The notes under the pieces are model-generated. The model worked only from the letters and a program-made list of their open reading frames with translations. It made no database searches and was not told the origin of the DNA. Positions 1-64,000 of a stretch of DNA of 64,000 nucleotides are shown here, in pieces. Source of the DNA: a virus. The DNA lies in IMG/VR virus record IMGVR_UViG_3300028581_002181, positions 52,457 to 116,456 of that record; one strand, given 5' to 3'. The translations under genes were made by a program, and so were the position numbers. Position 1 is the stretch's first letter. The number at the start of each line of letters is the position of its first letter.

Positions 1-650
1 CTAAAAAAATACTGCATTAAAGAAGGTTCTCTTTTGTTACAGTGACTGATATATTTTTTTTGTTCAGAATTGTATTCAACCGTGGCGTGATATATTTCTA
101 ACACGTTAATAGCCCATTTGTGATGACTATTTTTAAGTTGTTCTACTATGTTCACACATTTATCCCAAACATGTGGATCCATCAGCACATTGGCATCCAC
201 AACTACTTTTTTACTGTGCAAAAGATCTGCCACAGCAATGATATGTGGCACATCCACTCTTTCGTGATGACAGCTCAGCATCACAATGTCATTGTAATGA
301 CCATATTCTTCCCACCATCTCAGTGTGCGTGATCCATTGGTGCTGATGCTGATCAAACAGTTGAATTTTTCTTTAAAGTATTTGGTGAATTCTCCAAAAT
401 CTTTCCATATAGTGGGTTCTCCTCCTATGATATGCAGATAGAAATCATTTTTGCCAATATTTTTTCTGTAATGTTCAATGAGATGAGAAAGATTTTTTTT
501 AATCAATTCAAGATCGGGCCAACCATGTGTGCCTTCGTTGGATCCGGGAAAACAATACCAGCACTTGTAGTTGCATCTGTTGCTGAGAAATAATTCAATC
601 CTCAAACTATCTTTGTGCTGATTACTGTGTATGGCTACTATATTTTCCAT
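1..650 (-). CDS. Radical SAM protein, 3'-partial (runs off the left edge); paralog of 638..1657; absent from the ORF track
   Basis: Manual translation from ATG at 650: MENIVAIHSNQHKDSLRIELFLSNRCNYKCWYCFPGSNEG...IIGGEPTIWKDFG...STNGSRTLRWW. It has CxxxCxxC and GGEP motifs and no stop before base 1. Confidence 0.85.
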   Translation of the reverse strand, partial: MENIVAIHSNQHKDSLRIELFLSNRCNYKCWYCFPGSNEGTHGWPDLELIKKNLSHLIEHYRKNIGKNDFYLHIIGGEPTIWKDFGEFTKYFKEKFNCLISISTNGSRTLRWWEEYGHYNDIVMLSCHHERVDVPHIIAVADLLHSKKVVVDANVLMDPHVWDKCVNIVEQLKNSHHKWAINVLEIYHATVEYNSEQKKYISHCNKREPSLMQYFF

Positions 651-1657
651 TTTGTGATCTGTGTTTCAGGCATGCAAAAACAAGCAGCAAAAGGACAAGT
701 TACTGGTTTAATTTCTGGATCAAATGTGTCGATAAAATTTGTTTTTAAAATATTATGATAATAATTCAAACCATATAATTTTGCATTGCAGGCACCTTTA
801 AGATCACCGTTCCAATCCACATATATGCTTTCTAACCCTATATTGCATTTCCAATCTTTAAATTCATTCCATCCTTCATTGATATAGGTACCAGGTCTAG
901 CATATTTTGTAGAGCCTTCTGACATGGTGTATTTGCTTTCATACAGTCTTATTTCGTCTTTGAGCAATTTTCGATTTTTCCAAAACCACCATAGACTAGG
1001 CCATCTCTTCAAATCTTTTTTTAAATATTGTAATTGTTTGTTGTCATATCGTTTGACTCCAGGAGCAATTTTGTTACTGATGTGATGTGGTTCAATTACC
1101 TCTGCCACCATGATAAACCAAGGATACTTACTGTGTTTTTTCATTTTAGCAATGGCCTCTATACCTTGTGACCAGCGATCAGGATCCATAAGCACTTTGA
1201 CTGTGACTTTGGATCCAGCTGCATACAATATATCTGACACTTCAATCATGTGATCAACATCACCTTGTGCTAAATGCAAGGTAAGATGTGCATTATCTAT
1301 CTCATTGGCATGTTCTTTCCACCATCTCACTGTGCGTGACCCGTTGGATATAAGGCTAATATAGGCATTATGTTTTTTTTTTATTTCGGCCATAAAAGTT
1401 CCTAAATCTTTCCACAATGTTGGTTCTCCACCTGCAATAAAAAATTGAAATTTACTTTTGTTAAGTTTAACTTTATAAAAATTTAATAAATGATCCCAGT
1501 TCTTTATGACCAAATCTAAATCTTCAGGAGATCTATGCGTGCCTGTGTTGGCATCAGGAAAACAATAACGACACTGAAAATTGCAGACATTATTAGGATT
1601 CCAACGCACATTTAAAATATGTTTCTTTTGAGTGGAATCTATTCTTACAGGTTTCAT
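638..1657 (-). CDS. Radical SAM protein with C-terminal Cys-rich (Twitch/SPASM-like) segment
   Basis: CNFQCRYC, GGEPT and SNGS motifs; C-terminal CNIG...GAC...CPFAACFC. Confidence 0.85.
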   Translation of the reverse strand: MKPVRIDSTQKKHILNVRWNPNNVCNFQCRYCFPDANTGTHRSPEDLDLVIKNWDHLLNFYKVKLNKSKFQFFIAGGEPTLWKDLGTFMAEIKKKHNAYISLISNGSRTVRWWKEHANEIDNAHLTLHLAQGDVDHMIEVSDILYAAGSKVTVKVLMDPDRWSQGIEAIAKMKKHSKYPWFIMVAEVIEPHHISNKIAPGVKRYDNKQLQYLKKDLKRWPSLWWFWKNRKLLKDEIRLYESKYTMSEGSTKYARPGTYINEGWNEFKDWKCNIGLESIYVDWNGDLKGACNAKLYGLNYYHNILKTNFIDTFDPEIKPVTCPFAACFCMPETQITKWKI

Positions 1658-3123
1658 TTGATCAAGTGAGAAATTTCAGGAAAGGTCAATTGAAAATCAG
1701 TTTTTCTATGTTGATCCATCTTTTCTATATATTGTTTAAAATCCGGCAGTAAATTGGTGTGATCTGTAGCATCCATCCAGTCCAGTATGCCTTCCCAACG
1801 TTTCCAACCATATGGATTTTTTTCCCAAAACTCCGAGTCCTGAGTATAATGATTCCATAACCATTCTTTTAATTCAGCAAACAGTTGTCGTACATGAGCT
1901 TTGTCTTCTTTAGGTAACACACGTATGGATAACCATGTGGGTATCCACAAAAGATGCACCCCTACTAGACCACCTCCAGTAATTTGTCCTGCAGCGTTCG
2001 TGTCAAAATTTAATTTTTTAAATCCACAGCTGATTTTCCATTTGATAAAATCTGGCACATGTTTAATGTTTAATATCTGCACAGCCAATGCAATGTTAGT
2101 CTGTATTTTTTCACTGGTGCGTTCAAGACGCCATAGATTTTTTTCTACCTGAGATGAATCGGTAGGAAAGCGTATGTAATGCAAACGATCACCTATGGCA
2201 TCCATGCTTATGCCCACCTTAACTTTTTTAAATTGCTCCCAAATTTCTATTATTTCTTCATTGATCAATGTGCCATTGGTGTTGTAACGTAAACCTATCT
2301 TGTGAGCATGTCCTCTTTTAATAATTTCTTGTAGGAAAGCCTTGTGTTCTTTTATTAATAATGGTTCACCGCCTGCAAAATATAATTGTTTTATGTGGGG
2401 TATTTGTTCATAGATCTGCTCCCAAAAAGCAGGATTTTCATGCCAGCGGTTATCAAAATCATCCTGCTGCCAACTCATTTGTTTTTTTATTAATTCGCTA
2501 GTGAACAGAGGATATACTGTTTTGTGATCATTTACCCATTGACTGGAATCATGAGGCGAACACATGATGCATTTTAAGTTGCAGGTGTGACCTAATCTCA
2601 AATCAAGATATTGTAATTTATGCGGCACTGTTCCATCTTCTTGGGTTTCTCTTATGAGTTCTTTGATGTCTGTTTGCTCCTGCAGATACCAAGTGCCTGT
2701 TTCCCAAACTCGTTTACTAACTATACCTTTGTCTTCTTCATCAAAACATTTTGTGCAGCTGGCAGGTATTTGTCCAGACAACATTAATTTTCTTACAGAT
2801 TTCATGTAGTCGTTGTTGAATGCTGCCGTGGGCAAATCTTTGCCAAAGTTTGCAGGCTCACCATCTTCTTTTTTGACCAGTCCTACTTTGTAGTCTCCAC
2901 TGTCTGCTCCGCTAGCGTTAGCCACACAACATATTCTCATGTCACCATTGGGTCTAGTGGCTAGGTGTATCCATGGCAAAATACAAAAACTAGCACTGCC
3001 AGATATCTGTTTAATTTTTTCTTTCCACTCTAAAAGTTGTGAATTTTTTTGGTCTTTATGGGTCGGCAGCAATTTTTCCGCAGCAACTTCATCGACAGAT
3101 TCTGATTGTTCTATATAAGACAT
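1654..3123 (-). CDS. Radical SAM protein with N-terminal SPASM/Twitch-like domain
   Basis: N-terminal CILPW...CC...CTKC; CNLKCIMC; GGEPL; YNTNG. Confidence 0.85.
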   Translation of the reverse strand: MSYIEQSESVDEVAAEKLLPTHKDQKNSQLLEWKEKIKQISGSASFCILPWIHLATRPNGDMRICCVANASGADSGDYKVGLVKKEDGEPANFGKDLPTAAFNNDYMKSVRKLMLSGQIPASCTKCFDEEDKGIVSKRVWETGTWYLQEQTDIKELIRETQEDGTVPHKLQYLDLRLGHTCNLKCIMCSPHDSSQWVNDHKTVYPLFTSELIKKQMSWQQDDFDNRWHENPAFWEQIYEQIPHIKQLYFAGGEPLLIKEHKAFLQEIIKRGHAHKIGLRYNTNGTLINEEIIEIWEQFKKVKVGISMDAIGDRLHYIRFPTDSSQVEKNLWRLERTSEKIQTNIALAVQILNIKHVPDFIKWKISCGFKKLNFDTNAAGQITGGGLVGVHLLWIPTWLSIRVLPKEDKAHVRQLFAELKEWLWNHYTQDSEFWEKNPYGWKRWEGILDWMDATDHTNLLPDFKQYIEKMDQHRKTDFQLTFPEISHLIK

Positions 3124-3172
3124 GTTATCAAAGTATATTTACCTTAATTAAATGCCCACATAATATTTTGCG

Positions 3173-3179
3173 ATAAATA
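3173..3179 (+). promoter_or_regulatory. T4-like late promoter core (ATAAATA)
   Basis: Motif lies 5 nt before the ATG at 3185; a divergent TAAATA copy is at 3136-3141 on the minus strand. Confidence 0.5.
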
Positions 3180-3184
3180 TCAAT

Positions 3185-3883
3185 ATGCTCCAAAAATTAG
3201 ATGTAATACTATCAGCTCAAGATATTTTGAAAAATTTACCAAAATTCAACACTGAACACAAAGACGAAGAAGTATTCATGTGTAAGACTTGGATGAATGA
3301 TCCAACAGGAGATTTCTTCTATGACCCTTGGAAGTTAAAATCAGAGTGGCAAACCAAAGAACTAGTGCAACTTTTTAATACTTTAGGACCAGTGGGTGAA
3401 GCAAGAATAATTGTAATGAAACCAGGATTCACTTATCTTGCACATTCCGATATTGATGACAGATATCATGTGACATTGCAGGGAGAACACAGCTATTTGA
3501 TTGATTTGGTGAACACAAAAATGTATCCTACTTTGACCGATAATTGTTGTTATCTTATGGATACTGCACACATACACACTGCTGTGAATTTTGGATATCT
3601 AGATAGAATTCAATTGGTAATAAGAAAATTACTTGAACGTGGTCAAATTAGAAATCGTGCTCATGTAAAAATTAAAGCAGAAAATCCTCCATACAACAGT
3701 AGATATCTTTTTGATAATTCTTTTTCAGTATGGCTCAACAAAGCAAATAAGAAAAAAATACTTGATAACTTTGTGACAATTTCACAAGAAGAAGTTTCAT
3801 TGGATTTAGAAAGAGAATACTTGGAAGAATTAAAAAATATTTCAAATCATTGCGGATTTGCAGTGCAAATTACACATGATTAA
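3185..3883 (+). CDS. 2OG-Fe(II) oxygenase, Asp/Asn beta-hydroxylase-like
   Basis: RIIVMKPG, AHSD (HxD) and distal HTAVN (His) motifs of the double-stranded beta-helix fold. Confidence 0.65.
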   Translation: MLQKLDVILSAQDILKNLPKFNTEHKDEEVFMCKTWMNDPTGDFFYDPWKLKSEWQTKELVQLFNTLGPVGEARIIVMKPGFTYLAHSDIDDRYHVTLQGEHSYLIDLVNTKMYPTLTDNCCYLMDTAHIHTAVNFGYLDRIQLVIRKLLERGQIRNRAHVKIKAENPPYNSRYLFDNSFSVWLNKANKKKILDNFVTISQEEVSLDLEREYLEELKNISNHCGFAVQITHD

Positions 3884-3921
3884 CAATTAAACTGATCAAG
3901 TACATTCAAATACACATTTAG

Positions 3922-5103
3922 ATGAATATTTCAAAAAAAATATTACCAAACATAGGAGTAATAGGTGTTGGTCGCATTGGTCTTTGTTATGCATTACTTT
4001 TAGACCAAACTGGATATCAAGTGTATGCTTACGATATCAACACAGCTCATATAGAAAATTTAAAACAAGGTGTGGTGGATATTAACGAGCCAGATGTTTA
4101 TAATTTGCTTGAAAATAATCACATAGTTTTTACCAACAATGCTCAAAAAATATTTCAAAATTGTGAAATAATTTATATTATGGTGCCTACTCCAAGTAAC
4201 GCTGATGGAAGTTATGATATTTCTAAAGTTCAAAGTATTATCAAACAAATATGTGAATGTAATTTAGATATAAAAGAAAAAATAATAGTTGTGGGCAGCA
4301 CAGTAAATCCTGGAGATTGTAAAATATTAGAAAAACAATTGCAAGCATATCATGCGGGTTTGTTGTACAATCCAGTATTCACAGCTCAAGGTTCTATAAT
4401 AAAAGACCTACAACAAGCAGAGATGGTATTAATAGGTGGAGAATCTAATAAGGTTATAAAAAAATATCAACAGATTTATTTTGACATACAAACCATAAAA
4501 CCAAACATACATGTATTGAGTTTGACCGCAGCAGAGATAGCAAAAATAGCTGTAAATTGTTACTTAACTACTAAAATATCTTTTGCAAATATTTTAGGAG
4601 AAATTTTAATCATGTCTAAACTGGATAATGAAGTTGATCTCACATTAGATATGATAGGTTCAGATACAAGAATAGGAAAAAAATTTTTTAAATATGGACT
4701 AGGATATGGGGGACCATGTCTACCTAGAGATAATAGAGCACTGTCTCATTATGCGTCTAAAGTTGGAATAAAATTTGCTTTGGGTGATACTGTTGATCAA
4801 TTTAACCAACAACATACCTTATTCTTAGCAGATTTTTTTGCAAAAAAAAATGTAGAAAATTTGCCATTTTATTTTAAAACCGTATCTTACAAATCAAACG
4901 TTACGGATATTGAACAAAGCCAATTATATTTGCTGTGTTGTAAATTGTTAGAAAAAGGATTTATGGTATATATTGAGCCTATTCCTGCTTTACCCAACGA
5001 AATTCAAACATCATTGCAACAAAAATTTCAAGATTTAATTGCATTTGTTACTATTACTGACCTACACAGCAGTAATAAAAAAATATTTGAAATTTTTATT
5101 TGA
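3922..5103 (+). CDS. ugd: UDP-glucose/GDP-mannose 6-dehydrogenase
   Basis: GVGRIG Rossmann motif, VPTP, GSTV, AEIAK and catalytic GYGGPCLPRD. Confidence 0.9.
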   Translation: MNISKKILPNIGVIGVGRIGLCYALLLDQTGYQVYAYDINTAHIENLKQGVVDINEPDVYNLLENNHIVFTNNAQKIFQNCEIIYIMVPTPSNADGSYDISKVQSIIKQICECNLDIKEKIIVVGSTVNPGDCKILEKQLQAYHAGLLYNPVFTAQGSIIKDLQQAEMVLIGGESNKVIKKYQQIYFDIQTIKPNIHVLSLTAAEIAKIAVNCYLTTKISFANILGEILIMSKLDNEVDLTLDMIGSDTRIGKKFFKYGLGYGGPCLPRDNRALSHYASKVGIKFALGDTVDQFNQQHTLFLADFFAKKNVENLPFYFKTVSYKSNVTDIEQSQLYLLCCKLLEKGFMVYIEPIPALPNEIQTSLQQKFQDLIAFVTITDLHSSNKKIFEIFI

Positions 5104-5179
5104 TTATCATAAACCTGTGGTAATCTATAATAGCCTACATGGACCAATGGTACAAATAAGTATTGAATAAACATTAATT

Positions 5180-5815
5180 ATGATAGAATACTGGAATAAC
5201 TTTTACAAGCACGAACTAGGCACATTAGCCATTGCTAATTTGGTATACGAGCCTTTGATCAGTCCTAACAAAAACATATTCAAAATGAATTTTAATAAAA
5301 ATGAATATTTTGTCAATTCCAATATGACTGATGATCTTAGACAAAATTGGTTTTCAAGGGAAATTAATTATATGGAAAAATTAAAAAATAAACCATATGC
5401 TCCTGAAATTTTAAACATTGATCACAGAAATAGAACCATTGAATTTAAATGGTATGATCGCAGTGTGAGTAAACTTATACACACTGGTGAAATATCCACA
5501 GTGCCCAACTGGCAACAACAGATCAAAGACATCGTTGCTGATTTAATGTCAGAAAACATACGCAAATCTAATCTTTATCCTCACACTTTTTATTTGGATC
5601 ATCATAATCATATTCGCATTATGGATTTGTATGGTTGCAGCAGCACTGAAGATAGATATGTGTCCAAAGAATTGTTGACTTCAATACTTTTTGATTCTAC
5701 TCATCCTAGATTTGCTCAAAGTCTTACAGGAGCAATGTATGATACTTTTAAACTGTATGAATTAACTATAAAAATGAATTATGGTGAATGGCCGGGAGAT
5801 TTTTTAAATGCTTGA
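5180..5815 (+). CDS. Protein-kinase-like fold protein, degenerate catalytic motifs
   Basis: RE helix-C motif, PEIL, KSNLYPHTF in place of HxDxxxxN, IMDL; paralog of 8857..9543. Confidence 0.5.
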   Translation: MIEYWNNFYKHELGTLAIANLVYEPLISPNKNIFKMNFNKNEYFVNSNMTDDLRQNWFSREINYMEKLKNKPYAPEILNIDHRNRTIEFKWYDRSVSKLIHTGEISTVPNWQQQIKDIVADLMSENIRKSNLYPHTFYLDHHNHIRIMDLYGCSSTEDRYVSKELLTSILFDSTHPRFAQSLTGAMYDTFKLYELTIKMNYGEWPGDFLNA

Positions 5816-6344
5816 ATACATGGGTAATAGTATGCACGTGATTGATTGGGATTCTGTAATTAAAGAAGTTCAAGACCAAGAAGGAAAATGTGCCTGCAAG
5901 TATCTTCCTGTAAAAGAAGTTGCAGAACTTAAAGAGATCGACGATGCACTGGGTAATTATTGTAGAGATTCCATTGAGTGGATCAATTATTATCCAGGCA
6001 AAGAATTTTCTATGGACATAGCTCATAAGTTTGGAGACTTTGTAAAAATGCCCAGAATGATTAAATGTTGGATATCCAAAGTGTTGCCTGGTAAAACTGC
6101 ACCGTGGCATTGGGACTGGGACGTAGATTGGAAAAAATATTTAGAAAATGGTCAACCAATAAGATTCACAGCAATGATTAATCCTCCTGCTGTGGGTCAT
6201 GTGTTTATTGTAGGAGACCAAGCATTATACAATGAAAAACAAGGTGATGTTCACAAATGGTCTGATTTTAGATCTTATCACGCAGGCACCAATTGTGGAT
6301 TGGTTCCTAAATTTAATTTTAATTATTTGGCATACGCAGAATGA
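5808..6344 (+). CDS. 2OG-Fe(II) oxygenase, Asp/Asn beta-hydroxylase-like
   Basis: ISKVLPG, WHWD (HxD) and YHAGTN motifs. Confidence 0.7.
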   Translation: MLEYMGNSMHVIDWDSVIKEVQDQEGKCACKYLPVKEVAELKEIDDALGNYCRDSIEWINYYPGKEFSMDIAHKFGDFVKMPRMIKCWISKVLPGKTAPWHWDWDVDWKKYLENGQPIRFTAMINPPAVGHVFIVGDQALYNEKQGDVHKWSDFRSYHAGTNCGLVPKFNFNYLAYAE

Positions 6345-6898
6345 AAAATTATATTGGTAATTGTTCTCAAATAATAGATTGGCCCAGTGTGTTGTACTCT
6401 GTGCAAAATTCTAAACCTGCTTATCAAGGACCTAGACATAAAAAAGGACAAGATTTGCCTGGCATAGCTGAAATAAGTTCTTCTTGGGAAAAGGCTGGAT
6501 ACAAATTATTATCAGAAGGTGGAACCATTGGATGGGATATGTGTGTGCCTGAAGATAACTTTGATCGAAAAATTGTTGATCAATTTGCAGATTACGTGAA
6601 TGTTGACCCTTTAAGCTGTTGGGTAAGTGTGATTCACCAAGGCTGTCATGCGCCGTGGCATTGGGACACTCAAGACAATGAGCAAGAGCTAAGAAAAATG
6701 GGAAATATAGAAAGATTTCATTGTCATATGGAAGATACTTTTCCAGGTCATGTGTTGATAGTAGAAAATGATTTATTTTATAATGCAAAGCAAGGAGATG
6801 TGTATAAATGGCCTGACAGAAATGCCTGGCACGCAGGTTCCAACTGTGGTCAAAGACCTAAATATATTTTTAATTTTTTTGGAAAAAGTCGTACATGA
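6341..6898 (+). CDS. 2OG-Fe(II) oxygenase, tandem paralog of 5808..6344
   Basis: Shares IDW, APWHWD, GHV, YNxKQGDVxKW and HAGxNCG with the upstream gene. Confidence 0.7.
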   Translation: MKNYIGNCSQIIDWPSVLYSVQNSKPAYQGPRHKKGQDLPGIAEISSSWEKAGYKLLSEGGTIGWDMCVPEDNFDRKIVDQFADYVNVDPLSCWVSVIHQGCHAPWHWDTQDNEQELRKMGNIERFHCHMEDTFPGHVLIVENDLFYNAKQGDVYKWPDRNAWHAGSNCGQRPKYIFNFFGKSRT

Positions 6899-7449
6899 AA
6901 ATTTTAATGACTGGCCATACTTCCCCTATAGGAAGTGTTTTGTTTGAACATCTATCTTTCACACACCAAGTCACTGGCATATCTAGGCAAAGTGGGTATG
7001 ATTTAAATAAATTTGAAGATATTCAAAAAATTATAAACGACAGCACAAATTATGATCATTTTATAAATTTAGCACACGTGGGAGATGCACAATGTCAATT
7101 GTTATCTTTAATTTATAAAAAATGGAGTGAAGTAAATCATTTGGGAAAGATAATTTCTTTTGGTACACTGGGTACTGAATTGCCAGAAGACATTTTAAAA
7201 AAAACTGGCACAGATTTAGATTATTTTAAAAAAAAAATACATTTAGAAAATATACACAAATGTTTGTCTATTCAAAAAATATTTGGCATTCAACCACAAA
7301 GTGTGTTGATTAGAATTTTAAATTTTGGAAAAAAAACTGGTTCAAGGCAGGGTGAACCTAGCTGCAATAAAGAAGAAATAATTAGAACTGTTGATTACGT
7401 ATTAAATGAAACTTTATATATAAGCAAGATTGATTTAAGAAAAATTTAA
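6895..7449 (+). CDS. Short-chain dehydrogenase/Rossmann-fold protein
   Basis: N-terminal ILMTGHTSPIG, FINLAH, and Y..KK segment. Confidence 0.6.
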   Translation: MKILMTGHTSPIGSVLFEHLSFTHQVTGISRQSGYDLNKFEDIQKIINDSTNYDHFINLAHVGDAQCQLLSLIYKKWSEVNHLGKIISFGTLGTELPEDILKKTGTDLDYFKKKIHLENIHKCLSIQKIFGIQPQSVLIRILNFGKKTGSRQGEPSCNKEEIIRTVDYVLNETLYISKIDLRKI

Positions 7450-8252
7450 TAATTACTTAGATGATCTATGCCTAATTTTTTTCTAAATTCATCAGTGAAC
7501 ACACAATCAATACGTAATCCATACTCTTGTTCTTTATTAATTTCTCCTCCATGCCAATCTTGATCGTTCCAAAAAGCAGCATTAGAATTAATATACACTT
7601 TGTTCTTTGATTCAGGATTCCAGATATAGAATCCTCGTTTAGTATTATGTCTTATGTGTATGAATTCATTTCGGTGATCACTGTAACCTTGCTGATTGCC
7701 ATGTTTTCCGTCTAGATCTCTGTGTTCAAAAGGCTGACCGTCATGTTCACAATGAAAAAATATCACTCTACCTATACGACTAATAATTTGTTGTGTAAGT
7801 AAATTTTTTATCCAAATGACCAATCCTGGAAAATATTTACTTTCTTCAGTAATCTGTCTTTCTGAATTTCTATGGTCCCAATCTCCTTCGTTCCATAGAA
7901 AGTAATATATGTAAGGATCTTTGGCACCCAGCACTGCTTTGAGATAGCGTGTGAACTGATTTCTTGTGCGATAATCTTTGATATTGGCATAAAGATCATC
8001 ACCATTTTTTCTAATAGGATGATCTGCGGAAAGAGCAAGATATTCTTTTACAGCCATATAAATTGGTTTCCAATTCAATTGATAACTCATGTCCTGCAGA
8101 TTGAATCCTGGCGACATCCAAGTGCCTTCTTTGGCATATTCTCTAGCCAGAGCAAAACCTCTACATATTTCCGGATGTAATTTTCTAAAACCTTCTATGT
8201 CAAGATGTTGATCTAGAGCAATGTATGGTTTTCCACCAATTCCTCTTATCAT
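7446..8252 (-). CDS. 2OG-Fe(II) oxygenase-like protein (start re-assigned to MIRGIGG)
   Basis: EHRD (HxD) and WHGG motifs; ATG at 8252 follows a TAAATA motif at 8258-8264. Confidence 0.55.
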   Translation of the reverse strand: MIRGIGGKPYIALDQHLDIEGFRKLHPEICRGFALAREYAKEGTWMSPGFNLQDMSYQLNWKPIYMAVKEYLALSADHPIRKNGDDLYANIKDYRTRNQFTRYLKAVLGAKDPYIYYFLWNEGDWDHRNSERQITEESKYFPGLVIWIKNLLTQQIISRIGRVIFFHCEHDGQPFEHRDLDGKHGNQQGYSDHRNEFIHIRHNTKRGFYIWNPESKNKVYINSNAAFWNDQDWHGGEINKEQEYGLRIDCVFTDEFRKKLGIDHLSNY

Positions 8253-8291
8253 ACAGATATTTATTTGTAAATACATCAGCAATTAATTATT

Positions 8292-8864
8292 ATGGCTTTC
8301 AAACTTATACCATATTCCGACAATTTAGATCTCAGTGAATTTTACAGCATAGCCAAAAACAAAGGCTTTGTGAATAATTCAACCAAAAAGATGTTGGTGG
8401 ATTCTTTATCTAACGAAGAAAAATTTCAAGTTTGGATGCTGATGTGGGATGACAGAGTAATTGGATCCAGTGCAGCACACACTTTTCCTGAAATGGGTGC
8501 TGATAGTTTCCGCATAGCTTGTCGTATTTGTACCTTTACAGACTGTTTGCCTAAAGAATACCAAATGGTGCGAACAAGAGACACCATTAGATATCATCAA
8601 ACCACAACTCAACAATTTTTTCAACCAGCAGGTATTAATTGGGCTGGCATAGGAAAAAATTATTATGTTACCACTAATAAAAATACTGACGGCACACAGA
8701 GACTGGTGCATTCTATTGTGGCTCCTACTTTGGAAAGTGTTGGTGTTTACACAAGAATCACCGACATGATGTACCGAGGAACCATACAGACTGTGTGGCG
8801 TGTGAATGCAGATGTGTATTTTGATCAATTAAAAAAAGTTAAATCATGGCCCACATATGAATAG
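8292..8864 (+). CDS. GNAT-like acyltransferase-fold protein
   Basis: WMLMWDDRVIGSSAA...FRIACRICT pattern resembles GNAT beta strands; no stronger motif seen. Confidence 0.4.
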   Translation: MAFKLIPYSDNLDLSEFYSIAKNKGFVNNSTKKMLVDSLSNEEKFQVWMLMWDDRVIGSSAAHTFPEMGADSFRIACRICTFTDCLPKEYQMVRTRDTIRYHQTTTQQFFQPAGINWAGIGKNYYVTTNKNTDGTQRLVHSIVAPTLESVGVYTRITDMMYRGTIQTVWRVNADVYFDQLKKVKSWPTYE

Positions 8865-9543
8865 ATACAATTACTACTACAATAATGTACCAGGTCAAGG
8901 ATTGTGCAGGAACAATCTTGTGTACACCAGTCTTATAAATCAAAACAAAACAGAATTTGTGCAATGGTTTCACAATGACACAGAATATCATCGTGGACAA
9001 AATGAAGTGATGGATCCCATTCTGATGGAACAAAAATGGCAGAGAGAAGTGGACATGCTGCTGATGATGCATCACAATTTTCCAAAACACATTCCTGACA
9101 TATTAGAACTGGACTATGACAATAAAAAAATTATCTATGGCATTGATGGTGTGGATTTTTGGGAACAGAGTCACACAGTGGGCATGGATGCAGTGCTGCC
9201 CAACTGGCGTGAACAGATGCTGGAAATTATGCAAGCACACAAAACACTGGGATTATACAAGTATAGTCTACACCCCAGCAGTTACTTTGTGGTGGAAGGC
9301 AAATTAAAAAGTGTGAATTATTTCTTCTGCTATCATAAAAGTGAACCATTTATCACAGTGCAGGATCATCTCAGTCATATATCACATGAAAGAAGACAAT
9401 ATTTACTGCCCAAAATGAAAGAAATGCACATTGACATGAACATTCCCACAGATTTTGCCAGCTTGCAGGTATTGTGTTTGGAAAGTTTTAGAAACAATTA
9501 CCCCAAGGACTTTATAGATGCTGCCATAGCACTGTACAAATAA
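8857..9543 (+). CDS. Protein-kinase-like fold protein, degenerate; paralog of 5180..5815
   Basis: Aligns by eye with 5180..5815: LVY.sLI, RE, PDIL, PNW.eQ, KYSLHPSS. Confidence 0.5.
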   Translation: MNRYNYYYNNVPGQGLCRNNLVYTSLINQNKTEFVQWFHNDTEYHRGQNEVMDPILMEQKWQREVDMLLMMHHNFPKHIPDILELDYDNKKIIYGIDGVDFWEQSHTVGMDAVLPNWREQMLEIMQAHKTLGLYKYSLHPSSYFVVEGKLKSVNYFFCYHKSEPFITVQDHLSHISHERRQYLLPKMKEMHIDMNIPTDFASLQVLCLESFRNNYPKDFIDAAIALYK

Positions 9544-9545
9544 TC

Positions 9546-10703
9546 ATGGAAGATACAAAAACTATAAGTTTGTGCGATCATTGTTATCGTCATTGTGCAG
9601 CAGAACGTGTCACACGTGCGGATGGAGTATATCTTGTAAAAACCTGTGAAGAGCATGGAGAAATGCAGCATATGGTAGAAAGAAATATCGAATTTTATCA
9701 GCAACTGCATTATGATGTTTCTGGTTACAGTATACCTCACGGCACCATGGTTGAAGTCACTGACAGATGCAACTTGAATTGCCCCCATTGTTATCATAAA
9801 CCTGATAATAAATTACAGGACCGATCTATAGAAAGTATATGTAAACAAATTGCAGAAAAATTTGATGCTGAATCAGGTGCTGTGATATTGGCAGGTGCTG
9901 AACCCACAGTGCGTAAAGATTTACCAAAATTAATTATTCAAATTAAATCATTATTAAAAAAATTAAACAGGCCTGAAGATGTGTGCATATTAACCAATGG
10001 AGTAAAGTTGTCTGACAGAGCATGGGTGAAAGAAATCGCTGCTGCTGGAGCCACCATGGTGATGATTGGCATGAACCATCACACATATCAAGGTCACACG
10101 GTGCATCAAAAACAATTGCAAGGCATAGACAACTGTATTGCTGAAGGAATTTTTGTGTACTATGTGGGCTATACATTGGAAAGTTTGGATCATATGGAAG
10201 AAGTGTTGGAAGAAATTCAATCTTTGGGTAATAAGAGTTGGCAGTATAGGATCAGAGCAGGTTCCGACATAGGTAGATCACCCAATGAACCTAGATTCTT
10301 TCTCAGTGATCATGTGGCATTAATAAAATCTATCTGTGATCGCAAAGGATGGACTTGGGAAAAACACACAGCCGATGACAATCTTTATCACTACATGGTG
10401 AACATCAACGGTATCACTCATAGGATAATACAGTGGAGTGATCATAAGACCATTGACTTGGAACAATTGCAGTGTGGACCTTGGTGTGACTTTGTGCCGG
10501 GAAAACCTGTAACAAATTTTTTACATCAAATTATGTTGCGAGATGCTGTGGTGAATAAAAAAATGTTATTGCACGACACTGTGCCTGATCGTTATGTGAT
10601 TCAATCAAAAAATATAGATTATAAAGAGTCTCAATGGACTTATCTCAGTTGGGCTGATTATAAAAAATTACAACAAAAAAGTATTAGTATGCTACGAAGT
10701 TAG
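9546..10703 (+). CDS. Radical SAM protein of the MJ0619/Tes-like family with N-terminal Cys/His rubredoxin-like domain
   Basis: TISLCDHC...KTCEEHG N-terminus; EVTDRCNLNCPHCY; AGAEPT; LTNG. Confidence 0.7.
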   Translation: MEDTKTISLCDHCYRHCAAERVTRADGVYLVKTCEEHGEMQHMVERNIEFYQQLHYDVSGYSIPHGTMVEVTDRCNLNCPHCYHKPDNKLQDRSIESICKQIAEKFDAESGAVILAGAEPTVRKDLPKLIIQIKSLLKKLNRPEDVCILTNGVKLSDRAWVKEIAAAGATMVMIGMNHHTYQGHTVHQKQLQGIDNCIAEGIFVYYVGYTLESLDHMEEVLEEIQSLGNKSWQYRIRAGSDIGRSPNEPRFFLSDHVALIKSICDRKGWTWEKHTADDNLYHYMVNINGITHRIIQWSDHKTIDLEQLQCGPWCDFVPGKPVTNFLHQIMLRDAVVNKKMLLHDTVPDRYVIQSKNIDYKESQWTYLSWADYKKLQQKSISMLRS

Positions 10704-12057
10704 AGAAGTGTACTTCGTATTTGAAAATCGTACCAGATAAAAATGTGTTAGGTGTCTGCACTCTTAATCTCACGTTTGCTCCACTGATATCAGCTGTGAC
10801 TGCATTCACTGGGTTAGAGCCGGTGAATGTGGATGCAATAGATTGTATGCTGGCTAATCCAGTACCGTTTGCAATCAAAAATTCTCCGATATAACTGTCA
10901 TTGGCACTATAATGCACGTGAATGGTCACTTTGGCTGCTCTGTAAATTGCGTGAGCATAAGTCAATGCTGTGTAGGTTTCCAGAGTGCTGCTGGTCACTT
11001 GTGTGTATGTGCCTGAATTCATTCCGGTTAAAACTTTTTCCACACCAGCTGTGGTGTTGAAAGATGCATTGCCTGCCACTGATAATGTGGCAGTGGGATT
11101 GATCATGTTCACTCCCAGTTCACCAAAAGAATTGAAAACTAAAAATTTTAAAGATGCTCCACCATCATCTGAAGTGGCAAAACCTATTGCGCCTGGTACT
11201 GCACCTGGTGCTACTGGATTGTTTGAGTCTGTTTCTACACTGGCAAATAAAGCACTGGAAAATCTATAAGCAGTGCCGTCATGTCCACTAACATTCAGTG
11301 TGAACAATGGATCGCCTTGTTGCAAAATTGTAGGCACACTGAGAGTGCCTCTAGACACATTTATTTCAAAACTGTCATTGCTGGTGCCATCAGTTAACGA
11401 ATTAATTCTTAAACTTTTATTAGAGATTACAGGAGCTTTAATATTTAAAGCTGTGCCCAAAGCTGAATTGTTTGCGCCTATTTGTAAGGTGTCCAAACCG
11501 TTCAATAGAGTCACTATATTGTCAGTGATCACCACATCGCCGTTGCTGACTATATTGGTGGCAGGATTAGTGCTCAATAATAATGTGCCTGCTGTGCTGT
11601 ACACATCTGCTTTGATTCTTTTTTGTATGCCATCCACCATTGCTGTGGAGTCATCTGCAAACACTGAACCGTTGAGATCTCCTGTGACATCACCGCTCAC
11701 GTTGCCTGTAAGGTTACCAGTGACGTTGCCAGTCACGTTGCCGCTCACGTTGCCTGTGACGTTGCCTGTTAAATTTCCTGTGACGTTGCCTGTGAGTGCT
11801 CCGTATATGTTTACAAAACGCCCTTCAGCCCAGCGATTGCCCGCTGCACCTATGTCACGTAAATTGTCTGCATCTGGAGTTACGTCGGTAGTAATGCCTG
11901 AAAATGCCACAGAGCCAGTGTCTACGGCTGTGCCGCCCACTGTTGAACCATCACCCACAAATAATTGTTTGGTATCTGTGGTGTAAATCAGTTCTCCCTG
12001 CAATGGAGTGATCAACAGTCTTTGTGCGTTTGTGCCACGTCTTAATCTCAATGCCAT
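10684..12057 (-). CDS. Tail fibre/virion structural protein
   Basis: N-terminal ALRLRRGT...GELIYTTDTKQLFVGDG typical of phage fibre N-domains; GNVTGNLT repeats; late promoter upstream. Confidence 0.7.
   Translation of the reverse strand: MALRLRRGTNAQRLLITPLQGELIYTTDTKQLFVGDGSTVGGTAVDTGSVAFSGITTDVTPDADNLRDIGAAGNRWAEGRFVNIYGALTGNVTGNLTGNVTGNVSGNVTGNVTGNLTGNVSGDVTGDLNGSVFADDSTAMVDGIQKRIKADVYSTAGTLLLSTNPATNIVSNGDVVITDNIVTLLNGLDTLQIGANNSALGTALNIKAPVISNKSLRINSLTDGTSNDSFEINVSRGTLSVPTILQQGDPLFTLNVSGHDGTAYRFSSALFASVETDSNNPVAPGAVPGAIGFATSDDGGASLKFLVFNSFGELGVNMINPTATLSVAGNASFNTTAGVEKVLTGMNSGTYTQVTSSTLETYTALTYAHAIYRAAKVTIHVHYSANDSYIGEFLIANGTGLASIQSIASTFTGSNPVNAVTADISGANVRLRVQTPNTFLSGTIFKYEVHFSNFVAY
11672..11796 (-). 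repeat. Degenerate 12-bp-period coding repeat (G-N/D-V/L-T/S tetrapeptides)
   Basis: Repeated gttgcctgtgac-like units encoding GNVTGNLTGNVTGNVS; boundaries approximate. Confidence 0.85.
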
Positions 12058-12089
12058 ATGCTGTGTTGCTCCTTGTGTGTATTACTGTG

Positions 12090-12097
12090 TATTTATA
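12090..12097 (-). promoter_or_regulatory. T4 late promoter consensus TATAAATA
   Basis: Exact consensus 33 nt upstream of the fibre gene, with an AAGGAG Shine-Dalgarno between them. Confidence 0.7.
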
Positions 12098-12127
12098 TCT
12101 ACAATTGGGTTTATGGCCTTGAACATT

Positions 12128-12451
12128 TTACTTTTTAAAGAACTTTTTGGTGTGTTTTTCAATGTCTTTTTTGACCTTTTCTGTGTCCAGTCTAAAATCC
12201 ACATTTTTGATGCTGTCTGTGTAGGTCTTAAACAGCTCATTTAATGTCTGTTCTAGATTGCTGTTGGTGAGTTTTTTGGTGTTGTTTTTGACCTTGATGT
12301 CCCACTTTTTACCATCTTTGAAAGTGACCTTGATGGCCAGCAGGTACTGTATGGGTATGGCCCGCACAGTGACATCACTGAACACTTCGGGCCAATGATC
12401 CACCACATTTTTGGGCAAATTTTTCTTGCCAAATATCACCATATTGTGCAT
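12128..12451 (-). CDS. Hypothetical phage protein
   Basis: Fits the minus-strand gene pack; true start may be internal. Confidence 0.6.
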   Translation of the reverse strand: MHNMVIFGKKNLPKNVVDHWPEVFSDVTVRAIPIQYLLAIKVTFKDGKKWDIKVKNNTKKLTNSNLEQTLNELFKTYTDSIKNVDFRLDTEKVKKDIEKHTKKFFKK

Positions 12452-13030
12452 CTATTCGGTGGATTTGTTTTTGAGTTCGTCTGCTTGTTTTCTCAATCGT
12501 GCTGCTTCTTTGTAGAGTCTATCTGCATCACTTCTCAATTTGGCAGCCAATTGCTCGTCAGTCATCACAGTTTCTTTTTTCAAAGATTCCATCACTGGAT
12601 TCACTATCTGTCGGGCCTGTGTGCTCACTGGTTGTTCATCACTGGGTGTGATGGCCAATTCTGCAATCTTCAAACCTTTTTGTTGTGCTATGGCAGCATT
12701 CAAAGCATCCAAACTGATTGTGGTGTTGACATTGGGAGTCATTTCTATTTGATCAGCTTTGACTTTTTTCATCAATCCTTTCACATGGAATCTAGCCAGC
12801 ATGATGGAACCATCACCCAATTGAGTGCGGGCCATGGCTTCGGCCAACTCATATGAAGTTTGACTGGCAGCACTGTGGATCAAATCCATCAGTCTTATGT
12901 GCTCATCTGATTCTAAATTGCTGGTGGGTACCACCAATGCATGTTCAGGATCGCTGGGCAATACTCTATACACCACTCCCACTACTTCTTTGGTGTCTTT
13001 GAATCTGCCCAAATGTTTCACTTCGCTCAT
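12452..13030 (-). CDS. Hypothetical phage protein
   Basis: 192 aa ORF abutting both neighbours; coiled-coil C-terminus. Confidence 0.75.
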   Translation of the reverse strand: MSEVKHLGRFKDTKEVVGVVYRVLPSDPEHALVVPTSNLESDEHIRLMDLIHSAASQTSYELAEAMARTQLGDGSIMLARFHVKGLMKKVKADQIEMTPNVNTTISLDALNAAIAQQKGLKIAELAITPSDEQPVSTQARQIVNPVMESLKKETVMTDEQLAAKLRSDADRLYKEAARLRKQADELKNKSTE

Positions 13031-13329
13031 TACTTTTTATCTCCAGTCACGGGTGCTGCTGGTTTGGCAGCTGGTGCGGCTGTGGCTTGAGCGGCTTGTT
13101 GTTGAGCTTGAATGGCATTTAAAAATGCTTCCAGTTTGTTGTATGTGGTGCCCACTGCTTGCATTTCGCCTGCTTTGAATGCACCTCTTTGTGATGCCAC
13201 TTCAATGATGGCTTTGATTGTGTTTAAATCCTGCACAGTGAGATCACCTGATTTATTGTCAGGAGCTCCAGCAGGAGTGGCAGCTTTGGCCTGTTCAGGC
13301 GTGGCTGCAGTTTTTGTTTGTTCGTTCAT
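13030..13329 (-). CDS. Hypothetical phage protein (start re-assigned to MNEQTK)
   Basis: AAGGAG SD at 13338-13343; helical core flanked by Ala/Pro-rich tails. Confidence 0.7.
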   Translation of the reverse strand: MNEQTKTAATPEQAKAATPAGAPDNKSGDLTVQDLNTIKAIIEVASQRGAFKAGEMQAVGTTYNKLEAFLNAIQAQQQAAQATAAPAAKPAAPVTGDKK

Positions 13330-13361
13330 TATGGTTTCTCCTTTGTATATACAGCAGTTAT

Positions 13362-13646
13362 TTAACTGTTGATGATATAAGGGCAACCTAAAGTGAATAG
13401 AGTGAGTTCTTTGGCGTCTTCAAAACCAATTTTGATGGCATACTCCACTTTTTTATCCTGGGAGTTCTGTACCATTTTTGCTGTGTAAAATCTGCCTTTG
13501 AGATTGATGCGAATCCAATCATCCAATTTGTCCTGCACACCATAATCAAATCGTATCTGCATGTAGGTGAAATGTGGCAAAGGCTTGACCACTTTTCTAA
13601 TACCAAAAAAATTTAGAGCATTGGGCTCACCATTTTTTTGCAACAT
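13362..13646 (-). CDS. Hypothetical phage protein
   Basis: 94 aa ORF with 1-bp overlap with the VWA gene stop. Confidence 0.65.
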   Translation of the reverse strand: MLQKNGEPNALNFFGIRKVVKPLPHFTYMQIRFDYGVQDKLDDWIRINLKGRFYTAKMVQNSQDKKVEYAIKIGFEDAKELTLFTLGCPYIINS

Positions 13647-14884
13647 CAGTCCTCGTATTTGGTAGTGATACCGAATGGTGCTTCGATTCTATCGTTGTGG
13701 TTGTCATGTATCACAAACACTGTGTCACAATAGTTGGGATCACCCCAACTGTCGTAGGTATATCCATCTGTGAACATGATTAATCTTTTGGGCACAATGT
13801 CATTTGCCTTCATGTATTCCCAATTGCACATAAAGTCTGTGCCACCACCACCTGTGATGCTGTACTGACTGATGTCACCATCATTAGGACCATAATCTTG
13901 TTCATTGTACACTTCTGTGTCAAAAGTCCACACTTTTATCTTGTAATCTTTGTATTGATCCATGATGGATTTGATTTCGCTCAAAAACACAGTCAATTGT
14001 TTTTCACTGATGGATCCACTGGCATCAATGGCCACAGCAATGTCTATGGTTTGTTCAAACTGCGAACCTGGCAGCACCACACCTGAATGCCATCCTTTGC
14101 GGCTGGGTCTCATAAAACTGTAATCACTTTTGATGGTGCTTTGAATTTGTGTTTGCAATATTTCTCTCCAATTCATTTTGGGATTGGTCATGCTCTGCAC
14201 AATTCTTTCCACTTCTTTGGGTAAGTTTCCTGCACCTGCTGCCTGAGCTGATTGCAGTATGGAATCTTTGATTTCGTCTCTTATTTTTCTCAATTCTTCT
14301 TTGCTGAATGCGGGCTTTTTTTGTTTGCCTTTGTCTTTGTCATCTTTGCTGGGTCCTTGGCCATTGTCATCACCCCAATCCAAATGTTCATCCAACAGTT
14401 GACCTAATTTTTGCAATTGTTTTTCGTCATATTTTTTATAAATTTCATCATACACTTTTTCTGAACTCCAACCTTCATATTTGAAGTCTTGGAATATGGG
14501 TATGTCTTTGGGTTTTTCACCAATGTTGTCTCTCACCAATGTGTTGTTCACAATGTAGTCACAGGCCACATTGTAGATCTGTCTATCTCTTTGTTCAGTT
14601 CTGCCAATGTGGTCAAACACACAGTGCAGTATTTCATGTGCTATCACAAATTCAATTTCTCTTGAAGAAAGTTTACTGAAAAACTTGGTGTTGTAATAAA
14701 GATTTCTGCCATCAGTGGCTGCTGTGGGACACCATTCATCACACTCTTGAATGCCCAATCTAGTGGCCATGTTGCCAAAGAAAGGATGTCTCAACAACAA
14801 TCCTACTCTGGCCACAATAATTTTATCCAACACTTCTTGTTGTATTTTGTTTAATTTTTCTTGTTGTTTTGTGTTCATAATCAT
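13646..14884 (-). CDS. HExxH metallopeptidase-like domain plus VWA domain protein (DUF2201-like)
   Basis: TAATDG, HEILH and VWA MIDAS motif DASGS...GGGTDF...FTDG. Confidence 0.8.
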   Translation of the reverse strand: MIMNTKQQEKLNKIQQEVLDKIIVARVGLLLRHPFFGNMATRLGIQECDEWCPTAATDGRNLYYNTKFFSKLSSREIEFVIAHEILHCVFDHIGRTEQRDRQIYNVACDYIVNNTLVRDNIGEKPKDIPIFQDFKYEGWSSEKVYDEIYKKYDEKQLQKLGQLLDEHLDWGDDNGQGPSKDDKDKGKQKKPAFSKEELRKIRDEIKDSILQSAQAAGAGNLPKEVERIVQSMTNPKMNWREILQTQIQSTIKSDYSFMRPSRKGWHSGVVLPGSQFEQTIDIAVAIDASGSISEKQLTVFLSEIKSIMDQYKDYKIKVWTFDTEVYNEQDYGPNDGDISQYSITGGGGTDFMCNWEYMKANDIVPKRLIMFTDGYTYDSWGDPNYCDTVFVIHDNHNDRIEAPFGITTKYED

Positions 14885-14896
14885 TTAATGAAATTA

Positions 14897-14915
14897 GGGC
14901 ACCCTAAGGGTGCCC
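14897..14915. promoter_or_regulatory. Perfect GC-rich inverted repeat between the AAA and VWA genes
   Basis: GGGCACCC-TAA-GGGTGCCC; only a weak U-tract follows on the coding strand. Confidence 0.6.
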
Positions 14916-14923
14916 CAATATGG

Positions 14924-16036
14924 TTACTCTTTTGGAGTAACCTTTTGTGCGGCAATCACATACTTGCCGTACTTCTCATGGAACTCATCGAAACATTTGA
15001 TACTGTCTGGATCAATTGGCAACTGATACTGTGTGAGTGCAAGTTTAATGCCCATCACCACTATTTCAGTGTCGAAGTTATCCATAGAAAATCTAAGAAA
15101 CTTATTGACCTTGTCATTAAACTTCTTATCTTTCTTATCACATGCGTCTTTCAGTTCGTAGCAAAGGGAGACCGTCAAGGAATACATGGCACTGATTTCT
15201 TTGGTCTTCATTTTTTCTACCTTCCCTGACAAGATGTCAGATGGATTTGGTAGGTCCTTAGCTACTTTCCTATGAGCCATGAATTTTACTGCGAGTCCTT
15301 CACCCACAGCACCGCTTACTAGGTCGGCTGTGGTACTCTCGTCTATTTCGTCACCAAGTAATTCGCTGACGAATGTCCAAGATCTAGGAGTTGCAAATGA
15401 TCTGCCTGAACTCTTGGGCTCAAAATCGTATAAATCTTTTTTGCTGAATGTCAAAAATCCCACCACATCTTTGTGTATGTTGTGTTGCACAGCCCATTGA
15501 AACCAATCCTCAAAATCCACTTTCATTTCAATGTGTATAAATCTATTGGCCAGCGGTGCAGGCATTCTGTATGTGATACCTCTGTCCGCTTCTCTATTAC
15601 CAGCGGCAATAATCACCACATTGTCAGGCAGTTTGTATGTGCCCACTCTTCTATTGAGAATCAATTGATATGCTGCCGCTTGTACTGATGGAGCGGCTGA
15701 ATTCATTTCATCCAAAAATAGTATAATTTTTTTATGATTTTTAGACATTGCTTCTGTAGGCAGTTCACTGGGAGAGGCCCAAATCATATTGTTTTCTTTG
15801 GCATTGTAATAGGGAATTCCTTTGATATCTGTGGGTTCCCATAAACTTAATCTGATATCAATCACTTTGGCATCTATGCTGTCTGCAATCTGATGCACTA
15901 TATCGGATTTACCAATACCAGGTGCTCCCCATAAAAATATAGGACGTTGTTTGTTGATTGCGTGTGTGATGCTTCTCTTTGCGTTGTTGGGACTAATCTG
16001 CCTTACTGCTAGACTGTCTTTGTCTGACTTTGCCAT
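14924..16036 (-). CDS. MoxR-like AAA+ ATPase
   Basis: Walker A GAPGIGKS, Walker B LFLDE, AAGN, arginine finger LANRF. Confidence 0.85.
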   Translation of the reverse strand: MAKSDKDSLAVRQISPNNAKRSITHAINKQRPIFLWGAPGIGKSDIVHQIADSIDAKVIDIRLSLWEPTDIKGIPYYNAKENNMIWASPSELPTEAMSKNHKKIILFLDEMNSAAPSVQAAAYQLILNRRVGTYKLPDNVVIIAAGNREADRGITYRMPAPLANRFIHIEMKVDFEDWFQWAVQHNIHKDVVGFLTFSKKDLYDFEPKSSGRSFATPRSWTFVSELLGDEIDESTTADLVSGAVGEGLAVKFMAHRKVAKDLPNPSDILSGKVEKMKTKEISAMYSLTVSLCYELKDACDKKDKKFNDKVNKFLRFSMDNFDTEIVVMGIKLALTQYQLPIDPDSIKCFDEFHEKYGKYVIAAQKVTPKE

Positions 16037-16082
16037 AATGTACTCCTTTTTTTAGTTTGTTTCAGTGCCTTATTGTTATTAC

Positions 16083-16111
16083 ATAATAGCATCTGAAGAA
16101 TAATAAGTCAA
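16083..16111 (-). promoter_or_regulatory. Sigma70-type promoter
   Basis: TTGACT-17-TATTAT upstream of the AAA ATPase; AGGAG SD follows. Confidence 0.7.
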
Positions 16112-16176
16112 ACTTTTTTGAAAGAAAAAAGTGTTCAGATTCAGTGGCTTAAAAACACTTGTAAATTGTGGATAAT

Positions 16177-16563
16177 TTAAGATTCTAATGGTCTAGCCAT
16201 GGCTTTGATCAAACCATATTTGCGTATGTCGCCTGAAAATAAGTGAAGTTCCATGGCCTTTTTCTCATTGGTCACAATGATGCCATCAGCGGCCAAATAG
16301 TATGGACAGTCTATAAACTTGTCTAAAAATATCAACACCTGTGTGGTGATGGTGAATTCCTGTGGAAAAGGCACATCATAGGTGTGCAGTTGCAGGCGAT
16401 CCTGCACAAACTTCAAACCTTCTTCAGTGAGACGCAATCCTCCTTCATCTTTCACACGACTGTTGCGCCACCAAACGGGTAGGTATTCCTTTATGGTAGT
16501 TTCCGTGATGCTTATGTTGGCCTGCTGGAGGAATATTTTAGTGTAGGTGGTTTTCCAGTCCAT
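16177..16563 (-). CDS. Hypothetical phage protein
   Basis: 128 aa ORF, translationally coupled to the upstream gene. Confidence 0.7.
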   Translation of the reverse strand: MDWKTTYTKIFLQQANISITETTIKEYLPVWWRNSRVKDEGGLRLTEEGLKFVQDRLQLHTYDVPFPQEFTITTQVLIFLDKFIDCPYYLAADGIIVTNEKKAMELHLFSGDIRKYGLIKAMARPLES

Positions 16564-16880
16564 TATTTTTCGGTGACTGTTTCACCTTGTGTGAGTTTGA
16601 CCACTGTGAAATCCTGCACATTGAAAAGAGTGTTGAGTTTCTTGGCAAGATTGAATGCATGTCCTGGATTGGAAAAAGAAACCTTCTTGTATTTGGGACC
16701 AGGATAATTGGTGGTCATGTTGGATGATTTGAGATTGAATGGTTTATTCTTGTAAAACACGGCCCAGATGGCTTCTGCATCCAAAACTTGTTCGGATTTG
16801 TAGTCTTTTTTATTAACGTTCTCCAAAAGAACTGTGGGCTTGGGTCTACTCATGTTTTCCTTGTGATATGAGTTAAGCAC
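16563..16880 (-). CDS. Hypothetical phage protein (likely start MSRPKP)
   Basis: ATAAATA motif at 16884-16890; SD-like AAGGAA before the MSRPK start. Confidence 0.7.
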   Translation of the reverse strand: MLNSYHKENMSRPKPTVLLENVNKKDYKSEQVLDAEAIWAVFYKNKPFNLKSSNMTTNYPGPKYKKVSFSNPGHAFNLAKKLNTLFNVQDFTVVKLTQGETVTEK

Positions 16881-16945
16881 GTATATTTATGTCTTTTGGT
16901 AAGATATTTTTTTGGTACAGTGGTATCAACACCATACAATCTGTG

Positions 16946-17158
16946 TTAAAACAGGGTGTAAAACAGCACACACACCAATGCAATTGTAGACATCAAACTG
17001 ATGGCAAGCAAGGGAAAAAACGCCTTTAATTTGAATCTAATCCACATGTTTTTGCCCTCTTCTTGGAAGTATTCAGGCGCAGTCATGTAGGGATTAAAAT
17101 GGTTGTTGGGCAGTGTGGTGTTGGCTATTTGTTCTATTTCTTTGTCAGTGATGCTCAC
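16946..17158 (-). CDS. Small membrane protein
   Basis: C-terminal hydrophobic helix. Confidence 0.6.
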   Translation of the reverse strand: MSITDKEIEQIANTTLPNNHFNPYMTAPEYFQEEGKNMWIRFKLKAFFPLLAISLMSTIALVCVLFYTLF

Positions 17159-17415
17159 AGTTTGCCTCCATCCATCTGTATCTGTATGGTTTCTTCTTTG
17201 TCTTTTTTGGTGAGTAAATCTTCATAATTGCCTGCCAATCTACTCATCACAATGCCCAATGTGTAGGCTACATTTTTGGCAGTGGTGATATCGATTCGCA
17301 CTTCTTTTTGGTTGCTTTGATCAGCCACTTTGATCTGTTGTATCAATTGCTGTATGGGTGCTGTGTTGATGGGTGCATTACTCATTTGAGGTGTGTCCTT
17401 CCTGTTTGTTGGCAC
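17155..17415 (-). CDS. Hypothetical phage protein
   Basis: Coupled ORF in the operon. Confidence 0.6.
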   Translation of the reverse strand: MPTNRKDTPQMSNAPINTAPIQQLIQQIKVADQSNQKEVRIDITTAKNVAYTLGIVMSRLAGNYEDLLTKKDKEETIQIQMDGGKL

Positions 17416-17884
17416 TGCTGAGTTCTTGTTTCATTTCCAGCAATGTTTTGAATGGTCCTTTGTTGGGATATCTGTCTATGGTGAGCAGTTTGGGACAGAA
17501 ACTTTTGACCCATCCTTTTTCAAATTTAATAATATAATATCCAGCACAGTACAGTGATTTGGATTTTTTACTTTTGGTGAACAATGGCAATTTCTTCTGC
17601 ACGTCAAACACTGGATTACAAGGTTCAAACTTGGTGGGATATCCATACACTGTGTTGATGTCCACAGTGGATTCCTGTGACACAGTCACAGTGGTGTTGC
17701 CCCACAACCAATCACCTTGGAATTCTTGTCGCAATTGCTGTTCAGTGTCAAACATTTTTGTACCAGTGGCACAACTGAACATGTATCTGTGATCTTCTTG
17801 ACGACACAGTGTGCCCAACTTGATACCTTCTGATTCCAGTATCCAGAATTTGCCGTCCAATATGGGTTTAGCAATCACTGTCAT
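17378..17884 (-). CDS. Hypothetical phage protein
   Basis: 168 aa ORF with ATGA overlap with the RNase H stop. Confidence 0.7.
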   Translation of the reverse strand: MTVIAKPILDGKFWILESEGIKLGTLCRQEDHRYMFSCATGTKMFDTEQQLRQEFQGDWLWGNTTVTVSQESTVDINTVYGYPTKFEPCNPVFDVQKKLPLFTKSKKSKSLYCAGYYIIKFEKGWVKSFCPKLLTIDRYPNKGPFKTLLEMKQELSSANKQEGHTSNE

Positions 17885-18882
17885 GCTGTGACCTCCTCTT
17901 TAATTTTATATTTGGCATTCAATGGTTCAGCATAACTCTGTGCTTGGTCCACAATTCTTTGCATGTCCCATTTGGCACAAAATTTGATCAATTTGATTCC
18001 CACTTGTTCCACTGCTTTGGGTTGGGCTGCTTGTGCCACAGTTTCAGCCATAATTTGTTTGATTTCATCTGGTTGTGCTCGTAAATCACACAGTATCACG
18101 TTCCTATTGTAATCATCCAATACTCTGTGTTCCACACCTTCGTGATCCATCCATCTCTGCAACATCATGTTGTTCCAATTGAATCCTTTGTTCTTTCTGT
18201 CTTCATATGCTTCTCTCAATCCCACTTTGGTCTTGGTACCTTTGGTTCTCACTCCTGGAAACGCAGAAAATATATTGTCAGTGCTGTCTCCACGCACACA
18301 TTTTTCAAACAATTGCCATTCTGGCTCAGGCGCTGTTTTGTTTTCACCTGTTTTGTTGTCTTTGACCGGATTGCCTTTTTGGTCAAAATAACCTTTGTCA
18401 GTGATGGTCACTTCTGAAACGCCATTGTATTGCTTCACATTGGCAGCAATCAGTTGAGCAAAATCACTGTCTGTGCTGATGATTACATGCTGATCTCTAG
18501 GATGTGCTTGTATCCAAGCAGATATCAAATCATCTGCTTCCAATCTTGGATTTTGCAACACTGTGCAATTGGTTTTGTTCTGTATGAATTCTTTAAAATT
18601 ATCGAAAGTTTCCCAAAATACTGTCTCTTCTTCTTTTTCTTTGTCAGTGAGTGCTGCACGTGCATCCGATCTGTTGCGTTTGTAGGGTGCGTAAAAATCT
18701 TTGCGCCAACTGCGTCCTTCCAAACAAAATACCACATGATCTCCTTTGAAATCTTTCCATACTTTTCTTACACCGTTCAAAGTGATGTGCAAAGCCATGC
18801 CTATTTTTTCCGCCACATCTCCATTGGTCACATGGCGTGATCTAAAAAACACATTGGCTAAATCCACAAGCAAGTAAGTCAT
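17881..18882 (-). CDS. rnh: T4-like RNase H / 5'-3' exonuclease
   Basis: LLVD, WRKDFYAPYKRNR, LEADD, ISTDSDFAQL, GDSTDNI motifs of FEN-type nucleases. Confidence 0.85.
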   Translation of the reverse strand: MTYLLVDLANVFFRSRHVTNGDVAEKIGMALHITLNGVRKVWKDFKGDHVVFCLEGRSWRKDFYAPYKRNRSDARAALTDKEKEEETVFWETFDNFKEFIQNKTNCTVLQNPRLEADDLISAWIQAHPRDQHVIISTDSDFAQLIAANVKQYNGVSEVTITDKGYFDQKGNPVKDNKTGENKTAPEPEWQLFEKCVRGDSTDNIFSAFPGVRTKGTKTKVGLREAYEDRKNKGFNWNNMMLQRWMDHEGVEHRVLDDYNRNVILCDLRAQPDEIKQIMAETVAQAAQPKAVEQVGIKLIKFCAKWDMQRIVDQAQSYAEPLNAKYKIKEEVTA

Positions 18883-19283
18883 TAACTGATTTCGGATCTA
18901 TCCTTTCCTAATTTGTTCACATTGATGTATCCAGCACCACGTGTGGCATCTTGTCCTTGCTCCTGCAGCACATTTCTAGTGACTTCTCTAAACCAACCTT
19001 CCACTATTTCTTCATTGGTTTCACCTTTGTATCCTGCTGTGATCAGTTCTTCTATGAAAGCATTGTTCCAATCCAATTCAAAGAATCCATTTCTAATGTT
19101 TTCTTTGTTGATGTGAGTTTCCAGCACTGCCACCCAAGGTTTGCCTGCTTTGGTTGCTGCTTCTTTTTCACGCAACATTGCTTTGTGTGATTCGCTTTTG
19201 TTTTCAGTTGTGTCTTCTTTTTTAAATATTTTTTTAACTTTATCAAATATTCCCATATCTTTTTCCTCCATTATGTACCCCAT
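18882..19283 (-). CDS. Hypothetical phage protein
   Basis: Coupled ORF between queE and rnh. Confidence 0.65.
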   Translation of the reverse strand: MGYIMEEKDMGIFDKVKKIFKKEDTTENKSESHKAMLREKEAATKAGKPWVAVLETHINKENIRNGFFELDWNNAFIEELITAGYKGETNEEIVEGWFREVTRNVLQEQGQDATRGAGYINVNKLGKDRSEIS

Positions 19284-20131
19284 GCATTTTTAAACAGAGG
19301 CACCTGTAATCTATCACTGTATCTATATCCCATCTTCATTGCCAGTTCCGCCACTGTTTTGTTGTTCATATGATAGACACTTTCCACTCCACCCACAGGC
19401 ATCAGATACACTGATCCTGAGAATCCTGCTTTACGATAATCCTTCACTGCTTCTATGGCTTCCAGCACATCTGCTTGATTTGCCACCACAAATTTCAAAT
19501 ACACATGACCCACTTCACCATATTCTGCCACCACTTCAGGCAGTATGGCTTCTTCACGTTTTTCTCCGCTCACACTCAATTTTGCACTCACAGAGAATGT
19601 CACACTGTCTTTGTTTCTGTTGTTGCGTTGCGTCCATTCTTTCAAATATTTTTTAAAATCCACATGCAACTTTTGAGTGCCATTGGTTTCAAAAGTGATT
19701 TCTTTTAGATCCTGCATCTTCACATGTTCCAACACATCTGGATATGATCTCTGCCAACCCAGCAATGGTTCTCCGCCTGTGAATATAAAATGTTCATCCA
19801 CCCATCGTTTATGAGGTAATATCTCCATGGTTCTTTCCACAATGGCATCTGATGTCAGCATGGGAGATAAATCTTTGAATCGCGGATCCCAAGATGCATA
19901 TGAATCGCAACCTGTGTTCACCAATGGCAGCTCTTTGTAATCTTTGAATGGATGCAGTTTGTGCTGTTCAAACACTCGGTCATTCTCATCACTGCGCATG
20001 CCTCTGGGCAATCCAAAGCCAGCACAAGTGAAGTTGCAGCCAAATGTTCTCAAGAACACCGAAGGCACACCCATGTATCTGCCTTCTCCTTGTATGCTGT
20101 AGAATAATTCTGCTATCTTAATCTTGCTCAT
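19271..20131 (-). CDS. queE: 7-carboxy-7-deazaguanine synthase (QueE-like radical SAM)
   Basis: IAELFYSIQGEG, VFLRTFGCNFTC...GCDS, TGGEP, ETNGT, SAK, LQ motifs. Confidence 0.85.
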   Translation of the reverse strand: MSKIKIAELFYSIQGEGRYMGVPSVFLRTFGCNFTCAGFGLPRGMRSDENDRVFEQHKLHPFKDYKELPLVNTGCDSYASWDPRFKDLSPMLTSDAIVERTMEILPHKRWVDEHFIFTGGEPLLGWQRSYPDVLEHVKMQDLKEITFETNGTQKLHVDFKKYLKEWTQRNNRNKDSVTFSVSAKLSVSGEKREEAILPEVVAEYGEVGHVYLKFVVANQADVLEAIEAVKDYRKAGFSGSVYLMPVGGVESVYHMNNKTVAELAMKMGYRYSDRLQVPLFKNAWGT

Positions 20132-20295
20132 ACTAATTCTTCTGCAACTCCCAATAGTTCAGCTATTATCAATAATGATCCTGCTGTGATAAAATGTCCG
20201 TATATCAATGCCACTCCTGCAATGATTCTAAATCCACTTTTGATCAGTGATATGTAAAAATGTCCTCGGCTGGTGTCTTTAGGCTGTATGTTCAT
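20128..20295 (-). CDS. 55-aa membrane microprotein, absent from the ORF track
   Basis: Manual translation MNIQPKDTSRGHFYISLIKSGFRIIAGVALIYGHFITAGSLLIIAELLGVAEELV; its stop overlaps the queE ATG (ATGA). Confidence 0.7.
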   Translation of the reverse strand: MNIQPKDTSRGHFYISLIKSGFRIIAGVALIYGHFITAGSLLIIAELLGVAEELV

Positions 20296-20485
20296 GTTTA
20301 ATTTCTCCCAATGGCGTTGCTGTGGATGAATCAGTGTAATCTAAACCTGATTTGTTGTATTCTCTCTGCACAGTTTCTTTAATCATAATGCCATCTCTAA
20401 TTTTGTATGTGATCAACTCTTGTCTAATCACGTTTGCAGTATCTCCTTGAAATGCTGCGTAGAATGGTCCATCTTTAGTTTTCAT
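20279..20485 (-). CDS. Small hypothetical protein
   Basis: 68 aa ORF with GGAG SD, directly after folE. Confidence 0.6.
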   Translation of the reverse strand: MKTKDGPFYAAFQGDTANVIRQELITYKIRDGIMIKETVQREYNKSGLDYTDSSTATPLGEIKHEHTA

Positions 20486-20493
20486 TTGTTCTC

Positions 20494-21180
20494 CTATCTT
20501 GGTGCAAATTGTTGTTGCAAGTTAATATTATCCATAAATTCTTTTTTAGTGCCAGCATCATCTTTGAAAGCACCTTTCAGCACAGTAGTCTGTGTGAGTG
20601 AACTGTGAGCCATTATGCCTCGGTTTTCACAACAACCATGTATGGCTTGTATGTAAACTCCAAGATCTCTGGCTCCTGTGGCTTTTTGAATTTCATTGGC
20701 AATATCATTACACAATGCCTCTTGCAGAGTGCCTCTTCTAGCACACCATTGTGCTATTCTTGTGTATTTGCTCAAACCTATCACTTTGCCATTGGGAATG
20801 ATTCCAATGTATGCCACGCCGCTCACTGGTTGATGATGATGACTGCACACTGATTTTAATTCAGAACGCACCACCAACATGCCTGTGTAAGCATTTTCTC
20901 CCACATTGGGAAATGCTGTGGCATCGGGTCTAGATTCATATCTTCCACTCATTAATTCTTTCAAATACATCTTGGCCAATCTATGTGCTGTATTTTTGCT
21001 ATTAGGATCGTTGTTGGTATCAATCACTAGACTGTTCAGCACAGATGAAAACGATTCAGATAGTTCCTGTTCCAACAGTTCTAATTCACCTGGTTGAATG
21101 TGATCTGAAATGTTGTCATCAGCATGATAATTCACGCCAGCCGCAATCAGTCTTTGTTTAATCTTTTCTGATACTTTCAT
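20494..21180 (-). CDS. folE: GTP cyclohydrolase I
   Basis: SVCSHHHQP, GLSKYTRI, LQE, HGCCENRG motifs. Confidence 0.95.
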   Translation of the reverse strand: MKVSEKIKQRLIAAGVNYHADDNISDHIQPGELELLEQELSESFSSVLNSLVIDTNNDPNSKNTAHRLAKMYLKELMSGRYESRPDATAFPNVGENAYTGMLVVRSELKSVCSHHHQPVSGVAYIGIIPNGKVIGLSKYTRIAQWCARRGTLQEALCNDIANEIQKATGARDLGVYIQAIHGCCENRGIMAHSSLTQTTVLKGAFKDDAGTKKEFMDNINLQQQFAPR

Positions 21181-21203
21181 TATACTCCTTATATTGTATT
21201 ATT

Positions 21204-21821
21204 TTAACAGATTTGTTCCAGTTTGTCAATGATTTGTGCCAAAACAATTTGATTACCTTCATCATTGTAATGATTGATCTCCCCTCTGTAGTTAGGCCAG
21301 ATCATGCTGAAGTCCAACAGATTCCGTTCCTCCACAAAATGATTACTGATACCAAAATTGTCTATGTGCAGACTGGTGATTTGCTCCAATCTTCTGTGTA
21401 TGTCTCTGCGTATCAATCTGTAGATATCTTTTTGGTATTGATCATCATAGTGATATCTAAACCAATTTTTAGCAGTATCTAAACTTTTATTAAACCAACT
21501 GTTGCGAGATTCAATGTCATTTAGAATGAGATCACAATCTTTGTGCAATCCTTCTTTGTGTATGGGATGGTTTGGTGTGTGTACTCTACTGGGACTGGTA
21601 TGACTCACAATCACACAGTTATAATCATGCTGCCACCAAGGATTGACCATACTGAAATCCATCAGCTGTCGTAGTATTTTGTATTCACTCACCCCTGCCT
21701 GTGCAAGATTAGTCACTTGATATTTTGTGGCCAATTGACTGGGCCATCCTGTGACACCATTGGGCCATTCACAGGCAAAGCTGTCACCAATAATTAAGAT
21801 TTTTTTTGATTTTTCATCCAT
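21204..21821 (-). CDS. SGNH/GDSL-like hydrolase-fold protein
   Basis: IIGDSF, NLAQAG and C-terminal INH..GN. Confidence 0.55.
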   Translation of the reverse strand: MDEKSKKILIIGDSFACEWPNGVTGWPSQLATKYQVTNLAQAGVSEYKILRQLMDFSMVNPWWQHDYNCVIVSHTSPSRVHTPNHPIHKEGLHKDCDLILNDIESRNSWFNKSLDTAKNWFRYHYDDQYQKDIYRLIRRDIHRRLEQITSLHIDNFGISNHFVEERNLLDFSMIWPNYRGEINHYNDEGNQIVLAQIIDKLEQIC

Positions 21822-22621
21822 GGTATATATTTCTCCACAATCAATTTGTGATAATCAAAATTGTAATGTTCTTTGTCATGCAATAGATAATCAGTGGGAT
21901 TCACATTTATATCCAACATGTATTGTTCAATGGTTTTTTCTGCCACAGTGGTATTTTGCAATGCACCATAGTATTCCAAACTCTTGGGCCATTTCAATCT
22001 ATTCATGAAGTTAAACACATAAAGTTTGGCGTTGTGATCTCCACATATCCTATCCCATGCAAACACGTTCAATAGAAAATCACGACGTTCCAAATGTGTG
22101 TTCAATTCAAAAAACAATTTGATCTCCATAAAAGTGTTTTTTCTAATATCTGGCTTCTGTAGTCCTTCTGTTTCACTGATCTGCAAGCCTGGAAATCGAT
22201 TGTAGTCTTCTGCTGTGGGTTTATTGTATAATTGAACTCTGCCCTCTTTTACTAATAAATCTAAATATTTTTTCACTGCATCTGTGCTCTGTTCACATTC
22301 ATGCACAAAATAATCCAATGGCAATGCTTCATCTGTGAGTTTCTCATCAAAAGCCAACACAAATCTATTCAATGGCGCTAAACAAAGAAACACTTCATCT
22401 GTGTCTGGAAATTTATTAAACATGTGTTTCATCCAATCAGTGTACATTCTGTTGGTTGTGCCTGCATGTGCATAGATGCACACAGGTTTATTGTTCACTG
22501 TGTTGTAAATTTCAGCATAGTTGTTATCATTCCAATAGGTATAACTGCCTGGCCCTGTTTTGTCAGGCACAGTGACATATCCACAAGTGTGACTGTCTCC
22601 TATGAAAAGTGCTCTGTTCAT
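21794..22621 (-). CDS. SGNH/GDSL-like hydrolase-fold protein
   Basis: FIGDSHT and C-terminal DKEH (DxxH). Confidence 0.55.
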   Translation of the reverse strand: MNRALFIGDSHTCGYVTVPDKTGPGSYTYWNDNNYAEIYNTVNNKPVCIYAHAGTTNRMYTDWMKHMFNKFPDTDEVFLCLAPLNRFVLAFDEKLTDEALPLDYFVHECEQSTDAVKKYLDLLVKEGRVQLYNKPTAEDYNRFPGLQISETEGLQKPDIRKNTFMEIKLFFELNTHLERRDFLLNVFAWDRICGDHNAKLYVFNFMNRLKWPKSLEYYGALQNTTVAEKTIEQYMLDINVNPTDYLLHDKEHYNFDYHKLIVEKYIPWMKNQKKS

Positions 22622-22995
22622 TTTTTATAATTTCCTTTGTGAGGTATCACATGACGCACACCACCTGTGGGATCCATCATATCTCCTTTGCGTCTTGGAA
22701 TCAGATGCACGTGTGGATACATGCAAGTCTGCCCTGCTGCTGCTCCCATGTTGATGCCAATGTTGTAACCATCTATCAATCCTTTTTGAATGTTTTCGTT
22801 GCCAATCTTCAGTGCCAATTCAAAACACTTGGTGATATTCTGTTGACTGGCTTCTCGAGGCACTATGAGTGCGTGTCCTTCTGTGACAGGATATGCATCT
22901 TCATACCACACACAATCTTTCAAATCATACACTATTTTTGACCAAGGAGCTCGGCCTTCTTTTTGTGCTTGTTCCAGAGTGTCTGTGGTGTGCAT
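22618..22995 (-). CDS. HIT family nucleotide hydrolase (start probably MHTTD)
   Basis: DAYPVTEGHALIVP, YNIGINMG, GQTCMYPHVHLIPR; the first His of the triad is Tyr. Confidence 0.85.
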   Translation of the reverse strand: MHTTDTLEQAQKEGRAPWSKIVYDLKDCVWYEDAYPVTEGHALIVPREASQQNITKCFELALKIGNENIQKGLIDGYNIGINMGAAAGQTCMYPHVHLIPRRKGDMMDPTGGVRHVIPHKGNYKK

Positions 22996-22996
22996 G

Positions 22997-23452
22997 TTAC
23001 CATTGCTCCCAAGGAAACACAATCCATCTAGGATCTTCCAGTTTGTTGATCACATAACCTTTGTAATCTATTTCTTGATAGGTGCTGGCAGTGTTGTGCA
23101 GTATGGCAGCAAACTTCAGTCTTTCAGGCTTGCCAAAATTGTTCATAATGTAATTCCAAGTGGCTCCTGTGTCATTGATATCATCCAAGATCAACACCCG
23201 TTTCTGCCAAGCATACACCTTTTCCAGTGTGCGGAGATCTGGAATATCTGCGTGATCTCGCAAGCTCACATTCAATGTTTGATGCGGTATATCCAATTTG
23301 TGCGACAGATATATGGCTGGTATGCAGCCTCCTCTGTTCACACCCAATATCACTTCAGGCAACCATTGCTGATCCGTCAGTTGTTGATGTATGTTCAACA
23401 GTGCTGCACGCATCTGGATCATGGTAAAGTAATTTTTATTGACAGTTTCCAT
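22997..23452 (-). CDS. Type I purine phosphoribosyltransferase, xanthine-guanine PRT (Gpt)-like
   Basis: ILGVNRGG and the PRPP-binding loop ILDDINDTGAT; C-terminal WIVFPWE. Confidence 0.8.
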   Translation of the reverse strand: METVNKNYFTMIQMRAALLNIHQQLTDQQWLPEVILGVNRGGCIPAIYLSHKLDIPHQTLNVSLRDHADIPDLRTLEKVYAWQKRVLILDDINDTGATWNYIMNNFGKPERLKFAAILHNTASTYQEIDYKGYVINKLEDPRWIVFPWEQW

Positions 23453-23803
23453 TTAAAAAGGCATTCTCAGTTGCATCTTGTTGTCATAATCATCCACCAC
23501 AATGTTGTAGATGTTCTTAAATTTTTGAAACGCAATGTCCAATGTGGGATATTGTTCGCACATCTCTTTCACTCTGTGCATTTCAGGCATGATGTCTTCC
23601 CATAAGATAGGCAGTTTGTAATCTTCAAAATTAACACCTTTCATAGCATCTGCTTCAAAATCAATACCTGTGGTAGTGACCGATGCGGCTCCAAATCCAT
23701 AGGGCACTGATATGGTGGTGGCTGATACTGTGTTGGTGCCTGTGTTGGCAGTGTAATTGAAATCTGTTTGATAGACATTTTGTTTGATATTTTTATCTTC
23801 CAT
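23453..23803 (-). CDS. Hypothetical protein (start re-assigned to MEDKN)
   Basis: Avoids a long overlap with the glycosyltransferase gene. Confidence 0.6.
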   Translation of the reverse strand: MEDKNIKQNVYQTDFNYTANTGTNTVSATTISVPYGFGAASVTTTGIDFEADAMKGVNFEDYKLPILWEDIMPEMHRVKEMCEQYPTLDIAFQKFKNIYNIVVDDYDNKMQLRMPF

Positions 23804-24884
23804 TTGCGATCCTTTGGTAAAGTTGTTTGCCACTAAAAAAGTTTTCTGCCAATGATATTTTTTGTTTGTGTACCAATGGAGCATATTTCTTGTAGTTGGT
23901 CATATAATCTTCTATTTTTCCTTTCAGCAGATGTTTGTGTTTTTGATAGTGCTCCAAAGATTCTGTCCACGCACTGGGATATTTGAACTCTTCATGAGCC
24001 ATTTCTTTATAACTTAAACGATCAGGAATCATAGGAATCACTCCCAATACTGCACCTTCATACCAACTGATGCCCAATGTTTCTTGTAAATTAGCACTGA
24101 AAATCAGTTTGGCTTCTGCTAAAAGATTGTGATAGTCATTTTTATTTTTGCACACTTCCAAACAAGTCACAAATTCATACTGTGGCATTTCTTTGGCCAA
24201 GTCTTGAAATATGTTGTGTTGTTTTTCTGGAGCTAATCTGTGTGGAAAAAGAATAATGTTCTTTTTTGTGATATTTTTATAACCTGTGAGATCAGCATCC
24301 AAATATTCCATGGGCCATCCACATCTCACAATCTTGCCTGTGTGAAACATATGGTCCACTGTTTCTTTGTCTGCCATTCTACCCAGATCCATCAAATTGT
24401 GTAAAAACATATCGATATGAAAATCTGTGGCAAAGTAATTGTGATCAAATGATTCAAACAAGCTCTTCTCTGCCCAACGCACCCAAGGTTTATCACCTAT
24501 CAGTCTGCCCAAAAAGTCTTGTGGATCATAGGATCCTGCGTGCCACATGCCACCTATTTTAATTTTTACATTCAATAGTTCTGCCATGTACTTGAGTTGC
24601 AACACAGTGGGATTCCAAGCATCTGTGTACAGGAAATAATCACCATCTTTGATGTCTCCTGCACTGAACATTTTAGCAATCTGTTCCAATTGTCTACTTT
24701 TGTATATGTTGGTGAATGCAAAATTTAAAAAAGCACCCGGAGTGGTATTTTTCACAGCATCTCCGCCGCTGATCACTTGAACTTCAGTGTTGGTGTGTCT
24801 TTTTAATTGAATGGGTAGATATTTTTTCCATTGCTTGGTGTATCTAGTTTCTACTTCTTCTAGATCCACAATATAAATCTTCAT
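23793..24884 (-). CDS. GT-B fold glycosyltransferase (GT4-like)
   Basis: LFPHRLAPEKQ acceptor/donor segment and QETLGISWYEG (ExxGxxxxE). Confidence 0.75.
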   Translation of the reverse strand: MKIYIVDLEEVETRYTKQWKKYLPIQLKRHTNTEVQVISGGDAVKNTTPGAFLNFAFTNIYKSRQLEQIAKMFSAGDIKDGDYFLYTDAWNPTVLQLKYMAELLNVKIKIGGMWHAGSYDPQDFLGRLIGDKPWVRWAEKSLFESFDHNYFATDFHIDMFLHNLMDLGRMADKETVDHMFHTGKIVRCGWPMEYLDADLTGYKNITKKNIILFPHRLAPEKQHNIFQDLAKEMPQYEFVTCLEVCKNKNDYHNLLAEAKLIFSANLQETLGISWYEGAVLGVIPMIPDRLSYKEMAHEEFKYPSAWTESLEHYQKHKHLLKGKIEDYMTNYKKYAPLVHKQKISLAENFFSGKQLYQRIANGR

Positions 24885-24892
24885 GCACTACC

Positions 24893-25294
24893 CTAATTAA
24901 TTGTTACAGATTGATCAGCAGGCCAAGTTATCACTGCCCCGTTCTCACCATCTTCACTCACATCTATCGTGACTTCTCTTTTGGGATATTTTGCACTAAT
25001 CTGTTGATACAGATCAGTGGCCATCATTTCACAACTTTTGTAATCTAATTCTAATACACCTTTGCCATATAAGTTTTCCAGCCATCTTTTAAACTGTATA
25101 AATTCAATTTCTCTATCATCATGAAACACTTCTATGGCTATTTTGAAGTGAAACATGTGTCTGTGAGGATAACCCAAAAAACTCACATCATATTCATCAC
25201 CTGTTTTGAATTTTGGATCTGTCAAAGCAGCAGGAAATTTGTGCGTGCCTTCTCTGCGAAATGTTACCCAAATTTTAGATTTCATATTGTTCAT
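24893..25294 (-). CDS. dpdL: QueD-like T-fold protein with LxxxHRHxF signature (DpdL-like, predicted CDG decarboxylase)
   Basis: FLGYPHRHMFHF matches LxxxHRHxF; SCE and VSEDGENGA match T-fold pterin-binding positions. Confidence 0.7.
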   Translation of the reverse strand: MNNMKSKIWVTFRREGTHKFPAALTDPKFKTGDEYDVSFLGYPHRHMFHFKIAIEVFHDDREIEFIQFKRWLENLYGKGVLELDYKSCEMMATDLYQQISAKYPKREVTIDVSEDGENGAVITWPADQSVTIN

Positions 25295-25303
25295 GTGTTT
25301 CAG

Positions 25304-25309
25304 TATTTA
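25304..25309 (-). promoter_or_regulatory. Late promoter core TAAATA
   Basis: Lies 10 nt upstream of the dpdL-like start. Confidence 0.45.
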
Positions 25310-25316
25310 GGTTTAT

Positions 25317-25345
25317 AGTATAACAACCTTTTCAATGTTTGTCAA
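25317..25345 (-). promoter_or_regulatory. Sigma70-type promoter
   Basis: TTGACA-17-TATACT upstream of the dpdL-like gene. Confidence 0.75.
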
Positions 25346-25865
25346 TGTCCACAGGATAGTCGCCTTTGTATTCACTCCAATCTGTGTAGGTTTTTTTGGT
25401 CATTAACTTGTCCAAATCATGTGTCCAAACTCCTGAATTGGTTGCTCCCCAAGTGACATCGTCCAGTTTGATCACTGTGTTGGCATTGAAGTTTTTAATA
25501 TTAGGTATTTTTACTGATATCATGTTGATAAAATGATTGTTCTTATGCCAATTCATTCTTGATACCATTTCTGCATACTGCACATCATAATCCAATGTGA
25601 CCCAATGTCCCAAATCTAATAAATTTTTAATAATGTTATTCCAATCTGTCCAATTTTCTTCTGTCACAGGAGTAAAACTTTGACTGGTGCCAAGATATAC
25701 ATGTCTTACATTAGTTTTTTGAGTGTGTCGCACAATGTCTGCCAGTGCTGGCGTGCCTACAACAAACAGAGTCTTTTCACCTTTCATAGCAGTGTTCTCC
25801 ACTTCTTTGCCTATGAAAAATTTTACTTTTTTTCTTGATTGTGTGTTCAACATTATTTTCTCCAA
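25332..25865 (-). CDS. Hypothetical protein within the deazaguanine region
   Basis: 177 aa, alpha/beta pattern, coupled to the dehydrogenase gene. Confidence 0.7.
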   Translation of the reverse strand: MEKIMLNTQSRKKVKFFIGKEVENTAMKGEKTLFVVGTPALADIVRHTQKTNVRHVYLGTSQSFTPVTEENWTDWNNIIKNLLDLGHWVTLDYDVQYAEMVSRMNWHKNNHFINMISVKIPNIKNFNANTVIKLDDVTWGATNSGVWTHDLDKLMTKKTYTDWSEYKGDYPVDIDKH

Positions 25866-26761
25866 TCTATATACCCTCTTGCATAGCCATTGGTTCTATT
25901 TGTAGCATCTGCAAAAGCATCACGCCATTCAGTGCTTCTGCTGTAACCTTTGGTCCAAAAGTTAGAAACATCCAGTTTGCCTGTGCTAATAAAATCCACT
26001 GCTTCACGCATGCATTCTATAAATTTTTTATTTCTAGGACTGGGAAATCCCACAGTCACAGCATTCCATAACAGATGAGCAAAATTAGTGCGAACTGAAT
26101 CTGTTTTTTCAGCAGCCAGTATTAATAATGCTTCAGCATTGAACATATTTCTATCAAACACTTCTGATTTAGTATTCAAATCTATTATAACATCAAACAG
26201 TCCTTCAGCATTGTGGGTAAGTTTTTCACCCCAAAATGCTTTGTTGTGATGGCCCAACACAGTGACATCAAACTGATAATTTTTTATTTGCAAATAGGTA
26301 TACACCACATAAGACAGAAATCCACTGCCTATGATCAATAATCTATTATTATTGCCTGCTTTGTTTTTGATTGCTGTTTCAAACTGTTTGATCACATTGA
26401 TGCCACAAGCCACAGGCTCCACAATGTATTTGGGATCTGCTGTGGGCACTTTAACATAGGTTTCTGCATCACAATTGTACTGATCAGCATAAGCAGGTTC
26501 TCCTCTGGTGGCCACAAAATCTCCCACTTGAACATCATTTACTTCACTGCCCACATGAGTCACTTGACCCAATCCTTCATGTCCTTGCATACTCAATGGC
26601 AATGTTTTGAATTTACCCAGCATCATGTCCACATCACTGCGACACACTCCAGTCATAATATTTTTTACTCTAATTTGTTCAGGATTTAATTCAGGAATAT
26701 CTATACTGCCTTCATGGAACATGCCATCTCCTTTGGTATATAACAGTTTAGTTTCAGTCAT
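25853..26761 (-). CDS. Zn-dependent medium-chain (polyol/sugar) dehydrogenase (start re-assigned to MTETK)
   Basis: GVCRSD, GHEG, EPVAC, IIGSG; structural-Zn loop absent; ATGACTGA overlap with the upstream gene. Confidence 0.8.
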   Translation of the reverse strand: MTETKLLYTKGDGMFHEGSIDIPELNPEQIRVKNIMTGVCRSDVDMMLGKFKTLPLSMQGHEGLGQVTHVGSEVNDVQVGDFVATRGEPAYADQYNCDAETYVKVPTADPKYIVEPVACGINVIKQFETAIKNKAGNNNRLLIIGSGFLSYVVYTYLQIKNYQFDVTVLGHHNKAFWGEKLTHNAEGLFDVIIDLNTKSEVFDRNMFNAEALLILAAEKTDSVRTNFAHLLWNAVTVGFPSPRNKKFIECMREAVDFISTGKLDVSNFWTKGYSRSTEWRDAFADATNRTNGYARGYIDWRK

Positions 26762-27641
26762 TGATTGTATTATGAATCCAAACATCATGTTCTTTGTGTT
26801 GGTTCCAAAACTCCTCATTGTTAATATTATTGAAAACATCTTGAATCATAGTGGCATAAACTGGTTCAGGACACAGTCCCAGTTCAAAACTTTTAACTAA
26901 TTTTTCTCTCTGATAGCAATGGATTGCTCTGTCATCTTTGTCCATGCTGCGCCAATCAGCAGTTAGAATATATTTTTTCTTACCATCATTCAGTATGATT
27001 TCATTCCAATCATCCACATTATATGTGCCATCCAAATTGATCGAACCATATTCTGTGCTAATGAGTTGATCCAGTTTCCAATTTTGTTTAACAATATTGC
27101 TCTCTATTTGAAATTCTTTGTAGTGGTTAGGATTCATATAAATGAATATGCTCAATAGATGTGGCATAAGATCTCTGCTGACTCCACCAAATGATAATTT
27201 TTTAGTGGTAAACCAGCTGCCTGGTGCTGGCACTCTATCACGATTGATCCAATTGATATGAATCACTTCTGCTGCTGCTGTTCTGATATTGAATTCTTCT
27301 TCCCATGTTCTCCACATGTTGTTTTTGATCATTATGAATCTAGTTTGAGGATATGTGAGTTGTAGTGTCTGCCATCTTTTGGCATTGAGTACTCCTGGTT
27401 TTTCCACAAACACTATTCGACAATGTTTGGCAATCTTTTGAGCAATTGTATCATGTGTATAGTTGGGAGTGCAGATGAACGCAGCATCCAACAGAGGATG
27501 TGCATACAAGGCTGTGTCAAGATTGGCAAATGTGGCCTGCTTGCTTTGATCTGTGTCCATGGTGATCACTTCATGCCCCAACTGTGTCAAAATTTTTGCA
27601 TACAGTTGCCCCATGCCTAAACCTATCACCAATGTTTTCAT
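26754..27641 (-). CDS. Gfo/Idh/MocA family oxidoreductase
   Basis: VIGLGMG, CTPNYTH, VEKPG, GGVSRDLMPH. Confidence 0.85.
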   Translation of the reverse strand: MKTLVIGLGMGQLYAKILTQLGHEVITMDTDQSKQATFANLDTALYAHPLLDAAFICTPNYTHDTIAQKIAKHCRIVFVEKPGVLNAKRWQTLQLTYPQTRFIMIKNNMWRTWEEEFNIRTAAAEVIHINWINRDRVPAPGSWFTTKKLSFGGVSRDLMPHLLSIFIYMNPNHYKEFQIESNIVKQNWKLDQLISTEYGSINLDGTYNVDDWNEIILNDGKKKYILTADWRSMDKDDRAIHCYQREKLVKSFELGLCPEPVYATMIQDVFNNINNEEFWNQHKEHDVWIHNTIND

Positions 27642-27832
27642 ATTTTTAATTGTTTTCTATATTCTTCTATTTGTGTTTTGATCGCCAGTTTAATTTTCTT
27701 ATAATTCTTTAATAATGCTTTGCTCTCCCAACTTCTATCATGTTCTCTTTCCTGTTCCATTTCTTCAGTTTTTCTATGATAGTAATCAAATTCGTGTTCT
27801 AATTTTTTTAAACTTTTATTCTTTTTGCTCAT
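27638..27832 (-). CDS. Small coiled-coil protein (DUF465/YdcH-like), start MSKKNK
   Basis: L..EH..L...I...K..KL.IK pattern. Confidence 0.5.
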   Translation of the reverse strand: MSKKNKSLKKLEHEFDYYHRKTEEMEQEREHDRSWESKALLKNYKKIKLAIKTQIEEYRKQLKI

Positions 27833-27833
27833 G

Positions 27834-29297
27834 CTATACCTCCTCAAATAAGTTAGAAAATTGTGTTGAAGCATTCACTGTTTTTTTGCCTGTGGCGCCT
27901 CTGGTGCCTATGATACTCATCCAAAATCTATTGTATTCCTCAATCACTGCTTCTGCTGTGTCTCTGCTGTCTGTGGCAAATATTGCTTCCACTATGTCTT
28001 TGAATGCCACTTTATCAAATTTTTCTTCCACCAACATGCGTGGAGTTAATCCTGCGTCATACTGTCTGTTGGCTTCCTGCACAGCATTGATATGTGTCCA
28101 AACATTGTGTGCCATTTGTAATGTGTAACTGAATGAATCCCAAGATGTTTTGGGATCACCACCCACTTTGTTTTTGTCTCCTGGCGCATAGCAGGTCACA
28201 TCTTTCAACTGTAATCTTTGACTGATTGGGCTATCTTGAAAATTATCAAATATCTTTTCTTGCAACACAGCATCTCTAAACATTCTAGTGTCACCAGCAT
28301 ATTTTTTATCATCTATGCTGGCAGCCATTCTATATGACCATTTTTCTCTGTCTTTGATATCCACTTCTGTGTAAATTTGTCCATTAGCAGATGCTAGGAA
28401 TGGAGAAGCACAATCAAAACTCATAGTGAAATTTTCATTGTGATATTTTCGCACAGCTCTTTGTATGTCTGTCAACAACACTGCCCATTCCAGTTTGGAT
28501 GTGCCTAGGAAGTGCATCCAATCATGCACACCTTTTTCTAATAAGCCATCAAATCTCAATGCCACCAATCTTTTCAATATAAGATGCACATCACACATGT
28601 TCTGACCGCCCATTGCCCAACCATTAAAATGAGTGGTGGGATATTTTTTAGGATCACAGTAATCTTTCATCTGTTGATACCAATCATCTGCTTGTTGAAA
28701 GTTTTCACCTTGCAACACATTTAAAAACTTACAAGCACCCGTTCTAGTCTTCATGAAGTAATCATTGTTGATTCTGGTGCCATCCACTGCTTCTTGATAG
28801 GAATTGATATTGCTGGCTTTGGCACCTTCTGGAGAACGTGAAACCCATGCTGGAATATCCAATATCATACCATAGTCCATGTTGGCATCCATCCAAGTGA
28901 GCACCTGTTCTCGCTTCTTCTTGGCTCGGGGACAAGTGGGATCTTTCCAATTGCCTTCCCATACTCCTTTACCAATCTGAAACCCTCCTGAATCACCCAG
29001 TACAAAACTGGTTTTTCTATCTCGGTTTCTTATGATGTCATCTCTGGCACTAAATTTGTCCATGTTCAAGTCAGCATGACCTGCACTGTACAAATGCCAT
29101 CTGTAATGAAAATATGTGTTGGTGGGCACAAGATAATTCATGCCTTCTATGCCATGATTAAAAGCAGCCGGAATCCTATGAGGCAGAATATAATCTTTCT
29201 CATGTCTGGCTTTGCCTATATCTCTCGCATAGAAACTGCTCAACGCCGGCAGAAAAATAGCGTAATCCTTTTGTTGTGCTGTTAAGTCAGTGTGCAT
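27834..29297 (-). CDS. dpdA: Guanine transglycosylase, DpdA-like (TGT superfamily)
   Basis: DSGGFQ, MILDIP, VLQG, AMGG, HFLG and FDC catalytic motifs; no CxCxxC Zn site, only the HN remains. Confidence 0.75.
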   Translation of the reverse strand: MHTDLTAQQKDYAIFLPALSSFYARDIGKARHEKDYILPHRIPAAFNHGIEGMNYLVPTNTYFHYRWHLYSAGHADLNMDKFSARDDIIRNRDRKTSFVLGDSGGFQIGKGVWEGNWKDPTCPRAKKKREQVLTWMDANMDYGMILDIPAWVSRSPEGAKASNINSYQEAVDGTRINNDYFMKTRTGACKFLNVLQGENFQQADDWYQQMKDYCDPKKYPTTHFNGWAMGGQNMCDVHLILKRLVALRFDGLLEKGVHDWMHFLGTSKLEWAVLLTDIQRAVRKYHNENFTMSFDCASPFLASANGQIYTEVDIKDREKWSYRMAASIDDKKYAGDTRMFRDAVLQEKIFDNFQDSPISQRLQLKDVTCYAPGDKNKVGGDPKTSWDSFSYTLQMAHNVWTHINAVQEANRQYDAGLTPRMLVEEKFDKVAFKDIVEAIFATDSRDTAEAVIEEYNRFWMSIIGTRGATGKKTVNASTQFSNLFEEV

Positions 29298-29314
29298 AAA
29301 TTTACTTGTGTAAA

Positions 29315-30043
29315 CTATTTGGTCTGTGCTGGCAATATATAATTGTATTCAGCGATACCACTGTCCACAGTTAATTGCATAGCACCTTGATCACTAAGAC
29401 TCATTTTGATCTTGCCATCAAGATTCAATATGCTGATTACCTGTTGAATGGGCCAACTCCAACCTTGTTTCAATTCACCCACCACATTGGCTTGGAATAT
29501 AAAACTTCCTGCATGCGAATTAGCATCTCCAAAGTAAAACATCAAATTCTTGTTTTCAGTTTTTACTGTGAACACAGTTTCTTCTGTGTGTGCTGCTGCC
29601 TGCAGTTTTAATCTTTGAATACTGGCCAGTGTGGGTTCAAATTCTATGCTCCAAGCTGTGCCTTTAAACTTGATTGATTTAAGTTTTTCATTGATGATTT
29701 CAGTGTTCATAAATCTGTAATCATTTTGGAAATCACCTGATGAATTTTCAAAGTGAATATGAGTTGGAATTTCCACTCCATTGCGTGTGGCTTTGACCAC
29801 ATTTAATTTAGCGTCTTTTTGATACTCAGGACATTTCAAATGCAATGCCAGTTTGTCCAAGTTAGGCATACCAAATGTACCTGTAAATTCAAATACTTTT
29901 TTATTGGTTGTTGCTGAAAGAATAACTGATCTGTCTTCAGCCATACTTTCAATTTTGGTTTTTTCTTCGTTGGTAACTTTTACTAGACTCAAAAATCCTA
30001 ATTGATGAGTGTGTGCTACCACGTCTTGTAAGATGTCTTTCAT
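29315..30043 (-). CDS. DNA polymerase sliding clamp (gp45-like)
   Basis: 242 aa two-repeat beta pattern, C-terminal YNYILPA, located 1.3 kb from polB. Confidence 0.6.
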   Translation of the reverse strand: MKDILQDVVAHTHQLGFLSLVKVTNEEKTKIESMAEDRSVILSATTNKKVFEFTGTFGMPNLDKLALHLKCPEYQKDAKLNVVKATRNGVEIPTHIHFENSSGDFQNDYRFMNTEIINEKLKSIKFKGTAWSIEFEPTLASIQRLKLQAAAHTEETVFTVKTENKNLMFYFGDANSHAGSFIFQANVVGELKQGWSWPIQQVISILNLDGKIKMSLSDQGAMQLTVDSGIAEYNYILPAQTK

Positions 30044-30067
30044 TTTGTGTTCTCCATTGTTGTGTTC

Positions 30068-30096
30068 ATTATATTTAGGCCTTAGTCAGAAGTCAA
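30068..30096 (-). promoter_or_regulatory. Sigma70-type promoter
   Basis: TTGACT-17-TATAAT upstream of the clamp gene; overlaps a TAAATA at 30072-30077. Confidence 0.75.
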
Positions 30097-30849
30097 GTGA
30101 TATTTGTTTTTAATGTACTCAATCACATTAACTTTTGGTTCCCAACCTAAATCTCTTAATTCTTTGATATTGGCACAGTTGTCCATTCTTTCGAACTCAT
30201 CACCTTTAACTGATGCATAATTCGTTATGCCTGCCGAATCCACCAAAGTTTTTAAATTGTTGCTGATTCCACAGCCCACGTCTATTACTCCTGTGATGTC
30301 TTTGGTCATCAATAGATCTATGGCAGACACAATATCACTCACATGTATGAAATCTCTGGTATGATCAGTGATGTACTGTATGTTATTTTTGAATAATTTA
30401 GACATAAACATATCTGCACGGCCATCTTCAGCCCACACAGTGGTAAATCTTAATCCCAAACTATTTTTTGGTGCAATTTTTTCCATAGCAAATTTACTGA
30501 ATCCATAAGGATTCAATTCTGGTTCGGCAGCTGAACTGCTGCTGGCATATATTATCTTTGTGTTGGGAAAGGCAGCAAATAATTTTTGACTTGCCAACAC
30601 ATTATTTTGCCAATATTTTATAGGATTCTGTAAACTGTCTCGCACAGAAGCTATACCAGCCAAATGTATCACTAGATCCACATCATAATTTAAATCACAA
30701 GTGAGTAGATCTTGCTGATTGTTTCGATCCAATCCAATCACTGTGTGTGCAAATTCCAGCACTCCATTTCGCATCACTCTCACTGTGCTCAAATAATCAC
30801 GCAGATATGACCCTATAAATCCTAGATGTCCTGTCAATAGTATTTTCAT
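30082..30849 (-). CDS. NAD-dependent epimerase/dehydratase (extended SDR)
   Basis: TGHLGFIG, IHLA, ASSS, YGFSK (YxxxK), RDFIHVSD. Confidence 0.9.
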   Translation of the reverse strand: MKILLTGHLGFIGSYLRDYLSTVRVMRNGVLEFAHTVIGLDRNNQQDLLTCDLNYDVDLVIHLAGIASVRDSLQNPIKYWQNNVLASQKLFAAFPNTKIIYASSSSAAEPELNPYGFSKFAMEKIAPKNSLGLRFTTVWAEDGRADMFMSKLFKNNIQYITDHTRDFIHVSDIVSAIDLLMTKDITGVIDVGCGISNNLKTLVDSAGITNYASVKGDEFERMDNCANIKELRDLGWEPKVNVIEYIKNKYHLTSD

Positions 30850-31385
30850 TTTTTCTTCACTCCCAGTTGTTTAAAAACTTGTTGCACACATTTGGCCTGA
30901 TAGTAACAGTCAGCCAATGCATTGTGTAGACTGCTCTGCATGCTCTTTCTAGGATCCTCAGGCATCAGATCAAACAGTGTGCGACTGTCTCTAATCTGCC
31001 AATAGTTGAAAGGCACAGGTGTACGAGCTTGTTCATATAAATTTTGTATGATGGCATAGTCAAACAATGGACCTTGACACCACAGCTGATCCAATCCCAC
31101 ACACCATTTGTTGAATTCTTTGGCAAAGTCTGCAATGATCACTCGATCTGTGTCTCCCAATGCTTCATCACGTATCTCGGGTGCCTGTCTGCCCCACCAT
31201 TCGATGGTGCCTTCATCCACAGTTCTACCCAATGCAGTCTGTTCATCCACATTCAATCTCCAGTATCTGCCTTCATAAGGTTCCGAATCTGAGTGTGGAT
31301 CAAACTTGATAGCGCCCACAGTCAATATGGCAGCATCTGGTCGAGTGCCTAATGTTTCTAAATCTACCATGCCGTATCTTGCCAT
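30846..31385 (-). CDS. DEDD 3'-5' exonuclease (T4 DexA-like)
   Basis: VDLET, QGPLFD, RDSRT, HNALAD. Confidence 0.8.
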   Translation of the reverse strand: MARYGMVDLETLGTRPDAAILTVGAIKFDPHSDSEPYEGRYWRLNVDEQTALGRTVDEGTIEWWGRQAPEIRDEALGDTDRVIIADFAKEFNKWCVGLDQLWCQGPLFDYAIIQNLYEQARTPVPFNYWQIRDSRTLFDLMPEDPRKSMQSSLHNALADCYYQAKCVQQVFKQLGVKKK

Positions 31386-34058
31386 CTAATCTCCCAAGTC
31401 AAATAATGTGTTGAATGTGTTGCCTGTTTCTGTGCTTTGAATATCCCAATCCAGCACTCCCAACAGGTTGCCCAATTTACTATCGATCACTGTGGTCTCC
31501 ATGGCTGCATGATCAAAAGGTAATTCTTTAAACCATTGTGGTATTCTCAATTGATCTGTGGGATAGGCCACACTGGTATAATCTAACGGGTTATTTTTAA
31601 GTTTGCACACAATCACTTTCATACCATCCACAATCTCTATACTGTATCTGTCATTGTTCATGCGTTTGAGTGTGTTCCAATTGATGCTGGCTCTCACATG
31701 TCCTGGCATGTTGGCTTTGCCTTGTGCTTTTTCTTTCTTTTGATAATCTGCCACATTGTTGGCACGTTTGGGTGAGCCTTTTTCCCAACCTGGACGCAGT
31801 TTGAATTCATTTCTAAATGTGCTGATTCTTTCCAGCACTGCTTTCTCATCCGATTTGGTCAACACCATCAGTAATATCTCACTCAAAAAATCCTGCACGA
31901 ACACCGGAGTGTCCGAACGTTTGAGATCCAATCCCATGGCTTTTACTTTGCCTGGTTTTCCTTCTACATCCATACGATTGCCTTCCAATTCATATATCAG
32001 CACAGCATATCTTTTTTTAGTGATAAACAATCCTGTTTCACTGATGGATTCACGACCTGCTTGAATCACTTCTGCTCTTGTTTTTGGACAATGAAATGCT
32101 TCACTCATGAATGCTTTAAAACTGTTGTTGACTTCTTCAGCCACTTGATCATACAGTCTAATCACACTCTCTTTGCTCCAAGGAATCAATCCAGCATCAA
32201 TATCTTTCTTTAAAACTTTGTAAGCACTAAAATAAGCAGAGTCTGTGTCACCATATATCACAGCATCACCCAGATGATCGTATGTGCCTGTGATCACTTC
32301 GTTGATCTTGGCTGCCATGTGTTTGCTGATGGTTCTACCTGTGAGCGTGGTGGATTGACCTATGCGTTTATCAAAGAATCTACAGCCTGGATTCAATATG
32401 GCACCATACAGCGAATTCAAATTAATTTTTTTGACCAATTGTCTTTTGTCCCAAAATTCAATTTCTGCTTGATTGCTGGCATGTTGTGCTTTCTTTTTCA
32501 TGGCTTGCATTTCTGTTCTTTCCTGATACCATGTTTTCAACAAGCCAGGAATAACTCCTTCAAACTCTGTGGTAAACATGGTGCCATTGGCACTGATCAT
32601 GATGGGATTTCTGCTTTCAAATATCATTTTGTAAATTTCTGCACCACTTTTTACCTCGGTTCTACCATCTTCCCAATCAATGGTGATGGGCTGATCTCGT
32701 CTCTGAGTCATCACATATTCATACTCCAAACTGCCAAATTTGTTTTCCCATGCTGCTGCAAATGATTTGCCTTGCAGATTAATCTGATCCTGTAGGAATG
32801 CTTCAGTGTAGGTGGGTCTCAATTGTCCTACCACACATTCAGGAGCCATGTTGAGTGCTCTGATCACACTAGGATACAGTGAATTCAAGTCCATGGATCC
32901 TATCCAGTCATGCAGTCCTTTTTTGGGAAATGCCACATAAGCACCTGCTGCAGTGGTGTCATCACCCTCTGCTCTGTGTGGTCTATTGGGCACTTGCAAT
33001 CCTCTTTTGTGTGCTTCATTGATAATGGCTTGCTCAGTCACGGCCACTGCTCCCATAGTGGTTTGCATCAACACAGTGTTGGCGTGTGCCAGTTCATTGC
33101 TGAGTTCTAAAAATTTAAGTTTTTTATCCAAATTGTTCAGCAGTTGCACGTCCTGTCTATTGTATTCCACAAAAGTTTTAAAATCTTGGTTGTACAATTG
33201 ATCCAAGGTGCCTTCATACACTGTTTTCTTCTCTCCCAACTCCATTTCACCTATGGCATCCAATCTGTATGTGTGGCGTTCTTCATAGGTATATTTTCTA
33301 TACAGTTCCAAACTGTCTATGTGTACTCTGCCCACTAGATCATAGGTTTCTTGCTCACGTCCATACTTTTCAAAAGTTCTTTTTTTGGGCATCTGTGACC
33401 ACAAACAAAAACGTCTGGTGTCATCTTTGCTCAATACTTTGCTGACTCTATTCACTAGATAAGGCATATCATAGCCTTCTGAGTTCCATCCACTCAGCAC
33501 ATCCACATCTTCTATGATGTCCAAGAATGCCTGCAGCATGTCTGCTTCACGCTCATACAGATACAAATTTTCAATGTGCTTGGTCTGCTCTCGGGCTTGC
33601 TCCATGTTTAATGTCTTGGGAATCAGTGCAAAAGTAACCATGCTGTTGATCCATTGTAGATACACAGTGATGGCAGTGACTGGCATGAAGGGGTCTGAGG
33701 GATCAGCGAATCCTTTTTCAGGATCAAAGTCTGCTTCTATGTCAAAAAATGCCACATTCAGTTTGGGAGCATCGTGGTTGAGATAATTGGCACTGAGACA
33801 TTGAAATATGGGATTGATGTCGGATTCAAATAATTTTTTGTTCCTATTGATGGCCAATTCTTTGTGAAAGTCTTTGGTGTTTTTGCTGACGATCCTGCTG
33901 AGACTGTTGCCATAGATACTTCTAAATTTGCCATTGGCATCTTCATAAAAAAATGTGTATCTAATGGGATATTCTTTGTAGATTCTTTTGCCTTCTTTGC
34001 GTTCTACCACGCGAATGATATCGTGATTTCTATCGAAAAATGCGTCTATGTAACTCAT
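31386..34058 (-). CDS. Family B DNA polymerase (T4 gp43-like)
   Basis: Exo motifs FDIE, GWNSEGYD, YNRQD; polymerase motifs DLNSLYPS, KINLNSLYG, YGDTDS. Confidence 0.95.
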   Translation of the reverse strand: MSYIDAFFDRNHDIIRVVERKEGKRIYKEYPIRYTFFYEDANGKFRSIYGNSLSRIVSKNTKDFHKELAINRNKKLFESDINPIFQCLSANYLNHDAPKLNVAFFDIEADFDPEKGFADPSDPFMPVTAITVYLQWINSMVTFALIPKTLNMEQAREQTKHIENLYLYEREADMLQAFLDIIEDVDVLSGWNSEGYDMPYLVNRVSKVLSKDDTRRFCLWSQMPKKRTFEKYGREQETYDLVGRVHIDSLELYRKYTYEERHTYRLDAIGEMELGEKKTVYEGTLDQLYNQDFKTFVEYNRQDVQLLNNLDKKLKFLELSNELAHANTVLMQTTMGAVAVTEQAIINEAHKRGLQVPNRPHRAEGDDTTAAGAYVAFPKKGLHDWIGSMDLNSLYPSVIRALNMAPECVVGQLRPTYTEAFLQDQINLQGKSFAAAWENKFGSLEYEYVMTQRRDQPITIDWEDGRTEVKSGAEIYKMIFESRNPIMISANGTMFTTEFEGVIPGLLKTWYQERTEMQAMKKKAQHASNQAEIEFWDKRQLVKKINLNSLYGAILNPGCRFFDKRIGQSTTLTGRTISKHMAAKINEVITGTYDHLGDAVIYGDTDSAYFSAYKVLKKDIDAGLIPWSKESVIRLYDQVAEEVNNSFKAFMSEAFHCPKTRAEVIQAGRESISETGLFITKKRYAVLIYELEGNRMDVEGKPGKVKAMGLDLKRSDTPVFVQDFLSEILLMVLTKSDEKAVLERISTFRNEFKLRPGWEKGSPKRANNVADYQKKEKAQGKANMPGHVRASINWNTLKRMNNDRYSIEIVDGMKVIVCKLKNNPLDYTSVAYPTDQLRIPQWFKELPFDHAAMETTVIDSKLGNLLGVLDWDIQSTETGNTFNTLFDLGD

Positions 34059-34071
34059 ATGTTCCCATCCA

Positions 34072-34117
34072 TGTCATTTGAGGCTGACACATACCAAACA
34101 ATCGCTTATGGCCGATT
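34072..34117 (-). promoter_or_regulatory. Two stem-loops in the polymerase mRNA leader (candidate translational operator)
   Basis: AATCG-8-CGATT (34100-34117) and TGTCA-8-TGACA (34072-34089), the latter next to the SD. Confidence 0.5.
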
Positions 34118-34122
34118 ATGCC

Positions 34123-34362
34123 TTACCTAATATAGTATAACAGTATACCACCTATGCCCACACATGTCAACACAATGTTGGTCACTATGAGTGCCGATTC
34201 TCGCCAAATCAATGCCACCATCAACCAAAACACGCCACCCAAAGCCAGCAGTGCCGGACCCATGGGGTATAGTTCTGGAAAACCAGCATTCACAAATGTG
34301 CCCACTATCAGTATGGCAGTGGCAATCCATTTGAGGATTTGATCTAGCTTATTTGGTTTCAT
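34123..34362 (-). CDS. Three-helix membrane microprotein (start MKPNKL)
   Basis: Three hydrophobic segments. Confidence 0.65.
   Translation of the reverse strand: MKPNKLDQILKWIATAILIVGTFVNAGFPELYPMGPALLALGGVFWLMVALIWRESALIVTNIVLTCVGIGGILLYYIR
34142..34170 (-). promoter_or_regulatory. Sigma70-type promoter for the polymerase
   Basis: TTGACA-17-TATACT embedded in the 3' end of the upstream gene. Confidence 0.7.
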
Positions 34363-35401
34363 GTCTGTCAAAAATTCTATTGATCACATTGTTCACTCTC
34401 ACAAAATGAGCACACTTGGGCATGTCTTTGATGCGTCTGGCTCCAATGTAGGTGCAGGTGCTTCGCACACCACCCAATATCTGTTCCACTGTGTCTTTCA
34501 CAGAACCTCTGTCTTCCAACAGCACAGTCTTGCCTTCGGTGCCTCTGTAGCCATCTTTCCTTGCACCGTGTTGTTCAAATGCTGATTCCGAACTCATGCC
34601 GTAGAACACTCGCTTGCCATCTTGCAGTTCCAATTCTGATTCGTCATGTGCTGCCAGCATGCCTCCCAGCATCACCATGTGAGCACCTGCGCCTAATGCT
34701 TTGGCAATGTCTCCTGGCTGTGTGCAACCACCATCTGCTATGATGTGTCCGCCCACGCCGTTGGCAGCATCTGCACATTCTATCACTGCTGAAAATTGTG
34801 GCACTCCCACTCCGGTCTGTGTTCTTGTGGTGCACACTGATCCTGGACCTATGCCAATCTTGACCACGTCTGCTCCGTTGATAATCAATTCTTCCACCAT
34901 TTCTGGTGACACCACGTTGCCTGCTATGATGGTCTTGTCGGGAAATTCTGATCTAATTCTTTTGACAAAGTCCACAAACTGCTCGTGATATGCGTTGGCC
35001 ACATCTATGGTGATCATGTTGACATCTGGGTATTTTACCATGACCTTTTTCAAGGTTTGATAGTCGGGAGAATTGTTGTCCCATATGGCACCTGTGCCTG
35101 TGCATGCACTCACATATTGTAATTTTAATCCAGTGCCCATTGCTCTGTCCCAATCTTCAATGGTGTAATGTTTTCTTAACACAGTCAGCAGTTTGTATTC
35201 CTGCAATGCTCTGGCCATGCTGAATGTGCCCACGCCATCCATGTTGCTGGCCACTATGGGCACAAATGCAATCTGTTGTTTGCTATTACGAAATGTGAAA
35301 TCTCTGGTCATGTCCACATCACGTCTTGAACTCAGTGTGGATCTTTTGGGTTTTAATAGTACGTCTGCGTAATCAAGATGTATGTTATAATCTATTCTCA
35401 T
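34349..35401 (-). CDS. guaC: GMP reductase
   Basis: LDYADVLLKPKRS, SNMDGVGT, IDVAN, KIGIGPGSVCTTR, IADGG, STCTY. Confidence 0.93.
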   Translation of the reverse strand: MRIDYNIHLDYADVLLKPKRSTLSSRRDVDMTRDFTFRNSKQQIAFVPIVASNMDGVGTFSMARALQEYKLLTVLRKHYTIEDWDRAMGTGLKLQYVSACTGTGAIWDNNSPDYQTLKKVMVKYPDVNMITIDVANAYHEQFVDFVKRIRSEFPDKTIIAGNVVSPEMVEELIINGADVVKIGIGPGSVCTTRTQTGVGVPQFSAVIECADAANGVGGHIIADGGCTQPGDIAKALGAGAHMVMLGGMLAAHDESELELQDGKRVFYGMSSESAFEQHGARKDGYRGTEGKTVLLEDRGSVKDTVEQILGGVRSTCTYIGARRIKDMPKCAHFVRVNNVINRIFDRHETK

Positions 35402-35691
35402 TTAAAAAAATCCTTTGCGTTTACTGCTCTGTCATCCACCCAAACATCATACACTGGTTTGCCCAAATTTACTGAATGGAATCTGCAACCCCATTCTGTC
35501 AATTGTTGACGTGTCAACTCACTCCAATCTTTGCCGGAGTTGCCACCTCTTGCTGTGTAATAATGAATTTCGTGTCCATCATCATACAACTGATTAACCT
35601 GAGCAATGCGTGCGATGTCAGGTGTACTGTTGACATAATCGCTGCCTTTATTATAACAGATTGTGTTGTCAATGTCAATGATGTACTTCAT
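35398..35691 (-). CDS. Small HAD-family phosphatase (capsule-biosynthesis phosphatase-like)
   Basis: DIDNT, YTARG, GKP, WVDDRA. Confidence 0.8.
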   Translation of the reverse strand: MKYIIDIDNTICYNKGSDYVNSTPDIARIAQVNQLYDDGHEIHYYTARGGNSGKDWSELTRQQLTEWGCRFHSVNLGKPVYDVWVDDRAVNAKDFFK

Positions 35692-35695
35692 TCTT

Positions 35696-35920
35696 TTACC
35701 AAACGTGTTTGAGCCAATTGTGCACTGCTATCAGTGCAATGACGAGGAAATATATCTGCTGTGTTTGTCTGGCTCTATCCTTGTCCAGTATGGCAATGTA
35801 ATACCATAAGGATATGGATGCTAGGCAGATCAACCATCCCAACCATTGAATGCTGATGATGGCCGTGGCGTGTATGGTGGCTGCTGTGATTCCAAAACCT
35901 GCCGCTACCCATCTGATCAT
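35696..35920 (-). CDS. Three-helix membrane microprotein
   Basis: Same layout as 34123..34362: W.A.......T...A, W...A..., third helix. Confidence 0.6.
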   Translation of the reverse strand: MIRWVAAGFGITAATIHATAIISIQWLGWLICLASISLWYYIAILDKDRARQTQQIYFLVIALIAVHNWLKHVW

Positions 35921-35926
35921 TGGGTA

Positions 35927-36184
35927 TTACTTGTCTTTGCCCACTGCTATCACCAAGTTTTCTAGATTATCAAACTCTTCAGCAACTTTGTTCCAATCAC
36001 CTTTTTGAGCAATTTTGATCGCTCTGTTGATGATGGCTGGTTTAATTTCCAATTCTTCTGCCACTGCTTTGATGGTGTCTTTCAAACCTGTGTTTAAATC
36101 TTCAATTTCTGAAAGCACATTCACACCTTCATCCACTATTTTTTTAAGTTTGGCTTGTTCTTCTGGGCCATATGTTCTTGCCAT
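35927..36184 (-). CDS. Small dsDNA-binding protein (T4 DsbA/GapR-like)
   Basis: Helical K.IVDE...I..L...LKD.IK.......KP.II.R.IKI pattern; GGAG SD. Confidence 0.55.
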   Translation of the reverse strand: MARTYGPEEQAKLKKIVDEGVNVLSEIEDLNTGLKDTIKAVAEELEIKPAIINRAIKIAQKGDWNKVAEEFDNLENLVIAVGKDK

Positions 36185-36212
36185 TTGTGTCTCCTTTGGT
36201 TAAGATTGTTGT

Positions 36213-36241
36213 ATTTTACTGTCATATTGTGTCAAAGTCAA
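36213..36241 (-). promoter_or_regulatory. Sigma70-type promoter
   Basis: TTGACT-17-TAAAAT, with a second TTGACA directly inside the spacer. Confidence 0.6.
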
Positions 36242-36255
36242 TGATTTTATTTCAA

Positions 36256-37794
36256 TCATTTATTATGAAGTTTTGATATAAATTGGTAATATTCTTCAGT
36301 TTGATTGCTGATGCCGTCCGCCCAAATTTGTTTCTTTGTGAGGTAATCATGCAATTTATTTTGTAGGTCTTTGGGAGAATTTTTGCTCCAATTATGTAAA
36401 TTATCTAACCAAACACTGGCCAACTCTGCCCACATATAATCTGGAAATATGGTCAAAAAATTGTATGAACGCGATACTGTGTTTTTTTCGGAATTATATT
36501 TTTCCTTAAGCAGTTGTTTGTGATTCAATTCAATTCCTAAATCATACATGTCTTGCCAAAATTTATTTGTTTTTTTTGAACACAATGTATAATGCACACT
36601 GATAAAGTCTGCGATGTCATCCAAAGCATAACAAACTTTTTCATTGTAATCTGCCCAATCATTGTTGTTTTTTATGGCCATAGTGGCTGCAAATATCGTT
36701 GAAACTGAAATGAACAGTGCGTTGGCTTCCATGGGCTCTATAAAACCTGCTGCCATGCCCACAGCACAAACGTTTTTTATTGCTGGAGTTTTAAATCTTT
36801 TTGGTTCCCACTTGATCAGTCTTGGTTCTTTTAAATTTTTTTTATCTATAATTTTTAAAAATTCTTCTTTGGCTTGTGCATCTGTAAAATATTTGTCATT
36901 ATAGACCAATCCACAACCCATTCTATTCAATAAACCAATTTTAAATATCCAACCCATGGAGTGCCAGATGGATTGAGTGTGATTCTTACACTCTTGGTCA
37001 GCATCTGAATATTTCAAAGGACTTACCCAAGCACTGTTGGCAGGACAATGAGTGTATGCATGATAATCATTGGTTAATTTGCTGATCAATGTTCTGTGAA
37101 ATCCTGTGGCGTCTATCCAAATATCACTGCTGATGATTGCTCCTGATTGGAGTTCAACGCTGGCTATGCCTTGTTGATCACAATTTACTTTTGTGATTGT
37201 GTCTATGATTTCTTTTACACCACTGGGTTTGGCATGTTTTTCAATCAAATAAGGAGCCAGTTTTTCCGCATCAATGTGATAAGCATAGGAAAAATTTTCA
37301 CTGCCCAAATAACATCCATTGCTATCAAAAGGAGCTTTGTTTTTGTTCATGAATGAATACAAAGGCACAAATGAATCACTGTAATTTTGTACTTTTTTGT
37401 TATTAAATAAATCTATCCATACATCTGTTGCTCGCATGTCTGTAGGACCTATGGAAACAATGTCTTCTTTAGTGATAGGTTGATTATTAAAAATTTTTTC
37501 CAAAGGCTCATTATAGTTGAAAGCAAAATATACATCTTCTTTTTCATTTATCCAATCTTTAAAACAGTTGGCATATTTAAAAATACTTTGAGTGGCCAGC
37601 ATCATGTCTTTTTCATCCACACCTATTTCATTCAAAAATCCTTTCACATGAGGTGTAACACTTTCTCCCACTCCTATGGTAGGAATATGATCACTGTGTA
37701 GTAAAATTATTTGATCTGTGGGAAAATGTTTTTTTAAAAAACACGCTGCTAGAGCTCCAGCAGTGCCTGCACCTACCACAGTAATGGTTTTCAT
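36256..37794 (-). CDS. Flavin-dependent (tryptophan halogenase-like) protein (start re-assigned to MKTITVV)
   Basis: GAGTAG, IGVGES, SIFK (catalytic Lys position), IDATG, GFIEPMEA. Confidence 0.85.
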   Translation of the reverse strand: MKTITVVGAGTAGALAACFLKKHFPTDQIILLHSDHIPTIGVGESVTPHVKGFLNEIGVDEKDMMLATQSIFKYANCFKDWINEKEDVYFAFNYNEPLEKIFNNQPITKEDIVSIGPTDMRATDVWIDLFNNKKVQNYSDSFVPLYSFMNKNKAPFDSNGCYLGSENFSYAYHIDAEKLAPYLIEKHAKPSGVKEIIDTITKVNCDQQGIASVELQSGAIISSDIWIDATGFHRTLISKLTNDYHAYTHCPANSAWVSPLKYSDADQECKNHTQSIWHSMGWIFKIGLLNRMGCGLVYNDKYFTDAQAKEEFLKIIDKKNLKEPRLIKWEPKRFKTPAIKNVCAVGMAAGFIEPMEANALFISVSTIFAATMAIKNNNDWADYNEKVCYALDDIADFISVHYTLCSKKTNKFWQDMYDLGIELNHKQLLKEKYNSEKNTVSRSYNFLTIFPDYMWAELASVWLDNLHNWSKNSPKDLQNKLHDYLTKKQIWADGISNQTEEYYQFISKLHNK

Positions 37795-37795
37795 A

Positions 37796-38440
37796 TTATT
37801 CTTTTTTGGATTCTTTGTAAAAGTATTCATCTGAATCACCAAACACCCATTTGGCATTCTGTTCACAGTGCCAATATTTGGTGCTCACTTTGAAATCTGG
37901 AGTTTTGAGTTTGCCAGGATTGGCACTGGCTTCGTGCCAGATCATTCTATTGTTGGGTTGGGCAAAGAATTGACCATTGTCCAATTGACCTATGTTGTGA
38001 CCCTTGTGTTCAGTGGGCACTTCTGATTCAGTCACATTCACAGTGTTGGGATCTGTGTGAGCACTGTCCACAGTGAACAAATAAACTCCTGACATCTTTT
38101 TACCATCTTTGAGTATCACATCCACTCTGCTGTATTGTAGGTATTGTTTCTCAATGATGGTGATGTGATAGCTGAAACCATCCCACAGTTGCAAATAATC
38201 CAAAGGCAATTGCTCTTCTGATTTGATATCTGTGCGCCAAGTGAATGCACTGATGGGCAGCTTGTCATACAGTGCACCATATTCTGGCAGATATGCTTCT
38301 ATGTAGAATGCTCTGCGTGGAATAGATTTCAGTGTGACCCAAGTGCAGGGCACAAATTCACCGTGACCTTTTTGAAAGTCATACAGATATTCTTTTTTGA
38401 TGTAGGCTTGGATGTAGGGAGTGTTCACCACGAAGTTCAT
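37796..38440 (-). CDS. Hypothetical phage protein
   Basis: 214 aa beta-rich ORF. Confidence 0.75.
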   Translation of the reverse strand: MNFVVNTPYIQAYIKKEYLYDFQKGHGEFVPCTWVTLKSIPRRAFYIEAYLPEYGALYDKLPISAFTWRTDIKSEEQLPLDYLQLWDGFSYHITIIEKQYLQYSRVDVILKDGKKMSGVYLFTVDSAHTDPNTVNVTESEVPTEHKGHNIGQLDNGQFFAQPNNRMIWHEASANPGKLKTPDFKVSTKYWHCEQNAKWVFGDSDEYFYKESKKE

Positions 38441-38476
38441 ATACTAGTAATTATCTTGAGTAACGAATAGCTAAAG

Positions 38477-39085
38477 CTAAAATGGCTTTCCACTTTTTTG
38501 TAAAATAGAGGACTGTCCTGGGGGTGTAGTTTTTGGTGCTGCAGTAGCTGGGACTTTAGGGTCTTCAAATTCATTTGGTTTGATATTTAGAGATTTTAGC
38601 ACAGATGAGAATTGTGTGTTGAAATCTCCATGAGTGATGTTAGTCATTTTACGTAAAAAATCTTCGATGCTTGTGATTATAGTATTTTTGGCTGAGCCAT
38701 CTGATGGATTTTCCAATCTAGTTTTGATAGCTGCTGATAATTCTTTTTCAAAACCTGCGTCCTTGGGTTTACTCTGCATCATTGATCCCACAAACATATT
38801 TAGGTCGTCTTTGGTAACACCTATTTTGCTGTAATCTTTTACACCAGCGCCTTTGTTCATACTGCCCAATGCTCCACCCAACTTGCTGGCAAAACTGTCT
38901 TTGGCAGCATCTGTGTCTTTGGGAGCAGTCATAAATTTATTCACAGCAGTGTTGGCTGCACCCACAGCAGTTTTCACAGCACCACCTGCCTGTGCAAATT
39001 TATTCATCACTTTGCCCATAGTGCCTGGAGGTTTGGCTGCAGTAGGTTTGCCCAAAGATGGAGTGACCAATTCATTGATCTTCAT
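38477..39085 (-). CDS. Putative internal head protein (MKINEL leader)
   Basis: N-terminal leader shared with neighbours; Lys/Ala-rich. Confidence 0.55.
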   Translation of the reverse strand: MKINELVTPSLGKPTAAKPPGTMGKVMNKFAQAGGAVKTAVGAANTAVNKFMTAPKDTDAAKDSFASKLGGALGSMNKGAGVKDYSKIGVTKDDLNMFVGSMMQSKPKDAGFEKELSAAIKTRLENPSDGSAKNTIITSIEDFLRKMTNITHGDFNTQFSSVLKSLNIKPNEFEDPKVPATAAPKTTPPGQSSILQKSGKPF

Positions 39086-39090
39086 GGTGA

Positions 39091-39477
39091 TTACTTTTTG
39101 TCTTGGTTGAATTTTTTTTCGTTAACTTTTTTGTCTAGAATTTTGAACAACACTTCTTCGTAGGTTTCCATCTTGCCATCACTGGGCTTGACCACTTGTT
39201 GTACAGGTATACTGGTTTCCAGTTCGGCTTGATTGAATTTTTCATCGTAGTCCATATAATGATACACAGAACTGATGTAATCAGCGGCTTTGGTGATCTT
39301 TGCTTGAACCCAACCTTCCAAACCTTCTGCTTCAGACACGTTCTTTAACAGTTCATGCAGTTTGATGCTGTACTTGGCCAACTTGTAAAGATCAGCACGT
39401 GCCATCTGCACTTCGTGATCCATCTCTGCTTTGTGAGCTGCGTCTGCCAATCCTTCTTTGATATCTTTGTGTTTCAT
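39091..39477 (-). CDS. Putative internal head protein (MKHKDI leader)
   Basis: Leader motif; ATAAATA at 39483-39489. Confidence 0.55.
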   Translation of the reverse strand: MKHKDIKEGLADAAHKAEMDHEVQMARADLYKLAKYSIKLHELLKNVSEAEGLEGWVQAKITKAADYISSVYHYMDYDEKFNQAELETSIPVQQVVKPSDGKMETYEEVLFKILDKKVNEKKFNQDKK

Positions 39478-39485
39478 ATGTGTAT

Positions 39486-39686
39486 TTATCTCTTCATTGG
39501 GCCACCGAATATGCTGACGTCCTTCATGTCCAGTGCGTTATCAGTGGGTTTTTGTTTTTTGGGCTTGGCTTTGGCTGATTTGTAGGCATAAGGATTGGTC
39601 ACATGGGGGTTTGCTATGCTGGCAATGTTGCCTGCTGATGTGGATCCCACAGATGCCACTTCTCTTATGATGTCTCTAATTTTCAT
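39486..39686 (-). CDS. Small putative internal head protein (MKIRDIIRE)
   Basis: Leader motif; ATAAATA at 39702-39708. Confidence 0.6.
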   Translation of the reverse strand: MKIRDIIREVASVGSTSAGNIASIANPHVTNPYAYKSAKAKPKKQKPTDNALDMKDVSIFGGPMKR

Positions 39687-39721
39687 CGTTTGCCCTTGCT
39701 GTATTTATGTGGTGTTTGTGA

Positions 39722-39916
39722 TTATTTGCTAACTTTGGGCACAGTGATGCCCAGCTTTTTCACTGCTTTGCCGCCTTTGTACAGCCTAGCGTGTGGCACT
39801 TTTAAATTCTTTGGACCATATATGTCGCCCACTTTGAATGTGTAACTCAAGCGTGCAGGATCCAATCCATAGTGGTAGTCTGCCCATGCTTCATGCACTA
39901 TATCACGTATCTTCAT
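39722..39916 (-). CDS. Small putative internal head protein (MKIRDIVHE)
   Basis: Leader motif; basic C-terminus. Confidence 0.6.
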   Translation of the reverse strand: MKIRDIVHEAWADYHYGLDPARLSYTFKVGDIYGPKNLKVPHARLYKGGKAVKKLGITVPKVSK

Positions 39917-40257
39917 TTTTTTGTCTTCACGTTTTTAGCAGCACCACGACGTTCCGGATTGGGATCTTCACGTCTTTTTCTTGAGGCTGCTGATGCACGC
40001 CCTTTCTTGCCCAATGCATGTGCTTTGGCTTGCGGCAAACATTTGGGCTTGCCTTCTTTGCTGCTGCCTCTGGCACAATCACCTTTGATTTTGCCGTCTG
40101 GACCAAATCTCACCCACTTCTGTTTAAACCATTTTTTTAAATCTTCTTCCATCTCCTTCACGGGCACACAGTTGGGCACCATTCTGTTGCCTTTGGGTTT
40201 CATGCCGCGCTGTACATAACCTTGCCAGCACTTCTCTAAAATCTCTCGGTATTTCAT
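39913..40257 (-). CDS. Basic putative internal head protein (start re-assigned to MKYREILE)
   Basis: ATG at 40257 follows the stop of 40259..40420; strongly basic with paired Cys. Confidence 0.65.
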   Translation of the reverse strand: MKYREILEKCWQGYVQRGMKPKGNRMVPNCVPVKEMEEDLKKWFKQKWVRFGPDGKIKGDCARGSSKEGKPKCLPQAKAHALGKKGRASAASRKRREDPNPERRGAAKNVKTKK

Positions 40258-40258
40258 T

Positions 40259-40420
40259 CTATTTGCTCTTGTTGCCCCAGTTGGCTGCACCTTTTTTACG
40301 ACACTGAACCAACGCACCTGATGCATAGGCACTGGGCCAAACTTTATATCTGGATTTGACCTTGCGATAGCAGGCGTCCTGTTTTTCTTGCAGACCTTGA
40401 GTGATTTCTTTGAGCTTCAT
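40259..40420 (-). CDS. 53-aa basic protein with leader, absent from the ORF track
   Basis: Manual translation MKLKEITQGLQEKQDACYRKVKSRYKVWPSAYASGALVQCRKKGAANWGNKSK. Confidence 0.75.
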   Translation of the reverse strand: MKLKEITQGLQEKQDACYRKVKSRYKVWPSAYASGALVQCRKKGAANWGNKSK

Positions 40421-40437
40421 AATAGTGTTTTACACTA

Positions 40438-40893
40438 CTATTTATTGCGTTTACGACCTTGACGCATGTTTATCTGCCAGTGTGCCAGTTGCTTTTTGCG
40501 TGCAGATGCTGTTTTAGAACTGCGTATCCGTTTCAATTGTGTGATGGTAGCGCCTTTGGGTATGCCTGCTCGTTTGGAATCACCAGGTCTACCTGGTCCT
40601 CGGCCATCCGCAAAGTTCTCATCCACGTTGCCCAATGGACTGGCAATGGGATCACGCATTTGAGCATATCTGTTCATGTCCAACACAATTTGTGCTTTGA
40701 GACTCACATGTGGAATGTCTGTTTTGATCAGCAGTTTTAAATCTTCATCCGACAAAGATTTCAAATGTTGACGCAATGCCTGACCTTTCACAGCTGGCAA
40801 AGCCTTGTCTTTGAATGGTGTGTATTGAGTTCGTAGATCATCTATGTCAGATTGTTTAAGTTTATGCTTAAACACTATTTCACGAATCTTCAT
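40438..40893 (-). CDS. Putative internal head protein (MKIREIV)
   Basis: Leader motif; internal VDE followed by an Arg/Lys-rich module. Confidence 0.6.
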   Translation of the reverse strand: MKIREIVFKHKLKQSDIDDLRTQYTPFKDKALPAVKGQALRQHLKSLSDEDLKLLIKTDIPHVSLKAQIVLDMNRYAQMRDPIASPLGNVDENFADGRGPGRPGDSKRAGIPKGATITQLKRIRSSKTASARKKQLAHWQINMRQGRKRNK

Positions 40894-40897
40894 TGAA

Positions 40898-41629
40898 TTA
40901 CACCAGTTTTAATTTGCGAGCCTGTCTGCGGATCTCACCTGGTTTAACATCTCGGGTAGTGTTCTGTTTGGTAATAATTCCCACACCTGCTGCATCTTCC
41001 ACAGGCACTTTTTCTTTTTGTTTTTGTTTATGATTGTATTGTTCCAATGCTTGTGACACCTTGCTGAGTGGATGCTTGTTGGCTTGATACAGTATGCCAT
41101 AGCCACCTTTGCTCTGCCATTTGTCTATGTTGATGGGACGATCGTCTATTAAAATATTTTTAACACCGTTTTTGACAGCATAGGTTTCTTTCACACCAGT
41201 CACAATGATAACATCTGGCTTCACTATGTTTTTGCCAATCCATACTTTTTTGTAGTAACCACTGTTTTCTGTGTCACCTCTCAAAGGCGAAGTGAGTATG
41301 CTGTACTGCCCACCTGTGAATTTCTTGATCATCTCGATCAATGTGTCTGCACTGCTGAACTTGGGTAGATGTGCAAAAAAATCTGTGCCTGCTATTCTGT
41401 CAATCACATCTTGGCGTAGGTCTTTGGTCTTGTCAGATGTCAGTTGTTTCCAGTGATCCACACCGTACAAACGTTCTACTCCACCAAAGAAATCTGCAAT
41501 CACGCCATCCATATCCAAATACACAATGGGTTTGACATTAGATTGTTCTGTCATGTGTTTATTATACAACTGTTTGTTGTATAAATCAACAGATATTTTT
41601 TGGTTAGATAGTATTTCGGTAATCTTCAT
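40898..41629 (-). CDS. HAD-family 5'(3')-deoxyribonucleotidase-like protein with MKITEIL leader
   Basis: YLDMDGVIADF, ILTSP, K, LIDD motifs. Confidence 0.8.
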   Translation of the reverse strand: MKITEILSNQKISVDLYNKQLYNKHMTEQSNVKPIVYLDMDGVIADFFGGVERLYGVDHWKQLTSDKTKDLRQDVIDRIAGTDFFAHLPKFSSADTLIEMIKKFTGGQYSILTSPLRGDTENSGYYKKVWIGKNIVKPDVIIVTGVKETYAVKNGVKNILIDDRPINIDKWQSKGGYGILYQANKHPLSKVSQALEQYNHKQKQKEKVPVEDAAGVGIITKQNTTRDVKPGEIRRQARKLKLV

Positions 41630-41790
41630 TAGTCTTTTTCACAATTGGCACAGTGACAGCGTCTGCACACTTCAATCACCCATTCTCGTGTCTTTTTGTC
41701 GCCAATATGTTCGCTTTCTTTTCTTTTCAAAGTTTTTTTGCAATGACTATCATTGCCACAATTGATGCAATAGGGTTTTTCCTTAGCCAT
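41629..41790 (-). CDS. Small Zn-ribbon-like protein (start MAKEKPYC)
   Basis: CINC...HC...CRRCHC. Confidence 0.5.
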   Translation of the reverse strand: MAKEKPYCINCGNDSHCKKTLKRKESEHIGDKKTREWVIEVCRRCHCANCEKD

Positions 41791-41794
41791 AAAT

Positions 41795-42604
41795 TTAAGA
41801 TCTGTCTTGTTTGGGACTTTTTCTTTGTTTGAATTTTTTATCAGTGGAACACCAATATCTACCATAGCTTTCATTGGATTCAGCCTGCACATATCCTTTT
41901 TTTTCATAGTCCGGCCAAGACTTTTGTGGAATCTTAATTATTCCTTGTTTGTCGTTAGGATTAATCACCATGATCAATTCATTATCACTGTTGTAATCTT
42001 TAACAGGTTGAACAATTTTTTTTGCAATTTTATCTTTGAAACTTAAATTCTCTTTTTTGTAACCTGCGGGCATGAACTTGGCATATCTGTCTTGCATGTT
42101 TTTCACTGTGTTTAAATCTCTGCCTGAATCCAAACTCAATCTAGCCACTTCGATGTCTTGTTTGATATTCTGTATCAACTGGGCATCACCTTTTTGATTG
42201 GCCATATCCAACGCTTTGTTCATGGCTTGTATCACTGGCACATTATTATTGATAGCATTATTAATGGAACCTATGCCTGCCACACTGCCCACAATAATTC
42301 CAGCCACAGCCATTTTTTGTAACCAATCTTTTAATCCTTCGTCTAATTCTGTGCTTTCAAAATGTCGGGAGTAAGGACGACCTTTGGCAAATTCTCTACC
42401 ATAGCTGAACTCCTGTCTCTGTGCTAATTCTTTGGCTGAAAAACCTGGACGTATAACTCCTCCAGCATGTTGTTTGGCAAAATCTTCTCTGTTCTTGAAG
42501 AATGCTCGGATTTCATCTGGGGTCATCATGTCCAACTTGGCTTTGGTCTTGGCCATGCTGCTGGGCAATCTAGAACCTTCTGATATGATGTGTCTTAGCT
42601 TCAT
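41795..42604 (-). CDS. Putative internal head protein (MKLRHIISE), multi-module
   Basis: Leader motif; internal LDE; a hydrophobic helix; terminal RYWC basic module. Confidence 0.6.
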   Translation of the reverse strand: MKLRHIISEGSRLPSSMAKTKAKLDMMTPDEIRAFFKNREDFAKQHAGGVIRPGFSAKELAQRQEFSYGREFAKGRPYSRHFESTELDEGLKDWLQKMAVAGIIVGSVAGIGSINNAINNNVPVIQAMNKALDMANQKGDAQLIQNIKQDIEVARLSLDSGRDLNTVKNMQDRYAKFMPAGYKKENLSFKDKIAKKIVQPVKDYNSDNELIMVINPNDKQGIIKIPQKSWPDYEKKGYVQAESNESYGRYWCSTDKKFKQRKSPKQDRS

Positions 42605-42819
42605 TTCTTTCTTCCTCTGAATTTATTCTGCAATGACCCAGTCATGTAAGGCAGACTGAACCACAATTTGAACCAATCTGGATCGCCTGGTTTTAGGCCT
42701 AATTCTTTTTCTTTGTCCTTCAAAGCCTGTGCTGTGTGACTGATATTTTCCACAGACGGCATAGTATTGCTGTAAGTGTCTATGCCTGCCAGTTTTTTCA
42801 ATTTATCAATCTCGTTCAT
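42601..42819 (-). CDS. Small protein with LKKLAGI motif
   Basis: ATAAATA at 42824-42830. Confidence 0.65.
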   Translation of the reverse strand: MNEIDKLKKLAGIDTYSNTMPSVENISHTAQALKDKEKELGLKPGDPDWFKLWFSLPYMTGSLQNKFRGRKK

Positions 42820-42826
42820 ATGATAT

Positions 42827-43393
42827 TTATGCTGGTTGTTTTAAATTTTGACGTATTTTTTGATATATCTCTGTGGCTGTTTTTTCATCTGCAGGAATAG
42901 TGGTTAAAAAACTACGTTTAGCACCTTGCACAGCATACTCTCTAGCTCTGCTGGCACTCACACCTGCTGCGCCTTCTGCATCTGGATCTCTCATTCCAGC
43001 ATTCACTGTTCTTATGCTGTTGAATTGGTAGTCTTTGCCATTGTATTTGTTCAGTAATTCATCAAATTGTTGCACTCTGTCTGATCCCGCCACATATATG
43101 ATGTCTTGATAGCCCATGCTTTCTAATTTTTTCATTGCATCAATAATGGTCTTTACTCCAGCATCTCCCACTGTGACTGTGGGGAACATTTTTTGAGCAT
43201 ACAGTACTTTGTCCGCAAAACTGAGAGGATTTGATTTGGCATCTTGAGTGTGTGTTAAAAATAAAAAGTGATCGCCTGGTTGAGCAGAGATGGCGTCTAT
43301 TAATTTTTTATGACCAGTGGTGGGTGGATTCATTCTGCCGTAAGCAAATGCGGCAATTTTAGGCGCTGGCTGACTTATTTCTACGAGTCTCAT
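42827..43393 (-). CDS. HIGH-superfamily (cytidyltransferase-like) nucleotidyltransferase with MRLVEI leader
   Basis: YGRMNPPTTGH, VAGSDR, GVSASRAR. Confidence 0.8.
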   Translation of the reverse strand: MRLVEISQPAPKIAAFAYGRMNPPTTGHKKLIDAISAQPGDHFLFLTHTQDAKSNPLSFADKVLYAQKMFPTVTVGDAGVKTIIDAMKKLESMGYQDIIYVAGSDRVQQFDELLNKYNGKDYQFNSIRTVNAGMRDPDAEGAAGVSASRAREYAVQGAKRSFLTTIPADEKTATEIYQKIRQNLKQPA

Positions 43394-43722
43394 TGTGCAT
43401 TCTTCACTGGATGTTTGGACAGTCCTTGCACGATCTTGTTGGTGAGGGTCACTCTGTCCTCTGAATTAATGATCTTTTCTGACTTGCCGTTGATTTTAAA
43501 TTTTTCAAAGTATTCGTTGATTGCTTTATCCACACATCCACCCCAAGTTTCCATTGGATTTTTTTCCATCATTTCTTTTTGATTGTCACTGTATCGTTTG
43601 GCCACTGGAAAGAAATTTTTTCTAAAAAACTCACTGTCGTTCAGCATGTACTGATAGATATCTTCTAAAATATCATATCCAATATTATCTCTGGTTATGG
43701 CTGTGAATTCTTTGGCTTTCAT
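43390..43722 (-). CDS. Putative internal head protein (MKAKEF)
   Basis: Leader motif. Confidence 0.55.
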   Translation of the reverse strand: MKAKEFTAITRDNIGYDILEDIYQYMLNDSEFFRKNFFPVAKRYSDNQKEMMEKNPMETWGGCVDKAINEYFEKFKINGKSEKIINSEDRVTLTNKIVQGLSKHPVKNAQ

Positions 43723-43724
43723 TG

Positions 43725-43922
43725 CTATCTTTCCTGTGCTGGTTCAATTGTTGGTTGTGTCTTCAACCATGCTTGACGATCTTTTTCTGCTTCTTCTTCG
43801 GAAATATATGGATCTTTGCCATCATAGATGTCCTGTAACTTTTGTCCTATCCAATCGAACACTTCTTGATCTTCTTTGGACACAGTTTTTCTATGCGTTT
43901 TATAATCTGTGGCTTTTACCAT
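43725..43922 (-). CDS. Small hypothetical protein
   Basis: ATG at 43922 overlaps the upstream stop. Confidence 0.45.
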   Translation of the reverse strand: MVKATDYKTHRKTVSKEDQEVFDWIGQKLQDIYDGKDPYISEEEAEKDRQAWLKTQPTIEPAQER

Positions 43923-44503
43923 TTGCGACAACTCCAATATCTTGCTTTGGTTCTTGGACCTGGATTAGCACAATTGTGTCTGGCTCTAAAACTTCTGCGT
44001 CTGGCTGGATTGGATTTTTTAATCCTCATATTAGGATCACCAAAATTCACTTTTACTATGTTGCCAGTGGGTTTACGCACATACACTTTGAATTTTTTCA
44101 CATCACCTCTCATGGGTTTGCCCAAAGGCACTTTGCGTCCTCTGTATTCTGCTTCATCCAATGCATCATCTTCGTTGAACCACATCACATCATATGCACT
44201 GTGAAAGTCATCACCTTCATAGGTCTCTTCATCCAAGTTGTCGTCTGTGCTGACTTCAATATCAAATTCTTCCAAACCCATTTCTTTCAACTGTTCATTG
44301 AGGCTTTCGGCCAATTCATCAGATTCTGTTTCATCCAATGCTCTGTGCAGTTCCACACGCAGCACTTGATTGCCTTGTTCATCCTCAAATATATGATAGT
44401 TGGTCTGATCTTCAAACAGTCCTATGGCGCTTTCGCTCAATGCCACATCCACCAAGGATTCTGCATTAATATTCTTACCTATGATACTAAAAAAATGTTG
44501 CAT
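43916..44503 (-). CDS. Acidic N-terminal / basic C-terminal bipartite protein
   Basis: Asp/Glu-rich first half, then LDE followed by an Arg/Lys-rich module ending RYWSCRKW. Confidence 0.7.
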   Translation of the reverse strand: MQHFFSIIGKNINAESLVDVALSESAIGLFEDQTNYHIFEDEQGNQVLRVELHRALDETESDELAESLNEQLKEMGLEEFDIEVSTDDNLDEETYEGDDFHSAYDVMWFNEDDALDEAEYRGRKVPLGKPMRGDVKKFKVYVRKPTGNIVKVNFGDPNMRIKKSNPARRRSFRARHNCANPGPRTKARYWSCRKW

Positions 44504-44504
44504 A

Positions 44505-44867
44505 TTAGTGATTAAGTTTGATTGAATTTACAGTGCCTTCAGTGTAAACCACTTTGGCTCGCACCCACACAAAATTACCAGTAAAATTGTAGAAAAAACT
44601 GCCTGTGCTGTTCACATGCACTGCAGTGGGAGCAGTGTGCGTGGTACCAGTCACATCAAACCAGTCTGTGGCAGTGGGTGCAGTGGCCAGTGTGGCCTGC
44701 ATCAGTATGCTGCCTTCAAAACCTGACACTGTGATCTGTATGGTGTGAAAACCGTCACTGCGACCATAATATCCATCACCTTTGAATTGCTGTCCCAATA
44801 CCGTTTCCGTGGTGCTGTCATTGGGATGATCCGTGGCTGATAATATTGTTTCGCTTGCTGCTGGCAT
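44505..44867 (-). CDS. Small beta-rich virion-like protein
   Basis: Thr-rich; C-terminal FVWVRAKV; TAAATA at 44873-44878. Confidence 0.6.
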   Translation of the reverse strand: MPAASETILSATDHPNDSTTETVLGQQFKGDGYYGRSDGFHTIQITVSGFEGSILMQATLATAPTATDWFDVTGTTHTAPTAVHVNSTGSFFYNFTGNFVWVRAKVVYTEGTVNSIKLNH

Positions 44868-44887
44868 GTGTATATTTAGTCCTTGTG

Positions 44888-47134
44888 TTATGCTGTGTGA
44901 GTGCTCAAAGACTCCGAGGATTCCAACACTATCTTACTGTCTTTGGCATTGATGGTCACTTTGCCACCGTTTTTAAGTTTGCCAAACAACAGTTCTTTGG
45001 CCATGGGAGTTTTGATCTCTTGATCTATTAATCTCTGCATGGGTCTTGCTCCCATTTTGGGATCAAAGCCTTTGTCCACTAGATAATCTATGGCTTCATC
45101 AGTCACAGTGACTTGTATTTTTTTCTCCACTAGATATGTTTTCAAATCAGTGAGGAATTTGCCCACAATTTTTATCATGGTGGGTTTGCTTAATTTTTTA
45201 AATGTGATCACTCCATCCAACCTGTTTCTAAATTCTGGAGTAAAAAACTTCCTAAATGCTGTGTCGGAATATCCCTCATCCATGGGATCTCCAAAACCTA
45301 TGCTGCCTTTTTCTGACTGTTCTGCTCCCAAATTGGTGGTCAATATCAGTGTTAAATTTTTACAATCTGCCACTTTGCCATTGCTGCCGCTCACTGTGCC
45401 TTCATCCATGATCTGCAACAGTATTTGACTCACATCAGGATGTGCTTTTTCTATCTCATCCAACAACAACACACAGTTGGGAGATTCCTGTATTTTAGTA
45501 ATTAATAATCCGGCATTTTCTTCGTAGCCCACATAACCCGGAGGTGATCCTATCAGTTTGCTGATGCTGTGTTTTTCTTGATATTCACTCATGTCAAATC
45601 TAACCATCTTCACACCAAGATGCTTGCTCAACTGTTTGGCAGTTTCTGTTTTACCACAACCAGTCGGTCCCATGAATATGAAAGATCCTATGGGTTTGTT
45701 CTCACGTTTTAATCCTGCCTGTGCAATCAGTACCTTGTCCACAATGTTGGTGATAGCCTCATCCTGATCATACACTTCTGCTTTCATGTTCTTCTCCAAA
45801 CTGGCTAGATTGCTGGATTCTCTCTGCTGTATGGTCTCCACTGGTATGGTGATGATCTTGCTGAGTTCGTATTCTATCTCCGCAGAGTCTATGATGCGTG
45901 TGTCTTTGGGAGCAATGTTGAATCTGCTGCCTGCTAAATCTATTAGATCAATGGCCTTGTCAGGCAATTTTTTATCTGTTTGATATTTGCAACTCAGCTT
46001 CACTGCTGTTTCAATGGCAGCATCAGTGATCTGTGCGCGGTGATAATTTTCATAGTATTTCTTCAGACCTTTAAGGATGTCTATGGTCACTGCTTGTGTG
46101 GGTTCATCCACAGTGATTCTTTGGAATCTACGCATGAGAGCACGATCTTTTTCAAAGTATTTTCTGTATTCTTCCCAAGTGGTACTGGCCACCACTTTTA
46201 GTGTGCCTTTGGTCAGCACTGGTTTTAATAGATTGGCCAAGTCATTGGATCCTTTGTCTCCACCACCTGCTCCTGCTCCACTGATGTTGTGTGCTTCATC
46301 TATGAACACAATGGTTTTGCCTTTTTTCTTCAAGGCTTGTAGTACCATTTTGAATCGCTCTTCAAAGTCTCCTCTGTATTTGCTGCCCGCCAACATGGCA
46401 CCTATGTCCAAGTTGTACACTTGATATTCTTTTAAAAATTCTGGCACTTTGTTGGTCACAATGTTCAATGCCAATCCTTCTGCTATGGCAGTTTTACCCA
46501 CTCCTGGGTCACCCACTAGGATCACATTGTTCTTCATTCTTCTTCCCAAAGCCAATGCAATTTGATCCAACTCAGCGTGACGACCTATCACTGGATCTAT
46601 CTTGTCTTTTTTAGCTTCAGCATTTAAATTAGTGGTGTAAAGATTCAATGCTCTCTGTGTGACCGATGCATTTTCTTCCACTCCAAAGTCTGTTTCCATC
46701 TCAGAGTTTAAAAAATCAGCAAATTTTTCCTTGTCAATGTTGGCTTTGGCCACAAAGAAATAACTGTGACTTTTCTTTTCACTCATCATGCTCAAAAACA
46801 CATCAGTCAATTCTATCTGTTGACGACCACTGAACAGTGTCTGTGTGAATGCTCTATTGAGTACTCTTTCCACACTCACAGTCTTTTTGGGTTTGTATTT
46901 GGCAGGAGGGCTCACCAACTCTATCTCTTTGAGTCTTTCTTTGAGATATGTTTCAAGATTTTTCTTCAATGTTTCTGCGTCGGCTCCGAAATCTGTGATG
47001 GTCTTGATGAATTTGTCATAGCACAGCATGGCAAACAGCAGGTGTTCCACTGTGACATATTCATGTTTGAGCTTGGCAGCGTCTTCCACTGCTTTGTCAA
47101 ATATTCTCTGTAGTTCGTCGCTGGGTTCTACCAT
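44888..47134 (-). CDS. clpA: ClpA-like Hsp100 ATPase
   Basis: Clp N-domain ([10 protein letters not shown]), [24 protein letters not shown], and the IGF ClpP-docking loop. Confidence 0.92.
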
Positions 47135-47135
47135 A

Positions 47136-47630
47136 TTAATTCAATAATTTTTGTTGTTTCTTACGGGCTATCTCCAGTTTCACTTTGCTGACTCTGTCGA
47201 TAAAGTTGATTCCATACAAATGATCAAATTCATGTAAAAAAATTCTAGCATCCATTTCAGTTAATTTAATTATACATTCTTTCTGTTCACTGTCAAGATA
47301 TTTAACCACTATGGTGTGAGGCCTACTGATTTTAAGATACAGTTTTGGAAAACTGAGGCAGCCTTCCTCCAGCAAAACTAAATCCGTGGTGGCTTCCTGT
47401 ATGATTGGATTGATCACAGCAAATGGCTTGGTTTTGCCTTGGATATTCTGAGGTTGCATCACAAATATTTTGGCATCTAATTCCACTTGATTGGCTGCCA
47501 GTCCTATGCCTTTTTCCACAATCATGGTGTGAATCATGTCCTGTTCGATTTTAACAGCATCCATATTACTGAAATCGAAATCTTTCACTGTGCGATCCAA
47601 CCATGGGTTGGGGTGTTTAATCAAGTTCAT
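47136..47630 (-). CDS. def: Peptide deformylase
   Basis: GIGLAANQ, EGCLS, HEFDH. Confidence 0.95.
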   Translation of the reverse strand: MNLIKHPNPWLDRTVKDFDFSNMDAVKIEQDMIHTMIVEKGIGLAANQVELDAKIFVMQPQNIQGKTKPFAVINPIIQEATTDLVLLEEGCLSFPKLYLKISRPHTIVVKYLDSEQKECIIKLTEMDARIFLHEFDHLYGINFIDRVSKVKLEIARKKQQKLLN

Positions 47631-48468
47631 CTCGTAAATTTTTTATTTTTTGCAATAGTGCAGCATCTTCCACTCTGGGAGTGTCTGACACCACAGTGAT
47701 GTATAGATTACCGCGCTGACGAGCATTGTGTACATGAGGTAAACCTTCACCAGTGATATTGAACACAGTGCCGTGCTGTGTGCCTTTGGGTATGCTGACT
47801 GAAAGATTTTTGCCTGACAGAGTGCGTATTTCTTTCTTAGTGCCCAAGATTAGATCAAACACATTCACCTTAATTTTGCTGTGCAAATGTATGCCATCTC
47901 GTTCCCAGGTTTTGTGTCTTAAAATCTTAATTCTCACAATGAGATCACCGCGTGGAGCATTGCTGATAGAGTCACTGCCTAATCCAGCAAATCTGATCAT
48001 GTTGTTGTGTTCCACTCCAGGCGGAATATCTATGTTCACACTTTCCTGTCGACCATTGGGTAATCTGTAGCTGGCAATGAGAGATTTGCCATTATGAACA
48101 TCTTCCAACTCCAGTGTGGCTTCTATATTGATGTCCTGATTGCGAGGATTGGATCTGAATGTGCTGGCTCTTTGAAATGGTCCTCCACCACCTCCAAAGA
48201 AATTGTTGAATATGTCATTGATGTCACCATTAAAATTATAAGTGAAATTGTCACCCCCTTGACGATGCATGTCGGTGGTGCCATATCTATCATAGGCAGC
48301 CTTTTTTTGAGGATCTTTCAGTATGTCGTATGCTTCGTTTAATTCTTTGAATTTGTTTTCATCACCACCTCTGTCAGGATGATGTTTCATGGCCTTGCTC
48401 TTGTAGGCTTTTTTCAAATCGTTTTCATTGGTATTGCGATCAACACCTAAAACTTTGTAAGGATCCAT
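47617..48468 (-). CDS. dnaJ: DnaJ/CbpA-type co-chaperone without Zn finger
   Basis: J-domain with HPD, G/F linker, C-terminal DnaJ domain. Confidence 0.92.
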   Translation of the reverse strand: MDPYKVLGVDRNTNENDLKKAYKSKAMKHHPDRGGDENKFKELNEAYDILKDPQKKAAYDRYGTTDMHRQGGDNFTYNFNGDINDIFNNFFGGGGGPFQRASTFRSNPRNQDINIEATLELEDVHNGKSLIASYRLPNGRQESVNIDIPPGVEHNNMIRFAGLGSDSISNAPRGDLIVRIKILRHKTWERDGIHLHSKIKVNVFDLILGTKKEIRTLSGKNLSVSIPKGTQHGTVFNITGEGLPHVHNARQRGNLYITVVSDTPRVEDAALLQKIKNLRDELD

Positions 48469-48473
48469 ATGTT

Positions 48474-48503
48474 ATAATATAGTGGTTTTCTGTCAAAAGT
48501 CAA
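48474..48503 (-). promoter_or_regulatory. Sigma70-type promoter
   Basis: TTGACT-18-TATTAT with a nested TTGACA, 5 nt before the dnaJ ATG. Confidence 0.5.
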
Positions 48504-48515
48504 GTGATAGAAATT

Positions 48516-48932
48516 TTATTTTTCTTTAAGGATGTATTTGATAGGATATTCGGCTTTGACTTTGACTCTTTTTTTGCTGTCACTGTCTTCGTACTGTATC
48601 ATATTGGGTGCCAATTCCACAAAATCATCCACCTGTACCATATTTTGAACTCCATCGTGCCAGTAGGTCAGCTCAGCTGGAACTTTTCTAAATATAGCAG
48701 CAATACTGTCATACAGCCAATAGATGAATTTCCAAGTGATTAATACAATCTTCTTTGCTATCTGATAGGCATATTTGATGGCTGTGATTATTAACTTCAC
48801 TGCGTGAGTGATCTTGGCAAACACCATGGCTGAATGTTGAGCAGAGTTAGAAAAAAAAGTTTTACTTTTTATCGCTGCTGTTTGGAGCCACTGAGTCGTT
48901 TGTGCTGCTATCTTTTTTAGTTGTTCCTTCAT
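48516..48932 (-). CDS. Hypothetical protein with a hydrophobic/basic helix
   Basis: 138 aa ORF; start uncertain. Confidence 0.55.
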   Translation of the reverse strand: MKEQLKKIAAQTTQWLQTAAIKSKTFFSNSAQHSAMVFAKITHAVKLIITAIKYAYQIAKKIVLITWKFIYWLYDSIAAIFRKVPAELTYWHDGVQNMVQVDDFVELAPNMIQYEDSDSKKRVKVKAEYPIKYILKEK

Positions 48933-49266
48933 AATATTCTTTGTAACGATCCAATATGTCTTGGGTCTGTTTTAATGTGCTGCGAATTTGTGCAAAATTT
49001 TTGGCCAACAATTCATAGTCTTCATCACTCAGTCCAAACAGCACAGGATCCAATCCTTCTGCCTTCATTTTGGCAAACACTTCTTGAGCATTATTGCTGG
49101 TGATCACAATCCATCTCAGCTTCTCCATCTCTTCCAATGTGGGAGTTTTAAGATTCAATTTCTCTCGGCTTTGTTCTTGTGTGAGCACTTTAATCACCTT
49201 TTCACCCACTAGGCTGCAATTGGTAAGAAATAAACTCAATACTATGCCTAATACAAATTTACTCAT
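48862..49266 (-). CDS. Lipoprotein, putative o-spanin (Rz1-like)
   Basis: Signal peptide with LTNC lipobox; follows the i-spanin-like gene. Confidence 0.6.
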   Translation of the reverse strand: MSKFVLGIVLSLFLTNCSLVGEKVIKVLTQEQSREKLNLKTPTLEEMEKLRWIVITSNNAQEVFAKMKAEGLDPVLFGLSDEDYELLAKNFAQIRSTLKQTQDILDRYKEYYEGTTKKDSSTNDSVAPNSSDKK

Positions 49267-49744
49267 TGTATGGTTTATAGTTAGGGTTGGCTATGGCCGG
49301 ACACTCGGAATTGATCTCTGATTTCTTAGTGGCTGTTTTTTCTGCTTCAGTGAGTTTGGCACCACCTGCGATCTCCACACATCTCAATGCTTTGTCTGAT
49401 GCTTTGTTGACAATTCTTTCCATGGCATCAGGTCTTTCAATTGCTGTCTTGCCTAGGTCACGTGTGCCCTTGTTGAATCTTTTATCCAAATCATCGATGT
49501 CCTTTTTCAGGTTGCCCACCAACTTGTTCACTTCTTGATTGGCTTTGAGTATGGCTTCGAAGTCTTTCTTTTGCTGTTCAATAAATTTGGTCTGTGTTTC
49601 CAAGGCTTGTTCCATCTTGACTTGATTGCCTTTGAGTATGGCATTATCGCCTCTCAGTTTCAACACATAGGCACCAGCACCTGCCACGCCCAGCAGCATT
49701 ATGATGGTGAATACCATTTTTACCTGTCCGAATAGTCCAAACAT
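49259..49744 (-). CDS. Putative i-spanin (Rz-like)
   Basis: N-terminal TM helix, long coiled coil, C-terminal Cys pair. Confidence 0.6.
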   Translation of the reverse strand: MFGLFGQVKMVFTIIMLLGVAGAGAYVLKLRGDNAILKGNQVKMEQALETQTKFIEQQKKDFEAILKANQEVNKLVGNLKKDIDDLDKRFNKGTRDLGKTAIERPDAMERIVNKASDKALRCVEIAGGAKLTEAEKTATKKSEINSECPAIANPNYKPYNE

Positions 49745-49745
49745 A

Positions 49746-50456
49746 TTATTTTTCCAGTATTACGCAGTGACGATTGTTTTCAAGCACATATTTTGTGCCG
49801 TAGATACTTATATTATAGTCGCCTAGATACTTGGTAAGATAGAGCACTTCAGGAAAGCTGTTGGCACTGTAGGATTCTGTGATCTGTTTCAGTTTGTCCA
49901 CAGTAACACCGTGATCCACAAATTTAAAATGCAAAGGTTCAGCATATTTTTTGCTGAATGTGATTGTGTTGTCTTCCATGATCACTTCATCCACATAACT
50001 GTTGGCAAAGAAATTTTTGTAATTTTCCATGGCAGTTTCATTTTTGCGTATGCTGTACTCATTGCCGTCTTTGGGCACAATGGTTTCCAGTGTGGTTTGA
50101 TCTGCAGGCTGACTTCTAAAATTTTTGTAGTATCTAAATTTGAATTCTTTGATGTCAGCCACTTTTTTAATACCATCCAGTATTTCTGTGATCTGTTTGC
50201 TCGCGTGTCTGTTGCGTTCCATTTCCACAAATACTCTGTAATAACCATCTGACTGTTCACCGCTGGTTTTGTCTGCGTCCAGCACAAATTCATAACCTTT
50301 TTCAATAAAGTTAACAAGGTCTTCTGCTGCCTGCATGGGTTTGACTCTGAAACTCAATACCACTATCTTTTCATCTGTGCCCATTTTGGATTGATAGGAA
50401 TCCACTTCAAAAATATGATCCACACAGTATTTTAAATCATGTTTGTTCAATGACAT
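49746..50456 (-). CDS. Hypothetical phage protein
   Basis: 236 aa ORF in a tight pack. Confidence 0.75.
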   Translation of the reverse strand: MSLNKHDLKYCVDHIFEVDSYQSKMGTDEKIVVLSFRVKPMQAAEDLVNFIEKGYEFVLDADKTSGEQSDGYYRVFVEMERNRHASKQITEILDGIKKVADIKEFKFRYYKNFRSQPADQTTLETIVPKDGNEYSIRKNETAMENYKNFFANSYVDEVIMEDNTITFSKKYAEPLHFKFVDHGVTVDKLKQITESYSANSFPEVLYLTKYLGDYNISIYGTKYVLENNRHCVILEK

Positions 50457-50457
50457 T

Positions 50458-50967
50458 TTATGTTTCTGGAGTTATGGGTTGAGTTTGATCCACAGGTTGA
50501 ATGTCCTGCACTGGAGTGTCTTTGACTGGTTCATTGCTGTAATTCATTTGATTCTGCATGCCGTCATAGATATTTTTCATGAGATTGATGGGCATGGTGA
50601 TTTCCACTATCCAAATGGGCATGGTATCCAGTTTGCCTTTTTTGGTGCCTGGTCTCACATCATCTGGTTCCACAATTTTTCTAGGTGCAATCAATTGGTC
50701 TTTTTTGTAGGTGACCTTACAGTCATAGTCCAACAATCTTTTGCCACCCATGGGGTCTGGCATCTGTTTCAAAGGCCACATGAATTTGCATGACACATAG
50801 TGTTTGGTCATGATGGGTCCTTCGATCAATTCACCATCCTGCCAGTTGTCATACACATATAGATCCAATTCATCCAGCACTCTTTCAAAATCTTTGATGA
50901 TGGCAAATGCATTGTCATTGCCATATATGGTCTCTATGTTTTTTAAAATATCTGCTGTGTCGTGCAT
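50458..50967 (-). CDS. Hypothetical phage protein
   Basis: 169 aa ORF; TAAATA at 50986-50991. Confidence 0.75.
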   Translation of the reverse strand: MHDTADILKNIETIYGNDNAFAIIKDFERVLDELDLYVYDNWQDGELIEGPIMTKHYVSCKFMWPLKQMPDPMGGKRLLDYDCKVTYKKDQLIAPRKIVEPDDVRPGTKKGKLDTMPIWIVEITMPINLMKNIYDGMQNQMNYSNEPVKDTPVQDIQPVDQTQPITPET

Positions 50968-51039
50968 AATTGTATGTATCCAGTGTATTTAGCCATAGAG
51001 TGGCTGATAACATGCTAGTTTTATAGACAGTTAATCACC

Positions 51040-51046
51040 ATAAATA
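51040..51046 (+). promoter_or_regulatory. Late promoter core ATAAATA
   Basis: Upstream of phoH, divergent from the motif at 50986-50991. Confidence 0.5.
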
Positions 51047-51077
51047 CTTGTACATTACCACGAACCAAGGAGCGTCG

Positions 51078-51800
51078 ATGGGATCAAAAAGAAACGCTTT
51101 TCGCAAGCGATCTAAACACAATAATGTACTGCAAATCAATCAATATCAAATAGAAAAACAAAAAGATGTCCAAATAATTCCCCGCAACAAGAATCAAGAG
51201 TCCTACCTAATTAAACTGTTAGACCCCAGCAAAGACATTGTATTCGGTGTGGGACCTGCAGGCACGGGCAAAACCTTGCTGGCAGTTCAAGTGGCCATCA
51301 AAATGTTCAAAGAAAGACAGGTGGATCGCATCATCATCACCAGACCAGCAGTGAGTGTGGATGAAGACATTGGATTTTTGCCTGGCACATTGGAAGAAAA
51401 AATGGCACCTTGGACACGCCCTATATTTGATGTGTTTCAAGAATATTTTAGAACACAGGATCTAAAAAATATGATGTATGAAGGTGTGATTGAAATAGCA
51501 CCATTGGCATTCATGCGAGGAAGAAACTTTATACGAGCATTCATAGTGGCAGATGAGTGTCAAAATACCACCCACAGTCAAATGAAAATGTTGCTCACAC
51601 GTTTGAGCGCAGGATCCAAAATGGCTGTGACAGGTGATTTGAATCAAGCAGATAGACAGCACGACAATGGACTGTTGGATTTTATTGAAAAATTAAATAA
51701 AAAAGACAAGGCTCAACGCATTGATATGGTGAGTTTTCACAAAAGAGACATTGAACGTCATCCTGCTGTGCGAGAAGTGTTGGATATCTACGGAGATTAA
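51078..51800 (+). CDS. phoH: PhoH-family ATPase (start re-assigned to MGSKR)
   Basis: GPAGTGKT, TRPAV, GFLPG, RGR, DECQN, TGD..Q.D, ERH; AAGGAG SD at 51067-51072. Confidence 0.95.
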   Translation: MGSKRNAFRKRSKHNNVLQINQYQIEKQKDVQIIPRNKNQESYLIKLLDPSKDIVFGVGPAGTGKTLLAVQVAIKMFKERQVDRIIITRPAVSVDEDIGFLPGTLEEKMAPWTRPIFDVFQEYFRTQDLKNMMYEGVIEIAPLAFMRGRNFIRAFIVADECQNTTHSQMKMLLTRLSAGSKMAVTGDLNQADRQHDNGLLDFIEKLNKKDKAQRIDMVSFHKRDIERHPAVREVLDIYGD

Positions 51801-52108
51801 TTTTTTCGGATAATGTGATATCCGTACACAGTGGGACAAACTCCGCTGACTTCACCCACTTGCAATGTGTCGATGAAAGCAACAAAATCTTGATCCATTG
51901 TGCTGGGCTTGAATGTGCCTAAATTTCCTTGATTCTGTTTGCTGGGGCAATCACTGTATTTCACAGCAGCATCTTCAAATGTGATCACGCCTTGAGCAAT
52001 TTCATTTCTTATTCTCACAGCTTCAAAAAGAGCCTCTTCTTGAATTTTAGTGCCTGTGTATCTAGTGGCTCCTTGATAACTGATCAATATGTGACTGGCT
52101 CTGTACAT
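51797..52108 (-). CDS. ppiC: Parvulin-type peptidyl-prolyl isomerase
   Basis: RASHILI, YSDCPS, GNLG.F, M...F, T.YGYHII. Confidence 0.9.
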   Translation of the reverse strand: MYRASHILISYQGATRYTGTKIQEEALFEAVRIRNEIAQGVITFEDAAVKYSDCPSKQNQGNLGTFKPSTMDQDFVAFIDTLQVGEVSGVCPTVYGYHIIRKN

Positions 52109-52109
52109 G

Positions 52110-53027
52110 TTATTCCATATGAGAAAGTTTGATCATGGTGGCTGAAAGATTAATTTCAGGATCAGAGATCAATGTATGATCCACCAGACCTTGTTTGATG
52201 ATTTGAATGGCTTTTTCTTGACGTGCTTCATTTCCAAACAGTGTGATATTATTATACATCCATTTAAAAATATCTTCCACTTCATCAGGTCTCACTTGAC
52301 TGCACACCAATTTCCTTGCTTCAGTGATCTTGCCCGCTTTGAACAACTCAACCATTTGTAACTTGTAATCTGATTCGCCCATGTCACTCTTTTCAGGCTT
52401 CAGCAACACGCCATTCTGTGCATTCATTTGCACCATGTTGATGCACTTTCTAAGATCTGGATATGTGGCTTTGACATAAGTGTCCAATGTTTCTAAATCT
52501 GGAGTTATGCCTTCTTGCATTAATATTTCAGCCACTCTGGCTGTGAATTCTGTTTGATCCACACGTTCAATGTGGAATCCTTGACATCTGCTGTGCAGTG
52601 CTGGGATCACTCTGTTGGGATAGTTGCAGGTCAGTATGAATCTTGATGTGGTATGATATTCTTCCATTACCCCACGCAGTGCTGCCTGTGCATTGGGTGA
52701 TAGATAGTCTGCCTCATCCAACAGCACCACTTTGAAATCACCAAATGGAATCATCTGTACAAAATTAACAATTTTGGCTCTCACATCATCCACAGAGTTG
52801 GTTCTGCTGGCATTGATTTCCAACACATCTAAATCATTCACTTGCAATTCATTCAGCAGTATTTTGGCCAATGTGGTTTTGCCTATGCCAGCATTGCCGC
52901 TGAACAACAAATGAGGAATGCTTTTGTCTTTTACCCAAGTTTGGATCTGTTTTTTTTGATGTTCATCTCTAAACACATATTGATCCAGTGTGCGAGGTCT
53001 ATACTTTTCTGTCCAAAGTTCTTTCAT
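52110..53027 (-). CDS. Clamp loader ATPase subunit (gp44/RFC-like)
   Basis: WTEKYRP, GNAGIGKT, INAS, LLDEAD, TCN, HSRC. Confidence 0.92.
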   Translation of the reverse strand: MKELWTEKYRPRTLDQYVFRDEHQKKQIQTWVKDKSIPHLLFSGNAGIGKTTLAKILLNELQVNDLDVLEINASRTNSVDDVRAKIVNFVQMIPFGDFKVVLLDEADYLSPNAQAALRGVMEEYHTTSRFILTCNYPNRVIPALHSRCQGFHIERVDQTEFTARVAEILMQEGITPDLETLDTYVKATYPDLRKCINMVQMNAQNGVLLKPEKSDMGESDYKLQMVELFKAGKITEARKLVCSQVRPDEVEDIFKWMYNNITLFGNEARQEKAIQIIKQGLVDHTLISDPEINLSATMIKLSHME

Positions 53028-53194
53028 CAGTTTCTTTTAATGTATTCTTGTCCTATGCCCGACATTATCAAAGGTATGTATATCAACGTCCACCACCAAC
53101 CCACAAGATGCCCCAATATGTGCAGTGTCATCAGTGTGATGCCCAACACAGCAGTGTTGTTTAATCCAGGACTTCTAGTTTCAGGAAATTTCAT
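53027..53194 (-). CDS. 55-aa two-helix membrane microprotein, absent from the ORF track
   Basis: Manual translation MKFPETRSPGLNNTAVLGITLMTLHILGHLVGWWWTLIYIPLIMSGIGQEYIKRN; its stop overlaps the clamp-loader ATG. Confidence 0.65.
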   Translation of the reverse strand: MKFPETRSPGLNNTAVLGITLMTLHILGHLVGWWWTLIYIPLIMSGIGQEYIKRN

Positions 53195-53200
53195 ACTGTC

Positions 53201-53229
53201 AGTATATGACAGATTGTGCGGAATGTCAA
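53201..53229 (-). promoter_or_regulatory. Sigma70-type promoter
   Basis: TTGACA-17-TATACT upstream of the microprotein/clamp-loader unit. Confidence 0.7.
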
Positions 53230-53234
53230 GTGTT

Positions 53235-53594
53235 TTACAGCTGACTTTCTTTGGCCACGTACCAATCTTCTGGTTTTTGTTTGGCCCACAGTAGCACGCT
53301 TTTGGCTTCCACCATTCTCACAGTGTTTTCTACACCATCAGTTTTGATTTTGGCACCTCTGGTCCATCTACCGTGTTCCACCAAGATCCAATCACCCACC
53401 ACATATTCATCTGTGTTGTCTCGGCCTTTGGCATACACTTTGGCCCATCTGGGTTTGATACCGTGCACCTTGCCATCATCTGCAGTGAGTATGATACCGC
53501 CTTTGGTCTTGAATGAATCAAAGCTCATATCGCTCACAATCACACGATCTTTGATCGGGATCAAGTCTCCTTCGAGAGTATGATATGAACTCAT
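53235..53594 (-). CDS. groES: GroES/Cpn10-like co-chaperonin
   Basis: LIPIKDRVIV, TKGGIILT, V..G, VGD.ILV. Confidence 0.8.
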   Translation of the reverse strand: MSSYHTLEGDLIPIKDRVIVSDMSFDSFKTKGGIILTADDGKVHGIKPRWAKVYAKGRDNTDEYVVGDWILVEHGRWTRGAKIKTDGVENTVRMVEAKSVLLWAKQKPEDWYVAKESQL

Positions 53595-53597
53595 AGT

Positions 53598-53897
53598 TTA
53601 TTTTTTCTTAGTGAAGTTTCCTTCAGCGTCTTCTGTCCACTCTTCGTTGGCAGTTTCTGCTGATGCCTTGGGTCTTTTAGTAGGCACAGTTTTAGGATGA
53701 TCTCTGTAATAATCAGCCAAAACTTCCTCACGTTTGCGAACAATTTTTCCACCAGGTCCCAATTCATCGCCTCGAGCATTCACTCTAGCATTGCCCACAG
53801 CTGGAGTCAGTTCGTTGCGTTGTCTCAACAGATCAATATCAACCTGTTTGCCCTGCATGGTACGGTATACTTTGTTACCACTCTGTTTGATAGCCAT
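53598..53897 (-). CDS. Hypothetical phage protein
   Basis: GGAG SD; ATAAATA at 53922-53928. Confidence 0.75.
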   Translation of the reverse strand: MAIKQSGNKVYRTMQGKQVDIDLLRQRNELTPAVGNARVNARGDELGPGGKIVRKREEVLADYYRDHPKTVPTKRPKASAETANEEWTEDAEGNFTKKK

Positions 53898-53924
53898 ATT
53901 TGTTGTCTCCTATTATGTATGTAT

Positions 53925-54440
53925 TTATCTAAGGAACTCTCTCCAGTCCAAGCCATATTGGATGGAATCTATCCTGTGTACACCCAGCAAATACAGCACA
54001 TAGGAGGCCACTGAACTGCCTCGGCCCACTCCCCATAACATATTGCTGGATCGCATGTTTTGCACCAAATAATGCAAAAACTTCAGCAGATTGAGATAAC
54101 CATGCTGTTTGAATGCTGCCAATTCTTCCTGCACTCTCTGTTCACAGCCCACAGGAGTGATGCTGATGATGTGTGATTCAATGTCAAAATTTTTGGCATC
54201 ATTGGGCATGAACCATTCAGATTGCAACAGTTGGTCAAACTCTTTCACATCCACCAGCATGGGTTGATATGTGTGCAAAGTTTCGCCCACTCCTGTGAGC
54301 TTCACTGATTGATTGTAAATTTCTATTTCTTTGTGTGGTTCAAATTGAAGATCCTGCAGCACTGCCAATCTATTTTGATAGATCAAATCGACAGCATCTT
54401 GATGATCGAATATGGGTAGTCCTAAACTGTCTGTTCGCAT
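53925..54440 (-). CDS. Truncated DnaE (Pol III alpha)-like protein lacking the catalytic aspartates
   Basis: EEL...WGVGRGSSVASYVLYLLGV..ID.I.Y.L..REFL, ending just before the PDxDxD motif of DnaE. Confidence 0.7.
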   Translation of the reverse strand: MRTDSLGLPIFDHQDAVDLIYQNRLAVLQDLQFEPHKEIEIYNQSVKLTGVGETLHTYQPMLVDVKEFDQLLQSEWFMPNDAKNFDIESHIISITPVGCEQRVQEELAAFKQHGYLNLLKFLHYLVQNMRSSNMLWGVGRGSSVASYVLYLLGVHRIDSIQYGLDWREFLR

Positions 54441-54461
54441 AACAAAGTATTATGCTGTATA

Positions 54462-54695
54462 TTAATCGATATTGATTAAATTGTCAAGATCTTTTCCGGT
54501 TTCTTTAGCCATTTTCAATTGTTCTGCTGCCAATCTCTGTTTGAGTTCTTGATTGTACACATCCACAAACACACCTATCTGCTGACGCAGTTCTGGATTA
54601 CGGCTTTGAAAATATTTTTTGCGCAGTTCAGATAATTTGGCTTCCAATTGAGCTATACTGTATTCTCCTAGATCTTCGGTGAGTGGATGGAACAT
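54462..54695 (-). CDS. Small coiled-coil protein (start MFHPL)
   Basis: GAGG SD upstream of ATG 54695. Confidence 0.6.
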   Translation of the reverse strand: MFHPLTEDLGEYSIAQLEAKLSELRKKYFQSRNPELRQQIGVFVDVYNQELKQRLAAEQLKMAKETGKDLDNLINID

Positions 54696-54712
54696 TGTAA
54701 ATTCCTCAACTA

Positions 54713-55273
54713 TTAACTGAATGTGCCTAAAAATTTTCCAAACACTGTGGCACCTTGGTTGTAGGTCCAAAACTCCACATACATGGGATCTTCTTGAGCA
54801 TTCACTATGAATGGTGTGGGGAAAGCAGAATCTTTGTAAATTAATCCAGCATTTTCAGTGCTCCATACCACTGTGCGAGCCACGCCGTCACTTTTTAATT
54901 CCACAACAATGCTGCTCATGCCTGAAGTCACTGTGGGCCAGTTGGTGAATGTTAATGTAAGGTTAGCACCTATTGTAAAAGTTTGAAAATTTCCATTGCT
55001 AAGACTGATATTTTGTGCAGTGTTTACAGTGCCAACTGAATACACAGTTAAATTATTGTTGATGAACTTTGCTCCAGAAATGGTGTTGTTGGCAAAGTTG
55101 TTGGCAGCGTTTAACTTGGCAGTGTTGGTTTGCAGTGTTTCTATTTCTGTTTTGGCAGTGGCAAAATTGGTTTTGATGGTGCTGAAATTATCTCTAAAAC
55201 CTTGGCTGTTGTTGTCCTGTCCTGCCACAGGATATGTTTCATCTAGGTTAGTTGTGTTAATATTACTGGGCAT
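54713..55273 (-). CDS. Virion structural protein
   Basis: YPVAGQDNNSQGFRDNF N-terminal helix, beta-rich tail; ATAAATA at 55296-55302. Confidence 0.65.
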   Translation of the reverse strand: MPSNINTTNLDETYPVAGQDNNSQGFRDNFSTIKTNFATAKTEIETLQTNTAKLNAANNFANNTISGAKFINNNLTVYSVGTVNTAQNISLSNGNFQTFTIGANLTLTFTNWPTVTSGMSSIVVELKSDGVARTVVWSTENAGLIYKDSAFPTPFIVNAQEDPMYVEFWTYNQGATVFGKFLGTFS

Positions 55274-55318
55274 AGTGTTTCCTTATTGTTGCGTTTATTT
55301 ATCTGTTTTAATCACTGT

Positions 55319-57838
55319 TTAAATGTTATATTGATAGCTGGGGAACATAATATACTGTTCCACACCACTGTCTGCCGTGCTGTCTATGATGTATCTGTCA
55401 ATTTCAAAGTCTATGTTTTTGAAGTCAAAATCATTGTTGTTTAATGCTGCCAAAATACCAGTACTGGTGCCTGGTTGGCAGTAGCACAGCGGCACAGCAG
55501 TCACATAACCCAATGCTTGGGTTTGACCTGTTTGTGCAGTGCGCATCCACAAGGGTAAAAACTCATTTTCTGTGTCTCCTATGACTTTAAGATTTTCTCT
55601 CATATTGGTGGTATTGCTGATGAATCTTTCTATGTCATTGGCATTGGACACATTTAATACCTTGCTGTCAACTCTAATCACTCCACTGTTGGGTCTAAAT
55701 CTAAATGTATCTGTGGGGTTGGATACTACCTGACCCACGTTGATCACACTGCCGTTGGCCAGCGTGACCTCCAGTTGACCTGTGCCAGTGTCCAAGGTCA
55801 ATTGACCTTGTCTTGCATATATCTGAAGATTATTACCAATGGCTCCCACCGCTAGAGGCAAATTATTGTTGGTATACACTGTGTAGGTGTTGCCATTCAC
55901 ATTGAATTTAGTCACGTCATCGATCACTTCTATATCAGTCTGAGTGATGTTGATCTTGTTGGGATTTTTAATTTTTATTTTGCTCTGCACCTGTTGACTG
56001 GGGTGATCCTGGGGGTCAATCATTTGCACATACACCACTTCATACACAATGTCATTGGTGCCAGGAGTTTTGGCCACTGCTGTTTTAATTTCACCAAACT
56101 GATATCTTTTGCGTCGATGATTCTTCACAGTGGCTGCCACATAATGATTGATAGTTTTGGTTTCAATGCCTGCGTATATCAACATCTGTAATTGTTTCTG
56201 CAAACCAAACTGTGTGTCGCTGGGTCTATAAATGTATGCAGGAGTGAATATTTCTGGATCACCCACCAATGCTAGATATGCAGTTCTTTGAGCAGGTTTT
56301 AAAAATGGTTTCACATAGAGATTGCTGTACAGTAGATCACTGGCAGCCACCACTGACAAAGTGAAAGTTCTTGTGGTGGCACTGTAGCCAAACTGGTCAC
56401 GAGCTTCCACAGTGAATGTGAATGTTCTGTCTATGCTGGTGCTGTTGGCATCCAGTGTGAAATCTCTGTCATCAAATGTGGTCAGTCCCAACAGTCCACC
56501 TATGGGAAACTGTCTCACTTTGCCTAGAATTTCTCCATCCAGTGCCAAGGTCAATCCATTGGGCAATGCACCTGCAGTGATCACATATCTCAACACAGCA
56601 TTGGGCACTGTGGTGGTGGCTCGCACTGACAGTGTGCTGATAAAGTTGGCATTGATGCTGCCCAAATCATTGTTGGTGTTCCAGGTGATCACACTGTCCA
56701 CTTCACCCAATATTTTCACCACAAATGTTTTGTCTTTGATGGCCAATGTTTCTGCGTTGGCTCCAAATCTTGTGGCTCTCACTGTGAATTTGTATTCTTT
56801 GGTCACTGCCGGTTGATACGGCACTCTGCCTGCCACTTCACCTGAAGTGCTGTCCAATGTACAACCTGGTGGCAGTGTGCTCACTGTGGCATCATCGTTG
56901 GTGGGTCTCAATGTGTAGGCCACATAGCCTGCAAGTGTGTTGGGATCATACAATTCCAAAAACAGTGTGACATAGTTGTTGGCTCGTTTGTAGCCCAAAT
57001 CTCTAGGAGTCAGCCACTGTGGAGTTCTAATATAGGTTCCGTCGGATGTGAACACACCACCACCCACCTGCAGTATGGTGTTGTCTGCACGTAAAAAATC
57101 ATCACCCACCACAAATATTCTAAATTTCCTTTTGGTAATGGTGTCACCATCACTCACACTCACTGTGAATTCATAGTATCTGCTCAGTTTGCGAGGAGAC
57201 TTGGTGGGAATCGCATAGTCATAAAATTCCACATCATAGTAAAAACTTTCAAAACCATTGGCACTTCGCAATCCAAAATCAAAAGGAAAAGCACCATAGG
57301 TGTTGGCATCATAGGTACCGCTGGCAGCAGATGTGTCCAAAGCCAATATGGGATCTATCACTCCAGTTAATTTGCCTGATTTAGTCAGTGTGATACCTGG
57401 TGGCAGTGTACCATCACCTTTAGCAATGAAATACTCCAATTCATCACCTGCTGATAAATCTGTGTCTGTGGCTTCCAATTGATAATCCACATAAGCACTG
57501 TCCAATATGAACAAAGCATCGTTTACTCCGATGGGCAACACTCCAGCTGGTGTGATCCAAGTGGGAGCATCTGGTCCTGCCACTGTGATAGTGTAGGTAC
57601 GATCTTGAATATTATTGCCCAAACGTGCTCTTAGCACAAATCTTGATTGTGTGGTTCTGGCCACTTCCAATGTGGTGCCCACAATGGCTGAATTTTGCAG
57701 TCGTAATCCAGCAGGCAGAGTGCCTGCAATCAAAGCCACAGCATCCACTGATGTGATGGGTAAATTAATGGCTGTGATGGTTCTTTCAGCAATGGTGCCT
57801 AAAGAATACCCAGTTGGCTGTGTCCACAAGTTGCTCAT
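55319..57838 (-). CDS. Large virion protein with repeated Ig-like (He_PIG-type) modules, probable baseplate/tail component
   Basis: Repeated G.LP.G..L...G...G...Y.FTV motifs; ATAAATA at 57845-57851. Confidence 0.7.
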   Translation of the reverse strand: MSNLWTQPTGYSLGTIAERTITAINLPITSVDAVALIAGTLPAGLRLQNSAIVGTTLEVARTTQSRFVLRARLGNNIQDRTYTITVAGPDAPTWITPAGVLPIGVNDALFILDSAYVDYQLEATDTDLSAGDELEYFIAKGDGTLPPGITLTKSGKLTGVIDPILALDTSAASGTYDANTYGAFPFDFGLRSANGFESFYYDVEFYDYAIPTKSPRKLSRYYEFTVSVSDGDTITKRKFRIFVVGDDFLRADNTILQVGGGVFTSDGTYIRTPQWLTPRDLGYKRANNYVTLFLELYDPNTLAGYVAYTLRPTNDDATVSTLPPGCTLDSTSGEVAGRVPYQPAVTKEYKFTVRATRFGANAETLAIKDKTFVVKILGEVDSVITWNTNNDLGSINANFISTLSVRATTTVPNAVLRYVITAGALPNGLTLALDGEILGKVRQFPIGGLLGLTTFDDRDFTLDANSTSIDRTFTFTVEARDQFGYSATTRTFTLSVVAASDLLYSNLYVKPFLKPAQRTAYLALVGDPEIFTPAYIYRPSDTQFGLQKQLQMLIYAGIETKTINHYVAATVKNHRRKRYQFGEIKTAVAKTPGTNDIVYEVVYVQMIDPQDHPSQQVQSKIKIKNPNKINITQTDIEVIDDVTKFNVNGNTYTVYTNNNLPLAVGAIGNNLQIYARQGQLTLDTGTGQLEVTLANGSVINVGQVVSNPTDTFRFRPNSGVIRVDSKVLNVSNANDIERFISNTTNMRENLKVIGDTENEFLPLWMRTAQTGQTQALGYVTAVPLCYCQPGTSTGILAALNNNDFDFKNIDFEIDRYIIDSTADSGVEQYIMFPSYQYNI

Positions 57839-57858
57839 ATGTTGTATTTATGGAAAAA

Positions 57859-58572
57859 TTAGATAGCACCAAAGTCATGCACAGCAGCACTGGGACCTGC
57901 AATAGTACCCATGTCCACAGGATTGACTGAAAAGAATAAATCCAAAAGATTTGTTATGTTATCTTGATTGCTGGCATCCAGATTAATGTCACCCAAATCA
58001 AACCCAATAAATGAATCTCTATCGTCTAGATTCAACCCATACACCAAAGACTGCACATTGGCAGCTTGTATTGTGTTCACACCCACAATGTTGTTGTTGG
58101 CACCTGTGAGGGTGGCTCCTAATGTGGGGTTGGATTCATTGCTCAACAATGTTGACACTCTCAGTGTGGGAAAACCACCCACTGTGGTCATGTCGGTTCT
58201 GGTGGCTCCTGCCAGTGTGCCCAACACTTGTAAAGTGTTGCCATTCACCAATGTGGTCACTGGACCTGTGTTGCCCACTATGCCAAGACTGATGATGCCT
58301 GATGCTGCAATGGTGATCTTGTCATTGTTGGTAGTCAGTGTGATGTTGCTGCCTGATTCTAAACTTTTTAACTGTAATTCTGCACCTACTTTTTGATAGA
58401 ACACGCCTTTCACAGTGCTGCTGTCTGGCAGTCTATTGATTACGCTGGTGTTTTCAGGATCTCTTGCATTCAATTCAGCAAAATTATTATTGACTTTGAT
58501 AAACGCTTCGCGTAAATCATCACCTGTGCCGTCATTGGCAATTGTTCCTATGTTTATGGTGCTTATGGGCAT
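57859..58572 (-). CDS. Virion/baseplate protein with T4 gp9/gp10-like N-terminus
   Basis: INIGTIANDGTGDDLREAFIKVNNNFAEL; ATAAATA at 58578-58584. Confidence 0.7.
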   Translation of the reverse strand: MPISTINIGTIANDGTGDDLREAFIKVNNNFAELNARDPENTSVINRLPDSSTVKGVFYQKVGAELQLKSLESGSNITLTTNNDKITIAASGIISLGIVGNTGPVTTLVNGNTLQVLGTLAGATRTDMTTVGGFPTLRVSTLLSNESNPTLGATLTGANNNIVGVNTIQAANVQSLVYGLNLDDRDSFIGFDLGDINLDASNQDNITNLLDLFFSVNPVDMGTIAGPSAAVHDFGAI

Positions 58573-58589
58573 AACTGTATTTATCTGTG

Positions 58590-61250
58590 TTAAGTTGTTC
58601 TGCGAATTTTAGTTCTGGGAAACGCTGCCCCAGCAGTGGGTTTTTGTCTGTTGTTGATTTTTGGAAATGTGTTGCCACTGATCTTGCGTTCTATTCTATA
58701 AAACAAATAAAGATTTGGTGCGCCTTGCAAATCCTGTCCATCTGTGGGACCACCATTGCTGCCAGTTAACTGTGCAGTTTTAGCAATGCCTGTGATGTAT
58801 GCTTTGGCTTGAGTTTGATTCATGGTGGGATAGGTTTCCAAAGCACACGCCAACACTCCACACACCTGTGGACTGGCCATGGATGTGCCACTGAATTTTC
58901 CGATATAAAAACTGGCATTTCTTGGATCAGCAACACCACTGGGTAATGCACTGATAATGGAGGTGCCTGGTGCAAATATATCCACTCCTGCACCACAATC
59001 ACTAAATGTGACTTTCTGTTCAGTAGAAGTGATGTCCACAGCACCCACGCAGATAGCAGGCAAATTATGTGTGCCCACAGTGGTGTTATCATTGGCAGTG
59101 GGACTGGTGCCTCTCATATAATAGTAAGGTTGGGCCACACTCCCTGGATATCTCACAGCCATTTCAAAAGTATTGTTCCAGTCTGGTCCTCCTGGTGTTT
59201 CATGTTTCCAACGGCCATTGCCTGCTGCGCCTGTCATAATAATACCTTCAGCATAGGCGTCTTCCAGGTCGTCATCCAATGCTGTGACTCTCACAGGTAT
59301 ACGTTGGTCAGCGATAAATCCCCACGCATTCAATTGCTGCGTGGTGAATGTGCCACCTGTGCTTTTGGCATTGTTGATTCCAGTTTGCAGATCTATTCTA
59401 GTGGGTACTGCTTCGTAGAATGTCCACTCACTGATCATGGTGGGACTACCCACTGTGCCTGATACGGTTGCTGTGCCTTCCTGTCTCACTCGGTATGTTC
59501 TGTTGGGTGCCACACCTTCCACTCCGTAATAAATTCTCTGTACAGAATTGTCTTTGGCGCACCACATTATTTTGGGCAGTGCAGGATTGGTCACACTGAC
59601 ATTGTTGTAAACTGTGGAACCATTGCCAAAAGTGACATAGCAATTGGTGCCCACAAATATTTGATTGTAGCTCACCCCCAAATAAGTGATGTTGAAAGGC
59701 AATGTCAAAGTCCAATAACCATCATCGTTGCCGCCCACAGTGGGAGTGGTGGACGCAGTCAAACTGGCAGCCCCCAACAAACTGCTGCCTATGCTGGCCA
59801 CTGTGGCCGAAGTGGTGCCTGGAGTGATATTGATATCTGCCATCATGTCAAAAGATCTTGTGGGATTGTTTTGTGGTTGAAACAATGATGTGAAATATGT
59901 AATGGTGTAGTTGCCAGCAGTGCTCAAGGTCACTGTGTCATCCACAGTGGCTGTCACACTGCCACCCTCCACACTAGTGAAAGGACCGTTGGTGACATCA
60001 TACACAGTGGCACTACTGCTGTTTAGAATCTGTATTCTCACACTGAGCGTGGTCACACCTGACTGTGATCCAGCAGCCACTTGACTTCTCACTCTCATGG
60101 TAATATTGTTGGCAGTGGTGTTCACAGTGACCACATATTCTGCAGCGGGTTGAACAGTGTCTTGAATCACAACACTTGAGCTGGAAGTCTGTGTCCAGCT
60201 GGCAGGTTTTGAGGTCACTGTGCCTTGCACCACAGCCACAGTGCCTGTGGTAGTAATTCTGTTGCCACCCAGTTCCAAATTAGGTAGGTTAGCCAGCAGA
60301 GTGGATGTGGTACACACACCACTGGTACCTAGAAAAGTGGTGGAACCTACAGGTGTAAAACGTGTGCCTCTGTATGTGACGGCTGTGATGTCATTCAACG
60401 CCCACTCACCGGGAAATATACTCATGCCCCAACTGTTGTTCACTATGGTGGGATTTTTTCTGCCTGTGGCAACATTCACTGCTTTGGTGCTGTGAAACTG
60501 TCTCACATAATCTATCACATAAGGAAAGTTTACATTGAATGCGCCAGCAAAATAATAAATGTTGTAAATGTTGGCACTTCTGGCCCAACCTTGAGTGTTG
60601 CCTGCCACGGTGCCTGCCACGTGTGTGGAATGATCAGCTTGATCATAGGAATAATTACCGGGTATGGGTGATCCTTTCACTACAGGATCGTGTTGAAACC
60701 AATTGTATTGAATATATCTGCTGCCTCCGGTACCGTCAGCGTTCACTGCGTATTCTGGATGACCCGCTACCAAGCCATTGTCGTCACAAATGACCACATC
60801 CACGTTTTTGCCAGTTTGTGCCAATTGTATGGTGGCAGTTTGTGTGGTGGTACCATTGCTGCCCCATCCTGCACGCTGTGTGCCTTCGGTGCATCTCAAC
60901 AAAGCAAAATTTTTCATTGTGGAACCAGTGCTGCTGGATTTGTTCCAATTGTCACTGGTTTGTGAAATATTATTGAGACCTGCTTGGATTCCCAATTCAT
61001 TTGGATGCAACGTGACTGATTTTACTCTAGGATCCTTTTTTAATTCTGCAGCTTCCCAATCACACAGTTTGTACACAGTGTTTCTGCTGGAAGGCCTACG
61101 GTCCTCACACTGCACATCACGCAGTATTTCAGTGTTGGGTGGAGCTATGCCTGCAGTTTCTAAATCTGCATACACAGCATTCAGATCATTGTGATCATAC
61201 ACAGTGACAATGTATTTTTTTGTGGTGACGTAGTCTAGAACATTTGACAT
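58590..61250 (-). CDS. Subtilisin-like (S8) serine protease with propeptide and large internal insertion
   Basis: ICDD, HSTHVAG, AAGNG and GTSMASP catalytic motifs. Confidence 0.88.
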   Translation of the reverse strand: MSNVLDYVTTKKYIVTVYDHNDLNAVYADLETAGIAPPNTEILRDVQCEDRRPSSRNTVYKLCDWEAAELKKDPRVKSVTLHPNELGIQAGLNNISQTSDNWNKSSSTGSTMKNFALLRCTEGTQRAGWGSNGTTTQTATIQLAQTGKNVDVVICDDNGLVAGHPEYAVNADGTGGSRYIQYNWFQHDPVVKGSPIPGNYSYDQADHSTHVAGTVAGNTQGWARSANIYNIYYFAGAFNVNFPYVIDYVRQFHSTKAVNVATGRKNPTIVNNSWGMSIFPGEWALNDITAVTYRGTRFTPVGSTTFLGTSGVCTTSTLLANLPNLELGGNRITTTGTVAVVQGTVTSKPASWTQTSSSSVVIQDTVQPAAEYVVTVNTTANNITMRVRSQVAAGSQSGVTTLSVRIQILNSSSATVYDVTNGPFTSVEGGSVTATVDDTVTLSTAGNYTITYFTSLFQPQNNPTRSFDMMADINITPGTTSATVASIGSSLLGAASLTASTTPTVGGNDDGYWTLTLPFNITYLGVSYNQIFVGTNCYVTFGNGSTVYNNVSVTNPALPKIMWCAKDNSVQRIYYGVEGVAPNRTYRVRQEGTATVSGTVGSPTMISEWTFYEAVPTRIDLQTGINNAKSTGGTFTTQQLNAWGFIADQRIPVRVTALDDDLEDAYAEGIIMTGAAGNGRWKHETPGGPDWNNTFEMAVRYPGSVAQPYYYMRGTSPTANDNTTVGTHNLPAICVGAVDITSTEQKVTFSDCGAGVDIFAPGTSIISALPSGVADPRNASFYIGKFSGTSMASPQVCGVLACALETYPTMNQTQAKAYITGIAKTAQLTGSNGGPTDGQDLQGAPNLYLFYRIERKISGNTFPKINNRQKPTAGAAFPRTKIRRTT

Positions 61251-61256
61251 AATGTA

Positions 61257-63227
61257 TTATGCCTCTATTTTAATCAAAGTCAAAGTCACAGTAACCGCTG
61301 CCGAGCTACCACTCTTGTTGGTCACTCTGCACGGTATGGTGGTGGTGGGCACAGTTTCATTGTTGAATCCCATCACAGCTGGTGACATCAGTATGGTCTG
61401 TCCACCTGTGGTGATCACTTCAGCAATCACTCCTGCTCCTGGATCTGGATCCACTGCTTCCAATCTACCGGCATCTGCGGTTCTGCTGGCGCCATCTGTG
61501 TACAATCTTACCCAAGCTGCCACTGATGTTTGAATTTTGAGCAGAACATAACCTTTGAATCCTGTGATGTTGAGATCTGCTGAAGCCAAACTGGCCAAAC
61601 TGCCAGTGGTGCCTGATGCAGTGGTTCTTGCTTCTAATCCTGATCCTGCATTGGAGAATGTGATGGTATCAGTCACAGAGTCGGTGGTGATGGTGATGCC
61701 ACTGCCCACCAAAGTCAATGTGTCGCTGGTGCTGTCTGCCAACACTGGCGATTGACCTGCCACTGCAATGCTCACAAATGAATTGCTTTGACCAGCATTG
61801 ATGGTGATGCTGTCTGTGCCACTGTCTGTGGTGATGGTCACATTAGCGCCAGCCACCAAAGTGAGTGTGTCGGTGCTGCTGTCTGCTGTGACTGATGTCT
61901 GTCCTGCCACTGCCACTGTGGTGAATACGTTTTGTGTCACATTGGGTGCTGTGTTGGTGATGGTAATAGTGTCTGTGCCTGCATCAGCAGTCATACTGAT
62001 GCCTGTGCTGGCAATGAAAGTCAGTGTGTCGTTCAATTGATCTGGAGCAATATTGATGCCAGATCCTGACACAGTGATGGTACCAAATGCGTTCAATGGC
62101 ACAGCACTGTTGATCCAGTTGGCACCATCATATTTCAAAACTTGTCCAGATGACACTGAAGTGATAACCACATCAGTGAGATCATCCAATACCACTGCTC
62201 CGCCTCCAGGTCCACCTGATTGCGTTACCCAACTGAGCACTCCTGCACCGTTGGTTTTGAGCACTTGGTTGTTGGAACCACCCAAAATGCTGATGTTAGA
62301 CACATCCACTTGTATGGGGCCTACCACTTTGCCAGTCACTGCATTGATCATCTGTGTGCTGTCGTTGGCAAACACAGACCCTTGCACATTGCCTGTGACA
62401 TCACCTGTGACATTGCCTGTGACATCACCAGTGACATTGCCTGTTAAGTTTCCAGTGACGTTGCCTGTTAAGTTTCCAGTGACAGCTCCTGTGTGAACTC
62501 CTGCTGTGTTACCAGTGACGTTGCCTGTTAAGTTTCCAGTGACAGCTCCTGTGTGAACTCCTGCTGTGTTACCAGTGACGTTGCCAGTCAAATCTCCTGT
62601 GACGTTGCCTGTGAGCGCTCCATATATGTTGGTGAAATGCCCTTGAGACCAGCGGTTGCCCACAGCACCCAAGTCACGTGTGTTGTCCACGTCACTGATG
62701 ATGTCTGCTGCCACTGCGGCATAACTTAATAAACTTTGTCCTGCACTGTTGCGTATGTCGCCATTCACTGGCAGTGTGAGAATGCCTGTGCTGCCAAATG
62801 TCCAGGTCTTGTTGCCCAAACCTGTGCTGCTGGTGCGTATTTCAGCAGTGACATTGATGGGTGCTGTGATTCTTCTGGTGGCCACTGTGTTGAATGTGAC
62901 ATCGTCAGTGGTGTTTAAATTTTGATCATAATTGCCCAGTGATATAAAACTCACATTGCCTGTGCCATCAGTGCTCAACACCTGTCCTGCTGTGCCACCT
63001 GTGATGGTGATGTTGGTGATGTTGCCTAGATTGGTGGCAGCAGTCACGGTGAGATTTTGTGTGTTCAAATTGGTGAATGTGCCAGTGGTGGTGGTGATGG
63101 ATTGTGCAGTGATGCCGGACACTCCTGTGATGTTGGAGCCAGTCATCAATAGATTATCGCCTATGGGCAACTCTTTGATCTTGTTGCCGTCTGCGGTGTC
63201 TACTATGAGTGGTAGTCTATTTGCCAT
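61257..63227 (-). CDS. Tail fibre-like protein with Thr/Gly-rich repeats
   Basis: GNVTG repeats, LDDLTDV...L.YDG.NW motif, and repeated ADS.TDTLTLV.G.N.TITTD units. Confidence 0.75.
   Translation of the reverse strand: MANRLPLIVDTADGNKIKELPIGDNLLMTGSNITGVSGITAQSITTTTGTFTNLNTQNLTVTAATNLGNITNITITGGTAGQVLSTDGTGNVSFISLGNYDQNLNTTDDVTFNTVATRRITAPINVTAEIRTSSTGLGNKTWTFGSTGILTLPVNGDIRNSAGQSLLSYAAVAADIISDVDNTRDLGAVGNRWSQGHFTNIYGALTGNVTGDLTGNVTGNTAGVHTGAVTGNLTGNVTGNTAGVHTGAVTGNLTGNVTGNLTGNVTGDVTGNVTGDVTGNVQGSVFANDSTQMINAVTGKVVGPIQVDVSNISILGGSNNQVLKTNGAGVLSWVTQSGGPGGGAVVLDDLTDVVITSVSSGQVLKYDGANWINSAVPLNAFGTITVSGSGINIAPDQLNDTLTFIASTGISMTADAGTDTITITNTAPNVTQNVFTTVAVAGQTSVTADSSTDTLTLVAGANVTITTDSGTDSITINAGQSNSFVSIAVAGQSPVLADSTSDTLTLVGSGITITTDSVTDTITFSNAGSGLEARTTASGTTGSLASLASADLNITGFKGYVLLKIQTSVAAWVRLYTDGASRTADAGRLEAVDPDPGAGVIAEVITTGGQTILMSPAVMGFNNETVPTTTIPCRVTNKSGSSAAVTVTLTLIKIEA
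62389..62615 (-). repeat. Tetrapeptide coding repeat containing an exact 60-bp tandem duplication (62461-62520 = 62521-62580)
   Basis: The two 60-nt lines are identical; they encode GNTAGVHTGAVTGNLTGNVT twice. Confidence 0.9.
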
Positions 63228-63268
63228 AATTTACGCTCTCTTTAGTATATTTACCGTATTAAATTATC

Positions 63269-64000
63269 TTACCAGCTAGTACCAGTCCACGCTACACGGA
63301 CCCAGATGTTAGTTGAGTTATTAACATAGTCTTGTTTACAATAATAAATGTACGGGTCAGTGAATACTACCATACCTTCCTTGTCTCCAGCAGCACCATA
63401 GCTGTGTTCTGGTACAGTTCCATTAGGGAATGTAGTTCTACCATCAGTGCCAAATGTCCAAGAGTTGCTGTTGGCTTTCACAGTCACAGGAGGATTTAGC
63501 CCTGCACTTATTTTTACATGACTGTTTGCACCGCCGAAACATAAATTTGCTAGACTGTTGTCTGGTGTTCCACCTGCACGAATATGGATACTTCCTGTTT
63601 CGCCGTCAACATATGCTGGATCTAAAATAATATATGTGTGGGCGTCTTCTAGGCCTTGTAGATCAGGTACCAACTTCATAGTGTTGTAACCTAATCCGCC
63701 TGCCGACGAATCACCGTCCCAAGTTATATAACCATAACGGTCGTCGGCAGCAACAAGGCGAACACCGTATATCTTGCCTTCGCGTGGTAGTGTTAATGAA
63801 CCCGTGGTATTAAATTCCCATATATGAGGAGCATGTACCCCGCTGGGATTGTCAGTGTAAATTCTAACAGTATCTGAACCAGTACTTTTTAGATTTAAAT
63901 ATTGACCGGATTCTAAATTAAGATCTGCTGTGGTTTGCAGTTTAATATTCAAAGCCTGAGCGTCGAGCAGTATCTCACCTTCATTATAATCTATATTGAT
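63269..64000 (-). CDS. Tail fibre-like protein, 5'-partial (frame is open to the right edge)
   Basis: No stop from 64000 to the track start at 63952; C-terminal GAAGD..G....D.YIYYC...W.R motif common in phage fibres. Confidence 0.65.
   Translation of the reverse strand: MNIDYNEGEILLDAQALNIKLQTTADLNLESGQYLNLKSTGSDTVRIYTDNPSGVHAPHIWEFNTTGSLTLPREGKIYGVRLVAADDRYGYITWDGDSSAGGLGYNTMKLVPDLQGLEDAHTYIILDPAYVDGETGSIHIRAGGTPDNSLANLCFGGANSHVKISAGLNPPVTVKANSNSWTFGTDGRTTFPNGTVPEHSYGAAGDKEGMVVFTDPYIYYCKQDYVNNSTNIWVRVAWTGTSW

Follow-up and report, generated by a model that had tools for sequence, protein, structure and literature searches.

An uncultured giant phage related to T4 carries a group of eleven neighbouring late genes whose products all begin with the same type of short peptide. 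We interpret this shared N-terminus, with a probability of about 0.7, as a prohead-targeting and processing leader, i.e., a clade-specific nine-residue form of the T4 capsid-targeting sequence (CTS). If the tag is indeed a shortened T4-type CTS, the packaged (and probably injected) proteins of this phage could largely be read from sequence. The array occupies positions 38477–43722 of the window (the whole analysed stretch of 64,000 nucleotides), which belongs to a 116-kb contig with a CheckV completeness of 32%. All genes and promoters described below are on the minus strand, and the tagged genes are numbered by increasing coordinate. A slash in a peptide is placed after the Glu of interest.

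The shared leader and its specificity

The leader M-K/R-x-x-E/D/H-I/L/F is carried by 11 of 13 consecutive genes. The eleven N-termini listed in an earlier, sequence-only reading of this DNA were all found on the minus strand. The same reading regarded such starts as rare outside the block, and indeed none of the ~120 remaining ORFs of the contig has one under a simple ORF call. Because cyanophage-type contigs show the pattern at only 7 of 696 gene starts, the probability of at least 11 tagged genes among 13 is ~8e-21; the proposed enrichment of the motif (11/13 in the array vs 0/~120 elsewhere) is thus confirmed. The run is broken by a 72-aa gene (42601–42819) and by a small Cys-rich ORF (41629–41790).

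The consensus of the leader is M1-K/R2-I/L3-x4-E/D5-I/L/F6-x7-x8, and roughly one leader in two has Glu at position 8 or 9. As had been claimed, several leaders contain a further Glu: [I/L/V]-x-E occurs within the first 12 residues in 10 of the 11 and at positions 8–12 in six. In five of the 11, Glu is found at position 5 only, and the leader of gene 11 contains no hydrophobic-x-Glu site, so that perhaps not all of the tagged proteins are cleaved. Nine of the 11 tagged products are basic, and the tagged proteins have a median pI of 9.6, the remaining ORFs one of 6.4 (P = 2e-4).

The late-promoter core ATAAATA is present on the coding strand at the three places named earlier, i.e., 4 nt ahead of the 72-aa gene (42824–42830), 15 nt ahead of gene 3 (39702–39708) and 5 nt ahead of gene 2 (39483–39489), and also at a fourth, 18 nt ahead of gene 6 (40439–40445). 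The contig contains 21 copies, and 19 of them sit 4–34 nt before a gene start, chiefly of tail and baseplate genes.

Selection on the tag works on the peptide and not on the DNA, with synonymous codon variation and no DNA repeat beneath it. In two array genes MKIRDI is encoded as ATG AAA ATT AGA GAC ATC and as ATG AAG ATA CGT GAT ATA, and a search for a DNA repeat beyond the coding part of the leader found none. The leader is a modular disordered add-on ahead of unrelated protein bodies. It is disordered in the AF2 models of the products of genes 10 and 11; about 44 tagged families are found across 36 related uncultured loci, where tagging is nearly all-or-none per family; and homologous enzymes of other phages have no leader.

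Genes of the array

Ahead of the array, in all relatives as well, stand two untagged genes for proteins of 195 aa and 120 aa (43916–44867; phrog_14467, phrog_13657). The 120-aa one has a match to a virion structural PHROG, and its gene is syntenic with the one ahead of the cyanophage polyprotein.

Gene 11 (43390–43722; MKAKEFTAI..., 110 aa, helical) belongs to a family whose gene always heads the tagged series in the arrays of relatives. The leader is present in 31 of 33 loci with nearly invariant E5, and the body, separated from it by a variable linker, is just 21–30% identical. The AF2 model (pLDDT 79, residues 1–8 below 50) has no fold match in the PDB. Gene 10 (42827–43393; MRLVEI, MRLVEISQPAPK..., 188 aa) encodes an HxGH-class, PPAT/NMNAT-like nucleotidyltransferase that matches the cytidyltransferases of phrog_3041 (6e-48). 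Its AF2 model (pLDDT 85, residues 1–11 unstructured) has PPAT and NaMN adenylyltransferases as the best PDB folds. Untagged homologues begin with M-x-AVFTFGRMNPPT, so the leader and linker make up a 12-residue add-on. The 72-aa gene mentioned above (MNEIDKLKKLAG) has its own late-promoter core and lacks the canonical tag; its relatives begin with M-x-x-S-I-D-E-L-K-K-L-A-G, i.e., with an offset leader-like I-x-E-L.

Gene 9 (41795–42604; MKLRHIISE/GSR..., 269 aa) encodes a basic, poorly ordered protein (pLDDT 0.52 in the atlas model) with no match among cultured phages, in Pfam or among PHROGs; all 10 members of its family carry the leader. The untagged Cys-rich ORF (MAKEKPYCINCG...) also has a longer, 92-aa reading, which runs into gene 9. 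Gene 8 (40898–41629; MKITEILSN..., 243 aa) encodes a 5'(3')-deoxyribonucleotidase of the NT5C/HAD type (Pfam NT5C, 3.4e-5; phrog_2643, 4.8e-24). The leader is present in 14 of 14 family members, and the NT5C domain is seen again on other tagged proteins of relatives. The product of gene 7 (40438–40893; MKIREIVFK..., 151 aa) is very basic, with a pI of 10.6.

The sequence-only reading described the ORFs as otherwise unrelated. Several members are, however, mini-domains that cyanophages encode as a single virion polyprotein. Gene 6 (40259–40420; MKLKEI, MKLKEITQGLQE/KQDACY..., 53 aa), a DUF5872-type Cys mini-domain (phrog_727, 3e-22), equals one module of this polyprotein (residues 431–471 of S-RIM8 gp114; S-SCSM1 ORF29). 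Gene 5 (39913–40257; MKYREILE/KCW..., 114 aa) starts at 40257, from an ATG inside a longer ORF (39913–40332) and 1 nt past the stop of the preceding gene. Its two basic mini-domains also occur in the cyanophage polyprotein in a different order, and there the KCW module is preceded by ...FQQFQE/KCW and ...SELFNE/DCW. Gene 2 (39091–39477; MKHKDIKE/GLADAAHKAEMDHEV..., 128 aa) is a conserved module also contained in S-RIM8 gp114.

Gene 4 (39722–39916; MKIRDIVHE/AWADYHYG..., 64 aa) encodes a small basic protein. The sequence after the tag of gene 3 (39486–39686; MKIRDIIRE/VASVGSTSAGNIA..., 66 aa) copies a region of the major capsid protein: BLASTP aligned RDIIRE/VASVGSTSAGNIASI with RRYLAE/SATAGATSAGNVATL of the complete relative G001, and the copied region is the stretch right after an L-x-E site. 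In the G001 copy of gene 3, 13 of 18 residues match the G001 capsid protein. Members of this family occur in 16 loci and are tagged in all of them. Gene 1 (38477–39085; MKINELVTP..., 202 aa) encodes a basic protein with a high content of Ala, Gly and Lys. A tagged protein of similar composition (MKISDITNE...) is encoded near the head genes of G001.

Relatives, T4 and other phage systems

In the related uncultured loci (L003–L038), where gene starts were taken from a simple longest-ATG ORF call, 209 of 757 genes carry the 9-mer and none has the 10-mer. Cyanophage-type loci carry the 10-mer MKx[F/Y]xx[F/Y/H][I/L/M]xE on 40 of 696 genes, and the cultured phage Melnitz has the 10-residue T4-type form (MKKFSEIIEA and MKKFSELTSE). 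The two forms are clade-specific and mixing was never seen; our search found no cultured member of the 9-mer clade. Since this contig lacks the genes for the prohead protease and the capsid protein, we infer the head machinery from G001 (357 kb), whose nucleotidyltransferase is only 54% identical to that of our phage. G001 encodes a Peptidase_S77 (gp21-type prohead protease) homologue that begins with MINLRENL, and its portal gene is followed, in the gp67/68 position, by one for a small protein that begins with MILRELF. Its capsid protein carries YLAE/SATAGATSAGN, matched by the tagged small protein; this putative cleavage site has no exact alignment to T4 Glu65.

The T4 CTS is MKTYQEFIAE, and T4 internal proteins are highly basic (PMC8442874). 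Residues 4 and 7 are needed for targeting, and 8 and 10 for processing at the L/I-x-E site of gp21 (PMC9026906). The array tag aligns with it residue by residue (YQEFIAE vs IRDIIRE; MKTYQEFIAE minus one residue resembles MKIRDIIRE): both have two hydrophobic positions three residues apart, followed by hydrophobic-x-Glu. Also shared with the T4 system (1994 work cited in PMC12373910 and PMC9026906) is the presence of a short N-terminal peptide on unrelated, mostly small, basic, late proteins with clustered genes. The 9-mer clade encodes a gp21-family protease, as T4 does (seen in G001). Unlike the T4 CTS, the array tag is nine residues long, has Ile/Leu instead of Tyr/Phe, and ends with Glu in only about half of the copies. 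It is found on 11 genes in a single row vs three in T4, and its copies diverge synonymously, whereas the T4 genome was confirmed to contain two CTS copies that do not differ over 30 nt. The array includes enzymes and is in large part conserved in the clade, in contrast to the hypervariable ip loci of T-even phages.

T4 head proteins gp24 (MAKINELLRE) and gp22 (MLKEQLIAE) have similar N-termini, and barring one extra residue the start of gp24 is nearly that of the array-type leaders MKINEL and MKINEILAE. T4 gp24 loses its first 10 residues. Like the propeptides of gp24, gp22 and gp21, in which gp21 cuts at L/I-x-E, the G001 capsid protein has YLAE followed by a conserved N-arm. These T4 proteins are components of the shell, vertex and scaffold, whereas the array is a row of unrelated putative cargo.

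Homologues of array genes 10, 2, 5 and 6 in cyanophages (S-SCSM1 ORF91 and ORF29, S-RIM8 gp114) map among the packaging and structural genes. ORF91, an NMNAT beginning with the T4-type tag MKSFLQFLKE, and ORF29, a polyprotein made of the array's mini-domains, were both detected by mass spectrometry of CsCl-purified S-SCSM1 virions (PMC9602691); the small tagged ORF30 (106 aa) is absent from the listed virion proteins. Cyanophages have the 10-residue tag on few genes only and fuse the mini-domains, small basic Cys domains, into one protein of 517–591 aa, whereas the array gives every module a gene and a nine-residue tag to itself, in a shuffled order.

In the giant phages phiKZ, 201phi2-1 and SPN3US a diverged gp21 homologue processes ejection and inner-body proteins at S/A-x-E (PMC9026906, PMC7411985). 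They resemble our phage in their jumbo genomes, and many of their head-internal proteins have propeptides removed after Glu by a T4-type protease, as predicted for the array. Their propeptides are long, however, with no common short N-terminal tag, and these phages have no kinship with the T4-like clade studied here. Polyvalent proteins, MuF-fused effectors and the P1 Dar system also load multiple effector or enzyme domains into the head so that they are delivered along with the DNA (PMC5512222, PMC12810830), as proposed for the array. Their carrier is a giant fusion or an adaptor protein; that of the array is a short, putatively cleavable N-terminal tag.

The proposed role of the leader and its alternatives

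According to the proposed mechanism, the array would be transcribed late from the ATAAATA promoters along with structural genes. The short amphipathic leader, whose hydrophobic residues 3 and 6 are spaced as T4 residues 4 and 7, would dock each protein onto the scaffolding core during prohead assembly, and the gp21-type protease would then cleave after Glu at hydrophobic-x-Glu. The mature, mostly basic proteins would remain in the head with the DNA, and at least some would exit with it at infection, by analogy with T4 internal proteins and Alt. The putative cargo consists of accessory members that vary among relatives and a core: the nucleotidyltransferase, the NT5C nucleotidase, three further proteins and the small mimic of the capsid protein N-arm. 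The earlier suggestion of a T4-style leader with a Glu site receives comparative support from the CTS alignment, the unmixed 9- and 10-mers, the protease and capsid match in G001 and the cyanophage virion proteomics. The same reading took the block for a locus of injected cargo that may house anti-defence or host-takeover factors, roles that would be hypothetical. Roughly half of its genes (those for the 110-aa protein, nucleotidyltransferase, NT5C nucleotidase, 128-aa protein and capsid-protein mimic) are conserved clade-wide, and this looks more like core equipment of the head or of the start of infection than like a fast-changing arsenal.

This conservation would also suit a different and rather unlikely explanation, in which the leader does target the prohead core but the proteins serve assembly (as scaffold or core helpers like T4 gp22, gp67 and gp68, or as maturation regulators) and are degraded, expelled or kept as structural filler, with no effector delivered to the host. 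The N-termini of the T4 scaffold and vertex proteins and of the G001 protease and gp67/68-position protein point the same way, and the copy of the capsid cleavage region in the 66-aa protein suggests a role in assembly or protease timing. However, the two enzymes have no obvious use inside a head, the NMNAT and polyprotein homologues persist in mature purified cyanophage virions, and the array proteins share their basic character with the retained T4 internal proteins, whereas scaffolds are acidic.

Two explanations dispense with the capsid altogether. An improbable one makes the leader a recognition tag for another phage system, most plausibly a ClpA-like unfoldase with ClpP and DnaJ, marking proteins for timed degradation, remodelling or another location in the cell. 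ClpA does read N-terminal signals, a conserved block of DnaJ, peptide deformylase and ClpA-like genes lies directly upstream of the array in every 9-mer relative, and G001 encodes ClpP too. However, this linkage is confounded by shared descent, and cyanophages and Melnitz, with the related 10-mer, have no ClpA-like gene in the examined stretches beside their tagged genes. Moreover, the 10-mer-tagged NMNAT of S-SCSM1 occurs in virions, and the array tag matches the CTS along its length, up to the hydrophobic-x-Glu motif of the protease. It is more doubtful still, to the point of being very improbable, that the shared start is a nucleic-acid feature whose peptide has no role, such as an initiation enhancer for mRNAs lacking a Shine-Dalgarno sequence or 5' leader, or a gene-shuffling recombination cassette like the PeSLs known from T4-type hyperplastic regions (PMC2839356, PMC4122927). 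Array genes have no clear Shine-Dalgarno sequence, and some late-promoter cores lie just 4–5 nt from the ATG. A Lys codon after ATG is common in well-expressed genes. Against this, all leader positions show synonymous codon changes that keep the amino-acid pattern, the upstream DNA shows no repeat extension, other late genes with the same promoter layout (such as tail and baseplate genes) have no motif, and the arrangement of hydrophobic and acidic residues has persisted across deep divergence.

The leader and the genes that carry it

The window makes up the final 64 kb of an IMG/VR virus contig of 116,456 bp with a completeness of 32% (CheckV). The genes of this contig are T4-like and include a replication module as well as tail-fibre and baseplate genes, and a syntenic relative, here called G001, is a complete genome of 357,559 bp. 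Judging by this gene content and this relative, the phage is most likely a jumbo T4-like myovirus without a cultured close relative. No cultured member of its clade was found, and a tblastn search with the 269-aa protein of the array against cultured phages gave no match.

All eleven leader-type N-termini named in the sequence-only reading are present, on the minus strand at 38477-43722. The proteins that carry them were said to be otherwise unrelated, and they indeed belong to no fewer than 10 different BLAST families, with the likeness confined to 6-9 residues. The supposed enrichment is also real: the motif M-[KR]-x-x-[EDH]-[ILFVM] is absent from all the remaining gene starts of the contig, about 120 in a simple ORF call. 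A Glu had been noticed soon after several of the starts; [I/L/V]-x-E lies within the first 12 residues of 10 of the 11 leaders, and in six of them at positions 8-12. In cyanophage-type contigs 7 of 696 gene starts match the motif, and the probability of at least 11 matches among 13 neighbours is about 8e-21, which rules out a chance origin of the shared leader. Paralogy of the array genes was rejected because the families are unrelated outside the tag. Without an Ile/Leu requirement at position 3 the pattern is loose and catches about 1% of ordinary genes (the same 7/696), thus some of the scattered matches in G001 are probably due to chance.

Two genes break the tagged run, namely a 72-aa gene (MNEIDKLKKLAG) and a small Cys-rich ORF. 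The latter, called as 92 aa at 41629-41907, shares 113 nt with the 3' end of the 269-aa gene (41795-42604). In relatives this ORF exists only in a 53-aa version (M-I/V-KEKPYC...), so that translation probably begins at the internal ATG at 41790. The MKYREI start at 40257 is likewise an internal ATG of a longer ORF; it follows the stop of the gene before it by 1 base, in a stretch where genes are packed end to end.

What is shared is a peptide and not a stretch of DNA. MKIRDI is encoded as ATG AAA ATT AGA GAC ATC in one gene and as ATG AAG ATA CGT GAT ATA in the next, and codons for Ile, Arg, Lys, Glu, Asp and Leu are all freely used across the eleven leaders. A repeat search found matches of 22-34 nt only, all ending at the ATG, with no conserved DNA upstream of the leaders and no repeat past the coding leader; the intergenic spacers in the array are 0-35 nt long. 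This argues against promoter or terminator shuffling and against an initiation signal at the codon level. A PeSL-type mobile cassette, i.e., a repeated non-coding promoter with a stem-loop, was ruled out by the lack of a repeat beyond the coding leader, and a codon-level signal by the synonymous variation.

With the nucleotidyltransferase of the array as a probe, 79 viral loci were gathered, of which the 36 closest are 50-93% identical to it. All 36 share the gene order DnaJ, peptide deformylase, ClpA-like ATPase, 120-aa protein, 195-aa protein, tagged array. A 9-residue leader is present at 209 of their 757 genes. The logo of 99 non-redundant leaders reads M, K/R, I/L, R/K/N, E/D, I/L/F, any residue, and then Glu at position 8 (38/99) or 9 (18/99). 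The leader occurs in about 44 sequence families and is nearly all-or-none in each. A conserved core carries it in the 110-aa protein (31/33), the nucleotidyltransferase (27/29), the TSAGN protein (16/16) and the NT5C protein (14/14); the 128-aa protein also belongs to this core. Shell families are each found in only 1-6 loci and include a pterin-4a-carbinolamine dehydratase and a 612-aa protein with a peptidoglycan-binding domain.

The block immediately upstream of the array (44888-48468, minus strand) is present in every relative with the 9-residue leader. It encodes a DnaJ-like protein of 283 aa, a peptide deformylase of 164 aa and a full-length ClpA/ClpB-like double AAA+ ATPase of 748 aa, and G001 also encodes ClpP (G001:C1:295480-296025). 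A phage Clp unfoldase and protease beside genes that are defined by their N-termini is a curious arrangement. Two genes adjoin the array downstream, a 536-aa ORF resembling flavin-dependent halogenases (36256-37866, minus strand) and the gene of a 214-aa protein (37796-38440, minus strand). The latter matches phrog_3704 (annotated as ferredoxin, 2e-88) and closes the array in relatives too.

Comparison with the capsid-targeting sequence of T4

The capsid-targeting sequence (CTS) of T4 is MKTYQEFIAE (PMC8442874), and we confirmed two identical copies of it in the T4 genome. Its residues 4 and 7 serve targeting, while residues 8 and 10 serve processing by the prohead protease gp21, which cuts after L/I-x-E (PMC9026906). 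If one residue after Lys2 is deleted, YQEFIAE aligns with IRDIIRE, EIVSE, DIISE and similar leaders of the array. In these leaders a hydrophobic pair has the spacing of the T4 form and is followed by hydrophobic-x-Glu. T4 has aromatic residues at positions 4 and 7; the array form is one residue shorter and has Ile/Leu at positions 3 and 6. T4 gp24 (MAKINELLRE) and gp22 (MLKEQLIAE) also start in a leader-like style. A T4-type 10-mer start was found at none of the 757 genes of the 36 closest loci. Because of this absence, the shorter length and the Ile/Leu residues, we regard the array leader, from its sequence, as a variant and not as the T4 form itself.

The 10-residue T4-type form does occur in the distant, cyanophage-like loci of the same search, at 40 of 696 genes (e.g., MKSFVEHIAE, MKKFRTYIAE, MKSYNQYLAE). 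In the cultured Methylophilales phage Melnitz, MKKFSEIIEA begins a 650-aa nucleotidyltransferase fusion and MKKFSELTSE adjoins it. The cyanophages S-RIM8 and S-SCSM1 carry MKSYNEFISE and MKTFKQFMSE, respectively, on a small protein encoded between terS and terL. The 9-mer and the 10-mer are never mixed within one genome, as is expected if the tag must fit the scaffold and protease of its own clade. A CTS on unrelated internal proteins has been known in T-even phages since the 1990s, together with polymorphic ip loci that comprise at least 10 ip genes (PMC12373910, PMC9026906). In the literature that could be searched we found no description of such a tag system in cyanophages, Melnitz-type phages or this jumbo clade. 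Apart from an incidental mention, no paper connected the CTS with cyanophages or with marine T4-like phages of other kinds.

The tagged proteins are also alike in charge. Nine of the eleven have a pI of 9.2-10.6, and their median pI is 9.6 vs 6.4 for other ORFs (P = 2e-4); T4 internal proteins are highly basic as well. The three late-promoter cores that had been reported within the array were recovered as ATAAATA, and a fourth copy lies there as well. In the whole contig this heptamer is rarer than expected (21 copies vs about 50), and 19 of its copies stand 4-34 nt ahead of a gene start, mostly of tail and baseplate genes. Its rarity and its position mark it as the predicted late-promoter core. 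Since four cores lie in the array and the copies ahead of gene starts mostly belong to structural genes, the array appears, at the sequence level, to be expressed late together with them. The core is often only 4-6 nt from the ATG, with no evident Shine-Dalgarno sequence (e.g., 42824-42830, 39483-39489, 58578-58584), so many late mRNAs may have no or almost no 5' leader.

Proposed cargo, capsid mimicry and virion proteins of relatives

The leader forms a modular add-on to unrelated proteins. AF2 models the first 8-11 residues of the 188-aa and 110-aa proteins as lacking structure and places them outside the fold. In the 110-aa family (gene 11, 43390-43722) the identity of the body falls to 21-30%, yet Glu5 hardly varies, and leader and body are joined by a linker that differs in length. 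The 188-aa protein is a predicted nucleotidyltransferase. Its PPAT/NMNAT-like fold was recognised in the AF2 model only; searching the PDB with a sequence profile of the family gave no match. Stand-alone homologues in cyanophage-type contigs start at the first strand (M-x-AVFTFGRMNPPT), and the protein of the window has 12 extra residues (MRLVEISQPAPK) ahead of it. Six of the eleven cargo proteins have no Pfam or PHROG match, the protein atlas gave no usable match for the 269-aa and 151-aa proteins, and the helical model of the 110-aa protein has no fold match in the PDB. T4 Ip1-3 inhibit GmrSD enzymes; no anti-defence domain was recognised in any cargo protein of the array (Pfam and PHROG, and the protein atlas for the 269-aa and 151-aa proteins).

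Peptidase_S77, the gp21 family, has no match on the window's contig, which is 32% complete and does not include the head module, and is present in G001, G002, Melnitz and S-SCSM1. The protease of G001 (111645-112268) starts MINLRENL, and the small gene after its portal, at the position of T4 gp67/68, starts MILRELFYFD. The capsid protein of G001 (109350-110525) contains ...RRYLAE/SATAGATSAGNVATLNRVILPVIRR (a slash follows the Glu, here and below), i.e., an L-x-E site directly before a conserved N-arm that aligns with the region after the FLTE65/A site of T4 gp23; the exact position of the cut is presumed. A small tagged protein of G001 (G001:C1:223235-223408) reads MRLRELIE/TASAGATSAGSVA, with 13 of 18 positions identical to the capsid region. 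The 66-aa protein of the window (39486-39686, minus strand) reads MKIRDIIRE/VASVGSTSAGNIA and copies the same region, so that the terminal Glu of the leader takes the place of the presumed cleavage Glu of the capsid protein. Proteins of this conserved kind, 57-90 aa long, consist of the leader, a stretch that repeats the post-cleavage N-arm of the capsid protein (A-[ST]-AGATSAGN-[IV]-A) and, at the C-terminus, a conserved motif NALDM..VS.FGG..KR. As decoys or competitors they may act on the protease or on the binding site of the capsid N-arm.

Cyanophages have the mini-domains of array genes 2, 5 and 6 fused into a single polyprotein (S-RIM8 gp114, 591 aa; S-SCSM1 ORF29, 517 aa), whose gene lies between the terminase genes, beside virion proteins. 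Its modules are preceded by hydrophobic-x-Glu linkers (...FQQFQE/KCW, ...EQFDE/AAGEKDACY) where the window genes have leaders (MKYREILE/KCW, MKLKEITQGLQE/KQDACY). ORF29 was detected by mass spectrometry in CsCl-purified virions, as was the NMNAT ORF91; NMNAT-like proteins recur in cyanophage virions, as the authors remark (PMC9602691). ORF91 is homologous to array gene 10 and has the N-terminus MKSFLQFLKEAAES, a T4-type leader that would account for this recurrence. The two detected homologues lend indirect support to the proposed presence of the array proteins in virions. The small tagged protein ORF30 is not reported among the virion proteins (PMC9602691), which is neutral to mildly negative for packaging.

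Both polyproteins (S-RIM8, locus L002, NC_020486 92330-94105; S-SCSM1, locus L082, 42662-44215) are mosaics of small basic Cys modules. The modules include, among others, DUF5872 and a DUF6321-like C-terminus, and turn up again in podoviruses, in pelagiphages and in an algal giant virus. An internal CTS-like TYNEIFGE/A upstream of the first module of gp114 suggests that the annotated start may be wrong.

Proposed packaging and its alternatives

The best supported reading, to which we give a probability of about 0.7, is that the array encodes packaged proteins. They would be made late, dock through the leader on the scaffolding core and be cut after the Glu by a gp21-type protease; the basic mature proteins would then be retained with the DNA, and at least some would be ejected at infection. 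The main alternative accepts prohead targeting but takes the conserved members for assembly or maturation factors rather than delivered cargo, and we consider it improbable. It is quite unlikely that the leader tags proteins for the neighbouring ClpA-like, ClpP and DnaJ system, a reading that leaves the T4 alignment and the cyanophage virion data unexplained. A feature acting at the nucleic-acid level is very unlikely, given that the leader codons vary synonymously and no repeat lies upstream.

Packaging can be extended to a wider, rather doubtful reading, in which one address label spans the marine and freshwater T4-like radiation (the 10-mer in cyanophages and Melnitz, the 9-mer here) and loads a kit for the start of infection. 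The packaged proteome would then be predictable from DNA alone. The nucleotidyltransferase and NT5C would act on host nucleotide and NAD pools at DNA entry, for example against NAD-depleting defences, the capsid N-arm decoy would tune protease maturation, and the variable members would serve counter-defence, as suits a phage whose DNA carries 7-deazaguanine. The unexplained NMNAT of cyanophage virions would be explained as well.

New here are a distinct 9-residue variant that never shares a clade with the 10-mer, a tagged row of unusual length whose cargo includes enzymes, the correspondence of separately tagged genes to a single cyanophage polyprotein, and a small protein that mimics the cleavage region of the capsid protein. 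The address label would have drifted from 10 to 9 residues along with the head machinery, and the same mini-domains could be delivered fused in a polyprotein or from genes that each have a tag. Provided that the tag works in this way, the head-carried proteins of abundant uncultured giant T4-like phages can be listed from sequence, and the roughly 44 tagged families in 36 contigs are a direct source of candidates for early-acting enzymes and counter-defence factors. The 9-mer could also be tried as a tag with which foreign proteins are loaded into heads of non-coli T4-like phages.

G001 has a second leader-bearing cluster far from its syntenic array (G001:C1:348591-352913 and 356759-356983). 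It includes a 364-aa protein (MRFQEFKTLLTE...) with HLEDL and KWDG motifs, whose family contains an annotated virion protein of S-SCSM1 (ORF90) and a Melnitz member that adjoins tagged genes.
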